DNA from: Ignavibacteriota bacterium
GTDB lineage: Bacteria > Bacteroidota > Ignavibacteria > Palsa-1295
Direction of reading: 5' to 3'
Assembly: GCA_963787835.1 (NCBI GenBank)
Contig: CAWBEI010000002.1
Span: forward strand, 1,664,001 to 1,728,000
Length of the DNA: 64,000 bases
Translations under genes and position numbers: made by a program
Notes under the pieces: model-generated
Databases searched by the model: none
The model's input: the letters and a program-made list of their open reading frames with translations, nothing else
Told to the model about the DNA's origin: nothing
Shown here: positions 1 through 64,000 of the stretch, in pieces
How positions within the stretch are numbered: the first letter of the stretch is position 1
Layout of the letters: every line of letters begins with the position of its first letter

Positions 1-391
1 GAGGGATACGTTCCAAAGCTCTCATGAGCAGAGCGACAGCCCATACCGTCAACATAGCGATTACGCCATTCAAGATAAAGGTCCAGCGAACGGCAAGCCA
101 AGCGTTCCCATGACCGATCATGGGAGACCCGGTCAGCCAGAAGATCGGTGTATAGAAGAGAAGAATGAGCGGCTGGAAGCCATTTGTAAGATGGATTCCA
201 TCGACCGATGGGCCGTGACCTGCAGCAACATTTCTCGCGATCGAAAAGAGATAGTACGCGTCATCGCCATAGGGAGGGCCGGCGAGCGCTCGTTCCGGCC
301 GGAACGCCAGAGGGACACGGAGCGCGAAGGCAACGCACGAAAGAACCGCAACGGTATATTTTTCCTTCCGGCTAAGCAATGAATTGCACAT
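1..391 (-). CDS. GT-C-fold membrane glycosyltransferase (ArnT/PMT-like), 5' part only; runs off the window edge
   Basis: Not in the ORF track (no stop inside the window). My translation from ATG 391: MCNSLLSRKEKYTVAVLSCVAFALRVPLAF...GDDAYYLFSIARNVAAGHGPSVDGIHLTNGFQPL..., i.e. a TM helix followed by the DD-xY-x(3)-ARN loop typical of GT-C proteins. Confidence 0.7.
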   Translation of the reverse strand, partial: MCNSLLSRKEKYTVAVLSCVAFALRVPLAFRPERALAGPPYGDDAYYLFSIARNVAAGHGPSVDGIHLTNGFQPLILLFYTPIFWLTGSPMIGHGNAWLAVRWTFILNGVIAMLTVWAVALLMRALERIP

Positions 392-463
392 GGATGGGAT
401 TTAACGCAAAAGCGGGATAATCATTCGAGTGGAACCGCATTTTTGGTGGATTGTTCAGATTTC

Positions 464-1990
464 ATGCGAAGTGTTCTTGGAATTATTATAGTTACGCTGC
501 TTTCGATGCAAGGTACTGCGAATGGGCAGTTTCACGAAGAGCCTATCTCTACGAATGTGCCACATGAAACCATTCCTCTCGATAGCCTCATTCACTATCC
601 GGAGGCAGCCTTACATGATCGAATTGAGGGCAAGGTGGAGCTACAGGCTACGGTGGAAAGGGACGGCTCTGTCAGCGAAGTCACGATCGAACATTCTTCA
701 GACCCCATTTTCAACGCGGAGGCGATTCGTGTGGTAATCGTTTCCCATTTTGAATATCCCCTTTCGGAGGAATCGCCACGGGTTTCCTTCCTGATCGGTC
801 GAACCATCACTTTCGATCTGAATAATAAGCGGAGCCTTATCACTACTTCGCGTTACTCTACCGAATGCCGTTTTTTGGTAGTGGATAGATGGACGAAGGC
901 GCGTGGGTTGATCTGCGAAGACAGCGAATTTCAAAACCATGCTATGTTCAATCCCGTCGATTTTTACCCGCATGAGACCGTTCCGCTCGATAGCTCTATT
1001 CACTACCCGGAAGAAGCCGTGAAGAATCGAATCGAGGGTTCCGTAGATGTAGCGGCGGTGATACGTTCGGATGGTTCTGTTAGTGGAGTCAAGATAGAAA
1101 GGTCCTCGAACCCTGTTTTCAACACGGAAGCAATTAGGGTAATGATAACAACCAAGTTCGAGCACGACCCGAAGAACAAGTCGGCTCTTGTTTCCATGCT
1201 GATCGGGCGAACGATAACGTTCGATCTTAATAATAAGCGCAGCATTCTGACGCTGTCGCACGTTGAAGATGAATACAGCATGTTGGTCCTGGACGGATGG
1301 TCAAAGAAGAAGGGCCTAATTTATGATGACAGCAAGGTTCGATACATTTCCGATGCGAATCCCAGTGATTTTGAATCTCATGAGATCATCCCTCTCGATA
1401 GCCTAATTAGGTATCCGAAAAAAGCAAGAAAAAAGCGAATAGAAGGGGATGTGATAGTTCAAGCGCTCGTTGACAAGGATGATGGTTCTGTTAGTAAAGT
1501 CGAAATTTTTAAGTCTGATGATTCACTACTAAATGAAGAAGCAATTCGAGTAATAAAGGCAGCAATTTTCAGCCCATCATCAGGGAATGGGTGGGAGTTG
1601 AGAACTTTACATTTTCGGTTGAAAGCTAATCCGAATGCCTACAAGACGGCATCCCCCATAAAATACGAGGACGGATATAGCCAATTTGCTGCTGGCGGAG
1701 GTGAGCCAAACGAGCTTATCCCACTCGAAAAACTAATTCACTACCCCGAAGTAGCTCGAAAAAATGGGATCGAAGGGAAGGTGACACTTCAAATGCTCAT
1801 TAATAAGGACGGTTCTGTGGGTAAGGTCGAGCTTCTTAAAACAACAGATTCCGTTTTCAATGAAGAGGCAATTCGTGCAATGAAATCGGCGCACTTCACC
1901 CCGGCGATGCAGAATGGTACCCCGCTAAAAATTTGGATTACACGCACGATCAATTTTAGGTTAAAGGATATACCAAAGCCCCAAGAATAA
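464..1990 (+). CDS. TonB family protein with four TonB C-terminal domains
   Basis: Four repeats of the I(H/R)YP...A...IEG.V.V...(V/I)..DGSV..V.I..S...FN.EAIR motif; N-terminal signal-like segment. ATG 464 preferred over the track start at 443. Confidence 0.85.
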   Translation: MRSVLGIIIVTLLSMQGTANGQFHEEPISTNVPHETIPLDSLIHYPEAALHDRIEGKVELQATVERDGSVSEVTIEHSSDPIFNAEAIRVVIVSHFEYPLSEESPRVSFLIGRTITFDLNNKRSLITTSRYSTECRFLVVDRWTKARGLICEDSEFQNHAMFNPVDFYPHETVPLDSSIHYPEEAVKNRIEGSVDVAAVIRSDGSVSGVKIERSSNPVFNTEAIRVMITTKFEHDPKNKSALVSMLIGRTITFDLNNKRSILTLSHVEDEYSMLVLDGWSKKKGLIYDDSKVRYISDANPSDFESHEIIPLDSLIRYPKKARKKRIEGDVIVQALVDKDDGSVSKVEIFKSDDSLLNEEAIRVIKAAIFSPSSGNGWELRTLHFRLKANPNAYKTASPIKYEDGYSQFAAGGGEPNELIPLEKLIHYPEVARKNGIEGKVTLQMLINKDGSVGKVELLKTTDSVFNEEAIRAMKSAHFTPAMQNGTPLKIWITRTINFRLKDIPKPQE

Positions 1991-2097
1991 ATCCTAAGGA
2001 AAGCTACCCGATAGGAAATCAATTATAATGAAATCGAGAATCTTTGCGATTCAGAGATCATATTTCCCTGAAATTTTTTCCAAATACCCGGAACTCC

Positions 2098-2127
2098 TTG
2101 GCGCGTGATGTGATTTATTAGTATAGC
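2098..2127 (+). promoter_or_regulatory. Possible sigma70-type promoter for the ncRNA
   Basis: TTGGCG (2098-2103) and an AT-rich TATTAGTATAG block just before the G-run at 2130; spacing is imperfect. Confidence 0.35.
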
Positions 2128-2129
2128 TT

Positions 2130-2580
2130 GGGGGATTGCGGGTCAAAATTGCTAATGACGACCGCACCGATTCCTAAAGTCCGTTCGATCGGGTACGTAT
2201 AAAGCGATTATAGAGCGCGGCCAGCATAGTGGCGCTCAGAGTGGGGACCGGCACAGGCAACACTCCCAGACGAACACTCACCATCGGTAACCAGAGTCTT
2301 TTACTCTCAAAGTAACGATCAAGAACTCAAGGTAGCGATTAAGAGGATTGTGGATAAGCCCGTATGATCGATCATAACATGCTTGCCTGAAATCAGCAAG
2401 CTCTTGAAACTCGGATCGACAGTTAGCTCGGGAGGTCGAGATTCATTGCGGGATCTCCTCTACTCCTGCTTCGTAAAAATTTACTTCATCGTCACCGGAT
2501 GGTTAGCCTTAGAGAAACCCTCGAAGGTCATTCGGATTCGACACGAAAGAAACCGATAGGTGGCTTTCGGATTCCCTTTT
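2130..2580 (+). ncRNA. Large structured ncRNA, OLE-like
   Basis: No credible ORF. Nested long-range helices: 2130-2137/2570-2577, 2151-2155/2503-2507, 2156-2161/2489-2494, 2166-2171/2283-2288. Local stems: 2213-2218/2232-2237, 2239-2243/2261-2265, 2301-2305/2311-2315, 2381-2390/2393-2401. Ordered motifs CGATTCCT, GTCC, CGATC, ATAAA, TAGAGCGCGGCCA, GGCAACACTC..AGACGAAC, AATTTACT resemble OLE RNA as I recall it. Confidence 0.6.
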
Positions 2581-2644
2581 AAGAACCGTTCACATCCACC
2601 CCAATGGATTCAAACGATAGAACAATCGAACATAATATCACACC

Positions 2645-4684
2645 ATGATCACAATTATTGGCGGAGGCTTTTCCGGCCTTTCCGCAGCCTATTTTCTTCA
2701 CCGCGCCGGCAAAGAGGTTACCCTCCTCGAATGGTCCCGCAGTCTCGGCGGCCGTGCCTCCACTCGTAATGTCGGTTACCGGACGATGGATTCCGGCGCC
2801 CAGAGGATCGATCTTTCCCCGCTGGCATCCAATCAACTTGAAACGAATGCCCGAGCATTACTTCGCGCCGTGGCGATCGAGCGCGGCGTGCTTCAACACG
2901 CATTGCCATTTCCACCACCGGTGTTCCGGTTCGATGGTCGCTCCATCCAGACGGCACATGAGGTAGAAGTGCCGAACTGGTCCTATCTCGAAGGCGGCAT
3001 GAAAGTGCTTGCCGATGCTCTTGTCAAAGATGTTCCGGTGCGCACCCATACGCGCATCAGCGATATTGTTATTGAAAAGGATAAGTATCAGCTTCGCAAT
3101 CAGCGCGGCGAGATGACGCCCTCCGACGGAGTGGTGATCGCACTGCCTGCGCCCTATGCGCTGGCGATGCTGCTTCCACATGCCGAAAAGAATAAGAAGA
3201 TCAAGCGAATCACCGATCTTTTTAACGATGTGAATTACGAGCCGATGATCGGCGCAATGTTCGGCACGACGCGCATCGATTTTCGTGAGCCATTCACTTC
3301 TCTTTTCACGGATGATGTGACCGCTCCGATCTTCTGGCTTTCGCAGGAAAGCCGCCGGCGTCCGCTTGGCGTTCGCCAGGATGAAATGGCGTTCGTGCTC
3401 CAGCTTGGCGCGGAGATCAGCCGCGATTACGTACTGAAATCGGATAAGGAAACCTTCATTGCCGTCGAGCGGGTGTTCGAAGAAGTGCTCGATGTCGCGC
3501 TTCCGGATATTGTGTATGGAGAGATCCAGCGGTGGCCGGCTGCATTCCTTTCGTCATCGCCGTTTACGGTCGATACGATCAAAGAGGGCGAGTTCAAGGT
3601 GCCGCTTTATCTTGCCGGCGATTATATTGCCGGACAAAGTTCCATGGCATCCGCATTCTGGAGCGGCAAGCAGATCGCCGACCGTTTAGCGGGCGTCGAT
3701 ACCTTCCAGTTCATCGAGAATCCAGCGCGCGAGCAAGCGCGGCTCAATGAGGAGGACTGGAAAGCCGTCGTTCCGCCGATGCGGCTTCCGCGCAAATCCG
3801 TGCGGCCCATTCGCAAGCATGCCGATAAGAAGTACGATGCCGAAAAGGGCAAGCGGGTATTCGTCCCTCGCGAGAAAAGGGAGAAAAAGAAATTCGAAGG
3901 CCGACCGTACGGCTCACGTCCCCAGGGGCGTTCGCAAGGCCAGCGGAGGGGCGGCCCACCCCGGCGCGGTCCGGGAGGGCCACCACGTCAGGGCGGATGG
4001 CAGCAAGGCCCGCGCCAGCAATCGAGCAGGCCGCGTCAGGGTGGTCAGGGAGGCTACGCGCCACGCGGTCCGCGACAATATGGTGGAGGCGGACAGCGAG
4101 AAGGCGGTTATGCGCCACGCGGCCCACGACAATATGGAGACCAGGGCCCACGCCAGTATGGTGAACAGGGACAAGGTCGCAGTTATGGTCAGCGCTCCGG
4201 CGGAGGCGGTCAAGGTTATGCGCCACGCGCTCCACGTCCGGCAGGACAAGATCGTCAGTGGGGTGGTGGCGGAGGTCAGGGACGCTCTTATGGTCAAGGC
4301 CAAGGCCAGCCACGGCAATATGGGCAAGGTGGTGGCCAAGGCCGTTCCTACGGTCAGGGCGGAGGACAGGGCCGCTCGTATGGCCAGGGGCAAGGCGGCG
4401 GATATAATCAGGGTCGCCCACAACGTCCGCGCCCGCAGGGAGAACGATCGAATTACAACGGCGGCGGATACCGTCAGCCTCGCGATAACGGTGCGCCTTC
4501 GCAAGGCCCGCGCCAATATGGCAGTCGCGGCGGTGGACAGCAGAGCGTGTATTCCACCAACGTTCGCCCACAACCACGCGGAGATCGCGGCGGCTATGAT
4601 CAGCAGCCCCGCACCAGCGGCTTCGAACCACCCATGCCGCGCCGTCCGCGCCGCCCGGAGGATGATTCGATCGGGAACCGATAG
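2645..4684 (+). CDS. FAD-dependent oxidoreductase (renalase/HemY-like amine-oxidase fold) with a long G/R/Q/Y/P-rich low-complexity C-terminal tail
   Basis: N-terminal IIGGGFSGLSAA...LLE...LGGRA..DSGAQ Rossmann/GG motif; C-terminal FAD motif LYLAGDY...ASAFWSG; repetitive tail from about aa 400. Confidence 0.85.
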   Translation: MITIIGGGFSGLSAAYFLHRAGKEVTLLEWSRSLGGRASTRNVGYRTMDSGAQRIDLSPLASNQLETNARALLRAVAIERGVLQHALPFPPPVFRFDGRSIQTAHEVEVPNWSYLEGGMKVLADALVKDVPVRTHTRISDIVIEKDKYQLRNQRGEMTPSDGVVIALPAPYALAMLLPHAEKNKKIKRITDLFNDVNYEPMIGAMFGTTRIDFREPFTSLFTDDVTAPIFWLSQESRRRPLGVRQDEMAFVLQLGAEISRDYVLKSDKETFIAVERVFEEVLDVALPDIVYGEIQRWPAAFLSSSPFTVDTIKEGEFKVPLYLAGDYIAGQSSMASAFWSGKQIADRLAGVDTFQFIENPAREQARLNEEDWKAVVPPMRLPRKSVRPIRKHADKKYDAEKGKRVFVPREKREKKKFEGRPYGSRPQGRSQGQRRGGPPRRGPGGPPRQGGWQQGPRQQSSRPRQGGQGGYAPRGPRQYGGGGQREGGYAPRGPRQYGDQGPRQYGEQGQGRSYGQRSGGGGQGYAPRAPRPAGQDRQWGGGGGQGRSYGQGQGQPRQYGQGGGQGRSYGQGGGQGRSYGQGQGGGYNQGRPQRPRPQGERSNYNGGGYRQPRDNGAPSQGPRQYGSRGGGQQSVYSTNVRPQPRGDRGGYDQQPRTSGFEPPMPRRPRRPEDDSIGNR

Positions 4685-4700
4685 TAATTCGGAATTCGTG

Positions 4701-4728
4701 TGTACACCGGGTTAAAACCCGGTGTACA
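4701..4728. terminator. Perfect inverted repeat between convergent genes (terminator or REP-like)
   Basis: TGTACACCGGGTT-AA-AACCCGGTGTACA. Confidence 0.6.
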
Positions 4729-4754
4729 TCTTGGGATCTGTGCAGAGGTAGCGA

Positions 4755-4976
4755 TTAGTGTTTCGCTTTGGCCTGAAGGGCTTTATACGCCTTCAGAAAT
4801 TTGCTAAAGAACTTATGATCCTCCGGCGTTGCATCGCTCGAAATCAAAACGTCAATTTCATCCAGTTTTTTGTAGTCGGGGATTGTATTATTTGCTTGTC
4901 TGGATTTTCCCGTTATCAAAAATTCCCGAAAAATCTTCCGTTCTTCCGAATTCCAGGAATCATCGAGCACGTCCAT
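4755..4976 (-). CDS. Small hypothetical protein (73 aa)
   Basis: Protein-like composition in an AT-rich gap; no recognisable motif. Confidence 0.35.
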   Translation of the reverse strand: MDVLDDSWNSEERKIFREFLITGKSRQANNTIPDYKKLDEIDVLISSDATPEDHKFFSKFLKAYKALQAKAKH

Positions 4977-5046
4977 ATCATTTTCGTCAACGTTCTTTGA
5001 ATTCGGTCATCCCCATTAGAACATTTGAATATCGGAGAAGCTTCCA

Positions 5047-5106
5047 GAGATCCTTCGACTTCGCAAAACTCCGCTATCGCTTCGTTTTGCTCCGCTCAGG
5101 ATGACA
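5047..5106. repeat. REP-like palindromic element (GATCCTTCG...CGCTCAGGATGACA type)
   Basis: GAGATCCTTCGACTTCGCAAAAC...GTTTTGCTCCGCTCAGGATGACA with an internal hairpin. Confidence 0.55.
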
Positions 5107-5182
5107 GGTTGAGATAACTTTCGCATTCCAATTCCCCATCCCATTCATCTCAAGAATCCCATAAATCCCGGTTCAGACAATC

Positions 5183-8167
5183 CTACTCCCGCACCACCAT
5201 GATCTTCCCACTCGCCACGCCGGAGTTCCCGGTTTGGATGGAGTAGAAATACGCACCGGGGGCGACGAGGTTGCCTTGATCGTCGCGGGCATCCCAGGTG
5301 GTCGATTGCGGGCCGCCATCCATGGTGCGGTTCAGCAGGGTGCGGATAAGGGAGCCTTTCACATCGTAAATGCGAAGCTGAACGTTATCCATCGCGGGGA
5401 TCTCAAAATTAAGCGTAACGGCATTCGCAGTGCTATTCAAGATGAACGGATTAGGATACGGCTGATACACATAAAGCTGGTTCGTGCCATAATGCAGTTC
5501 CACCTGATTGCTGTACTTTTGCGCTCCGCTGGCGTCGATCTCATGGATCTGATAGAGATAGGTTCCGGGAGCGGTGGTGTTATCGGCAAAGGTGTAGTTA
5601 TGGGTTCCTGAAGATGCGCCCATGCCGGCAATGCTGCTAAGGCGCGTGAAGCCATCGCCATCGAGGGAACGCTCTATGTAGAACGTGGCGCCATCCGGCT
5701 CATCCTGAACGCTCCAGGCAAGCTCGGTGCCGGAACTGGATTTGGTCGCAGTGAGCGTTGAGGATTCCACGGCATTGACCCCAAAATCGTATTCCCAGAT
5801 CCCGCGGCCACTCGAAGCAACGCGTAACAACAAGCCATTCGGAGCGACCTGCACATCGCGGCAGGGGAACAGGCCGGAACCAAAGAACTCCCAATGCTGG
5901 CCGGCATCGGTGGTTTGGTACATCCCAAAATCGGTAGCGGCATACCAGGTCGAAAGCGGATTGGTCGAGTCGACCGCGACGCATAGAACGTTACAGGAGG
6001 TGGTGGAATCCGCGCCGGGAATGGCTGCGCCTGCTACACCGGACACGTTCGTCCAGGAGTGGCCGCTGTCTTCGGACATCATCACCTTCGATTTCGATCC
6101 CTCCAGACTGACGAGCACAAATTTTGTATCGTGCCAGTTGGTACAGATCGAGGTAACGGTTCCCGGGTTGGTGCGCGAAACGAAACTGGAACCAAAATTG
6201 GTGGAAAGCTCGAAGGAACTGCTGCCGCCGGCCACATAGATCATGTTGGCATTCCAGGAGGGAAGTCCTATGGCGCTGATATAATACACTCCATCATAGG
6301 TCTGCCCGAAGACCGGAGGAAGTTTTTTCCAGGTTGTGGCGCCATCGGTGGTCTGCCACAGGTGCTGACGTCCGACATAGAGAATGCTTGATGCGCCGAT
6401 GGATCCATTGGCCACGGGGGACATTCTGAATGGACAGTCCCAGCTCGCGCCATCATTCACACCTTCGGCGGAATCGGCTGTTGGCTGCCAATTGGGAGAC
6501 GAGACAGAATTCGTTATACTGATCTGACCTTCGGGGCCTTCACCATACACGCGGTTGGAGTTTGTGGGGTTAACGATCGCCGTGAGCGCATCGCCAAATC
6601 CTTCATACGTTGAGGCTTGCCCTGTCACCATTCTCCACAGCCCCTGATCCTGCGCACCAGCCCAGGTTGCTTTAAGGTTGTTCCGGTCAAAGGCGACGTG
6701 ATAGAAGCGGCTGGTGATCATGTTGGTGGAGTGAACGATCCACCCGCCGCCATTTCCCACCGTTGTGGAACCTGCTGCATAGTTGACATACAGCCCACCA
6801 TCATCACCATCATAGACAATGTTGGAGTTGAGCGGGTTGATAGCAAACGAGTGATGGTCGGAGTGTGGGTATCCACCGGTACCGAACTGGTGTCCGTCGT
6901 TATAATCGCCGTACGCTACCCAGTTTCCACCGCTTTTTTCGTAGGCATTCACGCCTGCCGTGTAGATCGTGTCATCGTTAATGGAATTTGGCGAAACGCC
7001 AAGATACAGATCGTACCATCCCTGCGGACCGAACTGGGTACCGGGAAGTGAGAACAGCCCCCCCGGAATCGAGTTATCCATGCTCCAGGTAGTACCGGCA
7101 TCGGTGCTGATATAGAGGGAATCCTGATCGTATCCATTCGAATTTGTTACAAGTGCGAAGACCTTGTTTGGAGCGTTCGTGGGAATTGCCAAAGCACCAC
7201 GCCCGATCGAGCCACCGAAGATCTTTACTGCAGTTGAGCTTTTTGTCCAGGATGAACCATCGTTCGTGGATTTATAGATACCGCCCGTGCATAAGAGAAA
7301 GAATACTCCCGGGCTTCCCGGCACCGATACGATATCCCACGTTTCACCGCTCGAGAATACGGAGTTCCACGTATTACCATAATCCGTCGAACGAAAGACG
7401 TTCCCCTGATCGTAGGACGAAGCAAGTACGATATTATGATTTGCTGGATCGACGACAATCTTGACAAAACTCGTCGCGGAGCCGACATTCAACTTTTGAA
7501 ATGAGGTGCCCCCATCCATGGAGCGGTATAGCCCGCTGCCTCCATAATTGACGATCGCGATATTGCAGTAACCGGTTCCTACATACATGGTGTCCGGCGA
7601 AACGGGGTCGATCGCTAATCCAGAGATATTAAGGTTTGGAAGATTATTGTCCGTGAGTTCATTCCATGTGGCTCCGGTATCGATGGATTCCCATACGCCG
7701 CCTCCGAAACCGGCGGCATACATGATGTTCGCATGTTGCGGATTGAACAAGATCTCCGTCGTGATCCCGGCAGATGGGGTGTTGACCGTTGCGCTGCCAA
7801 GAAGGCCGATATTCTGCCAGGTGCCTTGCACGGATTGCGTAGAAAACTTCCCGACCGAACTCCTCTCGCTCGTGCGGAGCATACTCTGTTGCGCCTGCTG
7901 ATAGGTCCAGAGGTAGGCATCCTGATCGATCGTGCCGGAGGGACCGGCTTGTCTCGAGAAATCGTAAAAATCGCGGGCGAAGGGCGCCGAGCGGCGAATG
8001 CTTTCCGGCAATTGATTGATCGCGTGGTACGCGCCCGAATCTGAACTTGCTACGATGGGATCGCGCAGGGTTTCGCTTTCTATCTCCTGCGCGCGAAGCA
8101 CAGGCGTGAGCATGGCAAGCACTACTACAACAATGACGGGAAAGAAGATGGATGTACTATGACGCAT
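5183..8167 (-). CDS. Secreted BNR/Asp-box (VPS10-like) beta-propeller protein with C-terminal FlgD-Ig/T9SS-type sorting domain
   Basis: Signal peptide; many S.D.G.TW Asp-boxes; C-terminus YPNPF...IYDVKG.LIRTL...WDARDDQG..V.PG.YFY. Confidence 0.85.
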   Translation of the reverse strand: MRHSTSIFFPVIVVVVLAMLTPVLRAQEIESETLRDPIVASSDSGAYHAINQLPESIRRSAPFARDFYDFSRQAGPSGTIDQDAYLWTYQQAQQSMLRTSERSSVGKFSTQSVQGTWQNIGLLGSATVNTPSAGITTEILFNPQHANIMYAAGFGGGVWESIDTGATWNELTDNNLPNLNISGLAIDPVSPDTMYVGTGYCNIAIVNYGGSGLYRSMDGGTSFQKLNVGSATSFVKIVVDPANHNIVLASSYDQGNVFRSTDYGNTWNSVFSSGETWDIVSVPGSPGVFFLLCTGGIYKSTNDGSSWTKSSTAVKIFGGSIGRGALAIPTNAPNKVFALVTNSNGYDQDSLYISTDAGTTWSMDNSIPGGLFSLPGTQFGPQGWYDLYLGVSPNSINDDTIYTAGVNAYEKSGGNWVAYGDYNDGHQFGTGGYPHSDHHSFAINPLNSNIVYDGDDGGLYVNYAAGSTTVGNGGGWIVHSTNMITSRFYHVAFDRNNLKATWAGAQDQGLWRMVTGQASTYEGFGDALTAIVNPTNSNRVYGEGPEGQISITNSVSSPNWQPTADSAEGVNDGASWDCPFRMSPVANGSIGASSILYVGRQHLWQTTDGATTWKKLPPVFGQTYDGVYYISAIGLPSWNANMIYVAGGSSSFELSTNFGSSFVSRTNPGTVTSICTNWHDTKFVLVSLEGSKSKVMMSEDSGHSWTNVSGVAGAAIPGADSTTSCNVLCVAVDSTNPLSTWYAATDFGMYQTTDAGQHWEFFGSGLFPCRDVQVAPNGLLLRVASSGRGIWEYDFGVNAVESSTLTATKSSSGTELAWSVQDEPDGATFYIERSLDGDGFTRLSSIAGMGASSGTHNYTFADNTTAPGTYLYQIHEIDASGAQKYSNQVELHYGTNQLYVYQPYPNPFILNSTANAVTLNFEIPAMDNVQLRIYDVKGSLIRTLLNRTMDGGPQSTTWDARDDQGNLVAPGAYFYSIQTGNSGVASGKIMVVRE

Positions 8168-8272
8168 GGATGGGAAATTTGGATGATTATTAGAAAATAT
8201 TTAAACAAGAAAATTTCACAACCGTTGCAAAACATCCAAGTCTCTGTAATAGCAACCCAGCATTGTCGGCGC

Positions 8273-8686
8273 CTATTGCTTTTTCATGACAACCCAAACC
8301 TGGCCGGCACGAATTTCATCGGCCTTGACGGTATCTTCGCCGATGTGGCGCGGGACGACATGCCTATCCTTTGGCCTGAGCAGCTCCGGCAGGTAGATCT
8401 CTTTCAGGACGGTATCGATCTTGCCCTTGGTTTCCGTGATAAGTTGATAGCGAATCTTTTGAATGGTATCGTTTCCAAAATTTTCGTAGAAGACGGTCAT
8501 GAACGGTTTTCCGTTAATGTATTCTTTATCAACGGTGACCTCGACTCCGGGAGATTTTTCCCATCGCTCTTCGGGGGATGAACATCCGGCGAGCATGGCG
8601 GCTCCGAGGAAGAAGAAGCATCCGATGGGGATGAAGGAACATCCACCGGAAATAAGCGTAACAGCAACCCCAATAGATCTTTTCAT
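8273..8686 (-). CDS. Hypothetical lipoprotein
   Basis: Lipobox-like MLAGC followed by a soluble domain; start at ATG 8686 or later, not the track start at 8833. Confidence 0.6.
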   Translation of the reverse strand: MKRSIGVAVTLISGGCSFIPIGCFFFLGAAMLAGCSSPEERWEKSPGVEVTVDKEYINGKPFMTVFYENFGNDTIQKIRYQLITETKGKIDTVLKEIYLPELLRPKDRHVVPRHIGEDTVKADEIRAGQVWVVMKKQ

Positions 8687-8944
8687 GGTAATGTTTAGGA
8701 AAGCAGTGTTTGTCTGAAAGAAAACTCGAAGAACAGACCTCAAATATACGAAAAAATAGGAGGGATGCCGCTGCGACCGAAATAGCCCCATGGACATTTC
8801 TGACGAAATCTTAGTCAATCGAGTGATATTCATAAAAAGAATTGGAATCTTTTGCTAAGAACATGGATTTGTACGTGCCATCTTTAGAACGGTAAAGACT
8901 CCCGTTTTTTTAATCACTTGTTTTTTTAGAGAAAATTAGAAACT

Positions 8945-9472
8945 ATGACTAAATTCCTTCAACGATCCGCCATCACTGCGGTTATGGCGTTCGCAATGTT
9001 TACCCAATCTGCTCAAGCCCAGGCGCTGAAGATCGCCGTCGTCGATATCCAGACCGTCGTTACGGCGATGCCTGAATATATGAGTGCGACTTCAAAAGTC
9101 GAAGCACAGACCAAGGCATATCAGGACACCCTCGAGACCATGCGTACCAAGTACCAGGCAACGATGGATTCCTACGCCAAACTCGGAACAACGGCTTCCG
9201 ATGACATGAAAAAGAAGGAACAGGAAGAGCTTCAGGGTCTCCAAGATAACTTCACCAAGTTCCAAAATACGAAATTTGGCACGGGTGGCGAGCTCGACCA
9301 AATGAAGGCCAACCTTATGAAGCCCATCACCGATAAGCTTCAGAATACTCTTGATGCATACCGCAAGAAGGAGCACCTTTCGATCATCATCCCTAAGGCG
9401 TCTTTGGTTTCTTTTGACACGGAATACGACCAGACCTCCAAATTCCAGGATTTTCTCAAGGCCCAGCCGTAA
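8945..9472 (+). CDS. skp: OmpH/Skp periplasmic chaperone
   Basis: Signal peptide AQA, KIAVVD...MPEY motif, long helical region. Confidence 0.85.
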   Translation: MTKFLQRSAITAVMAFAMFTQSAQAQALKIAVVDIQTVVTAMPEYMSATSKVEAQTKAYQDTLETMRTKYQATMDSYAKLGTTASDDMKKKEQEELQGLQDNFTKFQNTKFGTGGELDQMKANLMKPITDKLQNTLDAYRKKEHLSIIIPKASLVSFDTEYDQTSKFQDFLKAQP

Positions 9473-9526
9473 TTAATTTTCGGGTAGTTCAAAGGCTAAC
9501 CGCTTTTGCCCGTTCGGGACTTTTTG

Positions 9527-9565
9527 AACGCGGCCACTTTTTAGAGGTGGCCGCGTTTTCCTTTT
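9527..9565 (+). terminator. Rho-independent terminator
   Basis: AACGCGGCCACTT...GAGGTGGCCGCGTT followed by a T-rich run. Confidence 0.65.
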
Positions 9566-9619
9566 TGAAACCTTTCTCCTGCCGGATGGTAGAATGAGCG
9601 AATATCATAGAATTTGACC

Positions 9620-10435
9620 ATGACTACACGAACTGCTACCCGAATTTCCGTCATTTTTCTTAGCCTCATTGCGTTCGCATCGATTACCCACGCCCAGCCG
9701 GCGACGCGCGTCGGTTATATCGACGCTGAAAAGCTTCTCAAGCGCATGCCGGAGGTCAAGGATGCCAATGCCCGCCTCGATCAGCTTACTTCAAGCTGGA
9801 CCAAAGAGGCTACCGACCTGCAGGCGGACATCGACCGCAAGCAAGCCGAATACGACCGCCGCAAGCTTATCATGACGGATGCCGAGCGCAACACCGCAGA
9901 TCTGGAGCTTACCAACCTCCACAAGAAACACGACGATTTTCTCCACTCGAAGTTCGACCAAAATGGCGGCGACCTGTTTGCGCAGGAGGCTGTGCTCATG
10001 AGGCCGGCCTACGATAAGCTTTCCGCAGCGATCAAGGAAGTTGCCGCCGATGGAAACTACGATTATGTGTTCGACCGCAGCTCGAAAGATGTGATCCTGC
10101 TCTACACCAACTCGAAGTTCGATCTCACGCTGCCGGTTGCAAGGAAGCTTGGTATCGAGTCGGAGCTATTGAGTACACCGCTTGTCAACAATGGGCCAAA
10201 AACGGGGACACCGCCAAAGGGGCAACCAACGCTTCCGGGGCAGAACCAGCCGGGTACTCAAAACTCTGGCTTTGGAAATCAAAATCCTGGAATTGGTACT
10301 CAAAATCCTGGGAACGGCAGCTTCGTACCCGGTCAGCCTGGAACTAATACTGGAGGGAGTAATCCGAATGGCAACAATCCGAACGGGAATAATCCTAATC
10401 CGCCCAACCCACCGATCCCAGGAAGCGGCCATTAA
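9620..10435 (+). CDS. skp: OmpH/Skp chaperone paralog with P/G/N/Q-rich C-terminal tail
   Basis: RVGYID...MPE; YDYVFDRS...LLY....DLT; the last ~80 aa are low complexity. Confidence 0.85.
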   Translation: MTTRTATRISVIFLSLIAFASITHAQPATRVGYIDAEKLLKRMPEVKDANARLDQLTSSWTKEATDLQADIDRKQAEYDRRKLIMTDAERNTADLELTNLHKKHDDFLHSKFDQNGGDLFAQEAVLMRPAYDKLSAAIKEVAADGNYDYVFDRSSKDVILLYTNSKFDLTLPVARKLGIESELLSTPLVNNGPKTGTPPKGQPTLPGQNQPGTQNSGFGNQNPGIGTQNPGNGSFVPGQPGTNTGGSNPNGNNPNGNNPNPPNPPIPGSGH

Positions 10436-10528
10436 GCCAGCGCATTGATTTCATCCTCTACCAGTAGCAAGTATTAGATGCAGAAATCGAATTAGGTATT
10501 GCTAACGGATGTTACCTCGGAAATCTAT

Positions 10529-11350
10529 ATGACCGATAAACAATCAAGTGTGCCACCACCGAATTCGATGGGAGAGAGCCGTGCCGTTCCGCCACGGAAT
10601 GCCACTGGTTTGGAACTGCTTGGAGGACTGTGGCTTTTCTCGATGCGGTTTCTCCGAACGCTGGGACGTCCGCCGTATGAATTCAAGGAGATCGTTCGCC
10701 AGCTGTATGCCACAGGGTTCCGGTCGCTTTCGTTGGTGACGGTGGTTGGGGTGGTGATCGGGGCGGTGCTTACGATGCAAAGCCGCCCGACGATGATAAA
10801 ATTCGGAGCGGAAGCATTCATTCCCACCATGGTGGCGATCAGCGTGATGCGGGAACTGTCTCCGGTGCTCATCTCTGTGATCCTTGCGGGCCGTGTGGGA
10901 GCCGGGATCGGAGCCGAGTTAGGCTCGATGCGCGCCAGTGAACAGATCGATGCCATGGATGTCGCCGCGCTCGATCCCTATAAATTGCTCGTGTTCACCA
11001 GGGTGGTCGCGTGTATGATCGCACTACCGATCCTGACCATCTATGCGGATTTCCTTGCGTTGATCGGTTCCTGGATCATCGAGAACGTCGAGGCCGGTAT
11101 GACGATGAGCCGGTATATCACTCGCGTGGTCCAGGGTGTCGAGTTCTCCGATTACTTGCCGGGGATTGCCAAAACGATCTTTTTCGGATTTACGATCGGC
11201 ATTGTCGGTTGTTATGAAGGTTACCACTCGACCGGCGGTACCGAAGGCGTTGGAAGATCGGCAACGGATGCCGCCGTTACCAGCTCGCTGCTTATTATCT
11301 TGCTCGATGTTCTGTTCGTCAAGATCACCTTTATGATCTGGCCTAGTTGA
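10529..11350 (+). CDS. mlaE: MlaE family ABC transporter permease
   Basis: RELSPV...AGRVGAGIGAELGSM...EQIDAM; GGTEGVGRSAT. Confidence 0.92.
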   Translation: MTDKQSSVPPPNSMGESRAVPPRNATGLELLGGLWLFSMRFLRTLGRPPYEFKEIVRQLYATGFRSLSLVTVVGVVIGAVLTMQSRPTMIKFGAEAFIPTMVAISVMRELSPVLISVILAGRVGAGIGAELGSMRASEQIDAMDVAALDPYKLLVFTRVVACMIALPILTIYADFLALIGSWIIENVEAGMTMSRYITRVVQGVEFSDYLPGIAKTIFFGFTIGIVGCYEGYHSTGGTEGVGRSATDAAVTSSLLIILLDVLFVKITFMIWPS

Positions 11351-11356
11351 TCCTTT

Positions 11357-12229
11357 ATGCGCTTTCACTCTTTAAAAAAGATACCCAAGATCGAGCGCAG
11401 CGCTCCTGACGACGCTCCGGTGTTGCGCGTCGAGAATGTAAGCATTGCGTTCGATCATCCCGTGCTGCGTGGTGTTTCGATCGACGTGCATCGGGGCGAG
11501 ACGGTTGCCGTGATGGGAAAGAGCGGGACTGGAAAGAGCGTTTTGCTCAAGCTCATTGTTGGGCTTATCCATCCGGATTCCGGTAAGATCTTTTATCACG
11601 ATAAAGACGTGACTGACCTGAAAGAAACTGCGTTGATGGCCTTTCGATCCGACGTCGGGTTCGTATTTCAAGGCGCAGCGCTCTTTGACTCGATGACGGT
11701 GGGCGAGAATCTCGATCTTTTTCTGATCAAGCATACCGATATGGAGCCGGACGAACGCGAACAAAAGATCATGGAAACACTCGAATTGGTCGACTTGCGA
11801 GATGCCGTCGATAAAATGCCATCGGAACTATCCGGCGGCATGAAAAAACGGGCTGGCCTGGCGCGCTCTATTGTCATCGAGCCAGGACTGATGCTCTATG
11901 ACGAACCAACGACCGGGCTTGACCCGCTCACCGCCGCATCGATCGCTGAAGAAATTTTGACATTACAACAACGCTTGGGCATTGCATCTATTGTCGTCAC
12001 GCACGATCTTCCAACGGCCTTTACCGTTGCCGACCGCGCGGTAGTACTGAACGAGGGGCTTGTCGTGTTTGCGGGAACGCTTCCGGAACTGGCGTCCTCC
12101 AGCGACCCGTTCCTTCATGAATATCTGGGAGCTTCGCGGCTGGATAGAACTCGCCACGATCAGATCCTGCAACGGGTATCGACCGAGGTGGAACAGACTG
12201 CTGCGCCACGCATAAACGCCATTGCTTAA
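11357..12229 (+). CDS. mlaF: MlaF family ABC ATPase
   Basis: GKSGTGKS, FQGAALFDSMTV, LSGGMKKR, YDEPTTGLDP. Confidence 0.92.
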   Translation: MRFHSLKKIPKIERSAPDDAPVLRVENVSIAFDHPVLRGVSIDVHRGETVAVMGKSGTGKSVLLKLIVGLIHPDSGKIFYHDKDVTDLKETALMAFRSDVGFVFQGAALFDSMTVGENLDLFLIKHTDMEPDEREQKIMETLELVDLRDAVDKMPSELSGGMKKRAGLARSIVIEPGLMLYDEPTTGLDPLTAASIAEEILTLQQRLGIASIVVTHDLPTAFTVADRAVVLNEGLVVFAGTLPELASSSDPFLHEYLGASRLDRTRHDQILQRVSTEVEQTAAPRINAIA

Positions 12230-12259
12230 CGATCTTTACGAATAACTCATAACACGCGA

Positions 12260-13243
12260 ATGAAACGCAAAGCTATTCCGCTTTTTCGAATTGGTATGTT
12301 CGTGCTGGCCGCGTTCATTGTGCTGATCGTCTGCATTTTCTATTTGGGAAATAAAGAGAAGATGTTCTCTTCCACCTCTCTGGTGATCGCACACTTCCAG
12401 ACGGTGAGCAATCTGCAGCGCGGCGCGGAGATTGATATGGCGGGAATTAATGTCGGCAGCGTGCAGGATATTCGGCTTCCAAGCAACTCCCGCGACTCCG
12501 TCGTAGTAACGATGAAGGTTATCACCGATGCGCTCAAGCTCATTCATACCGATTCCAGGGCGCTGATTACTACACAAGGGCTTATTGGCGATAAGGTTGT
12601 TTTTATCACGATGGGCGGGGATAGTGCGCCACCGATCGAACCGGGTGGTCTGTTGCGCGGGCAGGCGCCGCAGGATTTCACCAAGATCTACGATACACTC
12701 ACCGCGACGGTGGTGCAATTAGATTCCGTTGCCATTGCGGCGACGAATCTGGTGCGCCTGATGGCCTCCGGCAATGGAACCATTGGCAAGCTCGTCAACG
12801 ATAGTTCCTTGTATCTGAATGCGAACCAGATGGTCGTGAGTGCGCGGAACGTGATGGATACCGCGCGCATGGCGGTGGGGCATATTTCCGGCAGTGTCGA
12901 TAAACTTTCCGGCGAGATCGATTCTATTACCGGAAGGATCAACCGCGGGGAAGGCTCGATCGGGAAGTTCCTGACGAAAGATGAGATCTATGACAATGCC
13001 AAGAAGGCAACCGATAACATTGTGGCTTCGAGCTACACGCTGAACGATGCGCTGGCCAAGCTTGCGCTTGGTTCCGGACGCTTTGCCGAAGTGATGGAAG
13101 GATTGAAGCACAATTTCCTCGTCAAAGGATATTTCGAAGATCGCGGGTATTGGGACGCGCCGGAATTCGAGCTGACGATCGACCGCAAGATCGATTCCCT
13201 GAATAAGCTACGCCAACAGATCGAAAACCAACAGAGCCGATAG
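12260..13243 (+). CDS. mlaD: MlaD/MCE family protein
   Basis: N-terminal TM, MCE domain (L..GA.I.MAGINVGSV, TQGLIGDK), helical region with G.GTIGKL repeats. Confidence 0.9.
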   Translation: MKRKAIPLFRIGMFVLAAFIVLIVCIFYLGNKEKMFSSTSLVIAHFQTVSNLQRGAEIDMAGINVGSVQDIRLPSNSRDSVVVTMKVITDALKLIHTDSRALITTQGLIGDKVVFITMGGDSAPPIEPGGLLRGQAPQDFTKIYDTLTATVVQLDSVAIAATNLVRLMASGNGTIGKLVNDSSLYLNANQMVVSARNVMDTARMAVGHISGSVDKLSGEIDSITGRINRGEGSIGKFLTKDEIYDNAKKATDNIVASSYTLNDALAKLALGSGRFAEVMEGLKHNFLVKGYFEDRGYWDAPEFELTIDRKIDSLNKLRQQIENQQSR

Positions 13244-13285
13244 CGTTTCCCTGGGATAGGTTCCCGTGTAACTCTCAACGGGCTA

Positions 13286-14062
13286 TCACGGCAGCGCGCC
13301 AATTTCGAGGCCGGCGCTCCATCCGGAAGTTCCGCCGTTGCCAATTTCCGTCCAGCCGGAAAGAGAGAGACCGATCCACGATGCAATTTTCCAAACCATG
13401 TGAATCGAGAGTGGGACTGTGACGCTCACTTCCGACTCGACTGTGGCGTTATACTGATAATACGTCTCGGAACTCGGAATGGGAATAAATAAGAATAAGA
13501 AATAGCCTGGCTGCGTGATCTGGTAGCAATTGCTATAATGTACGTAATTCCTTGACACTGCTGCTACACCAATGGATGGAGTGACCACAACCGAGTTATT
13601 GAAAATTCTTATAATTCTTCCAGCGGTTAACGAATATTCGTCGATCCCGTCCAGGCTGGTTGGGAATGGGGCTATGGGTGAACTGGTAGGCCCTCCGGAT
13701 GAAACCCACAATAAGCCGCCTTCAAGTGAAGAAGTAGGCCTTCCCTGCCCACCATACGAGCGGTAGTCCCCCTGAAGTACCCACTCGCCGAAACCGATAT
13801 CGAAGCCAAGATCGGTCTGAAATTTCGGCGTCGAGGCAGTACCAAATTCGCTTCGAACTCCCAGAAAGAATTTTTCTGGTTGTGTTCCATCGAGCGGTAA
13901 GCCAAGATTTACGGCTGTGTCAGCAGTGTACTGAAGTTGAAAAACAACGGATGTATCTGATAGAAATGGCCCGCTTGGTGCCGTTGATTGCGCTCTCAGG
14001 GCTTGGTTTTGGAGGGAAATGGCTCCCAAAACCGCAAATAGAATTGATGCTGAAGTTTTCAT
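13286..14062 (-). CDS. Hypothetical exported / outer-membrane protein
   Basis: Signal peptide MKTSAS...LRAQ; beta-strand-like alternating pattern near the C-terminus. Confidence 0.55.
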   Translation of the reverse strand: MKTSASILFAVLGAISLQNQALRAQSTAPSGPFLSDTSVVFQLQYTADTAVNLGLPLDGTQPEKFFLGVRSEFGTASTPKFQTDLGFDIGFGEWVLQGDYRSYGGQGRPTSSLEGGLLWVSSGGPTSSPIAPFPTSLDGIDEYSLTAGRIIRIFNNSVVVTPSIGVAAVSRNYVHYSNCYQITQPGYFLFLFIPIPSSETYYQYNATVESEVSVTVPLSIHMVWKIASWIGLSLSGWTEIGNGGTSGWSAGLEIGALP

Positions 14063-14128
14063 GACGTGTTTCACAAAAAGAATAGATCGATTTCGCGATA
14101 CAAAAATGGCGAATGGCAAGACACGAGT

Positions 14129-14166
14129 TGTCACCAACTCTTCTGAAAAATGTCAAAAAAATGTCA
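14129..14166. promoter_or_regulatory. 11-bp-periodic TGTCA direct repeats (OmpR/PhoB-type box)
   Basis: TGTCA at 14129, 14151 and 14162 (offsets 0, 22, 33), upstream of the 14062 start and just downstream of the response regulator gene. Confidence 0.5.
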
Positions 14167-14223
14167 CGTCTCTGCAGAGAGACCGTAGAGGAAATTCAAT
14201 TCGGCAGGCTCAATCAGGCCACC

Positions 14224-14904
14224 CTACTTCACAAACTTATATCCACTGGTATGCACCGTCAAAAGGTGCTTTGGATTTGATGAATTATCCTCGATCTTTT
14301 TTCGAATGGAGAGAATATAGTTATCGACGGTGCGAGTCGTGGGGAAGACATCGTAGCCCCACACCTCGTTGAGGAGCTTGTCGCGGTCGAGCACGTGTCC
14401 TTCATGCTCGAAAAACAATTTCATGATCTGAAATTCTTTTGCGGAGAATTTAAGAGGGTTTTTATTCTTAAAAGCTTCTTGTTTCTTGAAATCAAAATGA
14501 AGATCGCCAAAGGAAGCTTCTTCGATTCCTTTTTTCAATTCCTGCGTTCGTCGCAGCAGCGCTTTGACGCGCGCTTTGAGTTCCCTCATACTGAACGGCT
14601 TGGTCATGTAATCGTCGGCGCCGACCTCCAAGCCGAGCACTTTGTCGATCTCATCCGATTTGCTGGTTAACATCATCACCAGTGTATTGATATCGGCTTT
14701 GCGGAGTTCGCCGCAAATTTCCAAGCCATCTTTTCCGGGAAGCATGATGTCGAGCAAGATAAGATCGATGGATGGACTCTTGGCTTGCTTGAATCCTTCA
14801 ATGCCATCGGATGCCGTAAAGACCTCGTAATTATCTTCCGTGAGTCCGGCTTCCAGTGCGAGCCGAATGGCGGGGTCATCTTCAACCACTAATATTCTTT
14901 TCAT
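14224..14904 (-). CDS. OmpR/PhoB family response regulator
   Basis: ILVVEDD, LLDIMLPGKDG, GADDYMTKPF; winged helix TRTVDNYI..IRKKIE. Confidence 0.95.
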   Translation of the reverse strand: MKRILVVEDDPAIRLALEAGLTEDNYEVFTASDGIEGFKQAKSPSIDLILLDIMLPGKDGLEICGELRKADINTLVMMLTSKSDEIDKVLGLEVGADDYMTKPFSMRELKARVKALLRRTQELKKGIEEASFGDLHFDFKKQEAFKNKNPLKFSAKEFQIMKLFFEHEGHVLDRDKLLNEVWGYDVFPTTRTVDNYILSIRKKIEDNSSNPKHLLTVHTSGYKFVK

Positions 14905-17341
14905 ACTGCAATCAATGGAAAGTATAATGCAAAAATACTACCGTTTCCAACTTCGCTCGTCACTTCGACTTTTCCGTGATGCGCCTCCATGGTATGTTTT
15001 ACCAGCGAAAGCCCAATGCCCGCGCCGCCTGCCGCTTTCATTGTGGGATCGTTAATGCGGTAAAACGATTCAAAAATATGTTCCATTTCGTTAGGCGCAA
15101 TGCCATAGCCTTCATCCTGGACAGATAGAATCCCAAAATCGTTCTCCGATTTTGTTCGGATAGTGATGTGTTTCCTGTCCGGCGGTGAATATTTCATCGC
15201 ATTCGAGATCAGATTTGTGACCGCATCGAAAATAGCGTCATGATCGGCCTCGATCAATAGCGGGGCCGTCGAAAGGACCGCTTGTAACTCGAATCCATGG
15301 GAGGCGATCTGGTAGTTCAGCGAACGAAGAACGTCCCTTGCGATCTCATTCATGTTCCATGTTTTAAATGTATAATCCTTCGTGCCTTTTTCGATCTTCG
15401 CGAAGTCAAGAACATTCGTGATGAGCCGCGCAAGCCGATCGGATTCCCCCTCGATGATGGACAAATATTCGATGGTTTTTTGTCGTGGGAGATCTTCGTG
15501 ATCTTTCATCAGTTCCGCAAAAAGCCGAATAGAAGTGAGCGGCGTTTTAAGATCGTGCGAAACGCTGGAAACAAAGTACGATTTCAATTGGCTGAGTTCG
15601 GCCAGCCGCTCGGATTCTGCATGTTCAAGCACAAGCGCGTATTCCACATTGAGCCGTTCCAGTGCCAGCCCTGTTTGCGCGCTTATGGAACTAAGTAAAG
15701 AAATATCCTCGACGACAAAGCGCGTGCCGGAAAGTTTTTCACCCAGCACGAGAAAGCCCAGAATCTTTCGATTGGAGGAAAGCATTGGCAGGATCAACAC
15801 CATGCCCCAACGCGTAAATACTTCGCGGTCGGCGAGCTCGTATTCGATTCCCGGTTCGATCGCATCTTCCAGCGCAACAGGCAGTTCAAGCCCGGTCTTT
15901 AGATCGCTTGTTTTGAGGTGAACATGGCGGCGCTCCAGAAGATCGAAATTTCGGTGGGCAAGAAGTCGTAACCGATCGGATGGATCTTCCACGATAAAAA
16001 ACCCTATCTTGGCGATTGGGATAAGTGTGCCAATATTTTCGACGACCAGATCGGCAAGTCCTTGCTTGGTATTTATGAACTTTAATTTTTCGACAATGCT
16101 GCGCTGTGCCTCGTGAAAATTATAGGAAACTCGGAAGAATTTCTTATCGATATATTTTTGGGTTCTCCTTCGTAATGGATCGAAAAGCAACGCAATAAAT
16201 ACCGCGCCAATAATATTTGGCAGAGTCGAGGGAAGGCCCATGGCAAGGACCAATTGCGTAAAAAGTGCTACAATGCCGAGATAGACAACGAGAAGAACCG
16301 TGATCACAAACGTATAGACGGTGCTGCGCTGTAAGAATAGATCGATGTCGAATACTTTGAACCGGATAATGGCAATTGCAAAGCTCAGGGGGGCGACCGC
16401 CGAAAGAAGAATGGCAAATTGCTCATCCAAATTCTTTCCGATCAGCAGCTTCGGGATCGTATTGAGAACTAAATAGGCACTTGCGCCGAACACGACTCCA
16501 AAAAATATCCAACGGAGCTTGCGGCGTTCAAACTCGGAGGTAGTCGTACGGTACGCATGCAGCAAAATCGCAAATCCCACGATAAACAGTGCAGCAAAAA
16601 AAATAAGCGTTGTGTAATTGGCTGCGCCATACGCTCCATAACGATCCAGACGCACCGATGGATAGGCCGCATGAAGAAATGTGATCGAAGACCAAACCGT
16701 AATGATGGCAGCAATGAAATAGGCCGGAATAAGAAATGTTTTCTTATAACGGAATCGATCCTTTGGGAAGATAAGCGTGAAATGCAGAAAGAGCACCGGT
16801 ACGACGACGTAAGAGATAAGAAAAACTATTTCAAGGACGTATCCTAAGCCGTAGGGAGCAACAGTAAATCTGCCAGTCGTTACCACGATCAATGCAGCGA
16901 TAGCAACCGCTAAGTGATGAAAGACGTGGGCAGCCGTATCACGCTTTTGCAAGAGGATTACGGCAATTCCCGTCAAAAAGAATATCAGTGCAGCAAGAGA
17001 CTCGATAATAATCTTGGATGCAGGGTAATCCGTTATTAAAGCGATGGGAACGGTAATCGCATGTCCCTCTCGCTGTATCAACGTCGGGATCGTTTCACCG
17101 ATCGCCGCTTGATCGCAAAGGAACTCGATCTCATCCGCTGAAGACACCCGCTGGCCGGCGACCTCGATGACCGTATCACCGGATTTTAAAAGCGGGGTGT
17201 TGGCAGAGCTAATGACCAGTGCTTGCCCTTTTGCTTCCGTGCTTGCGGGAAATCCTGCTTTCTCGGACAGCCGATAGACTCCGAGCCGCACAGCGCGAGG
17301 ACGAGAATATCGATAACGAGAATAAGGGACGTTTGGCGCAT
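14901..17341 (-). CDS. Multi-TM sensor histidine kinase with PDZ-like and GAF domains; probable 1-nt frameshift near the 5' end
   Basis: H-box SHDLKTPLTSI, N-box NLISNAMKYS, G-boxes DEGYGI and GAGIGL. The hydrophobic N-terminus MRQTSLILVIDILVLALC (ATG 17341) is out of frame with the rest. Confidence 0.88.
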
Positions 17342-17697
17342 CTATTCGGGAAGCATCAAATACGATAGTCGTGAAGACGTTGGGGTGGTTGGGGTCTTTT
17401 CTACTCAATCACATACCGTATCAATTCATTCCCGTGCCGAGGAAGTCAGGTTTTATCTTTTTCAGAAGCGGTAACGGCTTTACAAACAACAGTAATACAC
17501 CAAACTTGAAACCTGCGACTGTTCCATCGCAAGATCGATTCCCTGAACAAGCTCCGCCAACAGATCGAAAACCAACAGAACGCGAAAACGCCGCATTAAT
17601 GATGAAATGAAAGTCATTAAAGTTCGAATTCGGTAACTTTCGAGTTGGGCAAGTGTTATTGTTATTGTAATTGTAACTTTTTCTTTGGAGATGAAGT

Positions 17698-18153
17698 ATG
17701 AAACGGCTTCTTACATTATTCATTTTTTTGATCGCCGGGTGTAGCGGGCCCACGAGTAATTCAAGTAACCCACCGCCGCCGGGGTGGGTTGCCAATATTC
17801 AACCAGGGAAATTCGCAGGGATTTGGAAGCTGGGCACGGTCGTCGATAGTTGTACGGCCAACGTGACGGAAGCCGATTCAATTCTCAGAGCTTCGGTCAG
17901 TAATCGGCGAACCGGGGAAGCCTTAACCCTTACTGGCGGATTAACGGTGTCTACGGCCAGTTCGGATATACGGCCTTATTTTCATGGCTTTGTTGTGACC
18001 GACAGCAGCAGTTTTTATGGTGACACTGATTTGGCACCAAGAGATCCTTTTGAGATAGACGCTATTTGTACTTTTTCCTATAATACAGATACTTTATTTT
18101 ATTCCACGAAACGTGGGACTGATTCATTATTCATAACTTGTATCCGTTCATAA
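17698..18153 (+). CDS. Hypothetical lipoprotein
   Basis: MKRLLTLFIFLIAGC lipobox. Confidence 0.7.
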   Translation: MKRLLTLFIFLIAGCSGPTSNSSNPPPPGWVANIQPGKFAGIWKLGTVVDSCTANVTEADSILRASVSNRRTGEALTLTGGLTVSTASSDIRPYFHGFVVTDSSSFYGDTDLAPRDPFEIDAICTFSYNTDTLFYSTKRGTDSLFITCIRS

Positions 18154-18349
18154 AGCGCGTAGGTCGAGCGTCCTCGCTCGACACAAAGGGAACTGTGCCT
18201 ATTCGTAAACAATTCACATGTTCCAATCTTTATGAAATGGTTTTTGCCACAAACTATTGCAGTGCGCGCCCTTCGTGCACATGGTGAAGTAACAGCACAA
18301 AGTAGTTCCACTGCGCAGTGTCGAGCGAGGACGCTCGACCTACGCGCTT
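18153..18349. repeat. GTAG-type REP doublet (REPIN/MITE-like), copy 1
   Basis: ~31-bp terminal inverted repeats AGCGCGTAGGTCGAGCGTCCTCGCTCGACAC around a ~135-bp core; near-identical inverted copy at 33447-33641. Confidence 0.85.
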
Positions 18350-18415
18350 GTACCGTTATCTGATGAGCCTTACTATTCCGTAAGTCCCCAAAATAATTTT
18401 ATTTTTTCGTTTTAC

Positions 18416-18444
18416 TTGCATTCGGCTTGTGGGTGTCGTATATT
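18416..18444 (+). promoter_or_regulatory. Sigma70-type promoter of the duplicated unit, copy 1
   Basis: TTGCAT-17 bp-TATATT; the hexamers are retained in copy 2 while the spacer has diverged. Confidence 0.65.
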
Positions 18445-18548
18445 AGGTGGTGAGATGATGGGCACCTGTATCAATTTTCAATTAAGAATGGAGAGTTAAG
18501 AATAGGGTGCTCAGTGGCTCATTGAAAATGGAAGCGGTATGTTTCATT

Positions 18549-18680
18549 ATGAACGAGTTCTTTAGGAAGTGGCATTATGAATACCTGTTGGAACAAATGT
18601 GCGAAATTGGCTCAAATTCGAGGGTGGCGCAGGGACCATCGGGAACTCAGCAAGAAAAAGAAATGGCACCTATTTCCTGA
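18549..18680 (+). CDS. Candidate small protein (43 aa) in the duplicated unit, copy 1
   Basis: MNEFFRKWHYEYLLEQMCEIGSNSRVAQGPSGTQQEKEMAPIS; the frame is preserved in the second copy. Could instead be non-coding. Confidence 0.4.
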   Translation: MNEFFRKWHYEYLLEQMCEIGSNSRVAQGPSGTQQEKEMAPIS

Positions 18681-18691
18681 AGAAAGGATAG

Positions 18692-18763
18692 TGACCCCTA
18701 CGGGATTCGAACCCGTTCAGCCACCGTGAAAGGGTGGTGACCTAACCATTAGTCGAAGGGGCC
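18692..18763 (-). tRNA. tRNA-Glu(TTC)
   Basis: GGCCCCTTCGACTAATGGTTAGGTCACCACC-CTTTCAC-GGTGGCTGAACGGGTTCGAATCCCGTAGGGGTCA cloverleaf. Confidence 0.95.
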
Positions 18764-18931
18764 TAATTTTCAATGAAGAATTAACAATTACGAATTAAGA
18801 ATGCTCAAATCGAAATTGCGGGGAGTAAAGCCGGAGAGGCGTTCTATTGTTCCTCTTTGCATCGATTCTTGTAATAATATCAAAAACGAAGCGTTCAGGT
18901 TCAACGTTAAGCTCGTCTTAATCATCACCAG

Positions 18932-19732
18932 ATGCCAGATCAGTTATATCTTGTCAATGCGTTCTCATCTAAGCCCTTCGAAGGGAATGTGACCGGAGTT
19001 TTTGTGCTGGAAAAGCCTCGCGAGATGGAGTGGATGGTTAAAATCTCCCGTTGCCTGAATCTGGTGGAAGCAGGGTTTCTCGTAGCAAAAAGCCCGAGCC
19101 GTTTCGATATGCGATGTATTGCGGGGTCTATCGAAGTTGATCTTGGCACCTCTTCTGCCCTTGCTTCAGCTCATGTGCTTTTCAGTCACCGGTTTGCCGA
19201 TTCACGGAGATCCATAGCACTTTCTGCCCATGCGGGCCCGATTTCTTCGATCATGGGCGGAACGCAGATCGAGGTGAATTTTCCAGCTCTATCCATTCAA
19301 GAGATCGAGCCTCCCGAGCAAATTTTGCAGGCCATCGATCCGGCACCTCAATTCGTTGGGAGACGAGGGGATAATTATATCATACAAGTTAGCTCGGAAT
19401 CGAAGCTTAAGAAAGTGCAACCGGATTTCAAATTGGTCGATACACTCGGAATTCATGGACTAATTATTACTTCTAAAGCGGCTGCTGGACGTGATTATGA
19501 CTTTGCGTTGCGAGCGATGCAACTTCAGCCTCGCTATGGTCTGGATGCTCCAGTTGCCAGTTGGGCCTATGCTGCGCTCGGACCATTCTGGATCGGGCGG
19601 CTTGGAAAAACAAGGTTAAGAGGATTCCGGCATGCTTCGAGATCGATACCTGTCAAATTAGAGGTCGATGGGGACAGGGTGAAAATGTTCGGTGAAGCGA
19701 TCACGATCTTTCACGGAGAATTGAGCATCTAA
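18932..19732 (+). CDS. PhzF / diaminopimelate-epimerase-like isomerase (divergent)
   Basis: VNAFSSKPFEGN, EVDL..SALASAHVL, YDF, LGPFW; GEAITIFHGEL C-terminus. Confidence 0.75.
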   Translation: MPDQLYLVNAFSSKPFEGNVTGVFVLEKPREMEWMVKISRCLNLVEAGFLVAKSPSRFDMRCIAGSIEVDLGTSSALASAHVLFSHRFADSRRSIALSAHAGPISSIMGGTQIEVNFPALSIQEIEPPEQILQAIDPAPQFVGRRGDNYIIQVSSESKLKKVQPDFKLVDTLGIHGLIITSKAAAGRDYDFALRAMQLQPRYGLDAPVASWAYAALGPFWIGRLGKTRLRGFRHASRSIPVKLEVDGDRVKMFGEAITIFHGELSI

Positions 19733-19734
19733 TT

Positions 19735-20616
19735 CTACCGTGAAAGGAAAGCGAGATGTCCTTTTCCCTCGAAAAAAATCTTTGCTTTTTCTGCGACATC
19801 CGGATCCTCAAATAATCCGTAAATTGACGATCCTGAACCGCTCATGAGTGCAAAGCTCGCCCCATGGGAATAAAGGGAATGTTTAATTTCTGCGAGCTGA
19901 GGAAATCGTCGAAAGATCTCCGGTTCAAAATCATTACGAAGCTGATCTTTCCACCGATGAAATAATGGCGGATGAGCAAAGAATTTTTGATAGTCAAGAC
20001 TGACGGTACTCTCGCTGGGAGTAACCGAGGCATATGCCTCACGAGTGGATATCTGAATGTTGGGATCGAATATAACAAGTATGGATGCGTGGAGACCTAC
20101 ATCCAACGGTACCAGTTTCTCCCCAATGCCGCTGGCCTGGGCAGCGGCTGCTCCCGTAAAAAAGAACGGAACATCTGCACCAAGACGAGCCGCCAGCGTC
20201 AAAAGGGTTCCATTATCTAATGCGGAAGAGAGATTCGTGCTGTTAGCGGTATCGTTTGAAGAAGCATGCCAATCTCTAAGGATCTGCAGCATTGTCGCTG
20301 CATCGCTGGAACCGCCTCCGAGGCCTGCCCCAATAGGAATGTTTTTTTCGAGATGGACGTGGAGCTCGGGCAGCGGTTCCTTTGTTAGCGAGGCAAATGC
20401 TTCTGCGGCGCGAAACATAAGATTCCTATGGTTGGTGGGAAGGGACGGTTCGGAACACGTTAGCTGAAAAAAGCCGGAGTGTGTGACGGTGATCACATCA
20501 TGCGGTTCCGCAATGCGGCAAAAAAGAGTATTGATCTCGTGATAGCCATCGGGACGTTTATACAGGACTTCCAGGCCGAGGTTGATCTTTGCAGGGGCAA
20601 CGTAGGTTTCGAGCAC
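19735..20616 (-). CDS. ispE: 4-diphosphocytidyl-2-C-methyl-D-erythritol kinase
   Basis: APAKINLGL, DGYHEI, KNIPIGAGLGGGSSDAA, LGADVPFF, MSGSGS. Confidence 0.95.
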   Translation of the reverse strand: MLETYVAPAKINLGLEVLYKRPDGYHEINTLFCRIAEPHDVITVTHSGFFQLTCSEPSLPTNHRNLMFRAAEAFASLTKEPLPELHVHLEKNIPIGAGLGGGSSDAATMLQILRDWHASSNDTANSTNLSSALDNGTLLTLAARLGADVPFFFTGAAAAQASGIGEKLVPLDVGLHASILVIFDPNIQISTREAYASVTPSESTVSLDYQKFFAHPPLFHRWKDQLRNDFEPEIFRRFPQLAEIKHSLYSHGASFALMSGSGSSIYGLFEDPDVAEKAKIFFEGKGHLAFLSR

Positions 20617-20635
20617 GATCTGTTCTATCTATCCT

Positions 20636-21724
20636 TCATTCGATGATCCCTCCTCCAACAAGATCATTACCTTCGTACAAGGCAACGGACTGTCCCGGAG
20701 TTATTGCGCGTCGCGTTTCATCGAATCGGACGTGAATGCGGTTTCCCGGAAGCGGCGTGACGAATGCCTCTGCACCCTCGTCCTTATATCTTATTTTCGC
20801 TCGTACGTGAAGGCCAACCTTCGGCAGGGCATCATATTTAATAAGGTTCACGCTGTTGGCCGTGAGTTCCGAAGCCAGAAGATCATCATCGTCGCCAAGT
20901 AAGACTTGGTTGTTAACAACATCCAGCCCGGTGACATACAGCGGAGCAGGGTGGGATGGAATGCTAAGTCCCAACCCTTTACGCTGGCCGATCGTATAGA
21001 ATGGAACTCCATCATGATGGCCTACGCTCTCGCCGGCAAGGACGAAATCCCCGATGCGCGCGAATTCGCCGATGTTATCTACCGTTTCGCGGAGGAACCG
21101 GCGGTAATCGTTGTCGGTGACGAAGCAAATTTCGTAGCTTTCGTGCTTATGCTCGAGACCCAGCCCAAATGTCTGCGCCATTTGGCGTACTTCTAGCTTG
21201 GTGTAATGCTGGAGCGGAAACATTGTGCGCTTGAGGTGTTCCTGCCGCACAGACCAAAGAGCATAGGTCTGGTCCTTGTCGGAATCCGCAGCGCGAGATA
21301 GAACCATACGTCCATCTTGATCGCGAAGCTTTGCGTAATGTCCTGTAGCGATGAACTCACACCCCAAGGCATCGGCCTTGCGGAGCATCGCGGCCCATTT
21401 TATTTCGCGGTTGCATCGCACACAGGGATTTGGTGTCTGTCCTGCTAAGTAGGTATCGGTAAAGTACCCAATCACTTCCCGGCCGAATTCCTCTGTCATA
21501 TCCGTGACGTAATGAGGAAATCCGAGCTTCGCAGCGACCCGTCGGGCATCGTTAATGCCGTCCAGCGAGCAGCAGGAGGTATCATGAGCCTTATTCCCAC
21601 CGACATCCTCATACTTATAGGTCTTGATGGTCATCCCGATCACGTCGTGCCCTTCCTCAACGAGCAGCGCCGCTGCTACGGAGGAATCAAGCCCGCCGGA
21701 CATACCTAATAAGACCTTTGCCAT
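20636..21724 (-). CDS. mnmA: tRNA 2-thiouridine(34) synthase
   Basis: MSGGLDS, TPNPCVRCN, IATGHYA, KDQTY, YTIGQRKGL, AITPGQ. Confidence 0.96.
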   Translation of the reverse strand: MAKVLLGMSGGLDSSVAAALLVEEGHDVIGMTIKTYKYEDVGGNKAHDTSCCSLDGINDARRVAAKLGFPHYVTDMTEEFGREVIGYFTDTYLAGQTPNPCVRCNREIKWAAMLRKADALGCEFIATGHYAKLRDQDGRMVLSRAADSDKDQTYALWSVRQEHLKRTMFPLQHYTKLEVRQMAQTFGLGLEHKHESYEICFVTDNDYRRFLRETVDNIGEFARIGDFVLAGESVGHHDGVPFYTIGQRKGLGLSIPSHPAPLYVTGLDVVNNQVLLGDDDDLLASELTANSVNLIKYDALPKVGLHVRAKIRYKDEGAEAFVTPLPGNRIHVRFDETRRAITPGQSVALYEGNDLVGGGIIE

Positions 21725-21826
21725 ATGGTCGGCACAACAGGGAGGCGGATGAAGGGGTTCAAAATGCCTGAGCGGGAACAGATCTGAAGAAATCCATCTT
21801 AATTATAAAAGAAATTCTCAGGAGTA

Positions 21827-23341
21827 GTGTGTATGCGCATTGTTTTTACCACGTTAATCGTAGTTCTTGCTGCACCTTTGGGGTATGCTCAGTCAATCGG
21901 ACTTGTTCCAAGCAATCTTGTTGTGCCCACGCAATTCCAACGTTTTTACGATACGGTTCACACCGTTAACTTGCCGCCGGGATTTACGGCTACCGTATTT
22001 TACACTGGCACATTAAATGCTCCTCGATTTATGGACTTTTCGCCAGCGGGCTCGTTGTGCGTTGCTGACGAAGGGCTTAACGCGGTGATCGCCCTTATCG
22101 ATAGCGACTTAGATGGGGTTGTGGACACTGCCATCACGGTCGCAACCGGCACTGACAATGCACATAGTATCGCATTTCATGATGGAGGTTTGTTCGCAGC
22201 GAGTCCAAACCATGTCTGGCGATACGGTAACCCTCTATCCTCGGGTGTCTATACAACCAGTCAATTATTTATTGATACAATAGATTCCGCTCCGCAAGGT
22301 GCGGATAATCATACTTCCCGGACGCTCCTCTTTGATGATCCCAGCAACTCGTTGTATGTCAGTGTTGGTTCGCCGTGCGACGCCTGTCGTGAGACCGATA
22401 CTACGCGTGGCGCAATTTGGCGATTCAACATGGATGGCACTGGCCGCCAGACCTTTGCAACGGGGCTACGAAATGCAGTAGGGCTTACAATGGATAGTTC
22501 TCATACGCTATGGGCAACCGTTGCAGAGCGCAACAACCAGGGAGAATATGTGCCAGGAGACCTCGTTACGGCTGTCGATAGTGGTAGATGGTATGGGTGG
22601 CCTTTGGCCTTTGGCGATCATCAATGGGATAATTTTTCGATCGATTCAGAATATAGCGCGATGCTGCCTATTACGCACGCCGATACAGCCCAGGTTCAGA
22701 ACATGCGTGTTCCTGATGCAACCGTAGATGCCCATTCTACGCCATTAGGAATAGTGTACTACGATGATACTACTCTGCCGCCTCTTTATGATAAATCATT
22801 TTTTGTTGCAGTACATGGATCTTCCCCCGGCCCGGACGGACGAATTGTTGCGAATGGCTCAAAGATCGTGCTTGTCACAAAAATGAATGGAGTGTGGAAT
22901 GCCACCGATTTTTGTACAGGGTTCCTTACCGATTCAATTAATTACATCCGTTGGGCCAGGCCGCGCGGCATCATTATGGATCATAAAGGAAATATTTATT
23001 TTTCGTCTGATTATTCGACTACGCACGCTCCTGCTGCAATATTTCGAATCAGTTATGACGTCAAGAACGCCGTGAAATCTGCTACCAATGATTCCCTATC
23101 TGTTGATGTTTCGCAAAATGGAGACTATATAGAGCTTCGGATCGAAAACGCTTCGGGTTTAAATCCCTTCTTCTTCCTTTACGATGATCTTGGACGCAAA
23201 CAACCGATAAACCTTACCCCTGTAGAAGCATCACCATCAGAGCGAAGCTATCAGGTCGATATTGGTTCCTTAAAACGAGGCATCTATTTTCTTGTCATAG
23301 AAACTGCTCAGGGAGAGGTTGTTCGAAAACTGTTGCATTAA
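21827..23341 (+). CDS. PQQ-dependent sugar/sorbosone dehydrogenase-like protein with T9SS-type C-terminal domain
   Basis: LYVSVGSPC, GLRNAVG, YGWP, AHSTPLG, RPRGI; C-terminus YDDLGR...L..GIYFL. Confidence 0.8.
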   Translation: MCMRIVFTTLIVVLAAPLGYAQSIGLVPSNLVVPTQFQRFYDTVHTVNLPPGFTATVFYTGTLNAPRFMDFSPAGSLCVADEGLNAVIALIDSDLDGVVDTAITVATGTDNAHSIAFHDGGLFAASPNHVWRYGNPLSSGVYTTSQLFIDTIDSAPQGADNHTSRTLLFDDPSNSLYVSVGSPCDACRETDTTRGAIWRFNMDGTGRQTFATGLRNAVGLTMDSSHTLWATVAERNNQGEYVPGDLVTAVDSGRWYGWPLAFGDHQWDNFSIDSEYSAMLPITHADTAQVQNMRVPDATVDAHSTPLGIVYYDDTTLPPLYDKSFFVAVHGSSPGPDGRIVANGSKIVLVTKMNGVWNATDFCTGFLTDSINYIRWARPRGIIMDHKGNIYFSSDYSTTHAPAAIFRISYDVKNAVKSATNDSLSVDVSQNGDYIELRIENASGLNPFFFLYDDLGRKQPINLTPVEASPSERSYQVDIGSLKRGIYFLVIETAQGEVVRKLLH

Positions 23342-23357
23342 ATCAAGGAGCAGAGTG

Positions 23358-23441
23358 TGCCCGAGACCGGACTCGAACCGGTACGTCCTTGCGAACGGCA
23401 GATTTTGAGTCTGCTGCGGCTACCAATTACGCCACTCGGGC
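23358..23441 (-). tRNA. tRNA-Leu(CAA)
   Basis: GCCCGAGTGGCGTAATTGGTAGCCGCAGCAGA-CTCAAAA-TCTGC, long variable arm, GGTTCGAGTCC T-arm. Confidence 0.95.
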
Positions 23442-23447
23442 TTTTGC

Positions 23448-23532
23448 AGTACCGAGTGATGCGTAACGAGTACCGAGTGGGGAAGAAACCTATTCTTCTC
23501 TACTCGGTACTCGTTACGCATCACTCGGTACT
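23448..23532. repeat. Long near-perfect hairpin between greA and tRNA-Leu
   Basis: 31-bp perfect arms AGTACCGAGTGATGCGTAACGAGTACCGAGT plus inner GGGAAGAA/TTCTTCTC pairing. Confidence 0.8.
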
Positions 23533-24008
23533 CATTTACCGATCGATACCACCTTCAGTTCCAACAATCCAGCCGGAACTTTAACATGTACTTCTTCACC
23601 AACTTTTTTATTCATCAGCGCACGGCCAATGGGTGAAGAGACCGAGATCTTCCCACCTTCGAAATCTGCTTCTTCAGCAGAAACCAGCTGATACACGCTA
23701 TCTTTATTTGTTCTGTTATTTTTGACCGTCACGCGGGTCATGATGCCAACCTTATCCGTTTGGATATTCGTCTCGTCGATAACGGCAGAGCGCGCCAGCA
23801 CATCCTCCATTTTGCGGATGCGAAGTTCCAGAAGGCCCTGTTCCTCGCGAGCGGCATCGTATTCGGCGTTCTCCGAAAGGTCGCCCTGCGCGCGTGCCTC
23901 GGCGATGCGCGCCGCAATATCCCGGCGACCATGAAACCGAAGGTTCTTGACTTCCTCTTCTAATTCCGTCAGACGCTGCCGCGTCATGTATATCTTTTCC
24001 TGATCCAT
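23532..24008 (-). CDS. greA: Transcription elongation factor GreA
   Basis: GDLSENAEYDAA, ISVSSPIGRAL, VPAG. Confidence 0.95.
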   Translation of the reverse strand: MDQEKIYMTRQRLTELEEEVKNLRFHGRRDIAARIAEARAQGDLSENAEYDAAREEQGLLELRIRKMEDVLARSAVIDETNIQTDKVGIMTRVTVKNNRTNKDSVYQLVSAEEADFEGGKISVSSPIGRALMNKKVGEEVHVKVPAGLLELKVVSIGK

Positions 24009-24474
24009 TTTGTGTCGCATGGTCTCGGGCGACCCCGCCCGACTTACCACATCCCCTCAAATAAAAGGAGAAGGCATCCCGAATCGCTTGGATGGGATAC
24101 CTTCTCGGTAGAATATTCTCTGATTGTTTCCTTCAAAGCGCATTTTTGCCTTAATCTGTTCCCCGAAGATTTTTGATCGCACTTATTGCAGAATTTCCAG
24201 ATCAAAATAAGTAATTGGCTATGGGAAAAGAGGCGAATTCAACAATTCAAATTGTCATGATTTTTTTTCTGTTGTTTTCAACATTATCATTCGGTAACCT
24301 GAAATCATTATGTTTGTGGTCGTGCTTGTTTTTGTATAACATTTTCACGGCAAGTTTTCGTATTTCATATAACTTCATTTCGGACATTTCGTATTTCGGC
24401 TTTCGCCGCGAGAAATCTTTTTTCAATCAATGAAACTTTCGCTCGATTCCCGCCACTTAAGCTAAACGGTTGTC

Positions 24475-25242
24475 ATGTCCGAAGTTTTTGATTCTCATTT
24501 TTCAAGTTCGATGCAACAGAAGATTGAACTTTCCGTCATTATTCCCTCGCTGAACGAAGCGAGGAATATTGCCAAGGTTGTCAGCCAGTTTCATGCGCTC
24601 GATGGCGTATGCGCTTACGAGGTCATCATCGGAGATGGTGGCAGCACCGACGCTACCTGCGAGATCGCTGAATCTCTCGGTGCTCGGGTCGTGCACGATA
24701 CCCACGAGCCGAAGACCGTTGCGAGCGGCCGTAACGCCGGCGCCGCCATAGCCCGAGGAAGCATCTATATGTTCTGCGATGCCGATACCGCGCTTTCCGA
24801 TGTCAAAGGCATTTTGCGTGCTTCCCGCCAGATCTTCCAGGACCCGAACGTCGTCGCAGCGATACCGCGCATGGAAGTATTTCCAGAAGAGAAACTCTTG
24901 AAGGACGAACTCTTCCATTCGGTCTTCAACAGTCTGATCAGGATGAGCTTCCTCGTCAACATGCCGCTCTCCCGTGGCCAGTGCCAGATCATCCGCGCCG
25001 ACGCCTTCCGGAAAGTCGGTGGATACAATTCCGATCAGGTGCATGCCGACGATAACACCATCTTCCAGGATCTTTCGAAGATCGGGAAGCTCCGGTTCCT
25101 GAACGATTTCATTGTTTATGAATCGCCCCGGCGCTATCGCAAATATGGGTACATGAAGCTTTCCATGATCGGAGTTGGAAGCATACTCGCCCAGTCCATC
25201 TTAAAGCGCAATGTGCTCGAAAAGTGGGAGCGGGTGGATTGA
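24475..25242 (+). CDS. Glycosyltransferase family 2
   Basis: SVIIPSLNEA, DGGSTDAT, GRNAGA, FCDAD. Confidence 0.9.
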   Translation: MSEVFDSHFSSSMQQKIELSVIIPSLNEARNIAKVVSQFHALDGVCAYEVIIGDGGSTDATCEIAESLGARVVHDTHEPKTVASGRNAGAAIARGSIYMFCDADTALSDVKGILRASRQIFQDPNVVAAIPRMEVFPEEKLLKDELFHSVFNSLIRMSFLVNMPLSRGQCQIIRADAFRKVGGYNSDQVHADDNTIFQDLSKIGKLRFLNDFIVYESPRRYRKYGYMKLSMIGVGSILAQSILKRNVLEKWERVD

Positions 25243-25264
25243 CAGGACTGCATTAGTTCACATT

Positions 25265-25828
25265 GTGACGGAACAGCAAAAGAACCTGACGATCATTTTC
25301 AGCATTCTCGCGATCCTCATTGGGGTTGTGCTGGCGGTCGTTGCGGAATTAACCAAACATCCTTCGGTTACGCCGACAGGTTATGCTGATACAGGAATGG
25401 AGTCGTACACCCCACCAGCGCCTGCCCAGCCGATGATGCCAGCTCGTCCACAGCATTTCGTAATGACAAAAGCCATGGATTCCGCGCTTGCGGCTTACGG
25501 GCCGCAATGGGAACGGATAAGAAAGACGCCGAGGGCAGGACTTGGTCTTAGCTACACATGGACCGCGCGGGTACTCTCGGTTGTTGGAGAGCGCGTGCTT
25601 TTAGGCTGGCCCGGTCACCTGATTGCATACGATATGGAAGTTGAAGTTCCACCTCCAGCGGGGATGTCCGCCGAAGAATTGCTCCAGTATAACGGAATGG
25701 TTTCTCGCGGACTTCCCGATGTCTATAAAGATGACATCGTGTCCTTCACCGGATCGTTCGATAAAGTTACCTCGGATGGCTCGCTCGAATTCGATCCTAA
25801 AACTCTCATCAATTATGGACATCCGTAG
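25265..25828 (+). CDS. Hypothetical membrane-anchored protein (possible OB-fold C-terminus)
   Basis: One N-terminal TM, a Pro-rich linker, and a C-terminal D.VSFTG strand pattern. Confidence 0.55.
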   Translation: MTEQQKNLTIIFSILAILIGVVLAVVAELTKHPSVTPTGYADTGMESYTPPAPAQPMMPARPQHFVMTKAMDSALAAYGPQWERIRKTPRAGLGLSYTWTARVLSVVGERVLLGWPGHLIAYDMEVEVPPPAGMSAEELLQYNGMVSRGLPDVYKDDIVSFTGSFDKVTSDGSLEFDPKTLINYGHP

Positions 25829-25961
25829 CAAGAAAGTGAATCCACTCAGCATTCTCAATATCATGCCAAATCCTTTAGAAATCCAATAGCTCTAAGCCTG
25901 CAAACCCTCTCCCCCAAACCCCTGTTATGCGTGCTCTTAAAACGAAGGGGCATTCCATACC

Positions 25962-26819
25962 GTGGGCTTTTATCCTCAATCGAATCGTTGGCAGTGCGGG
26001 CCGTTTGCGCTTAAGCACGCGCTGGCTATTGTGGGCCGGTTCGTGGATGAGGAGTCGCTAACGAAGGCTGCGCGTACCACCAAAGAGGGTACGGACGAGA
26101 AAATGCTTCGCCGCGCCGCCGAGCGCTTCGATTGCCGCCTGTTGGAAGTCCGCCGTATTACGGAGGCCTCCGCGTTCAATGCGCTTACTACGGCGCTCTC
26201 GCTCGGACGCGCCTGCATGATCTGCATCAATCAGTGGGGGCATTGGGTCACCATCGTCGGCTTCGATGCGAAAAGCGAGCGTTTCGTCGTGATCGATAGC
26301 GAAAAGAACCCCGTCGTTCGTATTCCGGCCTGGAGCGAGCTAAAGCGCCGGTGGGTCTATAACGAGTACGATCGCGATGGCAAATTAAAACAATATTACG
26401 ACTTGTACGTCTTGCGTCCGAGGTTTCGGGTGCAATCGAAAGCGAATTTTTCGATCCAGCGCGCTCAATTTCTGCGCCGTGCCGGAAATGTGCAGTTCAT
26501 TAAGCATTTCGATGAATATGTAAGCGATCTGCTGAACATCGCGCGGCCCTCGCCAGCCAGGGATGGCAGCGCGGTGATCTCGATGGCGGAATTCTTGCGG
26601 CGTCATCGAAAGATGCTGCTGGAAACCGTCCGCTACTGGCACGAGCAGACGACCGAAGCGCAGCTTCGCCGCGTGCTCGCAAATATGCAGTTCGTAGCTG
26701 AAACGTATGGCCTCGTAATCCGTCAAGAGGACGAAAAGCGGACCATCGCCAGCTTCGCCGCGTTGCTTATGACATGGGCAACGACGCATGAGCCATTGGA
26801 GGAAGCACTGTATGGATAA
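25962..26819 (+). CDS. C39-like (papain-fold) cysteine peptidase domain protein
   Basis: Q-x5-CGP (QSNRWQCGP), GHWVTIVG, VVIDS give a Q/C/H/D catalytic pattern. Confidence 0.65.
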   Translation: MGFYPQSNRWQCGPFALKHALAIVGRFVDEESLTKAARTTKEGTDEKMLRRAAERFDCRLLEVRRITEASAFNALTTALSLGRACMICINQWGHWVTIVGFDAKSERFVVIDSEKNPVVRIPAWSELKRRWVYNEYDRDGKLKQYYDLYVLRPRFRVQSKANFSIQRAQFLRRAGNVQFIKHFDEYVSDLLNIARPSPARDGSAVISMAEFLRRHRKMLLETVRYWHEQTTEAQLRRVLANMQFVAETYGLVIRQEDEKRTIASFAALLMTWATTHEPLEEALYG

Positions 26820-26886
26820 GGGAACCTGAACCTGGATTACGCGGATTTAAGCGGATTACGCGGACGATTTTAAGGATTACGTTCAC

Positions 26887-27012
26887 GTCATTGCGAGAAA
26901 GAATCACGGAGCGAAGCGGAGTGATTCTTGCGAAGCAATCTCACTCTTGAAGTCAAGAGATTGCTTCGTCGAATCGAACTCCCTCCGGTCGTTCAATTCT
27001 CCTCGCAATGAC
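26887..27012. repeat. Palindromic intergenic element (GTCATTGCGAG...GAAGCAATCT/AGATTGCTTC...CTCGCAATGAC)
   Basis: Terminal inverted repeats and nested hairpins visible in the sequence. Confidence 0.75.
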
Positions 27013-27035
27013 ATTAGTAGAAATAAATATTGGGA

Positions 27036-27569
27036 ATGAAAATAAGAAGTACAACAGTCCTCGGTATCGTAAAAGATGGCAAAGCGGCGCTTGGCTCCGA
27101 TGGTCAGGTGACGAACGGCGCGACCGTGATGAAATCGAACGCGAAAAAACTTCGCGTGCTCTATAACGGTCAGGTCATCGCCGGATTTGCCGGCTCGACG
27201 AGCGACGCGCTTTCGCTCTACGACCGCTTCAACAGCAAGCTCGAAGAATATCGCGGCAATGTTGCGCGCGCCGTCGTGGAACTCGGCAAAGACTGGCGGA
27301 ACGATAAATATTTACGCCGACTGGAAGCCATGCTTGCCGTCGTAAGCAAAGAAGGCGCATTCTTGCTCTCGGGAACCGGAGATGTGATCGAGCCGGAGAA
27401 CGGTATCGTAGCCATTGGCTCCGGCGGACCCTATGCGCTTGCCGCAGCACGAGCATTTATGAAATCCGATCCGAAGATGCCGGTTAAGGAGATCGTCGAG
27501 CAATCGCTCAAGATCGCCGGCGAAATTTGCATTTATACGAACACACATATTACGATAGAAAGTATTTAG
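27036..27569 (+). CDS. hslV: ATP-dependent protease subunit HslV
   Basis: STTVL, DGQVT, AGFAGS, WRNDKYLRRLEA, AIGSGG, ICIYTN. Confidence 0.97.
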   Translation: MKIRSTTVLGIVKDGKAALGSDGQVTNGATVMKSNAKKLRVLYNGQVIAGFAGSTSDALSLYDRFNSKLEEYRGNVARAVVELGKDWRNDKYLRRLEAMLAVVSKEGAFLLSGTGDVIEPENGIVAIGSGGPYALAAARAFMKSDPKMPVKEIVEQSLKIAGEICIYTNTHITIESI

Positions 27570-29069
27570 TTGGAAGAAATTACGAAGGTAGAAGGCGCCC
27601 AGCAATCTGGCGAAGTAGAAGTAGAATCGAAGTTTCAGCTTACGCCGCATCAGATCGTTGCGGAGCTTGATAAATATATTATCGGCCAATCGAATGCGAA
27701 GCGTTCGGTAGCGATCGCGCTGCGTAATCGCTGGCGCCGTCAGCAGGTTCCCGAAGTCCTGCGCGAGGAGATCATGCCGAACAACATCATCCTTATCGGT
27801 CCGACAGGAGTGGGCAAAACGGAAATTGCACGAAGATTGGCGCGGCTTGCCGGAGCACCGTTCCTGAAAGTCGAAGCTACGAAATACACCGAAGTAGGCT
27901 ACGTTGGCCGCGATGTGGAATCCATGATCCGTGACCTCACCGAGCTTGCGATCACGATGGTGAAATCCGAGCAGATGGAAGCTGCGGAACCCAAAGCGAA
28001 AGCCAATGCCGAAGAGCGCATTCTCGATATACTCGTGCCGCCAATGGTGCAGGCACCGATGAAGCCTCCGCCGATGATGTTTCCAGGAGTTCCCGTAAGC
28101 TCGACCATTTCGGGAATGCCGCAAACTCAGCCGCGCACACCAACGGACGCGAAAGAACAAGCAGAAGTGAACGAATATACTCGCAACCGTTTCCGCGAAA
28201 AACTTCGCGCAGGAGAGATGGAGGAGAAAGAGATCGAGATCGACATTCAGCAAGCGCCACCCATTGCCTCGATGCAGATCATGGGGCCGCTCGGTGGTGC
28301 GGGGATGGATGAGATCGGCCAGAACATCCAGGATATTCTGGGCGGAATGATGCCCAAAAAGAATAAACGTCGCAAGGTTTCTATTTCCGAAGCACGTGCT
28401 GCGTTCGAGCAGGAAGAAGCCGCAAAGCTTGTCGATATGGATAACGTGGTCCGAGACGCCATCGAGCGCGTCGAGAGCACGGGAATTATCTTTCTCGATG
28501 AGATCGATAAAGTCGCTGGTGGCAAGCGCGAAGGCGGCGGACCGGATGTATCGCGCGAAGGCGTACAGCGCGATCTGTTGCCCATCGTCGAGGGATCGAA
28601 TGTCAGCACGCGCTACGGCATTGTAAAGACGGATCACATCCTTTTCATTGCGTCCGGCGCGTTTCACGTCACGAAACCGAGCGATCTTATTCCCGAATTG
28701 CAAGGCAGGTTCCCAATTCGCGTGGAGCTCGATAGCCTTACGCAGGAGGATTTCGTGAAGATACTTACCATCCCCGAAAACGCACTGCTCAAGCAATATG
28801 CAGCGCTGCTCGCGACCGAAGGGCTCGAAGTTGAATTCACCGATGACGCCATTGCCGCGCTCGCGCGCATTGCATTCGAAGTGAATGAAGCGATAGAAAA
28901 TATCGGTGCGCGCAGACTGCACACCATTCTAACCACGCTGCTCGAGCAAGTGCTCTTCGATGTCCCCGACATCGTGAAAGAGAAGCACCTGCAGGTTACT
29001 GCCAAATTCGTCGAAGACCGCCTCGATAAAGTAGTGCGGAACCGGGATTTGAGTCAGTATATTCTTTAA
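27570..29069 (+). CDS. hslU: ATP-dependent protease ATPase subunit HslU
   Basis: [53 protein letters not shown] start abuts the hslV stop. Confidence 0.97.
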
Positions 29070-29086
29070 GAGCGAAAGGATTAACC

Positions 29087-29713
29087 TCATTTATTCTCGA
29101 TTTTCCATAGACTATCAGCTTGCTCATCTGTGAGTGAATGATAGAATTTCTTGAGTGCTTTATCCACGCTGTCGCGTCGGGGCTGATCGAAAATTGTTAG
29201 CTGGCGTTCCCAGTCGCCACCCATCAGGCTATCTCGTCCAGGGAATTTCGCACTATAATTTAATTCACTTTTTCCCCGGTCGTGCGAAGTTCCAACCCAG
29301 CGAATTACATGGGAAGCTCTTTCAACATGTTCCAGTAAAGATGTGAAGCCACAACTAAGGGTTCGGCACATGCTATCCTGCCTAATAGTCATTGAGGGAA
29401 CCGAGACATCGGCAGGATAAAAGCAGTTGCCATCGGCATAGAAAAATCCACCGGCGACAGCCTCTGATATCAATGCATGAACGGTATCAGAACTCATCTG
29501 TCCGTATTCCGTGTCATCAAATAGCGCAGTCGGATGGCCGATGAAAACAATATGACCGTCCTCAAAAATGTTCAGTGTGTAAACAGGACAAGGTATCATG
29601 CAACCCCAATGAACCACTGTGATTACAGGGTCAGGAATGTCCTTCACTTGTCGTGCAGTGTTTAGACCGAGTGAAAGTGTTGCAACCGTAACGAACCAAA
29701 ATGAAATACTCAT
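29087..29713 (-). CDS. Hypothetical exported protein (DUF6438-like)
   Basis: Signal-like N-terminus; GCMIPCPVYTLNIFEDG.I.F.G motif. Confidence 0.55.
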   Translation of the reverse strand: MSISFWFVTVATLSLGLNTARQVKDIPDPVITVVHWGCMIPCPVYTLNIFEDGHIVFIGHPTALFDDTEYGQMSSDTVHALISEAVAGGFFYADGNCFYPADVSVPSMTIRQDSMCRTLSCGFTSLLEHVERASHVIRWVGTSHDRGKSELNYSAKFPGRDSLMGGDWERQLTIFDQPRRDSVDKALKKFYHSLTDEQADSLWKIENK

Positions 29714-29726
29714 ATCCCCGTAGATC

Positions 29727-30485
29727 TTAGTGCGTCGCCGCCTCCACGATCGCAATAAACGCGCTGGCATCGAGCGATGCGCCGCCGATGAGGCCGCCAT
29801 CGATGTCCGGTTCTGCAAAAAGCGTGCGGGCATTATCCGGCTTCACACTGCCGCCGTAGAGAATTCGCATGTCATCCGCGAGGTTCCCAAATTTCTTTCG
29901 CAACTCTGCGCGAATAAATGCATGTGCCGATCGCGCTTCATCCAGTGTAGCAGTCTTGCCAGTACCGATAGCCCACACCGGTTCATACGCAATAACAAGC
30001 TTTGCCGCATCATACGTTGTCATTCCTACCAAACTCTGATCCATCTGACGGAATAGGACGGATTCTGTTTCTCCTTTCTCTCGCTGTTCTTCAGTTTCGC
30101 CGATACAAACGATGGGAATTAGTTGTGCATCCAGTGCCGCGCGGAGTTTTTTGCTTACGAGATCATCGGTCTCGCCAAAAATAGTTCTTCGCTCGCTGTG
30201 GCCGAGAATAACGTACGTGCATCCCAGATCCGCGAGCATTGCAGGTGAAATCTCACCAGTAAATGCACCGCTCTCTCCGAGATAACAATTCTGCGCGCCG
30301 TATTTCATCGAAGTTTCTTCGAGTGCGTGTTTTGCGATGAGAAGCGTTGTGAATGGGGGACACACAGCTACTTCGTGGGCCTCGCATTTGGTCGTCCACT
30401 CGACGGTAAGCTGAAAGAGGAGCTTCCGCGTATCTTTCAGCGTGCCATTCATCTTCCAATTCCCGACAATAAGTTTTGGGCGCAT
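29727..30485 (-). CDS. tpiA: Triosephosphate isomerase
   Basis: GNWKMN, GAFTGEIS, GHSERR, AYEPVWAIGTG, YGGSV, GGASL. Confidence 0.97.
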   Translation of the reverse strand: MRPKLIVGNWKMNGTLKDTRKLLFQLTVEWTTKCEAHEVAVCPPFTTLLIAKHALEETSMKYGAQNCYLGESGAFTGEISPAMLADLGCTYVILGHSERRTIFGETDDLVSKKLRAALDAQLIPIVCIGETEEQREKGETESVLFRQMDQSLVGMTTYDAAKLVIAYEPVWAIGTGKTATLDEARSAHAFIRAELRKKFGNLADDMRILYGGSVKPDNARTLFAEPDIDGGLIGGASLDASAFIAIVEAATH

Positions 30486-30510
30486 GGATCAGTGAGAAAT
30501 AAATGTTGAG

Positions 30511-30984
30511 TTAAAAATTGGATTCTTGGGCAACTAACGAAGAAAGCTTTGAAAGCATTTGTCCCTGACCTGCAGCTAACTCGATTGGATAATTTAGAGA
30601 TGTCCAGAAAAAATCGAAAGCAATTGGTTCCTTGACAGATTTTCCTCCGTTCGTTTCATAATATCTCCATTGCTTTGGTGCAGTCGCATTTAGTTGTACA
30701 TGAAAGACATGCCGCTCCTGAATTTCTTTCCGATATTCGGACATGTCATAATAAAATTCACCAAGTTTAGAGCAGATCGTGAAATCCGTTAGGCCAGTTT
30801 CCTCTATCAATTCTCTCGTAATAGCATCGACCGGGGATTCATCAGCCTCAATGGTGCCAGCGGGAACTTGGATTCCGGCCGAAGGAAAATCCGGTTGTTG
30901 GAATACAAGCAGATGTTCATTGTGCGTCACATAGGCGAGCACTTTTCGAGTGAACTGGTAACCTTCTGGAATATCATGTTCCAT
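30511..30984 (-). CDS. NUDIX hydrolase
   Basis: PAGTIEADESPVDAITRELIEETGL Nudix box. Confidence 0.9.
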   Translation of the reverse strand: MEHDIPEGYQFTRKVLAYVTHNEHLLVFQQPDFPSAGIQVPAGTIEADESPVDAITRELIEETGLTDFTICSKLGEFYYDMSEYRKEIQERHVFHVQLNATAPKQWRYYETNGGKSVKEPIAFDFFWTSLNYPIELAAGQGQMLSKLSSLVAQESNF

Positions 30985-31012
30985 GTAATAGTTTCAACAA
31001 AAAACCCCAAAT

Positions 31013-31040
31013 AAAAAAGGCCAGGGTAACCCCCGGCCTT
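31013..31040 (-). terminator. Rho-independent terminator after rpsG
   Basis: Minus strand AAGGCCGGGG-GTTA-CCCTGGCCTT followed by TTTT. Confidence 0.75.
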
Positions 31041-31062
31041 CTCTTCAAAAAGAATGAAGAAC

Positions 31063-31533
31063 TTAAAACCGGCTGAAGTGCGCGAATGCCTTGTTGGCTT
31101 CGGCCATGCGGTGAACATCGTCGCGCTTTTTGACGGTTGCGCCTTCCCCGTTACCCGCAGCGATGAGTTCCCCAGCCAAACGTGCCGCCATGGATTTCTC
31201 TCCACGAGCGCGGCTATACTGGATCAGCCAGCGGATGGCAAGCGCCGTGCGGCGATCGGTGCGAACTTCTGTGGGAACCTGATACGTCGCACCGCCAACG
31301 CGGCGCGAGCGAACCTCGACCATGGGCGCTGCATTGTTCATCGCCTTTTTGAAGACTTCAAGTCCAGACTGTCCCGTCTTTTCCTGAATGCTGTCGAGTG
31401 CGTCATACATGATGCGCTGCGCGGTCGATTTCTTCCCGCCGATCATCAGCGAATTGATGAACTGCGATACCAATGTATCGCTGAATTTTGGGTCCGGTGT
31501 ACGCGGACGTACCTCTGCTTTATGCTTTCTCAT
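31063..31533 (-). CDS. rpsG: 30S ribosomal protein S7
   Basis: [31 protein letters not shown]. Confidence 0.98.
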
Positions 31534-31668
31534 TTGAGTGTATTCGGTTGTCGTTTACAAAAGAGTTGATCGGATGTTCGGAATAGTCCTCACTTACCGT
31601 CAACCACCCCTTCGCATTGCTGCGAAGATCCTGATAGTCACCGTGACCTGAAGGTCGCGGCTACAAAA

Positions 31669-32040
31669 TTATTTCGGCTTCTTGGTGCCGTACCGCGAGC
31701 GTCCCTGCTTGCGGTTCTGAACGCCTTGGGTATCGAGTGTACCACGGATGATGTGGTAACGCACGCCGGGAAGGTCCTTCACGCGGCCGCCGCGGATCAT
31801 GACGATCGAGTGCTCCTGCAAATTATGGCCTTCGCCTGGGATGTACGCCGTTACTTCCATGCCGCTCGTAAGCTTCACGCGGGCTACCTTACGGAGCGCG
31901 GAATTCGGCTTTTTCGGCGTGGTCGTATAGACGCGGGTACAAACTCCGCGGCGCTGGGGGCTATTTTTGAGGGCGGGGGATTTAGACTTGTAGGTCAGCT
32001 CTTCCCGGCCTAAACGCACTAATTGGTTGATCGTCGGCAT
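31669..32040 (-). CDS. rpsL: 30S ribosomal protein S12
   Basis: [34 protein letters not shown]. Confidence 0.99.
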
Positions 32041-32163
32041 GAATTCTTGCTATTGTGGCTAAAAAATGATGTTACCCCGCTCTGCCCGAGCATACGCGTT
32101 ACCATTAGGCTTTCGCGTGAGGCGGGCTGTTAACCGGACAAGCCCCAATTCGGTTCAATTCAT

Positions 32164-32401
32164 TTCCCCATTTCATACTTCAGAATTCATATCTCATAAT
32201 TTCCCCAAGAATAGTGCCGGTTTTTTTACATATTCATTTAATGAACTCAGGTTTGCTTTATGTAAATATTCATGAATTGATTCAATACGCCTACTTTGTC
32301 TATGAGCAAAACATCCTCCTACTTCTTTCTTCTTAACTCTTAGTTCTTACATATTCCCCATTTCATACTTCATAATTCATATCTCATAATTTCCCCAAGA
32401 A
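32164..32401. repeat. 48-bp direct repeat pair (32164-32211, 32354-32401) upstream of rpsL
   Basis: TTCCCCATTTCATACTTCA(G/T)AATTCATATCTCATAATTTCCCCAAGAA, one mismatch. Confidence 0.85.
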
Positions 32402-32526
32402 ACAGGTGCCATTTCTTTTTCTTGCTGAGTTCCCGATGGCCCTCGCGTCACCCTCGATTCTGAGCCAATTTCGCACATTTGTTCCAACAAGTATTCATAA
32501 TGCCACTTCCTAAAGAACTCGTTCAT
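32377..32526 (-). CDS. Candidate small protein (49 aa) in the duplicated unit, copy 2
   Basis: MNEFFRKWHYEYLLEQMCEIGSESRVTRGPSGTQQEKEMAPVSWGNYEI. Confidence 0.4.
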   Translation of the reverse strand: MNEFFRKWHYEYLLEQMCEIGSESRVTRGPSGTQQEKEMAPVSWGNYEI

Positions 32527-32658
32527 AATGAAACCTATCGCCGACCTCTGTTTTCAATGAACTCCCTTCCTTCCATAATCCTGAAAATCCTGTAAATCGT
32601 GGTCTAATTCTCCATTCTTAATTGAAAATTGATATAGGTGCCCATCATCTCACCACCT

Positions 32659-32687
32659 AATATAACACATTCAAAATCTAAAAGCAA
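32659..32687 (-). promoter_or_regulatory. Sigma70-type promoter of the duplicated unit, copy 2 (points towards rpsL)
   Basis: TTGCTT-17 bp-TATATT with an extended -10 TGn. Confidence 0.65.
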
Positions 32688-32726
32688 GGATTGCAAAAAT
32701 TAATTACATTTCTTTTCAGACCGACA

Positions 32727-33131
32727 CTATGATACAAACGGATTTCGAATCACTAAACGTGTTTGAACAACCAACCCATCCTGCATGTCTTCGGAATAGA
32801 GGATTTCGGAATGCGAACGTAGCGCTGTTGCGACGATCAGACTGTCCCAATAGGAAAATCGGTAGGATTCGCGAAGCATACTTGCCGTGCGAATATCTTC
32901 CCGCAAAATTTCGAGCACCGGATAATCTGCGTATAACTCCTCGATCAATTGTTGGACAAATGGCTCCGTGCCCAACTGCTTTCGAAGGATGTTGGACATC
33001 ACCTCATTGACCACTTGTGAACTCAAACAAACGTCCGGCGATACGGCAAGCTCCAATGCCCGGGTTCGTTTTGAGATATCCGCATCCATGGAATACCCAT
33101 AGAGCCAGATGTTCGAATCGAGAAAGATCAC
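32727..33131 (-). CDS. vapC: PIN-domain toxin (VapC-like)
   Basis: IFLDSNIWLY, SSQVVNE, FSYWDSLIVATA, LYSEDMQDG. Confidence 0.9.
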   Translation of the reverse strand: MIFLDSNIWLYGYSMDADISKRTRALELAVSPDVCLSSQVVNEVMSNILRKQLGTEPFVQQLIEELYADYPVLEILREDIRTASMLRESYRFSYWDSLIVATALRSHSEILYSEDMQDGLVVQTRLVIRNPFVS

Positions 33132-33346
33132 GATGCCCGGTTATAAATCTCTTCGCGGGAAAGAGGCTTGAACCCAGGTGCGGGAATAGGGTTCTCCCGC
33201 ATACGTTTTACAGTAAGACGCTCCTTAGGCTCTGGTGAAAGCGTAACATGCACGTGCTCGCCACGTGCGATGCCGCGTTTCAGATCATCGGGGATGCGGA
33301 TAACGCCCTCGCCTTCCACCGTAGTGTCAAATTCAATATGATCCAT
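33128..33346 (-). CDS. Putative antitoxin (AbrB/MazE-like beta fold)
   Basis: 72 aa, overlaps the PIN start by 4 nt; G.IRIP.DL motif; C-terminal LSREEIY. Confidence 0.75.
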   Translation of the reverse strand: MDHIEFDTTVEGEGVIRIPDDLKRGIARGEHVHVTLSPEPKERLTVKRMRENPIPAPGFKPLSREEIYNRAS

Positions 33347-33446
33347 CGTAGTATAAACACCGATTCCGGGACATTCGTTGAGATGTTTTTGAGTATTTTG
33401 AGAAGCCGAATGCAGCGACGGAAACCGTAAAATTTGATGCTCAGTA

Positions 33447-33641
33447 AGCGCGTAGGTCGAGCGTCCTCGCTCGACACTGCGGAATGGAACTACTTTGTGC
33501 TGTTACCTCACCATTTGCACGAAGGGCGCGCACTGCAATAGTTTGTGGCAAAAACCATTTCATAAAGATTGGAACATGTGAATTGTTTACGAACGCGCAC
33601 AGTTCCCTTTGTGTCGAGCGAGGACGCTCGACCTACGCGCT
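33447..33641. repeat. GTAG-type REP doublet (REPIN/MITE-like), copy 2, inverted relative to copy 1
   Basis: Same terminal repeats and near-identical core as 18153-18349. Confidence 0.85.
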
Positions 33642-33960
33642 AACACAATCGCACCAGATGTGCGTGGAGATCATCCGCTGTATTCAGGCCCATATTCTTC
33701 TTTATTCTCAATTTCATTTCGCGGACGGCGCGAGCCTTCATGTCAAGATGGAGCGCAATGGTTTCCGTATCGGCTTCCTCTAAAATAAGCGCACATAGTT
33801 TTGTTTCTTTTTCCTTGAGATGTGGATGTGCCGACGCAAGCGACTTGAAAAAGTTTGGATGAAGATTCAGAATACGCGATTTGTAATCAATCCACGTGGG
33901 ATGATGATCGAACGTGAGAGTACTCATAACATCTGAGGCAAAAGAGTGTATGACCAGCAA
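33640..33960 (-). CDS. Stand-alone LuxR-like HTH protein
   Basis: LHPNFFKSL...HP.L...E.KLCALI......IA..L......V...K.RIKK.MGL....DL matches the C-terminal HTH of Bacteroidota TPR-LuxR regulators. The start may be ATG 33927. Confidence 0.65.
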   Translation of the reverse strand: MLVIHSFASDVMSTLTFDHHPTWIDYKSRILNLHPNFFKSLASAHPHLKEKETKLCALILEEADTETIALHLDMKARAVREMKLRIKKNMGLNTADDLHAHLVRLC

Positions 33961-34177
33961 CTATCTATTCGGTCATAAATTTACAACCGGCCGAAGGGTA
34001 TTGTTCCGCAATAAAATGTGACATAAAAATGGGAAACGCCGGAAATTGCCGGAAACCTGTCCACTCTTGCCGAAATTTGCTGAAAAACGTATTGCGAACG
34101 TATATCCCGAACTTGTAAATTTGTACTCAACAGTCAGTCATTATTTTTTTAATCATTTTTTAACAGGAGTTTGCACC

Positions 34178-34756
34178 ATGAATCTATCAACAACCGGCTG
34201 GAATAGTTTTGTACAAGCCCAGCCACTCGACCCGCTTTCGATCATTTCAAATTGTTTGTTAGGCGCTACCGTAGGTGTCTGGACGCGAAGCACCACGTTC
34301 CTGCAATCCAGTTGGGGAACGAATAGCATTGCATACACCGGTAATAATACCACGGTGCTTTCGCTCGATACCACCGATCAGACCACAGTAGTGCAGGCAG
34401 CACAGTGGGTGGTGAAAACAAAGATGGTAAACGTCGGTGCCTCTATCAATCCGGCGGTGGAAAAGATTGCCTACTGCAAAGCAGGCCCATTTTGGCAGAA
34501 CCAGATCGAACTTGCGCTTGGTGCCACGAACTGGAGCAATGTGCAGCTCTCATTTCGAGATAATCTCGGAACCACGGGAGTGTTTGCTGGCAGCGCAAGT
34601 GGAGCGGTTCCGGTCTTTTCCTTTGGCGCAGGCCCCTTCACGGGAGCCACATCGCTTTATATGACGATAGCAAATCCGGGAACATACTCCCTCGTGCTCG
34701 TTCTGGATAATGCCGGTGTCTGGAGTACCTTCGAAATGGAAATCGTAGCACTGTAA
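34178..34756 (+). CDS. Hypothetical beta-rich protein
   Basis: Clean ORF from ATG 34178, co-oriented 18 nt upstream of the next gene; no signal peptide. Confidence 0.65.
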   Translation: MNLSTTGWNSFVQAQPLDPLSIISNCLLGATVGVWTRSTTFLQSSWGTNSIAYTGNNTTVLSLDTTDQTTVVQAAQWVVKTKMVNVGASINPAVEKIAYCKAGPFWQNQIELALGATNWSNVQLSFRDNLGTTGVFAGSASGAVPVFSFGAGPFTGATSLYMTIANPGTYSLVLVLDNAGVWSTFEMEIVAL

Positions 34757-34774
34757 TTTTAACTTAAAAAAGCC

Positions 34775-37111
34775 ATGCCAACTTACGAACCAGGGCAGGG
34801 GCCTTTACCCCTGCCCCCATTACCTATATCGCCAAATCAAACTGGGAATATGCCTGTGGCACTCAACCCGCAGCTTCACACACCTATTGCACCGGGGCCT
34901 GTCGGAGCGCAATCCGCTTCTGTTGCAAATAGCGGGGTGGGGGTTTTGCCACCAGTAATGCCGCCAAACGGGCCGCCATTGACACCTATAACGGGAGCAA
35001 CTCCAACTATTCCGGGCGTAACACCGCAAGCACCTATTGTCGTGGCCCCTATTGATGATTGTATGCGAAGTGTTACGGTGACTGGAATTACACAGATTCA
35101 TTTTAAACCCATAATTCAGATATTCGTTAATGGGGTTCTACGTGGTTCCCGATTATTGGTCCCCATCCCTATTGCAGGACCAACATCTGTCGAAGTGGCA
35201 ATTAGTGGTTGTTCACTTAATGCTGGCGATCTTGTTCAGGCCAGTTCAATGATCGGTACGGTATCGAGTCCACTTAGTGATGCCGTTCGGGTCGAAAGCC
35301 ATGTGTTATATAGTTGCCTAACTCAGCATTATGATAATGCTCGAACGGGATGGTATCCCTATGAGAGGCAACTTACACCTGACGTCTTACAGCAACCAGG
35401 CGCAAACGCATTCCAACAGCAATTTCAGCTACCTGTGGATGGCAAAGCCTACGCGCAGCCACTTTATATGCACCACGTAAATTTCCCAGGCTTTGGGGCC
35501 AGAAACGTCGTTTACATTGCAACGGAAAATAATTCCGTCTTTGCTTATGATGCGGATGACCCAGGTAGCATACTCCTCTGGCAGCGGTCTTTAGTTCCGG
35601 CAGGACAGAGAACCCCAACGTCGGGCGACTCAGGGAACGTTGATATTCCTTGTGGCGATATTCAGCCCACCGTTGGCGTTAGCAGCACTCCAGTTATTAG
35701 CTGTGGATGTGTTAACGCGTGCGGTGGATCGGGATGCGGGTGTTCAAATCAATGTGGAGATACTAACAGCTGTTGCGCTCCAACGATGTATGTTACTTCT
35801 AAAACGATAGGGATAAACGATGGGACTGCCGGAATGAATAATAATGGCTCTTTTCATTGGTATCTCCATGCACTCGATGTTATTACCGGGCTCGAACGAC
35901 CGGGGAGCCCTGTTGAGATATGCGGGAAAGTAAATGGTAGGGCTTTAATAAACGATGGTCAAGGGCATGTGCTTTTTAATCCTGAAAGACAAAATAACCG
36001 ATGCAGCTTACTCTTACTTAATGGATGCGTTTATATTGCCTTTGCATCGCATTGTGATAATGAGCCGTATCAAGGATGGGTATTTGCTTACGATGCTGTA
36101 ACACTTAAACAAAAGGCCATTTTTTGCACCTGCCCTAATTTCGTAAATGGGGGTGAATCAGGTATTTGGCAAGGGGGGTTCGGCTTAGCTACCGATGGTG
36201 ATGCGATTTATTGCACTACGGGTAATGGACCGCCCGGTGCTGATATTACTAAAGGGACTGGCAAGGCAAATGGTGGAGACAGCTATTACAATTCCGTTCT
36301 GAAGCTATCGCAGAATCTTCAGGTGCTCTCATGGTTCACTCCTGCGGATCAACTTGTTCTTAGCAATAACGATGTCGATCTTGGTTCGGGGGGTGTCATG
36401 GTTATTCCTGGCATGCAGCTCGGGTTTCACCCCAATCAAGTAGTTACATGTGGAAAGGATGGGAACATAATGCTTCTCGATCGTGATAACTTAGGCGGGT
36501 TTGGCGGACCCTCCGAACCGTGGAACCAACAGACGGCTGCAACGTTTGCTCAATATCCTGGTTTTAATAACAATGCCATTTCCACGACACTTCTTCAGCC
36601 GACGGCACCTTTAAGCAATCAAAATGCACCAAATAGTTTTTCTCCAAATCAGCCTGGCGTTTGGGGTGGACCAGCTTATTTTAATGGTGTTAACGGACAG
36701 TTCATTTTTTATGCGGGGAATGATACAGGGAATGCAGGACACCTTACTTCTTTCGCGCTTAGAGGTGGCTCAATGAATTTGCTTTGCCAGTCTAAAGAGT
36801 CTTTTGGAGGGCTTGGATCAACACCCGTTGTTTCCTCAGGAAGCTTTACCACAAGCAATGGTATTCTTTGGGCAGTGAAACGTGATGGTGCTGGAGGGAA
36901 CGTGAATCTATGTGCCTATGATTTGGATCAATTTACATCTACTCCCACTGCTACTTCTATTATTGGGCCCTCGACAAGTGGTCTCCCTATAGGTATTTGG
37001 AACGATACCAGGCCGTTTATTGAACCCACCATCGTGAACGGTAAGGTTTATGTAGCTGCCGAAGATCATATCGGTGTATTTTTCTGCGCGAACGAAATAA
37101 AAGTGCCGTGA
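34775..37111 (+). CDS. PQQ-like beta-propeller protein with Pro-rich N-terminus, Ig-like domain and Cys-rich insertion
   Basis: LTQHYDNARTG..P.E..LTP, PVDG.AYAQPLY, NVVYIATENNSVFAYDAD, LHALD..TG.E, GIWQGG, D.DLGSGG, PTIVNGKVYV. Confidence 0.75.
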   Translation: MPTYEPGQGPLPLPPLPISPNQTGNMPVALNPQLHTPIAPGPVGAQSASVANSGVGVLPPVMPPNGPPLTPITGATPTIPGVTPQAPIVVAPIDDCMRSVTVTGITQIHFKPIIQIFVNGVLRGSRLLVPIPIAGPTSVEVAISGCSLNAGDLVQASSMIGTVSSPLSDAVRVESHVLYSCLTQHYDNARTGWYPYERQLTPDVLQQPGANAFQQQFQLPVDGKAYAQPLYMHHVNFPGFGARNVVYIATENNSVFAYDADDPGSILLWQRSLVPAGQRTPTSGDSGNVDIPCGDIQPTVGVSSTPVISCGCVNACGGSGCGCSNQCGDTNSCCAPTMYVTSKTIGINDGTAGMNNNGSFHWYLHALDVITGLERPGSPVEICGKVNGRALINDGQGHVLFNPERQNNRCSLLLLNGCVYIAFASHCDNEPYQGWVFAYDAVTLKQKAIFCTCPNFVNGGESGIWQGGFGLATDGDAIYCTTGNGPPGADITKGTGKANGGDSYYNSVLKLSQNLQVLSWFTPADQLVLSNNDVDLGSGGVMVIPGMQLGFHPNQVVTCGKDGNIMLLDRDNLGGFGGPSEPWNQQTAATFAQYPGFNNNAISTTLLQPTAPLSNQNAPNSFSPNQPGVWGGPAYFNGVNGQFIFYAGNDTGNAGHLTSFALRGGSMNLLCQSKESFGGLGSTPVVSSGSFTTSNGILWAVKRDGAGGNVNLCAYDLDQFTSTPTATSIIGPSTSGLPIGIWNDTRPFIEPTIVNGKVYVAAEDHIGVFFCANEIKVP

Positions 37112-37118
37112 ATTTTTT

Positions 37119-38387
37119 ATGAAAAAACGGTTAACTTTATTTTTATTTCTTGTTTTGATCTTCTGTAGCGTTTCTACAACTGTATCTTCTCAATGGTTTC
37201 ATTCTTCGGAGGGGTTGGAGGGCTCGGTCTATTGTCTCGCTCCGTGGGGTAGCCGATTGCTCGCAGGCGCAGGGGCGACTGTTCTTTTGTCCTCAGACAA
37301 TGGAGAGAGTTGGACGCCGCTTGATTCGGGCGCTATAATTATTCATAGTTTAAATAGCCAAAATGCTGTGACTTCCGTGGTAGCCCTGGGAACGATTATT
37401 TATGCGATCGCAGAATCAGATCCCTTCGAAAGTGGATTAATAACTGCAACATTATGGTCATCCAGTGATTCTGGCTTAAATTGGGTAGAACTTAATGCTA
37501 ACTTTCAAGACGTTAGTACGGGAATTACTTCAACGGGGGAGGTACTTTTCGCAACTACAAAAGAAGGAGTTTTTCGCTCGGTTGATAGTGCAAAAACGTG
37601 GAAAGAGGTCGACACTTTTTCTTATGCAACATTGGGGGGCTACCGAGCCAAACTTTTTGCTGGAAATAGTAGAGGGCTATTTGTATCCACCGATCAAGGT
37701 AACAGCTGGAATCCAGTTCAAACCCTGATGATATGGCCAATTCAAATTGTTTCCAGCGGCTCTAATATGGCAGCACTGGATTATAACCCTATAACGTATT
37801 TAAGTCGAGTGTTTTATTCCGTTGATTCGGGGAGTACGTGGAACCCGACATCCAACGACTCTGCCGGTTCTGTTGCCAACCTTACAAACATTGCGATATC
37901 CGGTAGTACTCTCTTTGTTGGTTCCAGCTCTGATCCGGGTGCTGATTTTTATTCTACCGACTGGGGTGCATCGTGGCATGACTTATGTGTAGATGGGAAC
38001 TGTGGTGATCCTGGCCGGGAAACTGCCTTGGTGGTAAGCGGTCCCAATCTTGTTCTTACCTCACATACCACTGGAATTTATTATTATCCTCTTGGGGGGC
38101 TTGCATCGGTTACTCAAACGGAGTCTCCTCAATTAAGATATTCAAGCTCTCCCAATCCCATCAACTCACTAACCACCATCTCCTTCACCCTTCCCTCCGC
38201 CAGCGCAGCCCATCTCACCCTCACCGATGCCGCTGGGCGCGAAACGCCGCTCCTGCCCACGCAGTGGTTAGATGCCGGCCCACATCAGGTAACGTGGGAT
38301 GCCAGTAATTATCCAAGTGGGGTGTATCTTTGCCGTTTAGTGTCCGGCGGCGAGAGCGCAACGCAACGGTTAGTTGTGCTGCATTAA
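37119..38387 (+). CDS. Secreted Asp-box repeat protein with T9SS-type C-terminal domain
   Basis: Signal peptide; S.D.G.SW repeats; PNP...TTISF.L...WDAS.YPSGVYLCRL. Confidence 0.8.
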   Translation: MKKRLTLFLFLVLIFCSVSTTVSSQWFHSSEGLEGSVYCLAPWGSRLLAGAGATVLLSSDNGESWTPLDSGAIIIHSLNSQNAVTSVVALGTIIYAIAESDPFESGLITATLWSSSDSGLNWVELNANFQDVSTGITSTGEVLFATTKEGVFRSVDSAKTWKEVDTFSYATLGGYRAKLFAGNSRGLFVSTDQGNSWNPVQTLMIWPIQIVSSGSNMAALDYNPITYLSRVFYSVDSGSTWNPTSNDSAGSVANLTNIAISGSTLFVGSSSDPGADFYSTDWGASWHDLCVDGNCGDPGRETALVVSGPNLVLTSHTTGIYYYPLGGLASVTQTESPQLRYSSSPNPINSLTTISFTLPSASAAHLTLTDAAGRETPLLPTQWLDAGPHQVTWDASNYPSGVYLCRLVSGGESATQRLVVLH

Positions 38388-38483
38388 TGCGGCGTTTTCG
38401 CCCATTGTAAGCCCACCCCCAGTCGGAACGCCGCTTATCGGGTGCCTGTTGAAACCGTATCTATGGCCTCTCGTACTCTTTAG

Positions 38484-38525
38484 GTCAGAACCATGCGCAT
38501 CGTCGGCGATGCGCATGGTTCTGAC
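38484..38525. repeat. Perfect palindrome (19-bp arms) upstream of sprA
   Basis: GTCAGAACCATGCGCATCG-TCGG-CGATGCGCATGGTTCTGAC. Confidence 0.75.
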
Positions 38526-38691
38526 AAAGGCTTCTAACTAACCCGAAAAACCTATCGATTCCTTGTGACATCGCGAGTCACGCCCATCTCTTTTGGGCGG
38601 GGCTTTGAACTACATATTACAGCCGGCAGGCTTGTGCATGAGCGCAAGCCACGCTCTGCTACGTCCGGTTTTTGGAGTCGAATACGCATAG

Positions 38692-41600
38692 GTGAGAATT
38701 ATTTCGGGCAATTCCTGGCAAACGGAACACATCGCGTCGCGGGCGATGGGTTGTGCCGTGGCCTTGATTCTGGTTACGTCGATGCTCTCACTGGACTCCT
38801 GCCGCAAGCCGAAGGAGGTAGAAAAGAATCCCAACCAAACCAAGACCGATACGACGGCACCGGATACTTCCAAGGGTTTTATTTCCCAGCAATACGATTC
38901 GCTCTCCCATAAATTCACCGATTTTTTCAGTTCGCTGCTTCCGCGTGGGAAGGATACCACCAAGGGCTTTCCGATGGTCACCACCCCTCCGCCGGACCTG
39001 AATCCGCCCGTCGTTACGCCGGACATTCCTGCGGAGCCGGGGTTCTTAGCTTCTCCGATCAAGCGCAAGATCGAGTTCGATACCAATGGCAACGTCGTCC
39101 AGCGCGATGTATTTTTGGGCAGCGATGTCCGCTCTCCGGTCACAACATCCTTCAGCGATTATATTCATGCGCAGGAGGATCAGACGATCACATCCGGCTT
39201 CGAAGCCGCGATGCACAAGCAGATCGATACCGGAAAGACGGTCGATCAGCAAACCGGATTGCTCGGCGATTACAACACGATCCAAATTCCCATTCCGCCG
39301 AGCATCGTTCCCACCATCTTTGGCCGGCCATCGATCAATCTCAAGGTCAACGGCGATGTCGGGATCCACATGGCGTATCGCGATCAGGTAACGTATGCCA
39401 CAGCCGGCGCGAATTTCTTTGGTTCGGAACAAGGGCTTGATTTCAAACAGGAGATCAACATCTCGACCAACGGGACGATCGGCGATAAACTAAAGATCGG
39501 CGCCGACTGGGGTTCCGACCGTATGTTCCAATACGATAATCTGCTCAAGTTCAACTATCAGGGTTACCCCGATGAGATCCTGCAGGAGTTCGATGCCGGA
39601 AACGTTACCTTCAACACGCCATCGCAATATATCGCCCCGCAGCAGGATCTGTTCGGATTGAAGGCGATCATGCGCTTTGGGCCGCTGTATGTCACGGCGC
39701 TCGCAGCGCAGAAAAAAGGATCGCGTGGATCGAAATCCTTCGGCGGTGGAGCCGGCACTGCGACCGAGCACCTCATTCAGCCCTGGACCTATAGACGCAA
39801 CCGCTTTTTCTTAGATACCAGCTTCATCAAATATTACGAGCCTACGCTTTCAACGATTCCCGAGGGCGGCTCTCCGCTGGTTCAGAACGGTACAGTCGAA
39901 GTGTGGCAGACGACCACTCAGCTCACGCTGATCAATGTGCGTCCGGCGGTAGCCTATTATTCGCTGCCCGCAAGTAATGCCGGGTATTCTTCGGCTATGC
40001 GGTCAGCATCGGGGAATGGACAAACCATCATCAATGCACACTGGGTCAAAATGGATACCTCGCGGTACACCGTCGATTGGAACACCGGGGTGCTTATTCT
40101 GAGTCAGGATCCGGAAGATGTCCAAACCAGTCTTGCCGTCAGTTACCAAACGGCCAACGGTGCACAATATGGCGACAGGAGCACCGATCAAAGTGACAGT
40201 ACCCTGGTGCTAAAGTTGATAAAACCCGCTGGAACGTTTTCGAATGTCGCGTATCCCTCCTGGAATAACCTGCTCAAAAATTCCTATTATATCGGTGGCG
40301 TGGGATTCGATCCCACGAATTTCTCCGGACGTATCGACCTGACCGCTCCCGGCGGCCATCAGATAGAATATTTGAGCGTGGCGAGCGGCGGAACTCCCCA
40401 AAAGGCGATCTCGATCATGGGACTCGACCGGTATAATAATTCCTCTCCATCCAACAAAACACCGGATGGACTCATCGACTATGGCCAGCAGTTCACCAGC
40501 GACTATATTGTCGATCCCAAAACGGGAACCATCATATTCCCGTATTTGCAGCCATTCGGCTCCGTTATTTCGAACTATAATGCCGCACAGAAAAGGCGAG
40601 ACGCCAAGTATGTGGATGATACCAATTTTTATATGCCCGAAATTTACAATACCATACAAAGTACGCTGGTGCAAACGGAGACGAAACTCGTCAATCTGGA
40701 TATTAAGTACACGGGCGGCGTTTCCTCCACGCTTAATCTTGGGGCCTTTAACTTGGTAGAAGGCAGTGTGCGCGTAACCATTGGCGGTACGCAGCTTGTC
40801 GAAGGAACGGATTACCGTGTCGATTATAATTCCGGGACGGTCACCATCCTGAACTCGGACCTCATCAATACCGGGCAGATCAATGTGGAGTACGACGTGC
40901 ACGATGTATTCTCGAATGCGACGAAGAACGTGCTTGGCATGCGCGCGGAAGTGCCACTCTTCGACGATCAGGCGATTCAAAAGGGAGATATTGGCATCAC
41001 AGCTTTGAATTACTCCGCCTCGCTGCCAACCTTGAAGACGCGGCAGGGCGAAGAACCATTTTCCAATTGGATCATCGGCGCCGATGGAAGTTATAAGTTC
41101 GATGCGCCATTCCTGACAGACGCGCTGAATGCAATGCCGATCTTCAATTTGAAGGATAAATCGAGCCTTGCGGTCAAGGTGGATGCGGCGGTCTCCCTGC
41201 CGAATCCGAATACGGATGTATCGCCTATGCCTGTGGATAATGGTGCGTCGATCGCGTATCTCGATGATTTCGAGGGAGGGCTGAACGAATTCCCGCTGTA
41301 CTTGAACTATGGCCGCTGGGTTCCCGCTTCGCAGCCAATGGATAGTGCTTTCCAGGCGCGGCATCCAGCCGGCAACAATCCGGATAGCGCATATTGGACC
41401 AACCCCATTAACCAGCTTAAAGGGCGGACGGCCTGGTATCCACCGACAACGATGCCGTACCCAGGTGTGGGGTTCCCGCCGCTTTCTGGCCCGGCTGGTA
41501 TAAAACCGAACGAGCAAACGGCGACTACCGGCCAAACTGCTACTACGATGTGGTACACCTTCGACCCAACGCAGGCCGGTATCTACAATCCAAACCCCTC

Positions 41601-44600
41601 ATCGCTCGGCACGCGGGATAACTGGGGTGGGATGATGCAATATGCGCCTGGGCTGAATGTTGCGGCCACGAACACGGACGCTATTCAATTCTATATTAAG
41701 GTCGATGCTCTCGATCCATCGGATGCGGATACCGCAAAACTACGGTTCGATCTGGGAATTATTAATGACGATATTATCCCCGATAAAAAACTCGAAACCG
41801 AAGATAAAGCCCAGAACGGTCGCTATGAACCGGGTGAGGACGTTGGTCTCGATGGCCTCACCGACGCGCAGGAACAGGTCCAGTTTGGTACGAAGGTTCC
41901 CGATCCAAGCAATGACGACTATGGCACCGATTACCTGCATCTGAACGGTCAGGAAGGGAATGAGAACGATGCGTTTGCGGGCTTGACACCGGATCACGAA
42001 GATCTGGATGCGAGTGGTTCCGTTAATCTCAGCGATGCCTACTATGAATATGAGATCCCACTCAATATGGCGCTCAATAAGTATATTATTGGTGGGAATC
42101 CTTCGCAAGGGTGGTATCAGCTGCGCATTCCATTGGCAGATTATAGTCGAATTGTTGGCACGAACGATAGTTCCTTCAGCAATATCAGTTACTACAGAAT
42201 ATGGACGAAGGATGTAACGCATCCGGTGCAGTTCGAATTGTTCGAATTCATGATGGTCGGCAGCCAATGGACCCGTGGCTCCGTCGGGCTGAATCCTACG
42301 AATCCTATCGCTGATACTTCGCTGAAGATCGATTACGTTAATATCTGGGATAACAGCGGTGCACCAACCAATTATTCACCGCCTCCCGGTGCGGCAACCA
42401 CGCTTCAACCGGCTTCGACCGGTTACATTCCCGGCAACGAGCAATCGCTCTTGATGCATATTGCGTGTATTCCGGATACCGCGCGGCGCGAGGCTCAGCG
42501 TATTTTCCCGACGCCGAACGATCTCTTTAATTATCAGGCGATGGCCATCTGGGTGCATGGCGATAGCGCTACGGTTCCCACAAAGCCGCTGAACACCATC
42601 GCCGATACGGCGGGGCGCGTGTGGGTCTATTGGCGGTTCGGCTCCGATCAGTACGATTATTACGAGTATCGCCTGCCGCTCGTTGGAGGATGGCAGAACA
42701 TGCACGTGGATTTCAACACCTTGGTCAATATGAAGGTGGAACGCCCTTCCACGAATTACACGATCACCCAGACTGACCCGAACGGGGTTCCCGGCGCGAC
42801 GTATTCGGTCGTCGGCAGCCCCACATTTACGAACGCACCCTATTTTATACTCGGTGTGCAGAGCGAGACGCATCAGAGCTGCCTCACGACGGACATCTGG
42901 TGGGATGAGCTTCGCCTGCTGGACGCCAACAATAAAGTGGGCTATGCCTGGAATACGTCATCGCAGTTGAAGCTTGCGGAGTTTGGAACGATCTCCGGCT
43001 CGATCGCCGATCAAAGCGCGGATTTTCACCAGGTTGATGAACAATTTAATACCACGCGATCCGCAAACTTTAACTGGAATGTGACCGGCGTGTTCGCGAT
43101 GGATAAATTACTTCCACAATGGATGGAAGACAAAGGGTCCAAGCTTCCGCTGACGATCTCTCATGTCGAGTCCATTATCACTCCGGAGTATATCGTCAAT
43201 ACCGACATCAATCTTGCGAATGCGGTTTCGGCCATTAATACGGCGCCTGATCTTACTGCTTCGCAAAAACAATATCTTGTCGATTCGCTGACGAACAATA
43301 ATCAGACGCTTCAGGTCAAGAATTCTTTTGGCATGAACGATATAGCCCTGCGCTTTCCGGGATCGTTCTTTTTGATACCGGGATTCATCAACCGGCTTGA
43401 TTTTGGGTTTGGCTACACGGAGTCCTATCTGCGGTCGCCGCAATATCAATATGATTATACCTTCGGCTGGACGGTTTCAGGCCATTACTCGCTTCCGCCA
43501 TTGCCGGGGCTTGGTTTGGAACCGCTTAAATGGTGGGGAACCACCACGCCGATCATCGGGCCTTACTCGCAATGGAAGGTGAACCTGACGCCGAGCAATG
43601 TTTCGTTCGGAATTTCTGCCACGCGGAGCCGGAGTATCTCGCTCGAACAACTTTCCACGCTGACACTCCCGCCGGAAGGAAGCACCACGCAGGATACGCT
43701 CGACATACTGAACTCCCGTGTGCCTGTTATCAACCGCGTGTTTACGGCCACGCGTGGCATGCAGATCGACTGGCAGCCCTTTGAAGGAGGCATGCTTTCT
43801 CCAAAATTCAATTACGCGCTGGACGTAACGAGTAATCTTGCTCCACTCGAAACCACGACCTCTTGGAACCAACCCACGACCTACGACGCCAATGGGAACC
43901 CGATCTATAATTACGACAGCGTCTATTACACCCAGCGAAGTTTCCACGATATTTTGAACGATGTCTTCTTCAAGAACGGACAGCTTGCGCAGTTGGGGCA
44001 GGATTTCAGCGCCAGCCAGCGCGTTCACATGGGAACGACTCCACGGCTTCCCGGCCTCTTCGGATTCGAAAAGTGGGTCAAGCCAGTCTTCGATTATCAG
44101 GTGACGTACAAGTGGTTGAATGCACAAACCGGTTTGCAGAATGCCAAGCAGGGCGCGTGGAACAATACCATCACCACCGGGCTGGAATTTAATCTTCGTG
44201 ATCTTGGCACGATGCTTTTTGGTAAGGGATTTGCGGAGGAAGCGCCGCAGCGAGGCCGCCACGAGGAGCGCAACCGGCTTGGAACCACGCCGGAAGAACT
44301 GCAACCGCAGGGATTTGAATCGCGCCAAACCCCACTTCAGGGCCCGCAAGATCAGCCGCGCAACCAGGTGGAGCGTGGTGAAGATTTGCGTCCGCAATCT
44401 CGCCCAAATCCGTTGGGCCGCTCGACCTATATCACGGATACGATGCATAAAACAACGCTCGAAACGCCGCCGATCGATACCGTTGGTAAAATTCACAGTC
44501 ATGGGATCGGAACCGAAGGCATCAACGATAGGGAATATGTGGTCGATACCACACTATCGCCGGAAGCCCCGCCGGTTGCCGAAGGAGTAGTTCCCGAATT

Positions 44601-46008
44601 GGCGGCTCAGGAACCGGAATCCAACCTGCTGCAACAGATATTGCAGAATGCGGTGGAAAAACCGCTCTTCGATTGGAATGGAACCCGGTTCAATTTTATT
44701 CAGACCAACGCCAGCCTGAATAATGCCCTTGCAGGTAATGGCTCTGGCATTACCAATTTCCTCGCTCGCGGATTTTTTGCTCCGGAAGACGATCTGGATG
44801 GGCCTTCGCGCGCCTATCAGTTAGGGCTTATTACCGATCCCTCCGGACGCTTGCTGTTCCATTGGCAAAACCGGTTCCCATTTCTCTGGTATTCTGTTCG
44901 CCCAGGGCTTCGGGCAGACGACCCGTTCGGCGGGAACGTCGATGTGACGGACGCCTTCAATCAGACCAATAATTTTGAATTAACGACCAGCCGCCCGTTG
45001 TGGAAAGGCGCATCCATCAGTCTGAACTGGAAGCTTTCCTTTGGCTTCGACGAACGCGATGCGCTCAACATTAACAGCGAGGGCGAGCCAAGCACGCTCT
45101 ATGAAGCAAAATCCGGAGATATTTCCCGCACGTTCTTTTCTATTCCTTCCCTCCCGTTCCTTGGTAATGTGTTCCAAAGCGGCATTATTAATGTAGGAGA
45201 GAAGTACAAGCAAATGGTGATGGCCGCCGGTGCGCCGAATGAAGATACTGCCCGCTTCGTGTTGCCGACAGCACAGCACAACCTTATCGAGCAGAATGCC
45301 TTTATGGAAGGATTTGAAACCCTACCATTCTTTGAGAGTGCGCTTCGGGAATATCTGCCACGGCTAAATTATTCCTTCACCTGGTCGGGGCTGGAGAAAT
45401 TTCCGTTGTTCAGCTTTGCGGACCACGCGAGTTTCCGCGACGCGTATAATGGAACCTACCGGCGCTCGTTCCGACAGGATCCCGGCGATACGCTCGATCT
45501 TACTTCCATGCAAACGATCGTCTATGGGTTCCGTCCGCTCATCGCCTTCGATATGTCGTGGGATAAGCTATGGAATGGCAAGCTCACCACCAGCCTCAAT
45601 TACGATACACAAACGCAATGGGCTGCCGATTATGCTTCCACGCGCATTACCGAGCAGCTTTCTACTACGTTTGGCATAACCGCGAATTATTCGAGGCAGG
45701 GTCTTAATATTCCGTTCCTCAAACTGAATCTCAAGAACGAACTCACGGCAAGCTTCACGCTCAGTGAGACCATCTCATCGAGCAGTTATTATAATTTCTG
45801 GACCATCGACCAAATACCAGGCGGCATTAGCGATGGAGGACTTACCAAAATTACGATCGAGCCGCGCGTGGGCTACAGCATGAGCCAGCAGCTTACCGTC
45901 GAGATGTTCTACCATTACGAGCGCACTACGCCGGCCGCAAGTGGACTGATCAGCCCGCCAACTTTGCTTGTCGAGGCAGGGTTCGATATTAAGCTGAAGA
46001 TACAGTAA
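38692..46008 (+). CDS. sprA: Cell surface protein SprA (T9SS outer-membrane translocon)
   Basis: 2438 aa; F.QEINI...GTIGDKL, Y.G..DEILQ..DAGNV.F, LFGLK...FGPL, LGAFN..EGSVRVT.GG.QL.EGTDYRVDY..G.V.I, AYLDDFEG, WWDELRL. Confidence 0.92.
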   Translation: MRIISGNSWQTEHIASRAMGCAVALILVTSMLSLDSCRKPKEVEKNPNQTKTDTTAPDTSKGFISQQYDSLSHKFTDFFSSLLPRGKDTTKGFPMVTTPPPDLNPPVVTPDIPAEPGFLASPIKRKIEFDTNGNVVQRDVFLGSDVRSPVTTSFSDYIHAQEDQTITSGFEAAMHKQIDTGKTVDQQTGLLGDYNTIQIPIPPSIVPTIFGRPSINLKVNGDVGIHMAYRDQVTYATAGANFFGSEQGLDFKQEINISTNGTIGDKLKIGADWGSDRMFQYDNLLKFNYQGYPDEILQEFDAGNVTFNTPSQYIAPQQDLFGLKAIMRFGPLYVTALAAQKKGSRGSKSFGGGAGTATEHLIQPWTYRRNRFFLDTSFIKYYEPTLSTIPEGGSPLVQNGTVEVWQTTTQLTLINVRPAVAYYSLPASNAGYSSAMRSASGNGQTIINAHWVKMDTSRYTVDWNTGVLILSQDPEDVQTSLAVSYQTANGAQYGDRSTDQSDSTLVLKLIKPAGTFSNVAYPSWNNLLKNSYYIGGVGFDPTNFSGRIDLTAPGGHQIEYLSVASGGTPQKAISIMGLDRYNNSSPSNKTPDGLIDYGQQFTSDYIVDPKTGTIIFPYLQPFGSVISNYNAAQKRRDAKYVDDTNFYMPEIYNTIQSTLVQTETKLVNLDIKYTGGVSSTLNLGAFNLVEGSVRVTIGGTQLVEGTDYRVDYNSGTVTILNSDLINTGQINVEYDVHDVFSNATKNVLGMRAEVPLFDDQAIQKGDIGITALNYSASLPTLKTRQGEEPFSNWIIGADGSYKFDAPFLTDALNAMPIFNLKDKSSLAVKVDAAVSLPNPNTDVSPMPVDNGASIAYLDDFEGGLNEFPLYLNYGRWVPASQPMDSAFQARHPAGNNPDSAYWTNPINQLKGRTAWYPPTTMPYPGVGFPPLSGPAGIKPNEQTATTGQTATTMWYTFDPTQAGIYNPNPSSLGTRDNWGGMMQYAPGLNVAATNTDAIQFYIKVDALDPSDADTAKLRFDLGIINDDIIPDKKLETEDKAQNGRYEPGEDVGLDGLTDAQEQVQFGTKVPDPSNDDYGTDYLHLNGQEGNENDAFAGLTPDHEDLDASGSVNLSDAYYEYEIPLNMALNKYIIGGNPSQGWYQLRIPLADYSRIVGTNDSSFSNISYYRIWTKDVTHPVQFELFEFMMVGSQWTRGSVGLNPTNPIADTSLKIDYVNIWDNSGAPTNYSPPPGAATTLQPASTGYIPGNEQSLLMHIACIPDTARREAQRIFPTPNDLFNYQAMAIWVHGDSATVPTKPLNTIADTAGRVWVYWRFGSDQYDYYEYRLPLVGGWQNMHVDFNTLVNMKVERPSTNYTITQTDPNGVPGATYSVVGSPTFTNAPYFILGVQSETHQSCLTTDIWWDELRLLDANNKVGYAWNTSSQLKLAEFGTISGSIADQSADFHQVDEQFNTTRSANFNWNVTGVFAMDKLLPQWMEDKGSKLPLTISHVESIITPEYIVNTDINLANAVSAINTAPDLTASQKQYLVDSLTNNNQTLQVKNSFGMNDIALRFPGSFFLIPGFINRLDFGFGYTESYLRSPQYQYDYTFGWTVSGHYSLPPLPGLGLEPLKWWGTTTPIIGPYSQWKVNLTPSNVSFGISATRSRSISLEQLSTLTLPPEGSTTQDTLDILNSRVPVINRVFTATRGMQIDWQPFEGGMLSPKFNYALDVTSNLAPLETTTSWNQPTTYDANGNPIYNYDSVYYTQRSFHDILNDVFFKNGQLAQLGQDFSASQRVHMGTTPRLPGLFGFEKWVKPVFDYQVTYKWLNAQTGLQNAKQGAWNNTITTGLEFNLRDLGTMLFGKGFAEEAPQRGRHEERNRLGTTPEELQPQGFESRQTPLQGPQDQPRNQVERGEDLRPQSRPNPLGRSTYITDTMHKTTLETPPIDTVGKIHSHGIGTEGINDREYVVDTTLSPEAPPVAEGVVPELAAQEPESNLLQQILQNAVEKPLFDWNGTRFNFIQTNASLNNALAGNGSGITNFLARGFFAPEDDLDGPSRAYQLGLITDPSGRLLFHWQNRFPFLWYSVRPGLRADDPFGGNVDVTDAFNQTNNFELTTSRPLWKGASISLNWKLSFGFDERDALNINSEGEPSTLYEAKSGDISRTFFSIPSLPFLGNVFQSGIINVGEKYKQMVMAAGAPNEDTARFVLPTAQHNLIEQNAFMEGFETLPFFESALREYLPRLNYSFTWSGLEKFPLFSFADHASFRDAYNGTYRRSFRQDPGDTLDLTSMQTIVYGFRPLIAFDMSWDKLWNGKLTTSLNYDTQTQWAADYASTRITEQLSTTFGITANYSRQGLNIPFLKLNLKNELTASFTLSETISSSSYYNFWTIDQIPGGISDGGLTKITIEPRVGYSMSQQLTVEMFYHYERTTPAASGLISPPTLLVEAGFDIKLKIQ

Positions 46009-46210
46009 GGGAACTGTCTCTATTGGTAAGCTTGGCTCTTGCATGGATGTCAGCCAATTGTGAAATACTTTTAATATTTTGATTTAAACCTTGCCTGCAG
46101 ATTCGGTGTCAAATCTGCATCTTTGCTTCTTTTGCTGGCTGCAAGCGTCGTTCCTGATGCTTGTGTAGCGTTCCTTTGTAGTCGTCAATACATTAAAAAT
46201 AGATCCAGTT

Positions 46211-48082
46211 ATGAAGTTTGGACGATCCATTCGTGCAACCGTGGGTTGCATTTGTTTTACCGTAGCTATATCTGGCGCTTCCTTCAGTGCGAACGCCATA
46301 CCTGTTTCCACTCGGCCTGTTGGGGTCGTGCATCAATATCCGTTAGCCGGCGCTCGTGAGGTTCCTGTTGGAACCGACATTGGCATTCGGGCGGTCGGAG
46401 CGTATGACCCGGCGCATCTTGCAACGCAAACGTTTATTGCGGTTGGGTCACGGTCGGGGGCGCATCCGATGGCAGTCCATTTAAGCCGCGATCGTACCGT
46501 GGCGATATTCCATTCCGCCACTGCCTTTGCGTATGGTGAAGCGGTACATTTTGAGATGAGGACGCAGATCGCCGGTGGCATGGCCATTGCCGACACCTTC
46601 ACGTTTCAGACGATGGTGAAGCCCGCGCCTGCTACGATTCCGGATTTCGTTCGAAATGAGGTTCCCGTTTCCCCCAACCCTTCTGGAACGTTCCATGTGG
46701 CAAGCATCGAGCAGGATTCCCTGCCGCCCATGACCGTTACCGTCGATGATAGCGCCACGCCGGGGACCATTTACTTCGACAATTTCGGTTTCACCGCCGT
46801 GCCGAACGCCTGTTTCCTCTTTAATTGCAATGAACATGGGCAGATCATCCGCGACGAAGAGCAGCCGGGGGAATCCTCTCGAGATTTTAAGCTTCAGCCT
46901 ACTGGCTTAAGAACGTATTTCGATGTGAACACCGGGGCATTTCTTGGTGTAGATTCCAATTGGAATATTGTCGATACGTTCGCCGCATTGAATTACGGGA
47001 CGGATCAACATGAACTTCGCATCTTCCCCGATGGAAGTTACGCTTTACTTGGATTATCCGTGAGCTATATCAATATGAGCCTGTTGGTGCCTGATGGATT
47101 AGATTCAGCTGAAGTCTATGGCGATGTCATCCAGCGATTCGATCCGGATGGCAACCTTGTGTTCGAATGGCGTGGGATCGATCATTACGATGTTGCAGAT
47201 TCGAAATACGAGGATCTGACCGGATCCGGGATCGATTTCGAGCATGCAAACTCGCTCGATTTCGATTCTTTGGGTAATATCATTCTCTCGAATCGGCATT
47301 TGTGCGAGATCTCGAATATCAATGGCGTTACCGGCGATTTTATCTGGCGATTGGGTGGGGCGCATAACCAGTTCACGCTCGTGGGAGACTCGATGTGGTT
47401 TTCGTTCCAACATGCCGCGCGCTGGATCCCCAACGGTCATCTGACGGCCTTCGATAACTCCAATTACGATACGATCACCGGCGGAGATGGGACGTGGATC
47501 CAAAAAAGCCGGGCTGTGGAATATGCGCTCGACACGACGGCAAAAACGGCCACATTGGTGTGGCAGTACCATCATACGCCCGAAACATGGTCGGCAGCGA
47601 TGGGCTACGTCGAGCGTTTGCCGAACGGAAATACCTTTATCGGCTGGGGCGATGACACCGATGTTTCGATGACGGAAATCCGTCCAGATAATAGCACCGC
47701 CTTTGAAATGGTGATGGGCGCGGGGAATGTATCTTACCGGGCCATTAAGTTCTTGCCCGATACCCTTGGGTCGATTCTGGACACCACCGCAAGTGTCTCT
47801 ACCGCTCTTGATGCCGGGAATTCCGATGATGCTTTGGAGATCGAGGCTGGAACCGATGGAACGATCTCGGCTAATATTTCTCTCGATCGTAGCCAGTTCG
47901 TTACGCTTACCGTTTATGATATGACGGGCAGAGCGATCCGGAATGTGCTGACCTCTGCGTGGGAAAGCTCCGGCAACCATCCCGTCGCTCTCGATCTGCA
48001 AGGGCTTTCGGATGGGTCGTACGAATGTGTGCTGACAACGGAAAACTCTACACTCATCCGCAGCTTCACTCATTTGCAATGA
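46211..48082 (+). CDS. Aryl-sulfate sulfotransferase (ASST) family protein with T9SS-type C-terminal domain
   Basis: DQHEL, D.EHANSL, LSNRH, IWRLGG, FSFQHAAR, FDNS, G.V.RLPNGNTFIGWG, SYRA.K; C-terminal VYDMTGR...L.DGSY. Confidence 0.85.
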   Translation: MKFGRSIRATVGCICFTVAISGASFSANAIPVSTRPVGVVHQYPLAGAREVPVGTDIGIRAVGAYDPAHLATQTFIAVGSRSGAHPMAVHLSRDRTVAIFHSATAFAYGEAVHFEMRTQIAGGMAIADTFTFQTMVKPAPATIPDFVRNEVPVSPNPSGTFHVASIEQDSLPPMTVTVDDSATPGTIYFDNFGFTAVPNACFLFNCNEHGQIIRDEEQPGESSRDFKLQPTGLRTYFDVNTGAFLGVDSNWNIVDTFAALNYGTDQHELRIFPDGSYALLGLSVSYINMSLLVPDGLDSAEVYGDVIQRFDPDGNLVFEWRGIDHYDVADSKYEDLTGSGIDFEHANSLDFDSLGNIILSNRHLCEISNINGVTGDFIWRLGGAHNQFTLVGDSMWFSFQHAARWIPNGHLTAFDNSNYDTITGGDGTWIQKSRAVEYALDTTAKTATLVWQYHHTPETWSAAMGYVERLPNGNTFIGWGDDTDVSMTEIRPDNSTAFEMVMGAGNVSYRAIKFLPDTLGSILDTTASVSTALDAGNSDDALEIEAGTDGTISANISLDRSQFVTLTVYDMTGRAIRNVLTSAWESSGNHPVALDLQGLSDGSYECVLTTENSTLIRSFTHLQ

Positions 48083-48151
48083 TAACGCCGTAGGCTGGAT
48101 GCTGCCGGCGCTCCGAACGTGTTGACCGTGCTGCTCTGTTCATAGGCTCCT

Positions 48152-49078
48152 ATGGCACAGCAACGGTTTGAAGATCTTGGAATCGGCACAAAGGCGGCCG
48201 AATCGCGAGTTCGGCTGCTCAATCGGGACGGCTCGTTCAACGTTCACCGCCGTGGGCTTCCGTTTCTTTCGTGGTTCAGCGGTTATCACTACCTGATCTC
48301 GATCCCGTGGTGGAAATTCAGCGTTTTGATCTTTCTTGCATACGTATTCATCAATGCGTGCTTTGGTGGTATCTATCTCTTGATCGGCACGGATGGCCTC
48401 TCCGGGATTGATGGCCATACGCTCGCCGAGCGCTATTTAGAATCGGTCTTTTTTAGTACGCAGACATTTACCACGGTAGGGTTCGGGCGAATCGCTCCGG
48501 TCGGAATGGGTGCGAACATTGTGGCAGCATTCGAATCTCTAACCGGATTGCTTTGCTTTGCCCTTGCGACGGGATTACTCTATGGAAGATTCTCCCGTCC
48601 GGTGGCGAAAATTATTTTCAGCAAACACGCCCTGATCGCTCCGTATGAAAATATCACCGCCTTTATGTTCCGAATCGCGAACCAGCGTATCAACCAATTG
48701 ATCGATGTTAAGGCTACGGTCACGCTAAGCCGGCGTGAAACCGGTCCGGATGGAAAACTAGCTCGAAAATTCTATCCGCTCGACTTGGAACGAAAATCGG
48801 TGACATTTTTTCATTTAAGCTGGACGGTTGTTCATCCGATCACGGAGCAAAGTCCGCTATACGGAGTTAACGAGCAACAGTTGGATGAATCCGATGCGGA
48901 GTTCCTTATCTTGATGGAAGCGTTCGATGATACTTTCTCGCAAAATGTCCATACGCGAACCTCCTATAAGGATCATGAGGTGGTATTTGGCCAGAAGTTC
49001 AAAAGTATTATTCGGATCGGGTCGGACGGCGTGACCGAGATCGATCTTGACAAGATCCATGACTATGAGAAAGCGTAA
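48152..49078 (+). CDS. Inward-rectifier potassium channel (KirBac-like)
   Basis: FFSTQTFTTVGFG filter, GRFSRP, FRIAN.R, LSWTVVHPITEQSPL. Confidence 0.92.
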   Translation: MAQQRFEDLGIGTKAAESRVRLLNRDGSFNVHRRGLPFLSWFSGYHYLISIPWWKFSVLIFLAYVFINACFGGIYLLIGTDGLSGIDGHTLAERYLESVFFSTQTFTTVGFGRIAPVGMGANIVAAFESLTGLLCFALATGLLYGRFSRPVAKIIFSKHALIAPYENITAFMFRIANQRINQLIDVKATVTLSRRETGPDGKLARKFYPLDLERKSVTFFHLSWTVVHPITEQSPLYGVNEQQLDESDAEFLILMEAFDDTFSQNVHTRTSYKDHEVVFGQKFKSIIRIGSDGVTEIDLDKIHDYEKA

Positions 49079-49179
49079 TGAAACCGAGTGTACAGTAGTG
49101 TGTTATTATTTACGAGCGCACTTACTAACAATATTGATATTCGTAATGGGTCTGAGGCGCTAATTCGATAAGTATATTT

Positions 49180-49884
49180 TTGCGAGCAACCTCGTTTTTC
49201 CTCTTTTCTCGATTAGTCAGACCTTTGATGGGTCTTAGCTGCCGTTTATTCGGGGCAACGCTTTTGGTTGTGATCTATTGCACTACTTGTTTCGCACAAT
49301 CGAAGGGGCTACCACCCGTTCCTTCTCTACAGGATATCAGTACCACCTATATTTTCGCCTCCATCGGAGCGTTTATTCCATCTTCAGAAAGCTACAGGCT
49401 CAATTTTGCGAACAGCTTCATCGGGCTACCGATCGAAGTAAGCGGGGGATTGCTTTTTCCGCTTGGCCACGATGTGTTCGTTCCTTTCACAGTTCGCTAT
49501 GACCGCCGGACGGCCAATTTTGTGACGGGAATGTCCATGGAGGTAACGTCGATCGAACCGGGGGTGCGATATTTTTTCCAAAAGGAGAATGCCCACGATC
49601 TTCGGATCTTTGGATCGGTCGAGGGACTTTTCGCTAATGCGAGCGTTGCAGGTACCTATGATGTTTCGGCGGACGGCACGGTTAGTGGTACCGCACTCGC
49701 CCAAAGGGACTATTTTAATATCGGGCTGGGTGTCAACCTTGGCCTCATGTATCCGTTAACTCCGACCACCTCACTCGAAGCGATCGTTCATTTAGCCACC
49801 TACCTGGCAAGCCCCGTTGCCAATGGTGGGCTGGGAAATATTGGCGGGGTATCGATCAGCGCATCGTATCGTTTTGGATTTTGA
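49180..49884 (+). CDS. Hypothetical outer-membrane beta-barrel protein
   Basis: Signal peptide, amphipathic strands, C-terminal YRFGF; the start is uncertain. Confidence 0.65.
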   Translation: MRATSFFLFSRLVRPLMGLSCRLFGATLLVVIYCTTCFAQSKGLPPVPSLQDISTTYIFASIGAFIPSSESYRLNFANSFIGLPIEVSGGLLFPLGHDVFVPFTVRYDRRTANFVTGMSMEVTSIEPGVRYFFQKENAHDLRIFGSVEGLFANASVAGTYDVSADGTVSGTALAQRDYFNIGLGVNLGLMYPLTPTTSLEAIVHLATYLASPVANGGLGNIGGVSISASYRFGF

Positions 49885-50324
49885 TCATGCTCAGACCTCA
49901 GAACTACTCAAGACGCATTATTTTCTCGCTCGTGCTGATCGGGATGATGGGTTGCTCGACGGAGGCAGTCCAGAATGGTTCCATCCGCCTTCAATTCAGC
50001 CGGAAGCCTGCACCACAGGGCGCTCTGAAGGACTCGCTCTTTCCAGTCTCCCCAAATCCGTTCAACCGCACTGCCGGGGATACAAGCTTATTAATTGTGT
50101 TTACGCTTCAGGATACCAGTGCTGCAAATCTGCTCGTTCAGAACGCGATCGGCGATCCGATCGCGGATTATTATGACACGCTGCTTCCGCCAGGTACCTA
50201 CTCCGGCTGGTGGGAGCCTTTTGCTTCGGACGGAACTCCGCTCATGAGTGGGATTTATTTTGTTACGATACAGAATGGCGCATTTATCGATTCGCGTTTA
50301 GTCAATTTACAAGAAAATGAATAA
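49881..50324 (+). CDS. Lipoprotein consisting of a FlgD-Ig/T9SS-CTD-like domain
   Basis: MMGC lipobox; SPNPFN...W....DGTPL.SGIYFV. Confidence 0.65.
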   Translation: MIMLRPQNYSRRIIFSLVLIGMMGCSTEAVQNGSIRLQFSRKPAPQGALKDSLFPVSPNPFNRTAGDTSLLIVFTLQDTSAANLLVQNAIGDPIADYYDTLLPPGTYSGWWEPFASDGTPLMSGIYFVTIQNGAFIDSRLVNLQENE

Positions 50325-51354
50325 GACTCATGAACGGATAAGGCATAGTGGAAAGTGGATGGTACATCCTGCAATACTTTTGTGCTTTTGCATAGTATTC
50401 ATGGTTTTTCAAGTTCACATAGCGCGTTCTCAAACTGCGAATGTCGGTACACTTTCCACTATTCACTCTCCACTGCCGATTGATCGTTATCTGCAGCTCG
50501 CGCATCCGATCGGAACCGTGAAGCTTGATTTTCCCGGACCAGGCGGAGGGTTCACCTTCATCCATCTTCCAACCAAAGAACGAATGGAGTGGGGAGATAC
50601 GCTTGTGAATGACCACACCTATCTTCTTGATCTGAACGTTGCTAACGATGGTCTTTATCTTGCTCCGGATACGATGGTTTCGTTTGCAAGCACGACGCCG
50701 TTCCAGTTCGTTCTGTCCAAAGCCCATATCATTCATGCTGATCTTACACCCGGGCACTCTAAGGAAGTGCTTCGGGGACTCGATTCCTCCTTCAACGGTA
50801 CGATCGGTTTCGGGCTTATCAAGCAGTTCATTACTGCATTTGATTTCAAGAGAAATCAGCTTACGTTCTACCCCCTTTATTCGAGCGATTCCATTCCGGA
50901 TGACGATACTAACGTGATCCAGCTTCCATTATTAGATGATGCAGAGGTCACGTATTGCCATTGTTTTTCGCATACGATCTGGTTGGATGTTAAGGCGCCA
51001 CCATTACCGGAGGGGCATGTAAATCTTGCATTTCACATTCCGCAATCGGAGATCTACAAACCTTCGCTCGATTCTGCAACCCGGATCAAGGTCGATCAGA
51101 ATCATTTGCAGGATTCGCTCGCGGGTGGGAACCGCCCGATCGGATTAGAACTGGGTCCCTTTCTGATACGCGATCTGTCCGGGCACGTTTATAATCTGTC
51201 CCATCGAAATCCGCATCGCCTTGTGGATCCCATGCCGCCTATCTATCATGATTTCAACATTCCCGTCATGGGTTCGCTTGGCACCGATGTGCTGCGGACG
51301 TTCAGCGGCATCATCATCGACCCCTCTCGCGGGCGGGTGATCTTTGTGAAGTAG
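50317..51354 (+). CDS. Hypothetical exported protein with two retropepsin-like C-terminal motifs
   Basis: GTIGFGLIKQF...FDFKRNQL and GSLGTDVLRTF..IIIDP..GRVIF; no DTG/DSG motif. Confidence 0.5.
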   Translation: MNKTHERIRHSGKWMVHPAILLCFCIVFMVFQVHIARSQTANVGTLSTIHSPLPIDRYLQLAHPIGTVKLDFPGPGGGFTFIHLPTKERMEWGDTLVNDHTYLLDLNVANDGLYLAPDTMVSFASTTPFQFVLSKAHIIHADLTPGHSKEVLRGLDSSFNGTIGFGLIKQFITAFDFKRNQLTFYPLYSSDSIPDDDTNVIQLPLLDDAEVTYCHCFSHTIWLDVKAPPLPEGHVNLAFHIPQSEIYKPSLDSATRIKVDQNHLQDSLAGGNRPIGLELGPFLIRDLSGHVYNLSHRNPHRLVDPMPPIYHDFNIPVMGSLGTDVLRTFSGIIIDPSRGRVIFVK

Positions 51355-51368
51355 CGACACACATGCCT

Positions 51369-52292
51369 TCATGAGAGGGCCTTTGCAAGGCTGTCCGATA
51401 GCTTTTTCATTGGAAGCGTGAATGTGTCTCGCCATTCTTGTGCATCCTTTGGGTTATGCACGTAATTGCCGCTCTTTAGCATCAACACTTCATCGAGTGA
51501 GATCGGAAAGAACGGAAACCTTCCCAGCAGATGCGCCACTGATGAAATAACCCAGATCGGAATATGGATCGGCGGTTTTTTCGAGCCCATCGCATGAGCG
51601 ATTAGAATAACAAGTTCGCGATAGGCCATCATATCGGGGCCACCGATCTCATACGTTTTTCCAATGGTTTCGGGTTTCGCGAGCGATTGCACAATGGTTT
51701 GTGACACATCGTCAACGGATGCCGGCTGGAAAAGGAACGTGCCATCTCCGATGATCGGCACGAACGGGGCCATGCGAATAGCCTTCGCCACTTCATCGAC
51801 AAAATTATGCTGCTTGCGGGGGCGGTCATCGAAAATAAGCGAAGGGCGAAGGATCGTCCAATCGAGGTTGCTCGTCCGGACAAGTTGTTCGGCTTCCCAC
51901 TTTGTCCGATAATATCCGGTCATGGAATTTGCTCCCACGCCAAGCGCGGACATTTGGATCCAACGAGTAACACCCGCTTGCGTCGCTGCAGCCAGCAGAT
52001 TGCGAACCCCTTCGACGTGCACCGAGCGAAAGGTGATCGATTTGCCAGGAAATTCGCGCAACAAACCCGGGAGATAAATGATAGCATCTATATCCCGAGG
52101 AACAGCCGTGAGCATAGACTCTGCATTTGAAACATTACCTTTGACGATGGTTACCTCTGGATTTCTCCTTGCTATCTCGTCAGAAGAGCGATCCGAATGT
52201 ACCAGCGCGACGACATGATGATCGGCAACGAGAAGATCCTCCAGCACCCTCGAACCGACATACCCCGATGCCCCAGCGAGAAAAATGTTCAT
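51369..52292 (-). CDS. NAD(P)-dependent atypical SDR (NDUFA9-like) oxidoreductase
   Basis: GASGYVG, QMSALG, YYRTKWEAE, WTILRPS, YEIGGP. Confidence 0.88.
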   Translation of the reverse strand: MNIFLAGASGYVGSRVLEDLLVADHHVVALVHSDRSSDEIARRNPEVTIVKGNVSNAESMLTAVPRDIDAIIYLPGLLREFPGKSITFRSVHVEGVRNLLAAATQAGVTRWIQMSALGVGANSMTGYYRTKWEAEQLVRTSNLDWTILRPSLIFDDRPRKQHNFVDEVAKAIRMAPFVPIIGDGTFLFQPASVDDVSQTIVQSLAKPETIGKTYEIGGPDMMAYRELVILIAHAMGSKKPPIHIPIWVISSVAHLLGRFPFFPISLDEVLMLKSGNYVHNPKDAQEWRDTFTLPMKKLSDSLAKALS

Positions 52293-52295
52293 ATT

Positions 52296-52447
52296 TTATG
52301 AATTAAGAATTAAAAAATAAGAGTTAAGAATTAGGAATTTGGAATTGCGCTACGATCATTGATGAAACTGGAGTCCGAGGTCGGTGCTTTTGTGGATCAT
52401 ACTATTCGGACTTCTAACTATTAATTCTTAATTCTTAATTCACAATT
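52296..52447. repeat. Heptamer-periodic AT-rich tracts in inverted orientation
   Basis: (GAATTAA)-like units at 52296-52347 and (TTCTTAA)-like units at 52411-52447. Confidence 0.7.
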
Positions 52448-52458
52448 TTACCAAAATC

Positions 52459-53154
52459 ATGTTCACGGGCATCATTGAAGAACTCGGCACAATCGTTGAC
52501 CAAAATATAACAGGAACATCACTCTGTCTCAAAATTGAGGCAGGGCGAATTTTCTCAGAGATCTCTGATGGGGCAGAAAAACCTCAAAATGGGCTAAAAA
52601 TAGGGGATTCCATTGCTGTCAATGGCGTATGCCTCACGGCGACGGAAATCGGATCAAGCATGATCGGTCATGCGCTGCCCTATTTTAAGGTCACTGCAGT
52701 AGAGGAAACTCTTGAGAAAACGACGTTCGGTTCATTGATAGTTAGGAATAAGGATAAGGTCAGCACCCATGGATCGGTACCCAAAACCGGCCCGGTGGTC
52801 AACCTTGAGCGAGCAGTTATGCTCGAGACACGTTTAGGCGGGCATCTCGTCCAGGGACATGTCGATGGCGTTGCGGCTATTCGAGATATCCAGGATAAGA
52901 ACGGAAGCTGGGAATTCAGCTTCACTATTGCTCCGGAGATGACCCGGTATCTGACGTCCAAAGGCTCGATTGCCATCGATGGCGTCAGCCTGACGGTTGC
53001 ATCCATCGAACAGTCCTGCTTGACGGTTGCGATCATTCCCCACACCTACTATCATACGAACTTCCAGTTTTTGAAAATTGGCGACATGGTCAATGTGGAG
53101 TTCGACATCATTGCAAAAATGGTCGAGCGTCTCGTGAGGCCGTATCAGTCATAG
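52459..53154 (+). CDS. ribE: Riboflavin synthase (alpha chain)
   Basis: MFTGIIEE, GDSIAVNGVCLT, VNLERA, GGHLVQGHVDG, KGSIAIDGVSLT. Confidence 0.96.
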   Translation: MFTGIIEELGTIVDQNITGTSLCLKIEAGRIFSEISDGAEKPQNGLKIGDSIAVNGVCLTATEIGSSMIGHALPYFKVTAVEETLEKTTFGSLIVRNKDKVSTHGSVPKTGPVVNLERAVMLETRLGGHLVQGHVDGVAAIRDIQDKNGSWEFSFTIAPEMTRYLTSKGSIAIDGVSLTVASIEQSCLTVAIIPHTYYHTNFQFLKIGDMVNVEFDIIAKMVERLVRPYQS

Positions 53155-53238
53155 AAAAAAGTAGTAAGCGAGTTATTATTAAGTATTAGATCGTGTGCCT
53201 ACATTAAGGATACATGCACCTAAATAAGGATAAGAGCA

Positions 53239-54894
53239 ATGTCTAAGGGCGGCGGAGCTGGAAAAGTTTATTTCATCTTGTACCTGGCGGTTCTGTTGGA
53301 ACTGCTCATCATTATTGTCGAGCGTGACGATGCCGAAGATGCGCTGAAGAAGGAAAAGGAAGAACTTCTTCGCAAGACCAAGCGCATTCAGCTTATTGCG
53401 GAGACGATCATTAATTCGCTTCGCGGCTCTCCAACGGCGGTGAGCGCCACTTCAGACCAGAGCATGGTCTTGGGCGATAAGACCGAAGCCAACGGCCGAA
53501 TGTTCAATGTTCGCATTCGTTTGGCAGACCCGAAACACGATACTGTTAAGGAGCTCGACCTGCATATTCTGCGAAACAATGCAGAAATGGCGACCCTCAA
53601 TCTCGCGGGGGATTCCAGCCTCTATCCACGGACGCGCGAAGGTAACGACTTTATCTTCTCCTACGCATTCAAGCCGCAGTTCGGCGCAGGGGAATACAAG
53701 CTTCATTTCGATGCGCGTACCAACCAGGTTGTTGGCGTTACCCAAACGGCTTCACCGGACGATACGGTAAAGATCGGCGCGGTGCACCTTACCGTAAAAG
53801 AATTAAAGGAAGTGAAGGATGGTATTTCCGAAAATATCGGGTTGCGTGGATATATTGATTCCCTTCTCAACGGTGGCTATGAGAATTTCTCTGCCAATAT
53901 TGGTTCTAATGAATTTACGGTTAATGTAAAACCGCCGCAGGAAGTCGATCAGCTTAAGATCTTCCCGCAGGAACAGAACTTCGCTTCGTTCCCGTCGCTG
54001 GATCTTCCGAATGCCGTGAAGATCGAGGGTGCTACGATCTCCGGACCGCAAGGCGTGAAGATCACGAAAGTCGATGGCCCCGGAGAGATCATTCAGGTTG
54101 ATTCGAACTTCTACTGGACCTGGAAACCGGACGCATCCGCGATCGGCCAGACCTATACCGTCAAGCTTGCCGGTAAAGCCAATCGTAATGGTGCACAGAA
54201 AGATCAGGCTACTACCACGTTCAGTGTGGTCGTGGATAAGATGGAGAAGGCTAATGCATCGCCCTACTTCCCAGAGAATAAGAAGACACACGAAGCATTA
54301 CCTTATACAAGTATTCCATTCAAAGCAAATGAGCAATTCGCTAATCTCAATGGTGCTTATAAAACCGAGATCGATATTAATGGAACGAAGGTGAAGGAGT
54401 CAGCAGAACCGACGATCGAATATACGCCGGAATTTTTGAAAGATGAAGGCAAGTCCATTGAGGTCAAGGCGTTCTATAAATCGGAGTTTATGAAGGATTA
54501 TGTCCAACTTGACGATCAGACGTTCAAGATTGCTTATCCTCCTTTCGTTGCTGCCTCCGAAGGAGATATTACCGCCGGGGATCAGTTCTATGTGAAGGCT
54601 GCACTTGGTCTTCCTAACTTTTATCAGGAAATTGGTGCCGATCACATTGACCTACAGTCGGATGGCTATTTGGAGCCAACTGCGAAAAAACAGCCGGGTC
54701 AGGGAATGAAAATTGAATTTGTTGCAAATACGACGACCAAAGCAAATGGCATTAAAAAGAAGGATGGGCAGACGATTGACGTTACCGCAACAGACCCAAT
54801 TACTCACCAATCGCAGACATTTTCGGTCACAATTTCTCCGAAAGTGCAAGCCAAGAAGGGCTTTGGGGGTGGTGGAGGTGGCGGGATACACTAA
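53239..54894 (+). CDS. Single-TM protein with helical and beta-sandwich periplasmic domains (remote GldM/PorM-like)
   Basis: Short N-tail MSKGGGAGK, TM VYFILYLAVLLELLIII, coiled segment, then several Ig-like beta regions; 551 aa. Confidence 0.55.
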   Translation: MSKGGGAGKVYFILYLAVLLELLIIIVERDDAEDALKKEKEELLRKTKRIQLIAETIINSLRGSPTAVSATSDQSMVLGDKTEANGRMFNVRIRLADPKHDTVKELDLHILRNNAEMATLNLAGDSSLYPRTREGNDFIFSYAFKPQFGAGEYKLHFDARTNQVVGVTQTASPDDTVKIGAVHLTVKELKEVKDGISENIGLRGYIDSLLNGGYENFSANIGSNEFTVNVKPPQEVDQLKIFPQEQNFASFPSLDLPNAVKIEGATISGPQGVKITKVDGPGEIIQVDSNFYWTWKPDASAIGQTYTVKLAGKANRNGAQKDQATTTFSVVVDKMEKANASPYFPENKKTHEALPYTSIPFKANEQFANLNGAYKTEIDINGTKVKESAEPTIEYTPEFLKDEGKSIEVKAFYKSEFMKDYVQLDDQTFKIAYPPFVAASEGDITAGDQFYVKAALGLPNFYQEIGADHIDLQSDGYLEPTAKKQPGQGMKIEFVANTTTKANGIKKKDGQTIDVTATDPITHQSQTFSVTISPKVQAKKGFGGGGGGGIH

Positions 54895-54982
54895 CGTTTT
54901 TTGATGGTGGGCCTCTTCCCTGAAGTTTGGAGGAGAGGCCACGAATTTCAAACAGATTTTTATTCGCGTATTGAATTAATTT

Positions 54983-56698
54983 ATGAGACTTACGATCCCT
55001 GTTCTTCCGAAGAAGTTCTTGAGCATGTCGATGCTATTGCTTTCGATCTTTATTCCTTTTGTGGCAATCCATGCACAATCTGCCGGCCCCGTGACCGACT
55101 CACTGAAAGCGATTACGCTCCGAAATGAGAAGATGTATCGCATGCTGAGTAACATGGAAGACAAAGGCGCTGATTATGTATTCACCAACGTGACCGCATG
55201 GAAGATTACCGATCCGGATCTTCAAGCACAGATCATTAAAGCTTATACTACGAAATATGGAGAGAAGCAGCTGAAAAATTTCGACATCGCGGACGTCTAT
55301 GTTTTCTCCGCTCCTACTGGTGTGGAGCGGTATCAGCCATTTCATGTTTTGTTCATGGGTACAAGAAGAAAAGACGTCGATACATCTGGCGGGGGCAATA
55401 CCGATATTACATTTTTAGGCACACGACACAAGGCCAATACCAATGAAAAAGTACCTGTAGCATTCAAAGGTCGTGAAGTGATTCGTATGATGCAACAAAA
55501 CCCAGCACTTATGGACGACATTAACGCTGTTCAGGGAGAGATTGTCGAATTGCCCGGAGAACTTGCCCCGCGGGGTGCTCAAGTCGTAAAAAATTCCGAT
55601 GAACGGTACATTTTTCATCAGATGTTCACCGGATTTTATTCGAGAACAACGATGATCAACGAGCAGTACCGTGCCCTGAATCTGCCGACGATGGATGAAG
55701 AAGGGGCGCCAATCGATTCCAATGCTGTTCCTATCCCGACGGAAGCTGACGAATCGGGTGAGAATGGAGCAGGCTCTCCGATGCTCAGTGCTGAAGACCT
55801 CGATTCCCGCGCGTTCCGCTATCAGAAGATCGTCGATCTTTCGATCGATCATCTTACAGTCAATCTTTCACGTCAGAATCAACTCGAAGTTGCACTTGGC
55901 AATCCCGAAGTTGGCCTTCCGTTCTGGTCGAGCGGGGAAGCATCGGTGCTGCTCAATATGCGAAATCAGATCGGAACCGAAAGCGATTTTAAGATCGGCG
56001 TGGATTTCCCGAATTTCGGACTCGGAAATGTCAGCAATTCGTTGTTCGAGCCGCGTGAGCTTTCAGGCTCCTGGGGTGGGACGGTATCCGCGTATTTTGC
56101 GGGGCTCGACTTTTTTTCTGCCTTCAATCTTCCGCTTGCCTTTAATTTTTCGGTATTCCCGTCGGGCGGTTCGAACTCATCGATCATCTATAATGGGGTA
56201 GCGGGTACAGTTCCCACTCCCATATATAACGGTCCGACGACCGTTGCCGCAGGTCAGACGTTTTACCGGACAGCATTCATTGGGCAATTATACATTCCGT
56301 TTATCGTCCAGCTCGATCCGGCGAGCTTTGTGCAGTTCTCGGCAGGTATCGGTGTCGATGAGGTCAAGTTAAGCTGGATACCGGCCAATAACGATACGGC
56401 GTCAAAATATGGCTACGGTACCGGGCAGGGCGGAGATGTACAGGACTTGCTTTATAATGGCAAAAGCAATGTATCGACTCCGTTCACTCCGCACGTTGCG
56501 ATAGAATATGTCAATCACCGGTCGAACAAGTTTGGGCTGGATTTCCAATACGACCACTTATTCACGTTCGGCGGGTGGCTCGAATTAGTCCCGGATCATC
56601 TGCGGCTCGAAGCGTCCTATACCGCTCCGCTCGTACGCGACGCGCTTCCTTACGAACCGCCGTACTTCTTTGAAATCACCCCACGCATTTATTTCTAA
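54983..56698 (+). CDS. Hypothetical outer-membrane protein (paralog of the next gene)
   Basis: Signal peptide; AWKITDPDL; GNPEVGLPFWSSG; C-terminal FEITPRIYF. Confidence 0.65.
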   Translation: MRLTIPVLPKKFLSMSMLLLSIFIPFVAIHAQSAGPVTDSLKAITLRNEKMYRMLSNMEDKGADYVFTNVTAWKITDPDLQAQIIKAYTTKYGEKQLKNFDIADVYVFSAPTGVERYQPFHVLFMGTRRKDVDTSGGGNTDITFLGTRHKANTNEKVPVAFKGREVIRMMQQNPALMDDINAVQGEIVELPGELAPRGAQVVKNSDERYIFHQMFTGFYSRTTMINEQYRALNLPTMDEEGAPIDSNAVPIPTEADESGENGAGSPMLSAEDLDSRAFRYQKIVDLSIDHLTVNLSRQNQLEVALGNPEVGLPFWSSGEASVLLNMRNQIGTESDFKIGVDFPNFGLGNVSNSLFEPRELSGSWGGTVSAYFAGLDFFSAFNLPLAFNFSVFPSGGSNSSIIYNGVAGTVPTPIYNGPTTVAAGQTFYRTAFIGQLYIPFIVQLDPASFVQFSAGIGVDEVKLSWIPANNDTASKYGYGTGQGGDVQDLLYNGKSNVSTPFTPHVAIEYVNHRSNKFGLDFQYDHLFTFGGWLELVPDHLRLEASYTAPLVRDALPYEPPYFFEITPRIYF

Positions 56699-56744
56699 TA
56701 TGATCAGAAGCCAACGAACAATGAAAATCTCAAGGTATCAGACA

Positions 56745-58118
56745 ATGAAGAATTTTTTGGGTCTGCTTCTGGCCATCGCGTCGATCGGAGTCCTCTCGAT
56801 GGGCTTCGTTCACGATGTGCATGCGCAACAGGGCGAACAGCAGCCGCAATCGCCACAGCTTACCGCCGGCGATTCTTTAGCTAACGCAAAAGAAGAGAAT
56901 AAGACGCTTGAAACCATTTTGCGCTCGATTAACTCAATCGATACTGCGCGGCAGAATGAATTGATTCAGTGGATCATCACTGATCGCGCTATTCGCTCGC
57001 GAGTAATCAGTGCATTACGTAAGTCCGGTGCGATCCTTCCCCCTAATTCTGTTGCGGAAATGACCGTTACGCAAGTACCTCCTAATCAATATAACGATCA
57101 GGATCAGTTGCTTCGTCTTGTCATCCAGTCGGTCGGAGTATATGGTGATGCTAATATCAAACGGGTGCTTGGTAGTGATCTCTATGATAGAATTAATTCG
57201 CGACAAAACTATGAGTTCACCCTCATTTCAACGGCTCCGGAACAGGAGAAGATCCAGTTCATTAAAATGAACGCCTCGCTGTTTGGCGGCGATATGGTGT
57301 TTAAGTCAGGATTTGGCTTTGCTATAAATGTCGGTGATGATTTCGACGGCTATCCATTTTGGCTTCCGGGTACGATCGGCACGTACGGTATTGTCAATGA
57401 TGGCCTGACGGATTTCCGTATTGGAATAGAATGGCCGCTTGGAGAATCAGGTGAGACACCATTTGTCGTTTCACAGGGTCTGCAGATACGCCAGCGTTTG
57501 CTGGTGGGTGCAGAAGCCTTCGATGTTGGTCTGAAGCAGGATCTTGGAGTACTTCAGACCCAATCAGGAAAGTTAACCATTGGTGCGGAGTTCCGCGATG
57601 CGTTCACGCCTTCGGTCACAAGTTTCCCAGGGCTTGCACTCGAACAGCAGTATGAGACGGATGGGCCAATGAACAGAAATGGTATTCATGGCGCTGCGGA
57701 CAGCCTTTACTATCTGGCGCTCTCGGCTCATGCCTATCTTTCCTACCAATTCCCGAACCAATCGCTCGCAGGAGCTTACGTTCAACTTGGAGGAGGAATA
57801 CATGCCATCCAGCCGGTGACCGTTGGTCAGCCGCCGTATCAGGATCCCACGATGCCAAACACGGATCTCTATTTCGACACACGCCAGACGTACTTCGACC
57901 CGTTCATCAAGCTTGGTTATGTGCATTCCGATGCATCGGGTGAACTCTATTCAGTCAGTGTGCAATATTCCAACACACTGTTGACAGATGCATGGGTACG
58001 GCTTTTTTCATGGCTGGAAATCGAAGCGAAGTATGCGTCCGTTATTGGCCGCAATCCTTACCCATGGGAATGGAAGGACTATGTAATGGTCTCGCCGAAG
58101 CTGATACTTAATTTCTAA
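56745..58118 (+). CDS. Hypothetical outer-membrane protein (paralog of the previous gene)
   Basis: Signal peptide; QWIITDRAI; GDDFDGYPFWLPG; C-terminal VMVSPKLILNF. Confidence 0.65.
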   Translation: MKNFLGLLLAIASIGVLSMGFVHDVHAQQGEQQPQSPQLTAGDSLANAKEENKTLETILRSINSIDTARQNELIQWIITDRAIRSRVISALRKSGAILPPNSVAEMTVTQVPPNQYNDQDQLLRLVIQSVGVYGDANIKRVLGSDLYDRINSRQNYEFTLISTAPEQEKIQFIKMNASLFGGDMVFKSGFGFAINVGDDFDGYPFWLPGTIGTYGIVNDGLTDFRIGIEWPLGESGETPFVVSQGLQIRQRLLVGAEAFDVGLKQDLGVLQTQSGKLTIGAEFRDAFTPSVTSFPGLALEQQYETDGPMNRNGIHGAADSLYYLALSAHAYLSYQFPNQSLAGAYVQLGGGIHAIQPVTVGQPPYQDPTMPNTDLYFDTRQTYFDPFIKLGYVHSDASGELYSVSVQYSNTLLTDAWVRLFSWLEIEAKYASVIGRNPYPWEWKDYVMVSPKLILNF

Positions 58119-58152
58119 ATGGATAGATCATTTTGCCGAATGGCTAAAATTT

Positions 58153-58180
58153 ATGGGGCGATCTTTACAGATCGCCCCAT
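58153..58180. terminator. Bidirectional hairpin between convergent genes
   Basis: ATGGGGCGATCT-TTAC-AGATCGCCCCAT. Confidence 0.65.
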
Positions 58181-58218
58181 TCAATTTTAGGATGGTGCTC
58201 GATAAAGTTCAAATGGCT

Positions 58219-59337
58219 TTATTTTGCGATCCAGCTTGAATGCAGGATGCCATTGTTGTATTTGGTGTCGAACGTCTTGAATAAATAAGAAGTATCTGAT
58301 TTTGAAGCCTGAATGAGCGTCCGATCGTTCGTCTTTTCCCTTGCCGATTTTCCATTAGCGGCTGCCGACAAGAATTGGCGAACATCTTCGACGGCCGGCG
58401 GCGGATTCCCAGCCTCGCTTGATTTTGCCGGTGCTTGCACGATCTCTTCGGTCACAATACTTCGCAGCAGCTTTGGCCACATCGCTGCGAGCAACGTGTG
58501 TGAACTATAACGCTCTGCTCCGGTAATGACGCCGTTGAGGGCATAGACGAAGCCGACCGCGTGATCGTCATCCCGAACAAGATCCTGGAATTTCCTTTCG
58601 ATACCGTGTTTGCGATCGGCGAGCGCGGGGTTTTCCAGCGATAGCTCCAGGCTCGTGGGCGAGGCATTCCGCGTAACGCTATCCATTAATATTGCAGTGA
58701 GCTTTCTCTGCAGGGTCGAAACATCGTTCCAGACCGACTCCTGGGCTGCATCCACGACGCCGAACGGCTGCGGCATATCTTGCAGCGATTTCAACAGATT
58801 AAGTTGGTTGGTGTCGGGTGCCGTGAATCCTCCAACGTGCGGAGTCAGTAATTGTTCGGTCAGGTCATGCTGGGTAACAAGTCGTGTATGGGATAACGGC
58901 GCCATCCAATGAGAGGAACTGAATGTTTCCAGTGGTTCGGAACCACGTTTGGTAGATCGCCCTTTCTCGATACAAAAAACGTTCAGATCTTCCGACGTAT
59001 CGTGCCCAGGGACGATCATATCATTTTGAACCATCCGGTCCTGCTGCCCTCCCTTGATGAGATCCGAGGATTCCAGGAAGAGATCGGTATCCGAGCGGTT
59101 TTCGATCCATAGTTTCTGGCTGTTGTTCTCGTGAATGACCGCGCTCCCGCTTTGAAGCGCCTCCTCCAGCGTAAGGATGGGAGGGTGAACCTTGGCAGCA
59201 GGAGCAACCTCATCGATCATCCAAAACGTGAGAGGCCCAGCGGTTTTAGGCTCGCGCACGATCGTAGAATCCCCTTCGGCCAGTGCGGGGCTGGCGGCAC
59301 AACAAAGGAGTAAAAGAAATTTCGGAACCAGCTTCAT
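58219..59337 (-). CDS. Exported DUF6569/ARPP-1-like protein
   Basis: LTLEEAL, IENRSD..LFL...DLIKGGQQDR, VFCIEKGR, QESVW, GFVYALNG. Confidence 0.7.
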   Translation of the reverse strand: MKLVPKFLLLLCCAASPALAEGDSTIVREPKTAGPLTFWMIDEVAPAAKVHPPILTLEEALQSGSAVIHENNSQKLWIENRSDTDLFLESSDLIKGGQQDRMVQNDMIVPGHDTSEDLNVFCIEKGRSTKRGSEPLETFSSSHWMAPLSHTRLVTQHDLTEQLLTPHVGGFTAPDTNQLNLLKSLQDMPQPFGVVDAAQESVWNDVSTLQRKLTAILMDSVTRNASPTSLELSLENPALADRKHGIERKFQDLVRDDDHAVGFVYALNGVITGAERYSSHTLLAAMWPKLLRSIVTEEIVQAPAKSSEAGNPPPAVEDVRQFLSAAANGKSAREKTNDRTLIQASKSDTSYLFKTFDTKYNNGILHSSWIAK

Positions 59338-59432
59338 CGAAGTTTCCTACGATCCATAGCGGTAAAAAGTTTTACTGGTCTTAAAAAATTCAACGGCTTC
59401 TGAAAAGCACGTTCAGCCGATCTTAAGGAAAA

Positions 59433-60188
59433 TTACCGCACTTCGAATACTACTTTCAATTGTGCATTTTCAGAAAGAGTATTTGGTTGCTGTTTGGCAT
59501 CCTTTGATTTGGATTTGCCACCATGTTCCCGTTCTTCTTCCTCTTCACCGCCTTTCGCGGGAGCAGCAGATGCAGTTTCATCACCCGCCTCTGAAATGGA
59601 AATAATATCGCCGACGGTCTTTCCCATTTCCTTTGCGATAGAGGCTGCTTCTTTACGCGCGTTCTCTATCGCGTTATTTATGGCTTCCGTGTGCAGTGAA
59701 CGTCCCGGCGCAAGTCCGAAGCCATCGACATTGACCGCGCTTGCTCCGCTCTGTGTTGCAAGATCAATGATGCGCGGCAGATCTTTCACATTTTCAAGTT
59801 GCACCTCGAGCGGTGTATCGAGCCTGTACCCGATGATACGGGTTCCATTCTGCCCGTACTCCATATTCGGCATTAAGTGGAATGGCTGTTCGGTAATATC
59901 CTTCGCATCGACTCCTGCATTCACAAGAGCATCTTCAAGATGTTTTAGGACATCATTTTGCTTGACGAACAGCCCGGTCGCGGTTTGATCGCCGCTCGAA
60001 ACAGTTAGGCCAAGTGTAACGCGTTCTGCAACGGCGCCTGCGGATCCGCTTGCGAGCACGGTGATCGTGCGGCCCATCATCGGCATCGGTGGCTGCATCG
60101 GCTGTTGCGCGTTAGCAGCAGTGCTCAAGAACCAGCATGCTGTTGTGACTACTGCGAGGGTGGAATTCTTCTTCATCATAATGAACAT
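59433..60188 (-). CDS. SIMPL (DUF541) domain periplasmic protein
   Basis: Signal peptide; RTITV..SG; A..NA..NARKEA..IA...G..VG.I.SISE; LKVVFEVR. The start may be a few codons later. Confidence 0.85.
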   Translation of the reverse strand: MFIMMKKNSTLAVVTTACWFLSTAANAQQPMQPPMPMMGRTITVLASGSAGAVAERVTLGLTVSSGDQTATGLFVKQNDVLKHLEDALVNAGVDAKDITEQPFHLMPNMEYGQNGTRIIGYRLDTPLEVQLENVKDLPRIIDLATQSGASAVNVDGFGLAPGRSLHTEAINNAIENARKEAASIAKEMGKTVGDIISISEAGDETASAAPAKGGEEEEEREHGGKSKSKDAKQQPNTLSENAQLKVVFEVR

Positions 60189-60375
60189 TGAAAAAGTTAA
60201 GACGTTGTATCGTTACAAATTTACAAAAATTGTATGATCCTGTTAAAAAAAGAACACCTCGCCCTCACAAACTATTACATACGCGGAATTGTATTCAATG
60301 GTAAAATTAATCCCCTGCGGCATTGTTCCGCCATGTATTAAAAGCTCACTCTTTCATTTTCATTCTTGTTCATAA

Positions 60376-61470
60376 ATGCCTCGACAGATCACCGTTGCTC
60401 TTCTGTATAACGACATTCCTTCCAAGCCGTCGGACGACCGGTCATCCACGTCCGATGCCCCGGTGGACCTGTCGCCGGAAGCGCTTGGCTTTACGCCGTA
60501 TTTCGATCTCGAAGATATTCCCGCCGAGGAGGAATATGCGAAGATCGAGCATGCCCTGACGAAAGCCGGATATAAAGTGGTGAGTTACAATGTGAAAGAC
60601 CGCTTCGAGCGATTGTTCAAATTTCTGGCGCGGAGAAAAATTGATGTTGTCTTCAACCTGATCGAATTTTTTCACGGACGGCCGGAGCAGGAGATGTACG
60701 TTGCCTCCTTTTTTGAATTGCTCGAAATGCCGTACACAGGCGCTCCGCCGATGACGCTCGCGCTCTGCCAGAACAAGCCGATGGCCAAGTCGGTACTTCG
60801 TTCCTTCGATCTGCCAACGCCACGCTCGATGACGGTACGAACCATGGTCGATTTTAAGACGCGGCACAATCTACACTATCCGCTCATCGTAAAACCTGCC
60901 TGCGAGGATGGTTCCGGCGGGATCGAAAACGCAAGCATCGTTCGGACGCTTAAAGATCTACGCGCGCGCGTGGAATTTGTGCTGGCCGATTTCAAGATGG
61001 ATGCATTGGTCGAGGAATATATCGAAGGCCGGGAGCTGAACGTTGCCGTGCTCGGCAATGGTGAAAAACGGCGCGCGCTGCCGATCTCCGAGATCACGTT
61101 CGAGGATATGCCGGAGCATTTGTACAAGATCGTCAGCTTTCAGGCGAAATGGGATCCTTTGCATGAAGCGTACCATACCACCATTCCCTCCTGTCCTGCG
61201 GATCTGCCGGCGGCGAAAACAGAAGAGGCAAAGCAGCTTGCGCTGCGTGCTACCGAAGCATTGGGAACCAGGGATTATGCCAGGGTCGATATGCGCATGA
61301 GTGCCGAAGGTGAACTCTTCATTCTTGAGGTGAATCCGAACCCCAATCTCTCGGAAGGAACGGGTATTGCTCGTAGTGCTCAGGCCGCCCGCATCTCATT
61401 CGAGGGCCTGCTCGAGAATATCGTCGAAAGCGCGATGGAGCGCGCTAAAGTCAGGGCAGAGGAAGAATAG
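60376..61470 (+). CDS. D-Ala-D-Ala ligase-like ATP-grasp protein
   Basis: VVFNL.E, PYTG, YPLIVKP..EDGS.GI, VEEYIEGRE, DYARVDMR, LEVNPNP. Confidence 0.85.
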   Translation: MPRQITVALLYNDIPSKPSDDRSSTSDAPVDLSPEALGFTPYFDLEDIPAEEEYAKIEHALTKAGYKVVSYNVKDRFERLFKFLARRKIDVVFNLIEFFHGRPEQEMYVASFFELLEMPYTGAPPMTLALCQNKPMAKSVLRSFDLPTPRSMTVRTMVDFKTRHNLHYPLIVKPACEDGSGGIENASIVRTLKDLRARVEFVLADFKMDALVEEYIEGRELNVAVLGNGEKRRALPISEITFEDMPEHLYKIVSFQAKWDPLHEAYHTTIPSCPADLPAAKTEEAKQLALRATEALGTRDYARVDMRMSAEGELFILEVNPNPNLSEGTGIARSAQAARISFEGLLENIVESAMERAKVRAEEE

Positions 61471-61499
61471 AAGACAGAGCTTGATTTCGGCTGTTTTTT

Positions 61500-62837
61500 T
61501 TACTTCAAATAGTATCTCAGAGGATTAGGCCGGATCTGGCATTCTTCAGCGATACGGATCGAGCCGGCGATTCTACCTTCGTCCCTGAGCCGATAAAGAT
61601 TTGTCACCACCCTGTCACGCAGAGCGAGCGGTGCAATGGGATTGATATAGATCGAAGTTCCCCCCTCGAATCCAGCCGCTGTATTGACCCTCCATTTAAT
61701 GAGAATGTGCCACGGCATGTGATACACGGCATCGATCGGCGAATAATACCACTCTTCGTTCGAAGAGATCTGGGAACCGCTTGCCGCGTGGCAGGCATGA
61801 ACCAGGTCGCTCATTCCGCGGATCTCCTCATTCGACTGCTGATAGGGCCTCGAAAAATTGCTTTTCGAATAAATTTCGATGGTGGGATGCCGGTGCCCAA
61901 TGCCGGCATACGCGATCGCGTGGTCGTTTTCGGCGAAGATCAGGTTTTGCATGCCCGCAAGATTCGCTCCGAGTTCATTGTAGATATTCGGGTCCTGGCG
62001 GAGCATATCCACCTGATGCCGGATGGATGCGCCCCAGTCGTCAATACCAACAAGCTGCTTATGGAGATGATCGAAGCTCGCTCCGGCGGCGAGCAACCAA
62101 TTCTGAAAGACGGAGATATACCGAATGTAACGGTTCGATGCAAAAATGTCGCTCATTGCATCGATGGTGAACCGGATATATTGAACATGTTCCTCCGGCG
62201 TCATATCCGCACAGGAAAAAAGTTCACTTGCGTCCGTCGCGTGTTGCCGGAAGTGAGGGGAAGCAATAATTAGCTCGTGGCTTCCGCCGAAAAATGCGTC
62301 CGACATCGTAAGCAGTTCCTCTTTGGGAATCCCTTTGAGGTGTTCTTCGGACACACCAGACGTGCGAAGTTTATACCGGAGCACATCCAGCACATGACGC
62401 ATGCCAACCTTATCGGAAAGATACATTTCCTTCCACGCCAGATTTTCGGGCGATAGATAATAACTATAATTCTTCTTCCAATAATCGACCGTCACGATCT
62501 CGAAGAGATTGGGGACGCGCCGGAATAGCCACGGCGCATGATTGCTCATGCCATGTTCCAACTCGCTGGGATGCAAGCGATCGATCCGCTGAAACGTCCC
62601 ATCCGGGTGACGCAGCAGCCGCGATTTTTCGGGCGGTGTCTCGAAGAGCCGGTCAGGACAAAAGGCGCAGAAGGTGGTAGCATCGCCATCCTTCAATGGG
62701 CGTGGGGTTCGGGTATGGCCGTTAGCTTCGGGCTTCCCGGCGCGGCCGGGTACGCTCCAGACTTCGTTGTCGGTAAAGGGGTTGATCTGCTTGATGGTGC
62801 CATCGGCCATCAGCGTATAGTATTTTGAGTACTGCAT
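61500..62837 (-). CDS. DUF4921 family / GalT-like HIT-superfamily nucleotidyltransferase
   Basis: MADGTIKQINPFT..EVWSVPGR, CAFCP, RRVPNLFEI, FQNW...AGASFDHLHKQ (HxHxQ), AGFEGGT.IYIN. Confidence 0.8.
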   Translation of the reverse strand: MQYSKYYTLMADGTIKQINPFTDNEVWSVPGRAGKPEANGHTRTPRPLKDGDATTFCAFCPDRLFETPPEKSRLLRHPDGTFQRIDRLHPSELEHGMSNHAPWLFRRVPNLFEIVTVDYWKKNYSYYLSPENLAWKEMYLSDKVGMRHVLDVLRYKLRTSGVSEEHLKGIPKEELLTMSDAFFGGSHELIIASPHFRQHATDASELFSCADMTPEEHVQYIRFTIDAMSDIFASNRYIRYISVFQNWLLAAGASFDHLHKQLVGIDDWGASIRHQVDMLRQDPNIYNELGANLAGMQNLIFAENDHAIAYAGIGHRHPTIEIYSKSNFSRPYQQSNEEIRGMSDLVHACHAASGSQISSNEEWYYSPIDAVYHMPWHILIKWRVNTAAGFEGGTSIYINPIAPLALRDRVVTNLYRLRDEGRIAGSIRIAEECQIRPNPLRYYLK

Positions 62838-63032
62838 TATAACCGCATGAAATTCACTTCGGGATCGGAAGCCGCAAACTAAAGTTTGCGCTCCCTTCGT
62901 TTTTCATTCGCAACTGCGTGGGATTTTTGCCTGAAGGGCCATCTGGGATGTAAAGGCCATGTGGGGATGAGCGTAACGAAAAAATGGGACTTCCTGCTCC
63001 ACATTATTGCTATTTTTCCAAGAAAGATATTT

Positions 63033-63437
63033 ATGAGACGAAATAACGGCAGCTTTTCTAACGAAGAAGAATATTCATCACGCCGCGGCCGGCGCGGTTC
63101 TTCGAAACTGGTTCCATTTACGCTGGGCGCCATTGTCGGTGGAGTTATCGGCGCTACGATAGCCCTGCTATACGCTCCAACGGAGGGTTCCGATCTGCGG
63201 CAGGGCGTGAAGAATACGCTGGAGGATCTTACCGAAGGGGCAAAAGATATTATTCGTGGAGCAAAGTCCACTGCTGAGAAAATCATGAATGAGGTGCTCG
63301 ATTCCGAGGAGGAGGCCGAGGAAGAGCCTTCCCATGGGAAACGTACCCGCGAGCGAGTAGATGGTATCCTCGAAGATGCCGACCGCGCTATCGCCGAAGC
63401 CCGCAGGCGATCCCAATCTCGCGAGGACGAAGATTAG
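63033..63437 (+). CDS. YtxH domain-containing protein
   Basis: FTLGAIVGGVIGATIALLYAP..G.DLR; ATG 63033 preferred. Confidence 0.85.
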   Translation: MRRNNGSFSNEEEYSSRRGRRGSSKLVPFTLGAIVGGVIGATIALLYAPTEGSDLRQGVKNTLEDLTEGAKDIIRGAKSTAEKIMNEVLDSEEEAEEEPSHGKRTRERVDGILEDADRAIAEARRRSQSREDED

Positions 63438-63439
63438 AT

Positions 63440-63553
63440 TGCTCCCCCTCCTATGGAGCGCAGCGGAAAAGGAGGGGGCTGGGGGGTGGTCAGGTGGAGG
63501 AACCACAACCTTGCATTTCCGGAAACCGCCGCCCTCTTATCAGAGGTGGGGAG
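63440..63553. repeat. GC-rich intergenic palindromic element (CCCCCTCC...GGAGGGGG type)
   Basis: CCCCCTCCT...AGGAGGGGG hairpin followed by GGGGTGG and a CCTCT/AGAGG stem. Confidence 0.5.
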
Positions 63554-63600
63554 TTCTTTCCGTGTAAACGCAACCGCCCGTTCCCTCGTTTGACCTGATT

Positions 63601-64000
63601 ATGGAAGCAATACTTTACATTACGGGCGGAATTGCGCTATTGGCGCTGGCATGGTTGTTCATCTCACTGGCTCGCACGGTAAGCGGCGTTAAATCCATGC
63701 TGGAGGAAGTACAAGGCGATCTTCACACGGCCGTAACGGCCGTCGATGAGATCAAGGCGAGCATGGTTCCCATTCTTGGGAACGTAACGAATATTACGAG
63801 CAATGTCTCGACCATTACGTCGAACGTGAGCAACATAACGACAGGCGTGCAGAACCAGATGATCGGCGTACACGAGACGATCGACGATGCGCTGGACGTC
63901 ATCCGCGGCTCGCTGGACGATCTGGAGCGGCTGAAGAACAATATCGTTAACACCGTCGAAGGACCGGTCTCGCTGTTGCGCGACACCGCCGGAGGAGCGC
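63601..64000 (+). CDS. DUF948/YoxC-like membrane-anchored coiled-coil protein, truncated by the window end
   Basis: My translation: MEAILYITGGIALLALAWLFISLARTVSGVKSMLEEVQ...NITSNVSTITSNVSNIT...; these genes are commonly adjacent to YtxH. Confidence 0.7.
   Translation, partial: MEAILYITGGIALLALAWLFISLARTVSGVKSMLEEVQGDLHTAVTAVDEIKASMVPILGNVTNITSNVSTITSNVSNITTGVQNQMIGVHETIDDALDVIRGSLDDLERLKNNIVNTVEGPVSLLRDTAGGA

Follow-up and report, generated by a model that had tools for sequence, protein, structure and literature searches.

A lineage-specific renalase-fold protein with an RNA-protein-like low-complexity tail and a motif-bearing leader in a Kapabacteria-type family

Background

OLE RNAs are about 600 nt long with approximately 25% of their nucleotides highly conserved, and their partner OapA is a membrane protein (PMC12265935). 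The E. coli helicase DeaD has an 838-nt leader and is subject to feedback through mRNA stability and Rho (PMC7430678). For DEAD and Hfq, the formation of RNA-dependent condensates is promoted by disordered tails, and metabolic enzymes join such condensates (10.1101/2023.01.18.524314). These systems are compared here with a locus in the window, the whole 64,000-nt stretch of Ignavibacteriota DNA that was analysed, in which several hundred noncoding nucleotides precede a gene for a renalase-fold protein with a long tail. Long basic low-complexity tails in bacteria are known mainly from RNA enzymes such as RNase E, DEAD-box helicases and Rho. A literature search of main texts, mostly outside subscription papers, returned no publication on a tail-bearing renalase-type protein or its leader.

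Results

Features of the locus

The coordinates of the features identified at the locus are given in Table 1.

Table 1. Coordinates, strand and supporting analyses of features in the window
Feature	Position	Strand	Basis or remark
Promoter-like GGAACT-N17-ATT (family RAACY-N16-18-RTT)	2090..2119	+	Start predicted at ~2122-2127
Long noncoding, fast-evolving 5' leader (contains the proposed RNA, 2130-2580)	2123..2644	+	Rfam, search of relatives, ortholog folding
CUCAC, sole exact copy in the studied leader	2277..2281	+	The two closest relatives also have CUCAC at the aligned position
Hairpin (-14.5 kcal/mol) and short U run, weakly terminator-like, not conserved	2534..2580	+	
Open reading frame, 679 aa	2645-4684	+	Begins 64 nt past 2580
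Renalase-fold FAD domain, aa 1-350	2645..3694	+	Pfam, phmmer, AF2/Foldseek, outgroup comparison
Clade-specific ordered extension, aa 351-385	3695..3799	+	D352, P360, R362, Q364, W372 and P377 invariant or near-invariant
K/R-rich basic linker, aa 386-417 (REKREKKK at 3869-3892)	3800..3895	+	
G/R/Q/P/Y low-complexity tail, aa 418-679, predicted disordered	3896..4681	+	Composition, ortholog conservation
Short conserved motif VYSTNVR (family V[YF][SQ]T)	4547..4567	+	Ortholog regex
C-terminal conserved motif EDDSIGNR and stop	4658..4684	+	Ortholog comparison

The FAD domain and its family

The original prediction had placed a renalase-like FAD domain at the start of the reading frame, and this was borne out by Pfam (Amino_oxidase at residues 110-348 and NAD_binding_8 at 4-55), by phmmer (renalase 4zcc, E=5.7e-19, residues 2-348) and by an AF2 model of residues 1-385 (pLDDT 90.9). 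Foldseek with this model returned 4zcc as the top match (TM 0.72/0.83), and the seven top matches were all Pseudomonas renalase chains (TM up to 0.72/0.85). The domain has the renalase-type FAD fold at the corresponding size of ~330-350 aa and its FAD-binding motifs are intact, with GxGxxG, E29, GGR, D49, G51, D326 and G341 invariant in 26/26 orthologs and G325 replaced by N or D in ten of the 26. The FAD site probably still binds flavin. Renalase as an enzyme oxidises 2- and 6-dihydroNAD(P) to NAD(P)+, and the studied protein may still act on these or on another substrate. HemY (protoporphyrinogen oxidase, ~450-470 aa) was considered and rejected, as TIGR00562 scored 36 bits against a cut-off of 97.85 and the match covered the N-terminal FAD motif only. 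COG3380, which we take to be the label of the closest known family, reads 'predicted NAD/FAD-dependent oxidoreductase'.

Bacterial renalase (Pseudomonas, PDB 4zcc, 4zcd, 5krq and 3kkj; human 3qj4) has the fold in common with the studied protein at about 26% identity. Kept relative to the renalases are GxGxxG, E29, GGR, D49-x-G51, R296-W297, D326 and G341, while the 35-aa ordered extension, the basic linker and a low-complexity tail of 220-420 aa are additions. Residues H232, R280 and Y57 of Pseudomonas renalase, presumably substrate-site residues, align to Q253, F301 and about R54. Tail-less relatives are themselves variable at the H232 and R280 positions (Q 74 and H 44 of 126), so that loss of these residues is no proof of lost catalysis, and an argument for a pseudo-enzyme built on them was dropped. 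The Y/F54 residue has been lost in the tail-bearing clade, as has WRYA. Comparison with an outgroup of 126 near-full-length tail-less homologs (305-385 aa) showed that the DHGAQYF and WRYA motifs of tail-less relatives are changed and variable in the tail-bearing clade. Residues invariant only in the clade, many of them basic or aromatic, include H19, R20, K23, W30, Y45, R46, R80, R99, H135, R154 and R276, and the core domain as a whole has a pI of 6.0 and is not strongly basic.

Distribution and genomic context

The protein was present in 27 of 34 relatives and, counting the studied genome, in 22 of the 24 good-quality genomes; the 35 genomes of the order are all from a single family. It was absent at E 1e-15 from 400 other genomes sampled across the phylum, and a profile search of 1.84 billion representatives delimited a discrete clade, with full-length members at 660-713 bits against 128 bits for the top tail-less relative. 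Database names of the protein's relatives are Ca. Kapabacteria. In these searches the tail-bearing clade was confined to a single Kapabacteria-type family, whose members are uncultured bacteria of soil and peat. Twenty-six loci were read. A fragment that breaks off within the core was left out, as was the frameshifted G026 copy, and one of the loci read is truncated in its tail.

Upstream neighbours differ among the loci (TonB, a membrane protein, rpmD and others, with rpsE-rpmD upstream of the gene in two loci), while the promoter-like site and the leader stay with the gene. A convergent gene for ribosomal protein bS22 follows in 16 of 25 loci. The studied genome is 98% complete and encodes three RRM proteins, an RNase E/G that lacks a long scaffold tail and two DEAD-box helicases that lack RGG tails; neither a cold-shock-domain protein nor CsrA was found in it, and there were 22 sigma-region-2 matches.

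The low-complexity tail

The basic linker (REKREKKK at residues 409-416) and the G/R/Q/Y/P repeats described in the original prediction are present, with GGYAPRGPRQYG found twice (residues 469 and 487) and GQGRSYGQ four times. Residues 418-679 are 81% G, R, Q, Y or P and the tail has a pI of 11.5. The label of an RGG tail proved too strong because RGG triplets number only three, and the region is better given as a G/R/Q/P/Y tail of about 260 aa. It is the longest hydrophobic-poor stretch of the genome among 2923 roughly called genes. That such a tail is atypical of renalases agreed with the size of the outgroup homologs, none of which exceeds 385 aa.

Conservation of the tail had been set beforehand as a point on which the prediction could fall, and it held, as a G-rich tail is kept in 25/25 complete orthologs with cores 48-96% identical. 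Past residue 385 the orthologs carry 223-421 aa, and net charge is +37 to +42 in 14/14 loci of genera g1, g3 and g6 whatever the length and +26 to +35 in the remaining loci. The V[YF][SQ]T regex matched 23 of 26 orthologs, with a TYSTN variant in one more, and a near-terminal acidic-x-GN[RQ] was present in 21 of the 25 complete ones. Tail indels in a close strain, represented by a peat RNA run, add up to whole codons. A homology search with residues 628-679 returned family members only, and the back-translated end-motif pattern gave eight matches in 250 other genomes of the phylum, at or below the reversed control, none of which terminated a real protein. The end of the tail has a weak Atlas likeness (0.83) to helicase C-tails, which is taken as a lead only. 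From its sequence, the conserved basic tail likely binds RNA.

The upstream stretch

The stretch 2130-2580 is noncoding with a folding z of -2.59 against shuffles (-2.6 to -3.0 across analyses), and it had been proposed to be a large structured noncoding RNA. This proposal failed on comparison. No Rfam family matched the studied stretch at gathering score or by E-value, nor any of 20 ortholog loci, and any Rfam assignment was accordingly rejected. A DNA search recovered parts of 2130-2580, pieces of 69 and 42 nt, in only 2 of 34 relatives, and BLAST found no match to the upstream stretch in a relative whose core is 96% identical; neither sequence nor fold is kept even where the proteins are 95-96% identical. 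Over 643 nt, 44 substitutions and 8 gaps separate the close strain from the studied leader, and among the 28 leader substitutions listed 16 were at paired positions, 11 of which break the pair. The median folding z of 28 ortholog leaders was -0.9. A conserved global fold is ruled out by the ortholog comparison together with the pair breaks in the close strain.

As delimited, the ortholog noncoding stretch up to the ATG spans 267-645 nt, about a two-fold variation, with the stretch truncated at 380 nt or the contig end in four loci that lack a recognised anchor. A terminator-like hairpin with a U run lies near the 3' end of the leader in 4/28 leaders, and the studied copy, at the 3' end of the proposed RNA, was not called in a terminator scan. 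Two internal promoter-like matches in the studied leader are not conserved, and across the 28 leaders there was no conserved terminator or second promoter between leader start and reading frame and no conserved uORF was seen. No tmRNA or tRNA was found at the locus, and the tmRNA of the genome lies elsewhere. The upstream stretch is likely the gene's own long mRNA leader, and a 5' leader of the same mRNA fits the data better than a separate scaffold RNA.

Likeness to OLE RNA and OapA (RF01071) is one of layout only, several hundred noncoding nucleotides before a same-strand protein gene. The studied locus differs in that it has no OLE match and no conservation of sequence or fold, belongs to another phylum and encodes a soluble enzyme. 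The OLE covariance model had no match in the window, and a search of the genome was also blank, but so were its 14 control genomes. The upstream stretch lacks the ~600-nt length, the many invariant nucleotides and the ornate structure of OLE RNAs, and the downstream product is a predicted soluble renalase-fold protein rather than a four-helix membrane protein. The suggestion that the enzyme holds the place of OapA in an OLE-like locus was abandoned given this soluble flavoprotein, the rarity of the hairpin, and the variation in leader length and upstream neighbours.

Promoter-like site and transcription data

The promoter-like site has the form GGAACTCC-N15-RTT in 13 of 14 genus-g1 loci, the fourteenth being cut by a contig end, and the form AAACT-N17-GTT at ten loci of two other genera. 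In the studied genome the same pattern stands before 15 of 47 tRNA genes, where shuffling gave a mean of 2.7, and before 104 of 981 protein genes, where the random rate is 3.4%. The predicted transcription start lies about 5 nt before the 5' end of the proposed RNA. An RNA-library contig (2558-2871) bridges the leader and the reading frame; library contigs also cross the promoter into the upstream gene and may therefore be DNA. In the single RNA run the contig depths were flat, leader and reading frame could not be ranked, and 7 of 30 bins were without cover.

The CUCAC motif

CUCAC was present in 28/28 ortholog leaders, with 58 sense copies against 3 antisense. In 18 mutually non-alignable leaders it occurred in 18/18, with 40 sense copies against 3 antisense and a shuffled mean of 7.4, and in 500 shuffled sets no 5-mer was present in more than 16 of the 18. 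Regions upstream of RRM genes in the same genomes contained eight CUCAC in 13,792 nt, and their top 5-mer reached a z of 6.5 against 14.6 for the leaders; a downstream-region control reached 14.9 because that region contains the conserved bS22 gene. Six of seven tail-less class-level homologs could be read at their loci and showed no comparable enrichment (four CUCAC in 2400 nt), and genome-wide upstream regions had no strand bias (114 versus 100). Positions of the motif vary among leaders. The studied leader, with its single exact copy and near-variants at 2235, 2306, 2326, 2589 and 2637, ranks 227 of 1186 upstream regions, and a CUCAC regulon in the studied genome was dropped as no upstream regions stood out.

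The proposed co-occurrence of tail and RNA therefore stood in one part, as a noncoding stretch with sense CUCAC precedes the gene in 28/28 loci without comparable enrichment in the tail-less homologs, and fell in the other, as no conserved large RNA accompanies the tail. Based on this distribution the CUCAC signal likely controls the gene.

A structured element was recognised in genera g4 and g9. Its helix P1 (GC-CGGAGG / CCUCYG-A-GC, with a bulged A) is 100% paired in ten sequences, compared with 36-43% when the whole structure was slid, and pairing is kept through G-U and A-U changes; P1 is followed by a hairpin with a UCUCAY loop and stems that differ in sequence. A model of the element gave one match per genome, only before the tail-bearing gene, and these matches were the ten training sequences; two g2 loci matched weakly and nothing matched in genus g1, the studied locus included. 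Covariation was modest, as 20-39 of 500 shuffles reached it on four of five measures. Placement of CUCAY in hairpin loops was not enriched in genus g1 (4/46 versus 48/279 controls) and was marginally enriched in far genera (8/25 versus 23/149, p 0.048).

Several other candidates were set aside. The P1 pattern had six matches outside the family in 266 genomes, in long open frames and consistent with chance. A variant anti-Shine-Dalgarno, ASD2, is described in PMC7797042, and CUCAC as an ASD2 mimic was unsupported, the 16S end of the genome being canonical. Control of the CsrA type through GGA hairpins was rejected as the genome search found no CsrA.

Discussion

The locus resembles parts of several described systems. 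The DEAD-box helicases, DeaD among them, are alike in having a folded core with a basic G/R-rich tail and a long 5' leader, and differ in that the studied core is a flavoprotein rather than a helicase and the studied leader keeps the short CUCAC. In RNase E BR-bodies and Bacteroides Rho, too, a folded enzyme bears a long low-complexity stretch of charged residues with likely multivalent RNA contacts, whereas the folded part studied here has no known role in RNA metabolism and its tail is strongly net positive.

On balance we favour a single mRNA with a CUCAC-bearing leader that encodes a likely RNA-binding, condensate-prone and self-regulating flavoprotein, a reading held to be somewhat more probable than otherwise. 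Transcription would start near 2122-2127 from a housekeeping-type promoter and continue through the leader into the reading frame. The tail would capture RNA non-specifically and a sequence-reading surface would recognise CUCAC, most likely on the protein itself, where the clade-specific invariant residues would form a basic and aromatic patch. Since only short RNA motifs are kept, the leader would follow the pattern of a protein-binding regulatory UTR and not that of a structural RNA. Once bound to the leader, the protein would reduce its own production post-transcriptionally, through early termination, decay or blocked initiation, as in the case of DeaD. Feedback by the product on its own leader is our best guess because the element has a single copy, linked to the gene, the tail is of an RNA-binding type and the basic surface is specific to the clade. 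The tail would hold the protein in RNA-rich assemblies, for example granules containing ribosomes or mRNA, and its placing the protein there is considered probable from the comparisons above.

A reader other than the protein itself is a possible though unlikely account. The leader would then be a cis-regulatory 5' UTR in which CUCAC is read by another factor (an RRM or KH protein, or Rho through C-rich sites), and the tail would do no more than tether an active repair enzyme for NAD(P)H isomers to RNA granules or ribosomes, without a feedback loop. The three RRM proteins of a genome in which no cold-shock-domain protein or CsrA was found are in line with this, catalysis is plausible with the FAD-binding motifs intact and the H232 and R280 positions variable in tail-less relatives, and metabolic enzymes do join bacterial RNA condensates (10.1101/2023.01.18.524314). 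The absence of CUCAC enrichment before RRM genes and of a CUCAC-rich leader regulon argues for a gene-specific reader instead, and the structured element is single-copy at the tail-bearing gene. Decidedly improbable, in our view, is an upstream region that is mostly neutral spacer, in which CTCAC is a directional site on the DNA where a transcription factor binds, and a tail that binds proteins or polyanions rather than RNA. It is consistent with a leader that diverges in the close strain at least as much as coding sequence (the coding stretches have 10/314, 11/241 and 10/220 against its 44 substitutions with 8 gaps over 643 nt), with the shifting positions of CTCAC and with the many sigma-region-2 matches. 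The motif, however, lies downstream of the predicted start and almost entirely on the sense strand (58:3), in g4 and g9 it sits in the loops of hairpins with differing stems, and P1 keeps its pairing through G-U and A-U changes.

A separate large structured RNA at 2130-2580, whose dedicated partner in an OLE-like RNP would be the downstream protein, is highly improbable. The stretch is noncoding, begins just past the promoter-like site, ends near a hairpin and U run, has 5' and 3' ends that can pair and folds better than its shuffles, and a noncoding stretch with conserved RNA-level motifs precedes the gene in 28/28 loci. Against these points, it has no Rfam match and recurs in pieces in 2 of 34 relatives where the protein is found in 27, most paired-site substitutions break pairs (11/16), the ortholog leaders fold weakly, no terminator or second promoter is conserved, and OLE RNAs have the length, conservation and membrane-protein partner given above (PMC12265935). 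A discrete leader RNA in the studied strain stays a candidate because of the single CUCAC, the lack of loop placement in g1, the weak terminator-like hairpin (end ~2577) and the two promoter-like matches.

The favoured reading of a self-regulating flavoprotein can be extended to a joint one, which we regard as distinctly unlikely in its entirety. The renalase fold would have become an RNA-binding protein that reads sequence and scaffolds condensates, and that sets its level by reading UCUCAC in its own leader. The tail would be the cell's main basic disordered tail, with VYSTN and DDxIGNR recruiting partners, and the bound flavin would sense redox or repair isomerised NAD(H), possibly on NAD-capped RNA, inside RNA granules. 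The setting for such a scaffold is a genome in which RNase E/G has no long scaffold tail, both DEAD-box helicases lack an RGG tail and the search for a cold-shock protein found none.

Conclusions

The locus encodes a flavoprotein specific to its lineage, with a tail like those of RNA proteins and a leader that bears motifs, and the parts are themselves known. The upstream stretch illustrates that a long, well-folding intergenic region can mimic an ornate noncoding RNA in one genome and fail the comparative test. The leader is a ready candidate RNA ligand, with a UCUCAC-loop hairpin and a bulged helix that have no Rfam match, and the idea is therefore testable in E. coli. A metabolite-repair fold that carries a tail throughout the family, with short motifs and net charge fixed, suggests that flavin redox chemistry is linked to RNA granules.

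Gene neighbourhood of the flavoprotein

The 31-aa ribosomal protein bS22 was encoded convergently to the flavoprotein gene at 16 of the 25 loci, and its identity was supported by matches to PDB 7jil/9i5v (E about 1e-9), while in the genome of the window (G000) the bS22 gene lies away from the flavoprotein gene. In most close relatives a divergent membrane-protein gene directly precedes the noncoding leader, and in one close relative a TonB-like gene was located upstream of the locus. The ortholog in the single-contig genome G026 was broken across three frames, which is likely an assembly indel error.

The inverted repeat that follows the flavoprotein stop codon is present in 8 copies in the genome at three or fewer mismatches and is therefore not a terminator specific to this gene but a REP-like element. 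Upstream of many tRNA genes in G000 (examples at C2:1229967 and C4:107096) there are 7-nt tandem repeats, for example TTCATAC and TTCTTAA, which often form inverted arrays.

Features of the locus, of G000 (contigs C2 and C5) and of relatives
Feature	Location
Protein with four tandem TonB_C domains	window 443-1990
Example of RAACY-N16-18-RTT	window 2090-2119
Perfect 13-bp inverted repeat	window 4701-4728
RRM paralog without the usual glycine tail (one of three), and orthologs	C2:1441599-1441964 (L048)
Family-2 glycosyltransferase-like protein (by eye)	C2:365457-367511
bS22 gene of G000	C5:161762-161854 (L138)
PNPase (by eye), C-terminal RGG/DRRGGG repeat tail	C5:181592-183865
RNase E/G, 679 aa	C5:289415-291454
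Split flavoprotein ortholog	G026:C1:853971-855052 (L043-L045)
Convergent bS22 downstream of flavoprotein gene	L024-L028, L030-L034, L036-L039, L041, L042

Proteins with similar or low-complexity tails

The RRM paralog listed above and its orthologs end in a conserved DT(T/S)GRSYGNRRGWW, which has GRSYG and GNR in common with the flavoprotein tail. In RNase E/G of G000 an acidic/basic insert lies close to the S1 region, the C-tail measures only ~75 aa, and a long scaffold domain was absent. The glycosyltransferase-like protein has a charged low-complexity N-terminal extension of ~320 aa and an R/P-rich C-tail.

A promoter pattern of the lineage

The ECF-like promoter pattern RAACY-N16-18-RTT was located upstream of 15 of the 47 tRNA genes in G000 (reverse strand 5, shuffled mean 2.7) and upstream of 104 of 981 protein genes, and bS22 genes of relatives were also preceded by it. 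The pattern differs from the TTTG/TAnnTTTG promoters of Bacteroidia, and it may be the housekeeping promoter of this lineage.
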